Below, in pieces: positions 1 through 32,000 of a stretch of DNA of 32,000 bases (position 1 is its first letter; every line of letters starts with the position of its first letter). The notes beneath the pieces were generated by a model. The model made no database searches, had not been told where the DNA came from, and saw nothing but the letters and a program-made list of their open reading frames with translations. This DNA comes from Sulfolobus acidocaldarius DSM 639 (GTDB taxonomy: Archaea; Thermoproteota; Thermoprotei_A; Sulfolobales; Sulfolobaceae). The stretch is taken from the NCBI RefSeq assembly GCF_000012285.1, contig NC_007181.1, positions 480,001 through 512,000 on the forward strand. Reading direction: 5' to 3'. Both the position numbers and the translations under genes were made by a program.

Positions 1-11291: not shown

Positions 11292-11839
11292 ACTTGGTTC
11301 ACCTTAAATTGAGATATAAGTTCTAAAGGAGTATTGCAAACCCAATTCAATGCATCAGACTCAGAAGCTCCTAGTGATGTTAGTAGTGAAATTTTAGAGT
11401 AAGGGCTCCACACTTCATTGAACTTAGCTGCACATGATGAAATTAATGGAAATCTTATCCATCTACTAGACCATGTAATCAGTCTGTATATCACGTCAAA
11501 CGTCACTTCATTAAGTCTTACCTCTACGAATTTATTATACTGTGATATGAGACTTAACATGGTTTTTTTAAAGAGAGATAAATTGTCTCTGCCCAATATA
11601 ATTGCATTTACTCTATGATCAATTATTGCTGATTTCAATGCGTCCAAAGACAATGGCTTTACAAAAATAGTAGCCTTAGGAGTAGATTTTAGAGCGTTAT
11701 AAAGGGCCTTTGTGTTGTTACATACTATAGTGAATCTTCTTAGGCTCTGCTTACCATCCTCAGATAAAAAATAATCATAACCAAGCCTTTTAAGAAATGG
11801 AAATAAATCAGAATTAAGAACGCATGGCTCTACTAGCAA
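11288..11839 (-). CDS. rnp3: RNase P protein component 3 (Rpp30 family)
   Basis: 183-aa ORF with a 4-nt overlap onto rnp2. The assignment rests mainly on conserved superoperon position and size. Confidence 0.6.
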   Translation of the reverse strand: MLVEPCVLNSDLFPFLKRLGYDYFLSEDGKQSLRRFTIVCNNTKALYNALKSTPKATIFVKPLSLDALKSAIIDHRVNAIILGRDNLSLFKKTMLSLISQYNKFVEVRLNEVTFDVIYRLITWSSRWIRFPLISSCAAKFNEVWSPYSKISLLTSLGASESDALNWVCNTPLELISQFKVNQV

Positions 11840-12248
11840 ATTTTCTCAACTCTTCAGATATATTTTCATGTCTTTCTTTAAAACTAATGATAATTTTTAT
11901 TACATCATCGCCTTCTTTCAGATAGATCTTATTGTCATAAATTAATCTCTGCTTATCTACTCTTATGTGAAGCTTTGTACCATCTAACCTCGTATTAAGA
12001 GTGGATATAAGAATAGCTAGATCAGCCTTATCCAAGGCGTTAATTAGTTTATTGAAAGCTTCAATTGCCAATTTACCTTTAATTTTAATTTCTGTTACAA
12101 TAATACGATTTCCGTAATAACCTTGCACTACTCTACTCGCAAAATCACCACTTTGAATATTAAAGAAAGAGAAGATTGAGGATAATATTCTATCTTTGTT
12201 TTCTGTTTCATGACAAAATACCGAAATAGAAATTTCAGATATCTTCAT
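11814..12248 (-). CDS. conserved archaeal protein of the exosome superoperon (COG1325-like predicted RNA-binding protein)
   Basis: 144-aa ORF overlapping L15e by 4 nt and Rpp30 by 26 nt. The position matches the uncharacterised conserved gene between L15e and Rpp30 in archaeal superoperons. Confidence 0.55.
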
Positions 12249-12898
12249 TTCCCAGGAATCTTCCTTCCACTATGTTGTAACCTGTAATATCTTGTGGCTT
12301 CGTGTCTCCTCTTTAGTTGTCTCTCTTTCTGCTTCTTTTTCCATTTTCTTTGTACTGTACCCTTGAGACCTCTAGATTTAGTTAGTCCTCTAGACTTTTG
12401 TCCAGCACTAGTGAGTCCTCTAAACACTCTCTTTCTATTTACAGAGTCTTGAAGCCATTTTAACTCAGGGTCAGATCTAATAACTGGATGAGAATAATCA
12501 ACCATAATTACCTCATAGTACTTATACATTCCGTCTTCTGCCACATAATAACTTCCAAGTACTTCTAGGTTAGGGAATTTTCTTGCAGCTCTTTCCTCGG
12601 CTATCCACCTGTATCCTTTTGATGGACCGTATCCGTAAACACCCATTCTCTTAGGTCTTCTGCCACTATTCGGCCTTGGCTTGTTTAGTCCACCTCTCCT
12701 CACTCTTACTCTAACCATCACAAATCCTTGCTTAGCCTTATATCCCAAGGCTCTTGCTCTGTTCAGCCTAGTTGGTCTATCTATTCTAGTAATTGCAGGT
12801 TGTCTTCTCCATTCTATTAACCTTTTTCTTAAAATTGATCTCCTCCAATCTTTGTTTTGCCATGTTTGTTCTATATAATGATACATAGATAATGTCAT
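12245..12898 (-). CDS. rpl15e: 50S ribosomal protein L15e
   Basis: 217-aa highly basic ORF with [11 protein letters not shown]...[30 protein letters not shown]. Confidence 0.95.
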
Positions 12899-12961
12899 TT
12901 CTTACCTACTGAACTAATTCATAAATACATATTAATAAATGTAATTGCCCAAAAATATTAG

Positions 12962-14164
12962 ATGATAACTGTAGGTTTGATAGGCAAGACAAATGTAGGC
13001 AAGAGTACATTCTTTTCCGCTGCTACACTTATAGATGTGGAAATAGCGAACAGACCATTCGTCACTATAAATCCAAACATAGGAATAGCATATGTGAGAG
13101 ATACTTGTGTACATACTGAGGTAAACGTAAAGTGTAATCCCAGAAATTCCGTAGATATGGACAATTACAGATATATACCGATAAAACTAGTCGATGTAGC
13201 TGGACTAATTCCTGGTGCTCACCAAGGGCGTGGTCTAGGTAATAAATTCCTAGATGATCTACGAAAAGCTGATGTTTTGATACATGTGATTGATGCTAGT
13301 GGATCCACAAATGAGGAGGGATTACCTATCCCTACTGGAAGTAGAGACCCAGAAGAGGACATAAAGTTTGTTATTAATGAAATTGAGGAGTGGTTTTACT
13401 CTATAGTAACAAAAGATTGGCAGAAATTTGCGAGGACCGTGGACCTTGCGAACAAAGATCCTGAGGAGGAGTTATTATCAAAGCTCTCCGGTTTATCAAT
13501 TAACAAATTTCATATAGTTAGTGCATTAAAGGAAACTAAATTGGAGAACCTGAAGTTAATGCAGTGGAGCGAAGATGATTTACGTAACTTTACACGAAAA
13601 CTGAGAGAAATTTCAAAACCTATTGTTATAGCAGCAAACAAGGCAGATATAAAAGAGTCGAGAAAATTCATAGAAAAACTAAAACAAAAGTATCAGTGGA
13701 TAGTGCCGGTAAGCGCAGAATCAGAACTCGCCTTACGCAGAGCTTCAAAAGCAGGTCTAATCAAATATCTCCCAGGAGATAATCAAATAAAAATCCTTAA
13801 AGAACTTAATCAGAAGCAGAGAGAAGCATTAGACTATATACAGACAAATGTCATTGATGTGTATGGAGGTACTGGTGTTCAGCAAGCTATAAACATTGCA
13901 GTATTAGATGCATTACAAATGATAGTAGTATACCCGGTGGAAGACGAAAAAAGATATACAGACCATAACGGAAATGTCCTACCAGATGCTATACTAATAA
14001 AAAGAAATTCAACGCCCAAAGATCTAGCTTCAGTTATACATACTGAATTGGCTAAAGGATTTCTTTATGCTATAGATGCAAAAAAGAAAATAAGGGTCGG
14101 AGAAGATTATAAGTTACAACACAGGGATATTATTAAAATTGTTTCGTCTACTGCTAAGCCTTAA
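12962..14164 (+). CDS. Obg/YchF-DRG-type GTP-binding protein with C-terminal TGS domain
   Basis: G1 GKTNVGKST and G3 DVAGLIPGA motifs, NKAD specificity motif, and a TGS-like C-terminus (LQHRDIIKIV). Confidence 0.85.
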   Translation: MITVGLIGKTNVGKSTFFSAATLIDVEIANRPFVTINPNIGIAYVRDTCVHTEVNVKCNPRNSVDMDNYRYIPIKLVDVAGLIPGAHQGRGLGNKFLDDLRKADVLIHVIDASGSTNEEGLPIPTGSRDPEEDIKFVINEIEEWFYSIVTKDWQKFARTVDLANKDPEEELLSKLSGLSINKFHIVSALKETKLENLKLMQWSEDDLRNFTRKLREISKPIVIAANKADIKESRKFIEKLKQKYQWIVPVSAESELALRRASKAGLIKYLPGDNQIKILKELNQKQREALDYIQTNVIDVYGGTGVQQAINIAVLDALQMIVVYPVEDEKRYTDHNGNVLPDAILIKRNSTPKDLASVIHTELAKGFLYAIDAKKKIRVGEDYKLQHRDIIKIVSSTAKP

Positions 14165-15371
14165 AAAACTCTCCCTGATTCACGTCTCTATTTACGACAG
14201 ATCCAGGATAAATTTTTGCATATGCACCTATCTTAATTCCTGGAAGAATGGTGACATTAATTCCTGTTCTTACATGATCTCCTATTATAGCTCCTAATTT
14301 CTTCCTTCCACTACTTACTCTTTGACCCTTTACGTTCATCTTGATCTCTTTTTCGTCGAATCTTAAATTTGCTATAACTGTCCCTGCTCCAAAATTTACA
14401 TCTTCGCCAATTACAGAATCACCCACGTAACTGAGATGAGGAATCTTAGAATTTTCCATAACTATAGATTCCTTGATTTCAGTATGTGTGCCGATTTTAA
14501 CATCATTTAGAAGCACTGTATATGGTCTAATGTATGAATGAGGACCTATATGACAACCTTTACCTATATATGTAGGTCCTTCAATGTAAGAGAATGACCT
14601 AATCTCTGCTCCTTCTTCAATTATCACCTTACCCTTTATTTTAACAAAATCCTCTACGTTACCTACATTTTTACTATAGAGCAGATTATCTAGTGCCCAT
14701 TTATTAACACTTAAAATATCCCAAGGTCTACCGATATCTATCCAAAATCCCTCATATTTTAAAACCTTCACTTTAGAACTTTTAGACATCAAGCTAACTG
14801 CGTCAGTAAGCTCTAGCTCTCCCCTAGGTGATTTAGAAATCTTTTCTAAATAATGAAATATATCTGGCCCTAATTTATATATGCCACCATTAATTAGATT
14901 ACTAGGAGGATTTTCAGGCTTTTCAATTATTTCCTTTAACTCGTTATTATGATCTGCAACAAGAACGCCGTAATCCTTAGGATTTTGAACTCTAACTCCT
15001 AAGATAACATTTTCAGACTCCTCTCTTATCACTTTTTCTATAATTCCTAAATCTCCTAAAAATACATCCCCATACATTAGTAGTATATTTTCGTTTCCGG
15101 ATACACTATTTCTTACAGCATTCAAGGCTGCTGCTGTACCTTTACCTTCATTTTGAATCACCAATTTAACTAAACTTCCTATCCTGCTTTCAAAGTACTC
15201 CCTATATGCATTATTTACTACTATGATTATATCCAAGTTTAACTTTCGTAATTCTTCAATTACATAAGAAATAAGTGGTTTACCAAGAATAGGAATAAAT
15301 TGTTTAGGTCTAGTTTGAGTTACCGGTTCCAGCCTTTCTCCTGAACCTGCCGCAAGAATTACTGCTTTCAT
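14154..15371 (-). CDS. bifunctional-type sugar-1-phosphate nucleotidyltransferase with C-terminal left-handed beta-helix (GlmU-like)
   Basis: N-terminus KAVILAAGSGERLEPVT (the GxGxR nucleotidyltransferase loop). The C-terminal third is made of hexapeptide repeats (IGxxxxIxxxSYI...). Confidence 0.85.
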   Translation of the reverse strand: MKAVILAAGSGERLEPVTQTRPKQFIPILGKPLISYVIEELRKLNLDIIIVVNNAYREYFESRIGSLVKLVIQNEGKGTAAALNAVRNSVSGNENILLMYGDVFLGDLGIIEKVIREESENVILGVRVQNPKDYGVLVADHNNELKEIIEKPENPPSNLINGGIYKLGPDIFHYLEKISKSPRGELELTDAVSLMSKSSKVKVLKYEGFWIDIGRPWDILSVNKWALDNLLYSKNVGNVEDFVKIKGKVIIEEGAEIRSFSYIEGPTYIGKGCHIGPHSYIRPYTVLLNDVKIGTHTEIKESIVMENSKIPHLSYVGDSVIGEDVNFGAGTVIANLRFDEKEIKMNVKGQRVSSGRKKLGAIIGDHVRTGINVTILPGIKIGAYAKIYPGSVVNRDVNQGEFFKA

Positions 15372-15382
15372 TTAATCTATGC

Positions 15383-15976
15383 TTATACTTTAGGAGCTTT
15401 AAGTAATTTAGTCTTCTCAATTTCAACTTTTCTCAGCGGATATATCTTCTTAGCTTCTTGGAATATGTCATTGGATAATTTGCCAAATATTACGTCTTGA
15501 ACAAATTGATCAAAATCGCTTTCCTCTGCTTTCTTCCTAGTAATATCTGAAATGACTTTTCTAATTGCAGTCTTTTGTGATATATGAGCTCTATAAGTTG
15601 TTAACACCAAGCCCTTTACCCTTAACATATAGCCGTCTTTTGTGGTTACATCAACTACTGCATTTATCTTTGAGCTCTTCCTTCTTACCAAAGATCTAAT
15701 GTAATCTCTAGATAATTCATGCCCATAAAATATAGTGCTGAGTTTATCTCCACTTATATTACCTAAAATCTTGAAATATAGATGTATATATACTAGGTTA
15801 TAATCCCCTGTAAGATCATATAAAGTAACCTCTATTTTTCTACTTAAAGCCTTATTAATATCATATGCTGGAGTGCTACCTAACAGAGCTTCGCCGAAAA
15901 CCTTAGGAGCAGTAATTACATACCACTTCTTAAGTTTCCATTTGTCCCTGATCGTTGAGCTTGATTTCGAAGACAT
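15383..15976 (-). CDS. rps3ae: 30S ribosomal protein S3Ae (eS1)
   Basis: 197-aa ORF with DKWKLKKWYVITAPKVFG, typical of S3Ae. Confidence 0.95.
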   Translation of the reverse strand: MSSKSSSTIRDKWKLKKWYVITAPKVFGEALLGSTPAYDINKALSRKIEVTLYDLTGDYNLVYIHLYFKILGNISGDKLSTIFYGHELSRDYIRSLVRRKSSKINAVVDVTTKDGYMLRVKGLVLTTYRAHISQKTAIRKVISDITRKKAEESDFDQFVQDVIFGKLSNDIFQEAKKIYPLRKVEIEKTKLLKAPKV

Positions 15977-16000
15977 GACTAAATGTTATTCAAGCATTAT

Positions 16001-16708
16001 TTATAAAAGTTTATCACTCTCATTTTCCTTCTTTGCTAACCTAACGTAGATTTTTCGCAGTATCCTAACTATGGTCATAGCTTCTTCATTATCTTCTATG
16101 CCTTTAATTAGAACTCTCTTTAATACAAGGTACATACTTTTTGTTGCTTCTTTGTTAACTAGAATATCTGTGATCTTCTTAGAGTAGTCATCAATTAGTT
16201 TAATAGGTTCAGACGATACAGTGGGAACTTTGTTATCTCTGTTTCTCCATAGCTCATACAGTACTATCCCTACTGCGTGCGAAAGATTTAGAACAGGATA
16301 TTCTGGGTTTGCTGGTATAAATAATAGAAAATCCGATTTAGCTATCTCTTCCCTGGTTAAACCTACACTCTCCCTACCAAAAATAAATGCAACCTTCTTA
16401 TCCTTAATGAGGCGCTCCAAATCTATAGGTCTTATTGACTTACGTAATAAATCTCCTTTAATATCGGCTATACTCGAAGTAGCAATTTTTAGGTCTACAT
16501 CACGTATAGCGTCATCAAAATTGTTGGTTATTTTCATCATTTTTTCTATTACTTCACTACCCTTCGCTGAAAACTTAATGGCTTCATTGATATCACATTT
16601 TGGATTTACTACATAAAATTCATCTATTAGGAAATTTTTGACTAAACGAGCTATAAATCCTAAATTATATGCACCCTCAGGTTCAACTATTACTAGCCTG
16701 ATCGTCAT
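16001..16708 (-). CDS. SpoU/TrmH-family RNA 2'-O-methyltransferase (TrmJ-like)
   Basis: IRLVIVEPEGAYNLGFIARLVKNF N-terminus, FGRESVGLT and LNLSHAVGIVLYEL SPOUT-knot motifs. Confidence 0.8.
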   Translation of the reverse strand: MTIRLVIVEPEGAYNLGFIARLVKNFLIDEFYVVNPKCDINEAIKFSAKGSEVIEKMMKITNNFDDAIRDVDLKIATSSIADIKGDLLRKSIRPIDLERLIKDKKVAFIFGRESVGLTREEIAKSDFLLFIPANPEYPVLNLSHAVGIVLYELWRNRDNKVPTVSSEPIKLIDDYSKKITDILVNKEATKSMYLVLKRVLIKGIEDNEEAMTIVRILRKIYVRLAKKENESDKLL

Positions 16709-17285
16709 TTTTTATCAGCTCCAAACCAATTAACCTTTCCAGACCTATCTTTATTTCCTTTCTGCTAGATATTATGAACCTTTCCTTCAAAAAAGACATT
16801 AATTTATCTTCATCCGATAAAGATGAGTAAACTACGTAGGCTCTCCCAGCCACAACCTCACTTAAGAAGGATAATAAAATATCAATACCACTCTTTCCTC
16901 CAGACCAACTATAACCTAACCAATTGTCATATTCTTCAAATGGAAGGTAAGGAGGATTAAATATAGCAACATCAAACTTCGTATTTCTTATACAATCTAA
17001 TAAGTAACAATTAAGTACGTTTCCGCTGAATCCGTTTGATTTAAGTGTACATAGAGTAGCATCTGCAGCATTAGGGTTGACGTCTATAGATAGAACTCTC
17101 TTTGCACCTAATTTTAAGGCATGCAAAGATAGAATACCGGTTCCACTACCCATATCTAAAACAGTTTCTCCATCTTTAATCTTTATCATTTCCATTATTA
17201 ATTCTGTATCTTCAGCTGGAATATATACATCATCGTTCAGACAAAGTTTATACCCATGGAATGTAATAAATCTGTTATCTCCCAT
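16683..17285 (-). CDS. HemK/PrmC-related (Mtq2-like) N5-glutamine methyltransferase
   Basis: SAM motif I VLDMGSGTGILSL and the catalytic NPPY tetrapeptide (AIFNPPYLP). Confidence 0.8.
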   Translation of the reverse strand: MGDNRFITFHGYKLCLNDDVYIPAEDTELIMEMIKIKDGETVLDMGSGTGILSLHALKLGAKRVLSIDVNPNAADATLCTLKSNGFSGNVLNCYLLDCIRNTKFDVAIFNPPYLPFEEYDNWLGYSWSGGKSGIDILLSFLSEVVAGRAYVVYSSLSDEDKLMSFLKERFIISSRKEIKIGLERLIGLELIKNDDQASNS

Positions 17286-17905
17286 GGCTTAAACTCCCTT
17301 ACCTTCTTATTATTTCGTAATTCAAAATTATAACCACATAACGATAATGCGTTTTTAAGACTCTTGTTTCTATATTTACTAATACATTCTATAATTTCAC
17401 TTATATTTTTATTATATTTTCTCGTCCTATCAAATACAACCAGTTGAGAAAAAACTTTAGGATTGGGTGAGAATGCGCTTGGTGGTACAATGTCAAACAG
17501 TGATATTTTGTAGTAATAATTTAAAAGGTAAGATATTGATGTAGATTTTGAAGTAATTTTATCTATAAAATCTTTCTGTACTATAAGAACTAGTTTTCTA
17601 ATATTATCTAGCTTTATTGCCTCATGAAAAAAGTCTGTTGTTATGTAATAGGGCAAAGAGGATACTACTTGGCCTCTAGTGGTTGGAAGATATCTTCCAT
17701 CTCCTATTATAAGTTGATAATTTCTTAAGTGATTGATAAGAGAAACGTCTATTTCAATCGCAATATCGGGTTTAAGAAATTTTGTAATAACACCGTTGCC
17801 AGATCCAATTTCTATTACGGGTCTTGTAGAATGATCTACAAGAGAAATAAGTTTCTTTATAATACTAATGTCATTTAAAAAGTGCTGTCCTAACTTATTC
17901 TTCAT
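17237..17905 (-). CDS. ksgA: 16S rRNA dimethyladenosine transferase (KsgA/Dim1)
   Basis: KLGQHFL N-terminal signature, EIGSGNG SAM loop, LPYYIT motif. Rather short at 222 aa. Confidence 0.82.
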   Translation of the reverse strand: MKNKLGQHFLNDISIIKKLISLVDHSTRPVIEIGSGNGVITKFLKPDIAIEIDVSLINHLRNYQLIIGDGRYLPTTRGQVVSSLPYYITTDFFHEAIKLDNIRKLVLIVQKDFIDKITSKSTSISYLLNYYYKISLFDIVPPSAFSPNPKVFSQLVVFDRTRKYNKNISEIIECISKYRNKSLKNALSLCGYNFELRNNKKVREFKPWEITDLLHSMGINFV

Positions 17906-18528
17906 CGTAGTCTCTCAAGGTATCCTACATATATTGGTTTTTCTACTACTTTCTTTATTTCTTCAACAGGATAGACGAACAAATAGTATTTTTCCCCTCC
18001 TTGTAATTCCTTTATTATTCTCTCCTCTAATATGTTGACCACGTCCTTCACACCAATCCTTGATTCGATATCCTTATAGGAAGTGAACAACTGTTTCCTT
18101 CTCTCCTCAAGAATGATTCTGAGAGTTTTCTTACCAATATTAGGTAGTAACTCTAATGCATGAAGTTTAAGAGTTAATGGCTCTGCAGTATTAAAGAATT
18201 TAACGAAAATTTCCTCCTTTTGCAAAATTATATTTCTTAAAACTTTAACTAACTCCTCTCTGGCTACTGTGGTTAAATCCTCATATATTACTAAATTATC
18301 TATCTTTAATGGAGTTGAGCCTAACTCGACCCTCTGTTCCAGTTGAAACTCAAATTTGGAATCTAATGGCGATGCCTCCATGAGCATAAAATAATCTTCG
18401 CCGATTAATTGCACAACAGGCTTATTCCTATGATATTGATGCTTGTCTAATGGATTACCCTGTCTCAAATAATCTAATATATATCCATAGTTCTCCAACT
18501 TTTCTTTGACTTGTTTTCTCCTCTGCAT
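17902..18528 (-). CDS. DUF655/COG1491 predicted nucleic-acid-binding protein with HhH motif
   Basis: Conserved slot between rpoF and ksgA. GYILDYL...NKPVVQLIG and LELLPNIGKKTLRIILEER (HhH). I place the start at the internal ATG at 18528 (MQRRKQ); the longer track ORF would overlap rpoF. Confidence 0.7.
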   Translation of the reverse strand: MQRRKQVKEKLENYGYILDYLRQGNPLDKHQYHRNKPVVQLIGEDYFMLMEASPLDSKFEFQLEQRVELGSTPLKIDNLVIYEDLTTVAREELVKVLRNIILQKEEIFVKFFNTAEPLTLKLHALELLPNIGKKTLRIILEERRKQLFTSYKDIESRIGVKDVVNILEERIIKELQGGEKYYLFVYPVEEIKKVVEKPIYVGYLERLR

Positions 18529-18565
18529 ACAAGATATAATAATATTTTTAAAGTAAAAAAATATC

Positions 18566-18910
18566 TCAGCTCTCCACGTACTTTTTAATAATCTCAATAA
18601 TTTTCTGAATCTGCTCAGTACTATAGATTGTAGATGGGTCAATCACAAGAACTGATCTTACTTCTTCTACAGTAGTTGGGCAAATACTTGCCAACACAGC
18701 TCTTACGTCCTCTCTCTTTACAATCTCTTCTAGTTCCTTCATAATTTTAGATGCAGAATCCTCATCACATCGTGATATGGAATTCAAATAATCAAATGTT
18801 TTTTGAATTAAATTAGAAGAACTACCCGTATCTATAAGCTCCTTAATGTATTTCTTAGCTATAGAATAAGGGACAAAATGCTCTTCAATAGTTTTAAGTG
18901 AATATGACAA
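18566..18910 (-). CDS. rpoF: DNA-directed RNA polymerase subunit F (Rpo4)
   Basis: 114-aa acidic helical protein in the conserved L21e-RpoF-DUF655-KsgA cluster. Confidence 0.78.
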   Translation of the reverse strand: MSYSLKTIEEHFVPYSIAKKYIKELIDTGSSSNLIQKTFDYLNSISRCDEDSASKIMKELEEIVKREDVRAVLASICPTTVEEVRSVLVIDPSTIYSTEQIQKIIEIIKKYVES

Positions 18911-18930
18911 AATAATTTCACCTTAAAATA

Positions 18931-19242
18931 TTATCTTTTTTGTATTCCATTAAATGGAATTAAGTGCTCTGGTCTAACTATAAGAACTCTTTCCTTATCA
19001 CCTATATTTACTTTTACCTCGTATGCTTTCCCTCTCTTTCCAACAACTAGACCAACTTTACCATGATACCTTCTATGAGGCATACCTTTATGTATAGAAG
19101 GATTTATTTTAACAACCACGTACTCTCCCTGTGAATAATCATGCATTAATAAGCTTAGTTTCGGTATAGCGCCCTTTTCTCTCACTTTTTTTTCTAATAA
19201 TTTTCTAGTTTTCGATCTGTAACCCTTTGACCTTGCTACCAA
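18931..19242 (-). CDS. rpl21e: 50S ribosomal protein L21e
   Basis: 103-aa ORF with SKGYRSKTRKLL...MPHRRYHGKVG, the L21e signature. Confidence 0.93.
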   Translation of the reverse strand: MVARSKGYRSKTRKLLEKKVREKGAIPKLSLLMHDYSQGEYVVVKINPSIHKGMPHRRYHGKVGLVVGKRGKAYEVKVNIGDKERVLIVRPEHLIPFNGIQKR

Positions 19243-19403
19243 TCTAATTAACCCGTAAAAACTACTACTTTAACCAAATTAAGATTTTTGATTATCAGCT
19301 TAGGGCAACTTTCATACATATAGAAGTAGTTTTGACGAATAGGTTTACATAATTCAATTTGTTCAATTTTATATGAAGACCTTGTTACAAGAGAGCGAAA
19401 ATA

Positions 19404-19413
19404 TTTTAAATAA
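19404..19413 (+). promoter_or_regulatory. candidate TATA box (TTTTAAATAA) for tRNA-Leu
   Basis: An A/T octamer of Sulfolobus TATA type, centred about 30 nt upstream of the first tRNA nucleotide and preceded by purine-rich AGCGAAAA (BRE-like). Confidence 0.5.
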
Positions 19414-19431
19414 TAGAGGCGTTTACTATTC

Positions 19432-19701
19432 TTAGTTGCGGGGGTGCCCGAGCAGGTCAAAGGGGGCGGACTTAAGATCCGCTGGCGTAGGCCTGCGTGG
19501 GTTCAAATCCCACCCCCCGCACTGTGGGGGAGTACTCCCCACATCCTCATTTCGAATGTAAAACTCTACTATCTTGTCTAAGGGACCAACGTAATGTTCC
19601 TTTACCTTACCGTCTCGACCCCTCTCTATGGAGTAAACATAATACTTATTCCCTCTCTGACGTATTTTATATTGCCCAGCAACGAAAGTCCTATAACCCA
19701 T
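19432..19701 (-). pseudogene. orphan N-terminal fragment, int(N), of an SSV-type partitioning integrase reading into tRNA-Leu
   Basis: The translation YKIRQRGNKYYVYSIERGRDGKVKEHYVGPLDKIVEFYI closely parallels the N-terminus of the fusellovirus SSV1 integrase as I recall it ([31 protein letters not shown]). The ORF then runs antisense through the tRNA-Leu 3' half (GGWDLNPRRP is the T-arm complement), as expected for an att site inside int. No catalytic C-terminal part is present. Confidence 0.8.
19438..19521 (+). tRNA. tRNA-Leu (anticodon UAA)
   Basis: Hand-folded cloverleaf. Acceptor GCGGGGG/CCCCCGC, anticodon stem GCGGA/TCCGC with loop CTTAAGA, a long variable arm, T-arm TGGG-TTCAAAT-CCCA, and discriminator A. 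No intron and no encoded CCA. Confidence 0.93.
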
Positions 19702-20054
19702 ATATTAACTATGCCCTTTTCAGATAATTAAAGTTTAAAAGGAATTGTCACGATCAAATCTAAAATTGAAAGTAAGGGGTAAAACTCTTCATTAACAATA
19801 CTAATAAATGGTTTATTATCATTATTTTTTAAATTCGACTAGGGAAGGTGTCTTTTTATTCGTCATTTTCAAGCCTTGTATTATGGTTACCAATTCGCGT
19901 TTATAACTATTGTTAACGCGTAAAAAGTTACCAAATTTTACCTAGAGTTTAAAGTTAACGATAAAAACTCCTCAGGCTCACAAGAATTGAATAATTTATA
20001 AATATGATGATTATATTATACGTGAGATTAAAGGGCAGTATTATGTGTATAACA

Positions 20055-20099
<45 letters not shown>

Positions 20100-20216
20100 A
20101 CTCTTTTTGTTACCAATTCACGCCTGAGTAACGCTGTAAAGTTACCAAAGTCCAACTTTTTGCACAAAACAACATTAAAATTCTGTATTAAACATAAAAC
20201 CAATCCATGAGATGCG

Positions 20217-21218
20217 TTACCCTTTCAACCCGTTTATAACTGAGCTGATGAACTGCTCGTATTTTTTCCAAAGACCAAGCTCATTCCAGTATAAGCGAAT
20301 GCGGTCCCACAAAGGCTGTCCGCTTCCTAACGCCATACAGCAAGCTATAGTCAACGCTACCTCCACGTTAGGTAACCTAGGTATGCGTTTAGGCGATTTC
20401 TTGAAGAAGCTGAATACTCCATTCTTCTCCCTCTCCTTGCGGACTTCCCTGACCTTCTTGACGAAGAGCGGGTAGAACTTGTTGACAAGATAGTCAGCCT
20501 GGAACTTTATCTCAACATCCGAGATGGATGCGTAGATATAACCAAACTGACAAGGTTCCTCGAGATGGCTGAAGGTCTCTGGCGGAGCTTCAGTATCACG
20601 GGCTAGCGACTCGGTCGCCATGAGCTTTATACTGTCTTCGTTAGTAGAATAGTAAAACACGAGGAACTCGAGGTTATTCTCGTCAAGTCTCTTCTTCGTC
20701 TTCTTAATTCTCCCCTTCGCCTCCTTAAACTTCGAGATATTAATCGGCATAATTAGGGGTACTCTGAATAAGTCCCTCGAGAACTCTGATGGACGTTTAA
20801 GAGCAAAGCTGTCTTTTAGAGACTCAAAGCCCTTAACACTTTCTACTACTTTCTTCAGCTCCCCCTCAACCCCTGCGTCCCCCTCCCAGCGAGATAACGA
20901 CGGGAAGACTTCTTCGAAAAACGCATCACCGTCGAGCAACCCGTCAGTCGTGACGTCCTCCGCTCCTCCTATGCTATCTCCACACACCCACTCACGTTCT
21001 TGCTTCTTTACTACACCCTCTTTATTCAGCTCTTCGAGAACATTATTAATGTGACCCTTAGAGATATATTCATTATACTTTTCCCTGAACCTCTCTTGAA
21101 TATTCTTATATGAAGGGCGTTCTCCCTTAGCGCAGAGCTCTATTACTAATTTCTTTGCAAGCTCCTTTTTCTTTTCATCATCCGTGGCAACTTTCTCGTT
21201 CTTTTTTACGCCAACCAC
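20217..21218 (-). CDS. element-encoded hypothetical protein with an N-terminal winged-helix-like domain
   Basis: 333-aa ORF (GTG start) with a TATA-like TTTAAAATAA about 27 nt upstream. The N-terminus LVIELCAKGERPSYKNIQERF...HINNVLEELNKEGVVKK looks like a wHTH. I recognise no motif in the remaining roughly 250 aa. Confidence 0.7.
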   Translation of the reverse strand: MVGVKKNEKVATDDEKKKELAKKLVIELCAKGERPSYKNIQERFREKYNEYISKGHINNVLEELNKEGVVKKQEREWVCGDSIGGAEDVTTDGLLDGDAFFEEVFPSLSRWEGDAGVEGELKKVVESVKGFESLKDSFALKRPSEFSRDLFRVPLIMPINISKFKEAKGRIKKTKKRLDENNLEFLVFYYSTNEDSIKLMATESLARDTEAPPETFSHLEEPCQFGYIYASISDVEIKFQADYLVNKFYPLFVKKVREVRKEREKNGVFSFFKKSPKRIPRLPNVEVALTIACCMALGSGQPLWDRIRLYWNELGLWKKYEQFISSVINGLKG

Positions 21219-21240
21219 AATTAAAATTCATCTATTTCTT

Positions 21241-21250
21241 TATTTTAAAC
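21241..21250 (-). promoter_or_regulatory. candidate TATA box for the 333-aa gene
   Basis: The reverse complement TTTAAAATA(A) is centred about 27 nt upstream of the GTG at 21218, consistent with a leaderless transcript. Confidence 0.45.
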
Positions 21251-21348
21251 AATTCTCAGATTAGTAGGAATGCCCAACTACATTGAAAAATAACATGTAA
21301 AACTGAGTGGAACACTATAAATTAGAGTTAAGATTCAAAAAATTCGAA

Positions 21349-21436
21349 GAGTTCACTTCAAGTTCACTGTGAGTTCACTCAAGACTTCGACGTTTTCAAC
21401 TCAATCAGTGAACCTCAAATATATATCGAGTGAATT
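21349..21436. promoter_or_regulatory. iteron/operator array: 3 direct (G)AGTTCACT repeats at 11-bp phasing plus 2 inverted copies, overlapping a TATA-like box
   Basis: GTTCACT occurs at 21351, 21362 and 21373. Inverted AGTGAAC lies at 21407-21413 and GAGTGAA at 21428-21434. AAATATATAT lies at 21417-21426, about 28 nt before the probable start of the AbrB-like gene. Confidence 0.7.
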
Positions 21437-21449
21437 AAATTGTAAACTT

Positions 21450-21749
21450 TTGGTGACTGAAAAAACGAAAGAAGTTAGCCAGCTGTTAATTCCAGACTTA
21501 AAGATAAGAAAAACAAATAAGGGCAAAAAGGGGTACGTATATCTTATCCAACTTCCTCAACGTTTTAACAAATTACTAAGAGCTGGGCTTTATGACATTA
21601 CTATAGTCTTAAACAACGGTTCGGAAATTCCTGTAGGGACTAAAAGGGTTTGGATAATGAACGATAGGTTGTGGTTAACCCTGCCAAGAGCGTTAGCAAA
21701 GACTTGGGAGCAAGAAAAAATCGTCGACCTGGTCATAAGGCAAGTATAG
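21450..21749 (+). CDS. small DNA-binding protein, probably AbrB/SpoVT-like swapped-hairpin type
   Basis: Two look-alike segments, YVYLIQLPQRFNKLL and LWLTLPRALAKTW, resemble the AbrB-type (h-h-h-P-x-x-h-x-x-x-L) strand-loop motif. I prefer the TTG/GTG start at 21450/21453 because the track ORF start (21369) lies inside the iteron array, upstream of the TATA-like box. Confidence 0.6.
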   Translation: MVTEKTKEVSQLLIPDLKIRKTNKGKKGYVYLIQLPQRFNKLLRAGLYDITIVLNNGSEIPVGTKRVWIMNDRLWLTLPRALAKTWEQEKIVDLVIRQV

Positions 21750-21779
21750 GTACTGAAGGGGTAGAAAGGGGAGGGATAT

Positions 21780-22556
21780 ATGTTAAAGTCAAATAACACT
21801 CTGCTCAAAGATTTAAAAGTTTATCACCATCTTTCTCTAGAATATGTTAAGAAGAATTACAAGGAAGAGGAAGTCAGAGAGCTGTTGATGAGTGGGCTGG
21901 CAAAGGTTGAGAAGCTCAGTGCTCATATTGATGGGCCCTATAGAGACTACCTAGTCTATCGGGCCATAGATGAGATTGACGTTAATACGATAAAGAAGTT
22001 CTTAGGGTTAGTGTCAGAAGATTTTGGGAATGACGTATATTGGGCTTTCAGAATCAAGTTGTATGTCTACATCTGGGGCGAGTCTGAAAATCTCTACGTC
22101 AAGAAGTCGAAGTTTGACGATATCGTTGAGTACATCTTAGAACATTATTTAGCTGAGGTCTACTTCTCGTTCTGTCCACACTTTGAGCCTAACCACAGGG
22201 CGGAAAGTGTAGTAGAATGCCAGTGGCTCTTCTATGATATCGATAACGTGAACGAAACGGTGCTCAGGAACCTCTCTAGACTCTCGCCTAGACCAGTTGT
22301 GATCCTCTATTCGGGGCATGGTGCACACTTATATTACAAGTTGTCCCGGAAAGTACGCACAGAAGAATACAAGAAGATCTGGCAAAGATTCGCTAAGCGT
22401 TACTTGACACAATATCTAAATAAGATAGATAAAACGAAAAGCGGACCTTACGTTTTAGCTAGACTCCCGGGAACTCTCAATTGCAAAGACCCTGAAAATC
22501 CCGTAAGGACTATCGCAATTTTTCAAGAAGGTGATTTGATTGAAGTTAGAATTTAA
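21780..22556 (+). CDS. archaeo-eukaryotic primase superfamily primase-polymerase (prim-pol) domain protein
   Basis: AEP motif I WLFYDIDN (DxD), motif II YSGHGAHLYY (sGxGxH) and motif III ARLPGTLNCK. About 258 aa, the size of the isolated prim-pol domain of pRN1-type RepA. Confidence 0.85.
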   Translation: MLKSNNTLLKDLKVYHHLSLEYVKKNYKEEEVRELLMSGLAKVEKLSAHIDGPYRDYLVYRAIDEIDVNTIKKFLGLVSEDFGNDVYWAFRIKLYVYIWGESENLYVKKSKFDDIVEYILEHYLAEVYFSFCPHFEPNHRAESVVECQWLFYDIDNVNETVLRNLSRLSPRPVVILYSGHGAHLYYKLSRKVRTEEYKKIWQRFAKRYLTQYLNKIDKTKSGPYVLARLPGTLNCKDPENPVRTIAIFQEGDLIEVRI

Positions 22557-24141
22557 CGAACTAGCTGAGTTTCTTAACCAGAAGTTTAAGGAAAAGTTCT
22601 CAGAGTGGACTGGGAAATGTAAGCAGTATAGCAGCTATGTAGTCTGCAATTGCCCGTTACACCCACCTGATAAACGCCCATCTTTAGTCCTAACGAAACT
22701 TGGAAAGGCCTTTGATAATCACGCTCAGAAGTATGGCGATAAGGTCACGTACAGTATCGAGGAGTTTTTCAAAAAATTAGGGATAGAAGGGCCTGAGTTT
22801 CAAGGTGATATGAAAGATAAGAAAGAGAAAGAGAAGGCTATCGTGAAAGATGAGATAAAAGTAGAAACTGCAGAAGAAGTAGAAGAAGATGAGGCCAAAG
22901 AGGACATAAAGGAAATGATATTAGACCTATTTGTGGTCTCAACAATAACCATAGGGAAAGAGGCTTACTTCTTTGTAAAAGACGATAGAGGATATTGGTA
23001 TTACGATGAAAAGACGAGTGAGGCAATACTGAGGACTAAGATAATAAACTTCCTAGATATGTATAACGTTAAGACTTCAGACTACCAAATCAACACAATA
23101 TTAAACGCTATAAGGGGAAAGACTGATGTTGATGAGTACTCTTTCGATATTGTGAATAGTGAAGGGGAGTGTACCGTTGTAACGCCCTTTAAGAATGGGC
23201 TATACTGCGACGGTAAGCTGATAAATAACTTTAGGGGCATTTGGACTTATCACCTACCCTATGAGTATAGAGAAATAAGCGGAAACGAAGTTGAACAGTT
23301 GTTGAACAAGTTAAGCGGTTACTATCCTAATATTGATGATGTATTAAACATTATGGCCTTACCTTTCATCAATAGGGTTCAAAGGAAGGTGGTCATTCTA
23401 TATGGCCCACCTAGAGGCGGAAAGGACTATCTAATTGAAAAGATACTTATGAGTTTCGTTAAAATCACATCTCTAAGGCCAGAGGTGGTTACGGGGGATT
23501 CTAGGTTCGAGCTGTGTGGCCTTTGGAACTTTAGAGCAGTCTACATAGGTGAAGTGGAGTATATTGGAAGTAAGTTGGCTACATTCCTAGATAATTTAAG
23601 TGGCGGTGTTCTAATGAAGGCTGAGTGTAAGAACAAGGCTCCAATAGAGATGGTCTTTAAAGGGCCAGTCTACTTGAGCGCTAATAGGCTGATAATAGAG
23701 GATTTGCCTTCAGGCTTTTACGATAGGGCTGAGGTTGTAGTCTTTAAGAATAGGTTTAATGCGCCTAAGTATATCCTAGATGAAAGCGAGAAAGAAGTGC
23801 TGATAAATATCCTTATTAGAAGAGCTCAGGCCCTATCTGAGAAGGAAGAGATCCATGTAGGGGTCAATTTCGACAAATTTATGGAAAGTGGTAGTAAATG
23901 TGAAGAGGTAATTGGCCTAATCAAAAGCGGTGATAAAATACTCTCTTTGAGGCAAATTCGTGATTGGTTAGAAACCACTTGTGCTAAGTTTAACCTACCA
24001 CTGCTAATGAGCGATAAAGAATTAGGGAAAAGGTTAGAGGAGTTAAGAGTCCATAAAGAGAGGGGGAATTTGTATACTGTTGACTTACCTTCTGATGAAG
24101 AGGTAAGAGAACTCTTTTCTGATGTAGAGAAAGAGTCGTGA
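22540..24141 (+). CDS. replicative helicase subunit: N-terminal CxC...H Zn-motif, acidic linker, superfamily-3 (D5/P4-like) NTPase
   Basis: CNCPLHPPDKRPSLVL resembles CHC2-type primase zinc fingers. Walker A is LYGPPRGGKDYL, Walker B is AVYIGEVE, and SF3 motif C is VYLSANR. TTG start at 22540 preceded by GGTGAT (22530-22535). Overlaps the prim-pol ORF by 17 nt. Confidence 0.85.
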   Translation: MKLEFNELAEFLNQKFKEKFSEWTGKCKQYSSYVVCNCPLHPPDKRPSLVLTKLGKAFDNHAQKYGDKVTYSIEEFFKKLGIEGPEFQGDMKDKKEKEKAIVKDEIKVETAEEVEEDEAKEDIKEMILDLFVVSTITIGKEAYFFVKDDRGYWYYDEKTSEAILRTKIINFLDMYNVKTSDYQINTILNAIRGKTDVDEYSFDIVNSEGECTVVTPFKNGLYCDGKLINNFRGIWTYHLPYEYREISGNEVEQLLNKLSGYYPNIDDVLNIMALPFINRVQRKVVILYGPPRGGKDYLIEKILMSFVKITSLRPEVVTGDSRFELCGLWNFRAVYIGEVEYIGSKLATFLDNLSGGVLMKAECKNKAPIEMVFKGPVYLSANRLIIEDLPSGFYDRAEVVVFKNRFNAPKYILDESEKEVLINILIRRAQALSEKEEIHVGVNFDKFMESGSKCEEVIGLIKSGDKILSLRQIRDWLETTCAKFNLPLLMSDKELGKRLEELRVHKERGNLYTVDLPSDEEVRELFSDVEKES

Positions 24142-24192
24142 GAAAAATTCTATTTTCATCTTCTCTTTCTGTTTTTATCACAAAAACGCAAG

Positions 24193-24288
24193 CTGAAGGG
24201 TAGCCTGAAGGGTACCCCGTTTTTGGAAAAGAAACAAAAAGTGGCTTTCTTTAAAAAAATAACCCCCATCCTTCAGATCACCCTTCAG
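24193..24288. repeat. composite inverted repeat: 2x CTGAAGGGTA (12-bp phasing) facing 2x (A)CCCTTCAG / CCTTCAG (12-bp phasing)
   Basis: CTGAAGGGTA occurs at 24193-24202 and 24205-24214. CCTTCAG lies at 24270-24276 and ACCCTTCAG at 24280-24288. The spacer is A/T-rich. Confidence 0.75.
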
Positions 24289-24442
24289 GTCATTTAATTT
24301 CAAGAAAGGGTATAAAATTTGTATTTCAAAAAATTCAATTTTCACTCAGCTGAAACTGACAAAAATTCAAAAGCTGAGGCCTCATAAACTTTTGGTTTAT
24401 CTAATAGCTAAACTTTTTGGTTTGCGTGTCTGCGGGGATGCC

Positions 24443-24460
24443 TTTGTACAGCCGTACAAA
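24443..24460. repeat. 18-bp near-perfect palindrome TTTGTACAGCCGTACAAA, embedded in a CGGGG...CCCCG outer stem (24432-24467)
   Basis: Arms TTTGTAC/GTACAAA with central AGCC. It shares the 12-mer GTACAGCNGTAC with the palindrome at 25601-25620. Confidence 0.8.
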
Positions 24461-24480
24461 ACCCCCGTTTAACCATACCG

Positions 24481-24546
24481 CATGGCGAAATTAATTCACC
24501 ATAAACCTTCATGGCGAATAAAAAATCCTTATAAGTTCATGGCTAA
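24481..24546 (+). promoter_or_regulatory. three direct CATGGC(G/T)AA repeats at 28-29-bp spacing immediately upstream of the serine recombinase gene
   Basis: Copies at 24481-24489, 24510-24518 and 24538-24546. The recombinase GTG start is at 24559. Confidence 0.6.
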
Positions 24547-24558
24547 TTAATTTCTTCT

Positions 24559-25209
24559 GTGAAGGCGCTGGGTTACGCTAGAGTGAGCGTGGAAGACGAG
24601 AGGATTGAGAACCAAATCGCTGAAATTAGCGCTTATGCGAAGAATAACGGGATTGAGCTGATGAAGATATTCACAGACGTGGGAGTCTCTGGCTCAAAGC
24701 CCGCTTTAGAGCGTGAAGGATTCAAATCGCTAATGCAGGCTAGCGAGTTATTAGACGTTAAGACTATAGTGATTTATGACTTGACTAGGCTAGGTCGAGA
24801 TCTATTCGATCTAGTAACCACTTATAAAACGTTGTTAGAAAAAGGATACAATGTTCTATTCGTAAAGCACCCTGAGTTAAACGTCACCCAGAGCTCGCCG
24901 ATTGGTGAAGCCCTCAGAAAGGCGCTGTTAGTACTCTTGGGAGCTGTAGCTGAGCTGGAGAGAGCTTTCATCAGAGAGAGGACCGTAAGCGGTCTAGCGA
25001 GGGCTAAGGCTCAAGGCGTGAAGCTGGGCAGAAAACCCGCAGACATCCCAGTGGAGCTGGTTAAACGTTACTTGAAGATGGGAGCTACTAAGAAGTTCAT
25101 CTACGCTAAATTAGTTGAGGACGGCTTTCTGCGTTATAAAGAGAAGGGTGTAGAGCGCGTCATGTCGTACGACTGGTTCTTAAAGAGAATGAAGAAGGAA
25201 GGACTCTAG
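24559..25209 (+). CDS. serine recombinase (resolvase/invertase family) with C-terminal HTH
   Basis: N-terminus KALGYARVSVEDE (catalytic Ser in the YARVS context), DVGVSGSK, IVIYDLTRLGRD, ELERAFIRERTVSGLARAKAQGVKLGRKP (E-helix), then a basic C-terminal domain. GTG start. Confidence 0.9.
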   Translation: MKALGYARVSVEDERIENQIAEISAYAKNNGIELMKIFTDVGVSGSKPALEREGFKSLMQASELLDVKTIVIYDLTRLGRDLFDLVTTYKTLLEKGYNVLFVKHPELNVTQSSPIGEALRKALLVLLGAVAELERAFIRERTVSGLARAKAQGVKLGRKPADIPVELVKRYLKMGATKKFIYAKLVEDGFLRYKEKGVERVMSYDWFLKRMKKEGL

Positions 25210-25246
25210 TCATTACTGGCTTAATTTATCTTTTGAGCATGCCTTT

Positions 25247-25558
25247 TTATTCTCTCTTTTGCGTGTTAACTTTTAGGTTAACACGTGCAATCTCTTCATC
25301 AATCTCTCTAAGCACTCTCTCAAAGACACCTCTAAGCTTCAACAACAACTCTAATTTGTCCTTATCAGATAATAATGAAAATAAACCTATGATCGTGTCA
25401 TCTGAAGCATGTATTTCGCCTTTAGACATCTTGTATAGGGAGATACGCGATATCCCCAAACTTTCAGCGATTTCAGTAACAGGGAGCTTGGATCTCTGCA
25501 GAACAAAGTTAACTACGAACTCCCTTTCATCAGGGCTTAGGTGCTTAACCCACTCCAT
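25247..25558 (-). CDS. small helix-turn-helix DNA-binding protein
   Basis: 103-aa ORF. LPVTEIAESLGISRISLYKMSKGE is a classic HTH, and the C-terminal half is predicted helical/coiled. The opposite-strand ORF (25233-25565) is Ser/Leu-rich low complexity and was rejected. Confidence 0.75.
   Translation of the reverse strand: MEWVKHLSPDEREFVVNFVLQRSKLPVTEIAESLGISRISLYKMSKGEIHASDDTIIGLFSLLSDKDKLELLLKLRGVFERVLREIDEEIARVNLKVNTQKRE
25262..25285. promoter_or_regulatory. inverted repeat CGTGTTAAC-N6-GTTAACACG at the convergent junction of the recombinase and HTH genes
   Basis: Perfect 9-bp arms with a 6-nt spacer, lying within the last codons of the HTH gene. Either a hairpin terminator or a second copy of the GTTAAC-N6-GTTAAC operator. 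Confidence 0.55.
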
Positions 25559-25560
25559 GT

Positions 25561-25578
25561 GTTAACTTTAAAGTTAAC
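25561..25578. promoter_or_regulatory. perfect 18-bp palindrome GTTAACTTTAAAGTTAAC between the TATA-like box and start codon of the HTH gene (candidate auto-operator)
   Basis: It starts 3 nt upstream of the ATG at 25558. TTTATTAT (minus-strand reading of 25582-25590) sits just beyond it. Confidence 0.6.
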
Positions 25579-25600
25579 CCGATAATAAACTTTGAGTCAT

Positions 25601-25620
25601 CTCAGTACAGCTGTACTGAG
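25601..25620. repeat. perfect 20-bp palindrome CTCAGTACAGCTGTACTGAG
   Basis: Self-complementary over all 20 nt. It shares the GTACAGCNGTAC core and the central GC with 24443-24460. Confidence 0.85.
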
Positions 25621-25870
25621 TTCCCCTGAAAGTCGACGCTCTAATATAAACGAGGTGCAAATCGCCTTGGTCAATTTATTTGCTTTTTTGCAACGAGGCT
25701 GGACTCCCCTTGGTTTATGACCACATAGAATTCAGAATGGTGAAAAATATAACATATTAGGGCGGGCATTAGATTGTTCTGAGCGCTAGCGCTTTTGTCT
25801 CCATAAACTCCACGTTCCAAAACGCCGTGATTAAAAAACGCTTAAATGCTCTAAAGCAGAGCTTTAAAAC

Positions 25871-26143
25871 ATGATGGAGTTGAAGCATAAGAAAGAGGAG
25901 TATGCGAAGGAATTAATAAATCTGCTCAGCAGGTTCATGAGCGGTAAGATAAGCTACCCTGTGCTTTCCCTAAGGCTAACAGGCATAGAGGCAAAGGTCC
26001 ATGAGTCAGGCTTTGAGGACTTAGTGAGGCTAATACATGAGCTCCTCAAGGCGATTAGGGAAGCAGAGAGAAAGGGTTCAAATGAAATTAACAAGTTAGT
26101 TAGACCATACGTGGAGAAACTTGAGAGTATTGCAAAGGGTTAG
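25871..26143 (+). CDS. small helical hypothetical protein
   Basis: 90-aa ORF convergent with the integrase (the stops overlap by 4 nt), with element-like codon usage. No recognisable motif. Confidence 0.5.
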   Translation: MMELKHKKEEYAKELINLLSRFMSGKISYPVLSLRLTGIEAKVHESGFEDLVRLIHELLKAIREAERKGSNEINKLVRPYVEKLESIAKG

Positions 26144-27417
26144 AGTATTCTAGGAGCGTGTTTCTCATAAGCGTATCTTAGCTCCTCTTCTGATATAACA
26201 AAGTAGTGCTCCTGCAGGATCCTAAACTGCTGTGGAGGAACTCTACCCTGCAGTATATTCACGACCATTGGTGAAACACCCTGCTTTATCATGTAAGAGG
26301 CAAAGAAGCTCCTCAAGTCGTATAGCCTGAACTCACGACCTAGTACTCTCTTCATAGCATTCTTTATGTCGAAACGCAGTGAATCATCACGGAATGGGAA
26401 GAACTTGTTGAACCATAATGTAACGTCAATTCCTTGCTCAGGGTTAGCCTCTGCCAACTTTTTGACGTTCTCTAAATATCGTGAAACGAAGTCCTCACGA
26501 TAAGGTAAATACACCTCTTTTAACCACTTAGCAGTGTTTTCGTGAAGGAATGTTATGTAAGCCCTCTTAGTCTCGTTCTCCTTCATTAGCTTAATCACGC
26601 GGTGTTCTAGGTCAACCTGTTCCACAGTGAGCGATAAGACTTCACCAGTCCTTAGGCCAGTCTCTGCTAGGACTAAGAAGAATGCCTTAGCACCAATATC
26701 CTGTATATTATTAAATATTCTCTTTAGGATATCAATCGACAAGTTCATGGGCCTATATTTTGTCTTTCCCCTGGGTGTCTTAAATGAGTCGTAGAGTAGT
26801 CTAGCTAACGCAGGGTCTCTTAACTTAACTACTTCCTTAATGAATAATTTTAGTGCTTTGACAGTATGTTCAGCCTTTCCATTACTCTCAGCCATCAGGT
26901 CTAGAATGTATTCCTTTAGGCCTTCAGGCGTTAAAGTGTTTCCTAGGTCAGCTAAAGCGCGCTTCAAGTAGTTTAGCCTATCCTTTGCAGTCTTAGTAGA
27001 TTTGGTCTCTTTCAGCAGTTTTTCGAAAAGCTGAATATCCTCCTGTGTGACTATATACTCCTTTGCAGTCTCTTTTATTAAATCGCCAAAGTACTTATGC
27101 AAAAAGAATAGGAAGATATTCCTAAAGCTAGGATCCTTTGAGGCTTTTACCATTACCCTTAAGATATCTGAAGGGGTAACATCTGAATAATCAATGCCAT
27201 GGACAATTTTAACAACTTCATCAACTGGTAACGCTTTCATTACTTCATTAACGATCTCATCAGGAGGCTCAATCTCTTTACCCCTCTCATCATAGCCCCT
27301 AACGTATAAGTACAACTGCTTCTTACTCCTATTAGTAATTTCTGTGAGCTTAGGATAGCCTAGAAGTTCAACAGCCCTCTTGAGAAGTTCTCTTCTCTGT
27401 TCCTTAGAGAGTTCCAT
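26140..27417 (-). CDS. int: tyrosine recombinase / integrase (archaeal, non-partitioning arrangement)
   Basis: 425-aa ORF. Box I is LAETGLRTGEVLSL, and box II plus the nucleophile is LYDLRSFFASYMIKQG...LQGRVPPQQFRILQEHY. This parallels the SSV1 integrase C-terminus as I recall it (RKFVASKM...IQGRKPTRVLTQHY). The gene is intact, and its start lies 107 bp from attR. Confidence 0.9.
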   Translation of the reverse strand: MELSKEQRRELLKRAVELLGYPKLTEITNRSKKQLYLYVRGYDERGKEIEPPDEIVNEVMKALPVDEVVKIVHGIDYSDVTPSDILRVMVKASKDPSFRNIFLFFLHKYFGDLIKETAKEYIVTQEDIQLFEKLLKETKSTKTAKDRLNYLKRALADLGNTLTPEGLKEYILDLMAESNGKAEHTVKALKLFIKEVVKLRDPALARLLYDSFKTPRGKTKYRPMNLSIDILKRIFNNIQDIGAKAFFLVLAETGLRTGEVLSLTVEQVDLEHRVIKLMKENETKRAYITFLHENTAKWLKEVYLPYREDFVSRYLENVKKLAEANPEQGIDVTLWFNKFFPFRDDSLRFDIKNAMKRVLGREFRLYDLRSFFASYMIKQGVSPMVVNILQGRVPPQQFRILQEHYFVISEEELRYAYEKHAPRIL

Positions 27418-27523
27418 AATATATAGATATCAATATTTGGTATATATTCATTACCAACTTTTCCATCAAACGTTACCCACGTCAAAATCTATGTGAAGAG
27501 AAACCATTTCAATTAATGTAAAA

Positions 27524-27602
<79 letters not shown>

Positions 27603-27675
27603 CAAGCTATTAATTACTTAGCGGGATTTTAAAAGTTTAATTACGACATTTGATAGGAGATAAGACGCTTGTAAC

Positions 27676-29580
27676 TTATATTGTTCTAATGCTTTCCAGA
27701 ATTTTTGGTGCGTATACGTTATCTATACCCTTTATTTTACCACTTTCTACCAATCTCTTGAATGAACTTATTGCGGAAGGCTCTCCATGATTTAATACTA
27801 AGTTCTTTGGTTTTACGTTTAAATTCCTTAAAAACGCTAGTAGTTGCCTCCTGTCACTGTGTCCTGAAAATCCCTCTACAACTCCTATTTCCATATTTAC
27901 TTTTATGTTTTCAACCCTTCCGTCCCTGTCAAGTATCTGTATGTCTTTAGCTCCATCTCTAACTTTTCTTCCCAGTGTGCCCTCTGCTTGGTAACTGACA
28001 AAGACTATTGAGTTCCTTGTATCATGAGCCATATTTTTGAAGAACTCTACTGCTGGGCCTCCATTTAGCATTCCTGAAGTTGCTATTATGATACTTGGCT
28101 CACCTTGGGCAATATCTTCCTTATATCCTTCGATTCTCTTGAAGAACTCTGACATAAATGGGTTTTCGTCCCTATAAAGTATTGCCTCCCTCAACTCCCT
28201 ACTCAACCACTCAGGATAGGCAGTATGTATAGCAGTTATCTCGTCTACCATTCCTGTTATATAGACGGGGACTTCTGGTATTTTCTTATTTTTCATTGCG
28301 TCGTTTATGACAAGCATTATTTCCTGTCCTCTCCCTACTGACAATACTGGGATTAGTACTTTTCCTCCTTTACTTATTGTCTTGTTTATTATATCAATCA
28401 GCTTTGCCTCTGATTCTTCTCTGTTTTCCTGGTCATGTGCTCCATAAGTTGTCTCCATAATCATTGTGTCAACCCTTATGAACTCATCGTTAGCCTTGTC
28501 TAGGAGCTTTGTCCTAGCGTACTTGAAATCACCAGTGTACACTACATTATGTAATCCTTCCCCAATGTGTAGGTGTGCCATTGCTGAACCTAATATATGT
28601 CCAGCATTGTAAAACGTTAGCTTCACGTCAGGGGCTATATCAGTGACTTCGCCATAATCAAGTGTTATAGTGTGTAGTAGTTCCCTTCTTACCTCCTTAG
28701 CGGTGTAAGGTATTGGTCTTCCTTCCTTCTCAGCCACATCGAGTGCGTCTAACTGGGCTAATGCCATTATATCCCTTGTTGGTGGTGTCATGTATACAGG
28801 CCCTTCATAACCATACTTGAAAAGTAGTGGAACCATACCACAGTGGTCTAAATGTGCATGTGTTATTACTACAGCGTCAATATCCTCAAGTTTAACTTGG
28901 TCAATGTCTATCCTTGGGAATAATTTTTCGCCATAGGAAACACTTGGGTTTAAGCCCACATCAAGTAAGATCTTACTTTCTGGGGTTTCTACAAGTACTG
29001 CTGACCTACCAACTTCATTAAATCCTCCTAATCCTGTTATCCTCACAAACCTATCCTTAAACAGGATATCTCTATGAATCCTTTCTCCAAATACTCTTAG
29101 TGCCTTTGCCCTATACTCTGTCTCATTGTATATGTGGGTTAATACTCCATCATAAGTCCTTGACTTCAGAGGTGGTTCTCTTACTATTATTGGTCTCCAG
29201 TAGGTTTCAGCAAATATCTTCTGTTGTATTGACCCACCTTTACCTATTACAAGTCCTGGCTTTTTAGCCTTTATTAGTACCTCTCCTAATTCGTCGTCAA
29301 ACTTAATGTCTATTATTTGAGCCTCTTGCGGTACTATGTTTTTTATTATTTCTTTTGTTTCCTCTTTATCTTTCCTTGACTTTGGATCTGCTTTCACAAC
29401 GACACGTTTCTTTATTTCCTTCGCTATTTTCTTTACTGTTTCACCGTCTACAACAGCAGGGTTCCTAACGTACACGGCTATTTCTGGTCCTTCAAAATCT
29501 ATTTTTGAAATACCTGCCTCTTTAGGCATACCATTGTATATTGCATTGACTATGTTTAATCTGATTGACACAGATTCCAC
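27676..29580 (-). CDS. archaeal CPSF1-type beta-CASP ribonuclease (two N-terminal KH domains plus metallo-beta-lactamase/beta-CASP)
   Basis: 634-aa ORF with the KH GxxG (VIGKGGS), the MBL motif [10 protein letters not shown], and a downstream beta-CASP region ending in NHGE. GTG start. Confidence 0.92.
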
Positions 29581-29636
29581 CAGACCTAGAAGTAGTTACT
29601 TACACGTATGATTGGTAATTTTTAATATTTAAATTC

Positions 29637-30707
29637 TTGTTATATAAGACTGTGGAAATCAAGGAACATATCATTAATTTACCCAAACATATCTACACTG
29701 GGTATGGCATTTTAGACAATTTTAGAAATTACTTACAGACATTAAATTTACCTCAACCCTTTCTTGTGATTACAGGACCCGTAATACACCAAGAGATATT
29801 TTCGAAGAGAATAGAAGAGCATATCAAGGATTTCAAATATGAAGTAGTAATAGTAAACAAATCTGATTTATCTGAAGCGGAAAAAGTTGAGGATATTGCA
29901 AGACAAAAAGGCATAAAAACTATATTAGGAGTAGGAGGAGGTACGGTAATTGATATTGCGAAGTTTACAGCATATAAGATAGATAGAGAGTTTATTAGCA
30001 TTCCTACTTCACCATCTCATGATGGTATTACATCACCCTTTGCTGCAATAAAAGGGCTTGGGAAACCTATCTCAATTAAAGCAAAGGAACCTCTAGCTAT
30101 AATCTCTGATGTGGAGATCTTAGCCTCAGCCCCAAGAAGATTAATAAATGCAGGCATAGGTGATACCTTAGGTAAGATCACTGCAGTTAGAGATTGGAGA
30201 TTGGCTCATAAGTTGAGGGGTGAATATTATGGAGACTATACTGCCTCTCTGGCTTTAATGTCAGCAAGACATGCATTATCATGTACTAAGATTATTAATA
30301 AGGATATAAGGGCAGGAGTAAGGGTTTTAACAGAAGCATTAATTAGTAGCGGAGTTGCAATGGGTATGGCTGGTAGCACTAGACCAGCTAGTGGGTCTGA
30401 ACACCTTTTTGCTCATGCAATCGAATTACTTTATCCTAATCTTGGTCTTCATGGGGAATTGGTGGCTTTAGGAACTATTATGATGGCATATATACATGGA
30501 ATAAATTGGAGGAGAATTAGAAGAGCTATGAAAAAAATTGGTCTACCGGTAACGTCAAAACAGATAGGAATACCGGATGAAGGAATAATAAAAGCATTAA
30601 CAATTGCACATAGTATAAGACCTGAGAGATATACAATTTTAGGTGACAGAGGTTTAACATGGGAGTCTGCAGAGAAAATAGCCAGAGAGACGGGAGTTAT
30701 AAGTTAA
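29637..30707 (+). CDS. egsA: sn-glycerol-1-phosphate dehydrogenase
   Basis: 356-aa iron-ADH/glycerol dehydrogenase fold. [13 protein letters not shown] nucleotide loop, a DG..SP region, and His-rich metal ligands ([11 protein letters not shown]). The size is typical of archaeal G1PDH. TTG start. Confidence 0.85.
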
Positions 30708-31423
30708 CTAAAAGTATCTTTTTGGAAATTCTCGATAAAGGACACTACAGACTCTGGTAACACATAGTTTATGATATCCCTCGCTAGCATGTAAATAACT
30801 AATTGAAAATCTTCAACCTTATAATAGTCCTTAGGGACAGTAATTTTCAAGTTCTTTTTATCCTCTCCCAATTCTATACCGAACTTATCTGCATTGTTTT
30901 TCCCAAGCCACTTCTCTAAAACAGCCTTAACCTTATCCTTCTCATCCTGCAAAACCTTAACTACTTTAACCTTATAGATGACTGTTTTGTCTGCCAACGG
31001 ATGATTGAAGTCTAAAACTACCCTCCCTCCTGTTACACTTTTCACTGTTGCAACAGAGCCGTCTGTAAATCTTACCATCATATTCGGATAGGGGTTTACT
31101 CCCCTCTTCTTAAGATCGCCTAGGGATACAATTCTTACCTTCGTAGGATCTTTCTTTCCATATGCTTTTTCTGGTGGTATTTCAACCTCCTTTTCTTCTC
31201 CTGCATTCATCTGATATATAGCCTCTTCCAATCCAGAAATTATTGAATGTTCGCCTAGTATCACAAGTTTTGGTTCGTACTTTACATTGTTACTATAAAT
31301 GTTAGCCTTCTTAGCTTCCTCTTCTATTGTAGTATCGAAAATTTCTCCGGTATCTTTTACCTTAGCAACATAATCAATATAGACAAAATCTTTATCCTTA
31401 AACATTTGTATCTCAAAATTCAT
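30704..31423 (-). CDS. FKBP-type peptidyl-prolyl cis-trans isomerase (long archaeal form with C-terminal domain)
   Basis: [16 protein letters not shown]...[31 protein letters not shown] motifs. I place the start at the internal ATG at 31423; the track ORF extends to 31477. Confidence 0.82.
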
Positions 31424-31502
31424 AGCAGTAACAGTTTTTAAAGCTATACCTGTACTGAGGATAAAGTTAAAAATCACTGAGTAACTTAGATTATGAACAA
31501 GA

Positions 31503-31688
31503 ATGAAAGGAACGCCGTCATTTGGTAAGATGAATAAAACACCAACCCATGTAAGATGCAGACGTTGTGGAAGAAATAGCTTTAATGCCAGAAAAGGTTA
31601 TTGTGCAGCATGTGGATTTGGAAGAAGTAAGAAGATAAGAAGGTACAGTTGGCAGAATAAAAAAGTAAATGGAGTGAGATTAGTATAA
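31503..31688 (+). CDS. rpl37e: 50S ribosomal protein L37e
   Basis: 61-aa ORF with MKGTPSFGK..., a C4 zinc finger (CRRCGR...CAACG) and a basic tail. Confidence 0.93.
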
Positions 31689-32000
31689 TGTTCGAATGGA
31701 CTTGGCACCTAGAATGGCAGACGCCACAAGAATTTCATGCACATGCCATTAAGAGGATATTGATAGAGGAGAGAAGCGAATTTCAGAGAGTCATATTAGC
31801 TGAACTGTTTCGATTTGGAAAAGCACTAATTATAGATGGTAAGATTCAATCCACATTAGCTGATGAGTTTATATATCATGAATCGTTAGTTCATCCTCTT
31901 CTTATATCCCTAGAAGATCCTGAAAATATTCTTATACTAGGTGGCGGAGAGGGAGCAACACTTAGGGAAGCACTTAGATACAAAAGTGTGAGAAAGGTTA
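31688..32000 (+). CDS. speE: spermidine synthase / aminopropyltransferase (5' partial, runs off the window)
   Basis: ATG at 31688, open to the window end. [24 protein letters not shown] and the [15 protein letters not shown]/dcSAM loop are typical of SpeE. Confidence 0.8.

What the first reader, a model, noticed from the sequence alone, without database searches (positions are those of the whole stretch)
24432..25620. Serine recombinase cassette bracketed by two related GC-centred palindromes (possible resolution, excision or inversion module)
The element carries a canonical resolvase/invertase-family serine recombinase (YARVS nucleophile context, E-helix, C-terminal HTH) in addition to its tyrosine integrase. 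Serine recombinases of this small resolvase/invertase type are, to my knowledge, uncommon in Sulfolobales extrachromosomal elements. The recombinase gene and the neighbouring HTH gene are flanked by TTTGTACAGCCGTACAAA (24443-24460) and CTCAGTACAGCTGTACTGAG (25601-25620). Both are palindromes sharing the 12-mer GTACAGCNGTAC, with a central GC dinucleotide, and their centres are 1,159 bp apart. Each is followed on the right by a C-run. The geometry recalls hix/gix or res crossover sites: about 12-bp half-site pairs around a 2-bp crossover, with the recombinase gene lying inside the segment as hin does. Because the central GC is itself symmetric, either deletion/resolution or inversion is conceivable. 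A DNA-inversion or self-excising cassette inside an archaeal integrative plasmid would be new.
Basis: partly seen in the sequence, partly recalled or inferred. Interest (0 to 1): 0.72.

Follow-up and report, generated by a model that had tools for sequence, protein, structure and literature searches.

The report
Archaeal resolvase module with neighbouring operator-like palindromes
A small integrated plasmid in Sulfolobus acidocaldarius carries a genuine serine resolvase, but its likely DNA sites are a four-part array just upstream of the gene, and the two GTAC palindromes look more like repressor-binding sites than ends of a flipping or self-excising cassette.

Summary
A1 (24443-24460, imperfect) and A2 (25601-25620, perfect 20-mer) share GTACAGCNGTAC, which occurs nowhere else in the 32 kb. 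The gene between them is an intact small serine recombinase.

The window is S. acidocaldarius chromosome. It carries a 7.47-kb plasmid integrated in tRNA-Val.

Eighty homologous loci show the recombinase's own probable substrate. It is a res-like array of four inverted-repeat subsites (S1-S4, 24453-24559). Half-sites co-vary between clades (here CATGG[CT]GAA) but spacing is fixed. S3 carries the TATA box and S4 covers the start codon.

A1/A2 half-sites do not resemble these. Their 8-bp GTAC spacing is tighter than any recombinase subsite seen in the homologous loci. A2 lies just upstream of the promoter of an XRE-like repressor gene that no homologous locus carries. That protein's only real relative sits behind a cluster of three TGTACA hexamers in an element without a serine recombinase. 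All eight S. acidocaldarius loci fetched are identical here and show no inversion or deletion.

One caveat remains. A1 overlaps S1, and analogous palindromes (CCAC-N4-GTGG) abut S1 in other clades, sometimes with a second copy downstream. A recombination role is therefore not excluded.

Verdict: resolvase/res module plus operator-type palindromes; new member of a known kind.

The parts
20055..20099 (.). Left attachment repeat (45 bp) of the 7,470-bp integrated plasmid-like element
   Evidence: Exact 45-bp direct repeat of 27525-27569. GC is about 41% inside versus about 34% outside.
24443..24460 (.). Palindrome A1, TTTGTAC-AGCC-GTACAAA (imperfect). Its right arm overlaps the left half of res-like subsite S1.
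   Evidence: The closest homolog, L229, has CACAGCTGTG 17 nt left of its S1.
24453..24476 (+). S1, the distal subsite of the res-like array: CGTACAAA-ACCCCCGT-TTAACCAT. It is the probable crossover site. It has a G+C-rich centre, and the right half is a CATGG-type half-site in reverse.
   Evidence: It has the same inner geometry as L025 S1 (ATGTAGAA-AGGGGGGT-TTCTACAT) and shares CCCGTTTA with L033 and L057 S1. Homology blocks between related loci end at the left edge of S1. Assigning crossover to S1 is an inference.
24481..24502 (+). S2 subsite, CATGGCGAA-ATTAA-TTCACCAT
   Evidence: It lies 57 bp from S4, as in the homologous arrays.
24510..24535 (+). S3 subsite: CATGGCGAA plus a degenerate right half that carries the TATA box TTATAAG (24529-24535) of the recombinase promoter
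   Evidence: An equivalent TATAAG or CATAAA element occupies the same place in homologs. The promoter assignment is inferred from sequence.
24538..24559 (+). S4 subsite, CATGGCTAA-TTAA-TTTCTTCTG, lying between the TATA box and the GTG start. It is the likely autoregulatory site.
24559..25209 (+). Small serine recombinase (216 aa), resolvase/invertase type
   Evidence: PF00239 E=3e-35. It is 100% identical to the S. acidocaldarius 'recombinase family protein'. Invariant residues include Y6, R8, S10, R77, R80, D81, E134 and R135. The best solved relatives are gamma-delta/Tn3 resolvase and Gin. The model has pLDDT 84.7.
25263..25285 (.). Palindrome B1 (GTGTTAAC-TTTTAG-GTTAACAC). It lies 54 bp after the recombinase stop codon and inside the last codons of the HTH gene.
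   Evidence: The hairpin z-score is -5.6.
25247..25558 (-). 103-aa XRE-like HTH regulator with a long C-terminal helix, confined to S. acidocaldarius
   Evidence: Model pLDDT is 92.9. Fold matches are to XRE/C-protein regulators. It matches PHROG 16553 'transcriptional repressor', E=4e-6. HTH_3 is found in 4 of 5 family members. The protein is absent from all 81 recombinase homolog loci.
25559..25581 (.). Palindrome B2 (core GTTAACTTTAAAGTTAAC, 25561-25578), between the HTH gene's TATA box (TTTATTAT, 25582-25589, minus strand) and its ATG. It is the probable auto-repression operator.
   Evidence: Five of the 14 GTTAAC hexamers in the window lie in this 316-bp stretch. Its function is inferred.
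25601..25620 (.). Palindrome A2, CTCAGTACAG-CTGTACTGAG (perfect). It lies 11 bp upstream of the HTH gene's TATA box, in the divergent intergenic region between the HTH and RIP/P131-like genes.
26140..27417 (-). Tyrosine integrase of the non-partitioning (pNOB8-like) kind, belonging to the element
   Evidence: PF00589. The same family lies near the recombinase in 32 of 82 loci, counting the window.
27525..27569 (.). Right attachment repeat, inside tRNA-Val(TAC) 27527-27601(-)

Best explanation
The region holds two separate things.

**1. A res/resolvase-type module**
- The serine recombinase binds as dimers to an array of four inverted-repeat subsites directly upstream of its gene (S1 24453-24476, S2, S3, S4 up to 24559).
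- It exchanges strands at the G+C-centred distal subsite S1 when two copies of the array are present in direct repeat. This resolves multimers of the episomal plasmid form.
- It represses its own promoter, because S3 carries the TATA box and S4 covers the start site.

**2. A small XRE-like repressor gene with its own operators**
- B2 overlaps the gene's start region and B1 lies at its 3' end.
- The A-type palindromes A1 and A2 are best read as operator-type sites for a dimeric DNA-binding regulator, most likely this XRE-like protein.
- A2 lies just upstream of the regulator's promoter.
- A1 overlaps the left half of S1, so occupancy of A1 would compete with the recombinase at the crossover subsite and could gate resolution or recombinase expression.

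**What is shown and what is inferred**
- Shown: the anatomy, the family-wide conservation of array geometry with co-varying half-sites, and the absence of rearranged forms in assemblies.
- Inferred: who binds what, S1 as the crossover point, and the regulatory logic.
For: **The enzyme and its context**
- It is an intact resolvase-family enzyme.
- It lies in a 7.47-kb element integrated in tRNA-Val, which also has a tyrosine integrase and primase/helicase genes.

**The subsite array**
- Across 80 metagenome loci plus L229 and L232, the 140 bp upstream of the gene holds 3-4 inverted-repeat subsites.
- Half-sites differ by clade: ATGTAGAA, CCTGGAAC, CATTGTGA, GTTGGAA, and CATGG[CT]GAA in the window.
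- Spacing is constant: S1 to S2 is 37-40 bp, S2 to S3 is 29 bp, and S3 to S4 is 28-29 bp.
- Half-sites cluster only there, with no second cluster elsewhere in any locus.
- In the window the three CATGG[CT]GAA copies sit at 24481, 24510 and 24538.
- S1 is a 17+2+17 perfect palindrome in L023 and a 10+2+10 palindrome (9 of 10 pairs) in L024.
- Colinear homology between related loci ends at S1's left edge: -91 to -96 in one clade and -121 to -140 in another.

**A1/A2 differ from recombinase sites**
- GTACAG differs from the recombinase half-site.
- The GTAC-GTAC spacing of 8 bp compares with 13-18 bp between half-site cores in S-sites.
- A2 has no recombinase half-site cluster nearby.

**The HTH protein**
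- It has an XRE/C-protein-like fold with a long C-terminal helix that could mediate dimerisation, and it matches a PHROG repressor family.
- Its only clear homolog, P0122 (40-42% identity), lies in a different Sulfolobales element without any serine recombinase.
- In that element all three TGTACA hexamers of 10.3 kb fall within 29 bp, at the promoter of the operon that contains P0122. GTGTACTC and GTTAAC lie upstream of the gene itself.

**Other**
- No inverted or deleted form was found in S. acidocaldarius assemblies.
- No Rfam match was found.
Against: - No binding data exist.
- The link between the HTH family and GTAC motifs rests on one homolog. There the GTAC spacing is 11-12 bp, not 8 bp.
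- The B-type palindromes are at least as good a candidate for this protein's operators. That would leave A1/A2 without an assigned binder.
- A1's left arm starts within 1-2 bp of where the S1 forward half-site is predicted from the other clades (37-40 bp upstream of S2). The S1 assigned here lies about 10 bp closer to S2 than in the homologs.
- Palindromes abutting S1 are common in other clades. CCAC-N4-GTGG occurs in 26 of about 76 loci, about 40-fold enriched.
- The distances from these palindromes to S1 (13, 22-23, 33.5-35 bp) look helically phased. Several clades also carry second copies downstream of the gene.
- This suggests the palindrome class belongs to the recombination locus rather than to a lineage-specific regulator.
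- S. acidocaldarius strains are nearly clonal, so identical assemblies are weak evidence against rare rearrangement.
Confidence: 0.5

Rival explanations
1. A1 and A2 are crossover sites of the serine recombinase. Recombination between them inverts or deletes the 1,159-bp segment that carries the res-like array, the recombinase gene and the HTH gene.
For: - The two palindromes share a 12-mer with a central GC and bracket the gene.
- A1 sits at the distal end of the recombinase-binding array, where a crossover site is expected, and its left edge matches the predicted S1 position.
- Other clades have a palindrome next to S1 with further copies 0.7-2.2 kb downstream: L027 at +689 and +1078, and L038/L064/L068/L081/L090 with an identical 14-mer at about +1750.
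- In L064 versus L090 the colinear block runs from that palindrome to its downstream copy.
- In L086 and L094 the recombinase module is inverted relative to conserved flanks.
Against: - A-type half-sites are unrelated to the half-sites that co-vary with the recombinase.
- The sites are 18-20 bp with 8-bp GTAC spacing. From general knowledge, known crossover sites are about 26-28 bp.
- Most homologous loci (58 of 64 tested) show no recurring palindrome, a rate no higher than for random 12-mers.
- L086 carries no palindrome at its inversion junctions, and its flanks are more similar (85-88%) than the recombinase gene (78%). This points to module replacement rather than site-specific inversion.
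- Within the CATTGTGA clade the palindrome is present in some members and absent in others, and homology starts at S1.
- Gene order and orientation are the same in every S. acidocaldarius place listed, and the segment is identical in all eight loci fetched.
- With a symmetric GC centre, deletion would destroy the recombinase gene. Inversion would swap no promoter.
Confidence: 0.13
2. A1 belongs to a family-wide class of boundary palindromes that flank the res array (CCAC-N4-GTGG in other clades, GTAC-N4-GTAC here). These would be bound by the recombinase in a second mode, or by a conserved host factor, as an accessory or architectural element of the recombination complex. A2 would be an extra copy that recruits the same factor to the HTH promoter.
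For: - The palindromes are strongly enriched directly upstream of S1 in clades with different S half-sites and different neighbouring genes.
- The closest homolog, L229, has CACAGCTGTG with the same ACAGCTGT core as A2.
- The palindrome-to-S1 distances look roughly helically phased (my counts).
Against: - The palindrome is absent in several close relatives, such as L038 and L025/L020, whose arrays are otherwise intact.
- Its distance to S1 is variable.
- No conserved partner protein is encoded in the module.
- In L027 the copies sit between the TATA box and the ATG of neighbouring genes, as ordinary operators do.
Confidence: 0.2
3. The A1/A2 resemblance has no shared function. It would be two unrelated short palindromes, for example a degenerate S1 half-site remnant and a promoter-proximal operator or hairpin, that happen to share GTAC-AGC-N-GTAC.
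For: - The similarity is confined to 12 bp, and generic local alignment is no better than shuffles.
- A1 is imperfect.
- The window has 11 perfect-arm palindromes (arms of 8 bp or more), against 4.2 expected, so palindromes are common here.
- A 14-mer of A2 is found 115 times in viral contigs by chance.
Against: - GTAC-N4-GTAC occurs only twice in 32 kb, and both copies have AGC in the spacer and lie 1.16 kb apart. No shuffle of 100 matched this for the 12-mer.
- Both copies are intergenic and next to promoters.
Confidence: 0.12

Closest known systems
Tn3/gamma-delta resolvase with its res site (also plasmid multimer-resolution systems such as RP4 ParA/res, Sin and beta recombinase)
   Same: - The enzyme is a small serine recombinase with an N-terminal catalytic domain, an E-helix and a C-terminal DNA-binding domain.
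- These are the best solved relatives (E about 6e-14; fold matches).
- There are several dimer-binding inverted-repeat subsites with differing internal spacers, packed into about 110-130 bp directly upstream of the recombinase gene.
- The array overlaps the gene's own promoter.
- The distal subsite is the most symmetric one, and homology breakpoints fall there.
   Different: - There are four subsites rather than three or two.
- Half-sites end in GAA, and S1 has a G+C-rich centre.
- The promoter is archaeal, with the TATA box in S3.
- The C-terminal domain has an added beta-hairpin and gives no Pfam HTH_7 hit.
- The carrier is an integrative plasmid with a tyrosine integrase, not a replicative transposon.
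- No biochemical data exist for any archaeal member (review PMC8371274).
Putative resolvases of the Thermococcales integrative plasmids pT26-2 (t26-31p) and pAMT11
   Same: - They are archaeal plasmids that integrate through a tyrosine integrase and also encode a PF00239 resolvase.
- They are the best matches among deposited plasmids, full length at about 33% identity.
- They are annotated as putative resolvases in PMC2926602.
   Different: - They are distant in sequence and come from the Euryarchaeota.
- The passages of PMC2926602 read here describe no site architecture for them.
- The window protein belongs to a separate, large clade in hot-spring Thermoproteota and DPANN. The top 120 hits of the homology search are 57-72% identical.
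Hin/Gin/Cin/Pin DNA invertases with hix/gix sites
   Same: - They are small serine recombinases.
- In the Hin system the gene lies inside a segment bounded by two related palindromic sites.
- Gin is among the solved relatives (E=4e-13).
   Different: - The A sites are 18-20 bp and do not carry the half-site that the recombinase family's own array uses.
- No Fis/enhancer equivalent is known in archaea.
- No alternative orientation was found in assemblies.
- No promoter or coding switch would result from inversion.
XRE-family / restriction-modification controller (C) protein operators (for the 103-aa protein and the A/B palindromes)
   Same: - It is a small all-helical HTH protein whose best structural matches are XRE regulators and C.Esp1396I.
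- Its palindromic sites lie immediately upstream of, and over, its own promoter.
- From general knowledge, C-boxes are 4-bp half-sites separated by 4 bp, the same geometry as GTAC-N4-GTAC.
   Different: - The sequence signal is very weak (HTH_3 E=0.058 for the window protein).
- The protein has an additional long C-terminal helix.
- The promoter context is archaeal.
- There are two unrelated palindrome types, A and B, and the operator assignment is untested.

Membership tests
Small serine recombinase (resolvase/invertase, PF00239) | Resolvase catalytic domain scoring above the curated threshold | tested here: met
   PF00239 scores 121.8 bits against a cut-off of 23.3, E=3e-35, over residues 3-154. 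PHROG 125 'DNA invertase' gives E=2e-38.
Small serine recombinase (resolvase/invertase, PF00239) | Nucleophilic serine in a Y-x-R-V-S context, plus conserved Arg/Asp/Glu residues of the active site and E-helix | tested here: met
   GYARVS with S10 is present. Y6, R8, S10, D40, R77, R80, D81, E134 and R135 are invariant in 34 family members. The alignment to gamma-delta resolvase covers residues 4-167 of that protein.
Small serine recombinase (resolvase/invertase, PF00239) | Domain order: catalytic domain, then E-helix, then C-terminal HTH DNA-binding domain | tested here: met
   The model shows the E-helix at 114-151, a low-confidence linker, then helices 165-173 and 178-188, a beta-hairpin at 192-201 and a helix at 204-213. 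The first two helices align with the gamma-delta HTH. There is no Pfam HTH_7 hit, so the domain is a variant.
res/resolvase multimer- or cointegrate-resolution system | A multi-subsite site next to the gene: several inverted-repeat dimer sites sharing one half-site motif, with different internal spacers | tested here: met
   In the window, CATGG[CT]GAA occurs at 24481, 24510 and 24538, with reverse half-sites at 24469 and 24495. The same geometry with clade-specific half-sites is seen in the homologous loci.
res/resolvase multimer- or cointegrate-resolution system | The site overlaps the recombinase promoter (autoregulation) | tested here: inconclusive
   A TATA-like TTATAAG lies in S3 and S4 abuts the GTG start. 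An equivalent arrangement is seen in homologs. No transcription start data were available.
res/resolvase multimer- or cointegrate-resolution system | The recombinase binds the subsites and exchanges strands at one of them between two directly repeated sites | not testable with these tools
   Only indirect evidence exists: homology blocks end at the left edge of S1, and S1 is a 2-bp-centred perfect palindrome in L023.
DNA invertase system (Hin/Gin type) | Two crossover sites carrying the recombinase's own half-site motif, flanking the segment | tested here: not met
   A1 and A2 half-sites (GTACAG) differ from the array half-site. The sites are 18-20 bp long with an 8-bp core spacing.
DNA invertase system (Hin/Gin type) | Both orientations of the segment occur in populations | tested here: not met
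   Of 23 S. acidocaldarius contigs read, all places listed have the same gene order and orientation, and the eight loci fetched have an identical 24400-25650 segment.
DNA invertase system (Hin/Gin type) | Homologous cassettes keep equivalent flanking sites | tested here: inconclusive
   No homolog has GTAC-N4-GTAC near the gene. Recurring palindromes occur in only 6 of 64 loci, about the rate for random 12-mers. However, L027, the L064 clade and L229 do show related palindromes on both sides of the gene.
IS607-type serine transposase | N-terminal MerR-like HTH before the catalytic domain, usually with a TnpB gene | tested here: not met
   The catalytic domain starts at residue 3 and the DNA-binding domain is C-terminal. 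No TnpB-like ORF lies in the element.
XRE/Cro-C1-type HTH regulator (103-aa protein) | HTH_3-type fold and sequence signal | tested here: inconclusive
   HTH_3 is below threshold for the window protein (E=0.058) but is matched by 4 of the 5 aligned family members scanned, the window protein included (best E=3e-7). The model has pLDDT 92.9. The top fold hits are XRE regulators with probability 1.0 but E about 0.04. The PHROG repressor family gives E=4e-6.

The most novel reading that the evidence does not exclude
The palindromes that abut the res-like array (A1 here, CCAC-N4-GTGG elsewhere) and their downstream copies (A2 here) would be genuine recombination sites. That would make the resolvase module of thermophilic archaeal integrative elements a self-contained invertible or mobile cassette, a new use of a small serine recombinase in archaea. 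In some clades it would remodel the C-terminus of a large convergent gene.
Probability: 0.13. Interest if true: 0.78.

Novelty: new member of a known kind. Interest (0 to 1): 0.42.

Why it matters
Resolvase-type serine recombinases of archaea have not been studied biochemically. The review PMC8371274 says archaeal serine recombinases 'were never fully investigated'.

This analysis gives a concrete, testable site map for a large family of them. The map has four subsites with clade-specific half-sites and fixed spacing, a probable crossover subsite, and built-in autoregulation. One member sits in S. acidocaldarius, a widely used laboratory model archaeon.

It also shows that a tyrosine integrase for integration paired with a serine resolvase, presumably for multimer resolution, is common in integrative elements of hot-spring archaea.

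The palindromes themselves matter mainly as a possible control point. A regulator site overlapping the crossover subsite would be a simple way to gate resolution.

Tried and rejected
1. **Rearranged forms.** I looked for inverted or deleted configurations among public S. acidocaldarius assemblies and found none. Raw reads could not be searched.
2. **An empty-site relative of the element.** The helicase has no homolog in PLSDB or in the 5.8-billion-protein collection, so this test was impossible.
3. **The HTH gene as a partner.** I searched recombinase homolog loci for the HTH gene (tblastn) and found none. It is therefore not a conserved partner of the recombinase.
4. **The A2 14-mer in viral contigs**. 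This gave 115 chance-level hits and was uninformative.
5. **Recombinase relatives in IMG/VR**. Only distant ones (28-36% identity) turned up.
6. **Half-site counting.** Counting the best 8-mer with one mismatch does not separate upstream regions from control windows. The conserved positions carry the signal, not the counts.
7. **Recurrence of upstream palindromes as a family-wide rule.** It held in 6 of 64 loci, about the random 12-mer rate, so I rejected it as a general feature and kept it for specific clades.
8. **L086/L094 as a simple site-specific inversion.** No palindrome lies at the junctions, the intervening DNA differs, and the flanks are more similar than the recombinase gene. I rejected this reading.
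9. **An RNA element.** There is no Rfam hit. The hairpin z-scores are modest for A1 (-2.0) and better for A2 (-3.8). A2 lies in a divergent promoter region where no transcript is expected.
10. **Literature.** Searches found no description of this element or its recombinase.
11. **Distant HTH homologs.** P0126, P0128 and P0129 gave no informative upstream motifs.


Full report
**What the window is**

The recombinase ORF (24559-25209) is 100% identical to a Sulfolobus acidocaldarius 'recombinase family protein' found on many contigs. A 45-bp exact direct repeat (20055-20099 and 27525-27569) coincides with the 3' part of tRNA-Val(TAC) at 27527-27601(-). It delimits a 7,470-bp element with higher G+C, about 41% against 34%.

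The element encodes the following genes:
- a 333-aa protein of unknown function and a 126-aa protein
- a primase-polymerase-like protein of 258 aa
- a DUF5906/primase-helicase-like protein of 533 aa
- the serine recombinase
- a convergent 103-aa HTH protein
- a RIP/P131-like protein
- a tyrosine integrase of the non-partitioning kind, next to the att site

It is therefore a small integrated plasmid. The same att sequence occurs next to the integrase of plasmid pRT2 of S. tengchongensis.

**Checking the observation**

A2 is a perfect 20-mer and the longest perfect palindrome in the window. A1 has 7-bp arms around AGCC.

GTACAGCNGTAC and GTAC-N4-GTAC occur only at these two places in 32 kb, against about 0.15 expected. 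The resemblance does not extend beyond the 12-mer. I take the pairing as probably non-random but only moderately supported.

A second palindrome pair was missed. B1 (25263-25285) and B2 (25559-25581), GTGTTAAC-N6-GTTAAC, are 20/23 identical and bracket the HTH gene. Five of the window's 14 GTTAAC hexamers lie in that 316-bp stretch.

**The recombinase**

- Pfam Resolvase gives E=3e-35.
- The catalytic Ser10 lies in GYARVS, and the usual Arg/Asp/Glu residues are invariant in 34 relatives.
- The best solved relatives are gamma-delta and Tn3 resolvase and Gin, and fold matches agree.
- The model (pLDDT 84.7) shows the catalytic domain, the E-helix at 114-151, a linker, and a C-terminal helix-turn-helix followed by a beta-hairpin and a further helix. 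This is a variant of the usual three-helix domain and gives no Pfam HTH_7 hit.
- It is not an IS607-type enzyme.
- The homology search returned 1,549 proteins at E<=1e-5. The 120 best are 57-72% identical and come from hot-spring metagenomes and MAGs of Desulfurococcaceae, Thermofilaceae, Vulcanisaeta, Sulfolobales, Nanopusillaceae and Aenigmatarchaeota.
- Among deposited plasmids the nearest are the putative resolvases of Thermococcus pT26-2 and pAMT11, at 33% identity. Both are already described as integrative plasmids with a resolvase.
- A review states that archaeal serine recombinases have not been investigated.

**The recombinase's own sites**

I fetched 80 metagenome loci and one MAG locus encoding homologs, plus L229 and L232. 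In every clade examined, the about 140 bp upstream of the gene holds three to four inverted-repeat subsites.

The half-site differs between clades: ATGTAGAA, CCTGGAAC, CATTGTGA, GTTGGAA. The geometry is constant. Forward half-sites of S1 and S2 are 37-40 bp apart, S2 to S3 is 29 bp, and S3 to S4 is 28-29 bp. The right half of S3 coincides with a TATA-like box. S4 lies between that box and the start codon. Half-sites cluster only there, and no locus has a second cluster.

In the window the motif is CATGG[CT]GAA at 24481, 24510 and 24538 (spacing 29 and 28 bp), with reverse copies at 24469 and 24495. The TATA box TTATAAG lies at 24529-24535, and S4 reaches the GTG start.

The distal subsite S1 has a G+C-rich centre in all clades. 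It is a perfect 17+2+17 palindrome in L023 and a 10+2+10 palindrome (9 of 10 pairs) in L024. The window counterpart is CGTACAAA-ACCCCCGT-TTAACCAT (24453-24476). It has the same inner geometry as L025 S1 and shares CCCGTTTA with L033 and L057.

Colinear homology between related loci ends at the left edge of S1, at -91 to -96 in the CATTGTGA clade and -121 to -140 in the CCTGGAAC clade. This is what crossover at S1 between different elements would leave behind.

This is the architecture of a res site with its resolvase. Co-variation of half-sites under fixed geometry is good evidence that the recombinase binds there. Binding and the crossover point remain inferences.

**Where A1 and A2 fit**

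A1's right arm forms the poorly matching left half of S1. A1's left arm begins within 1-2 bp of where an S1 forward half-site would be predicted from S2. The S1 assigned above lies about 10 bp closer to S2 than in homologs. A1 is therefore physically entangled with the crossover subsite.

Its half-site (GTACAG) does not resemble CATGG[CT]GAA. The two GTAC cores are 8 bp apart, against 13-18 bp between half-site cores in any S subsite.

A2 has no recombinase half-site cluster nearby. It lies 11 bp upstream of the HTH gene's TATA box (TTTATTAT, 25582-25589, minus strand). B2 lies between that TATA box and the ATG.

**The HTH protein**

- It is absent from all recombinase homolog loci.
- It has only one clear relative, P0122, at 40-42% identity.
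- The model (pLDDT 92.9) matches XRE/C-protein regulators.
- It matches a PHROG repressor family.
- P0122 lies in an integrated element of another Sulfolobales genome that has no serine recombinase.
- In that element all three TGTACA hexamers of 10.3 kb fall within 29 bp, at the promoter of the operon containing P0122. GTGTACTC and GTTAAC lie 60-77 bp upstream of P0122 itself.
- P0122 is the only protein the two elements share apart from fragments of an integrase pseudogene in L098.

This ties GTAC-type motifs to the HTH family rather than to the recombinase. The tie rests on one case, and the spacing there differs (11-12 bp).

**Evidence that keeps the recombination reading alive**

- Many homologous modules have a palindrome just left of S1. 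CCAC-N4-GTGG occurs in 26 of about 76 loci, at 1.74 per kb there against 0.04 per kb elsewhere.
- The closest homolog, L229, has CACAGCTGTG with the same ACAGCTGT core as A2. L027 has TTCCACAAATTTGTGGAA.
- My counts of palindrome-centre to S1-centre distance are 13 (window), 22-23, 26, 33.5, 34.5 and 35 bp. This is roughly helically phased.
- Further copies lie downstream of the gene in L027 (+689, +1078, and a variant near +1415). There they sit between the TATA box and the ATG of neighbouring genes.
- In L038/L064/L068/L081/L090 a copy lies at about +1750, inside a large convergent ORF. L057 also has downstream copies.
- L229 has CCACACATGTGTGG about 35 nt after the stop codon.
- The L064/L090 colinear block runs from the upstream palindrome to the downstream copy.
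- In L086 and L094 the recombinase module is inverted relative to conserved flanks.

**Evidence against that reading**

- Recurrence of the upstream palindrome was found in only 6 of 64 loci, about the rate for random 12-mers.
- The palindrome is missing in close relatives with intact arrays.
- L086 has no palindrome at its junctions. Its flanks are more similar (85-88%) than the recombinase gene (78%), which points to module replacement.
- In 23 S. acidocaldarius contigs, gene order and orientation are the same in every listed place. The eight loci fetched are identical over 24400-25650. The species is nearly clonal, so this is weak.
- With a symmetric GC centre, A1 x A2 deletion would remove the recombinase gene. 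Inversion would swap no promoter.

**Conclusion**

The best-supported reading (confidence about 0.5 for the whole, higher for the res-array part) has two components:
- The region is a res/resolvase-type module for resolving plasmid multimers. It is autoregulated through S3 and S4, with S1 as the crossover.
- Next to it lies an XRE-like repressor gene. A1 and A2 are operator-type sites, most likely for that repressor, and A1 is placed so that its occupancy competes with the recombinase at S1.

Rivals are:
- a family-wide accessory or boundary element of the recombination locus (about 0.2)
- coincidence (about 0.12)

No Rfam family matches the region.

**Novelty**

This is a new member of a known kind. 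The useful product is a testable site map for an unstudied archaeal resolvase family. A second product is the finding that a tyrosine integrase of the window's family lies near the serine resolvase in 32 of 82 loci.

Noticed in passing
window 25263-25285 and 25559-25581: A second palindrome pair, B1 and B2 (GTGTTAAC-N6-GTTAAC, 20/23 identical), brackets the 103-aa HTH gene. B2 lies between its TATA box and ATG. B1 forms a strong hairpin (z=-5.6) 54 bp after the recombinase stop codon. Five of the 14 GTTAAC hexamers in the window lie here.
   Followed up: partly
window 24142-24440: The 420-bp gap between the helicase-like gene and the recombinase is rich in repeats. It has four CTGAAGG motifs as two inverted pairs (24193-24211 and 24270-24288), another inverted repeat (24165-24188 and 24218-24241), and two direct TAAACTTTTGGTTT repeats (24385, 24409). 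This may be the plasmid's replication origin.
   Followed up: no
window 19432-19701 (-), overlapping tRNA-Leu 19438-19522: An 89-aa ORF matches the N-terminal part of SSV1-type integrase (PF07935, E=1e-20) and overlaps a tRNA gene. This is the signature of a partitioned SSV-type integrase left by another integration event, about 350 bp left of the element studied here.
   Followed up: partly
L010-L017, genes corresponding to window 21780-22556: The primase-polymerase-like gene of the element is called at different lengths in different S. acidocaldarius assemblies (258, 226, 222, 212, 181 aa). Neighbouring chromosomal genes such as Fe-ADH are also split in several drafts. The cause may be frameshifts or assembly errors.
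   Followed up: no
L086 and L094 versus L064, L087, L090, L081: In two metagenome loci the recombinase module lies in the opposite orientation relative to conserved flanking genes (integrase, a 318-aa ORF, a large 470-660-aa ORF). The flanks are 85-88% identical, whereas the recombinase genes are only 78% identical. This suggests the module is exchanged between elements.
   Followed up: partly
L038, L064, L068, L081, L090 at about +1750 from the recombinase start: A 14-mer (CCCACTGGAGTGGG), identical in L090 or complementary in L064 and L081 to the palindrome beside S1, lies inside a large convergent ORF. L038 carries only this downstream copy. It sits at the junction between a variable middle part and a conserved C-terminal part of that ORF. 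L064 has extra copies at +1171 and +1847.
   Followed up: partly
L018 1432-1451 and 2522-2541: In L018, one of the closest metagenome homologs (68% identity), an exact 20-nt stretch comprising the TATA-like box and subsite S4 (CTATAGTAAGAAATTTCTTC) recurs in inverted orientation. The second copy is about 370 bp downstream of the recombinase gene. The pair brackets the recombinase and an HTH_17-like gene.
   Followed up: partly
L098 4542-4570: Three TGTACA hexamers, the only ones in 10.3 kb, lie within 29 bp. They are immediately upstream of the first gene of the operon that contains the only clear homolog of the window's HTH protein. That element has an SSV-type integrase and no serine recombinase.
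   Followed up: partly
window 22540-24141 and 25247-25558: The helicase-like replication protein and the HTH protein have essentially no relatives outside S. acidocaldarius in a 5.8-billion-protein collection. The replication module of this integrated plasmid is therefore an orphan.
   Followed up: yes
window 24559-25209, residues 165-213: The recombinase's C-terminal DNA-binding domain carries a conserved beta-hairpin (FLRYKEKGVERVMS) between the second helix and a final, nearly invariant helix (SYDxFLKRLK). This differs from the three-helix domain of the Tn3 and Hin enzymes.
   Followed up: partly
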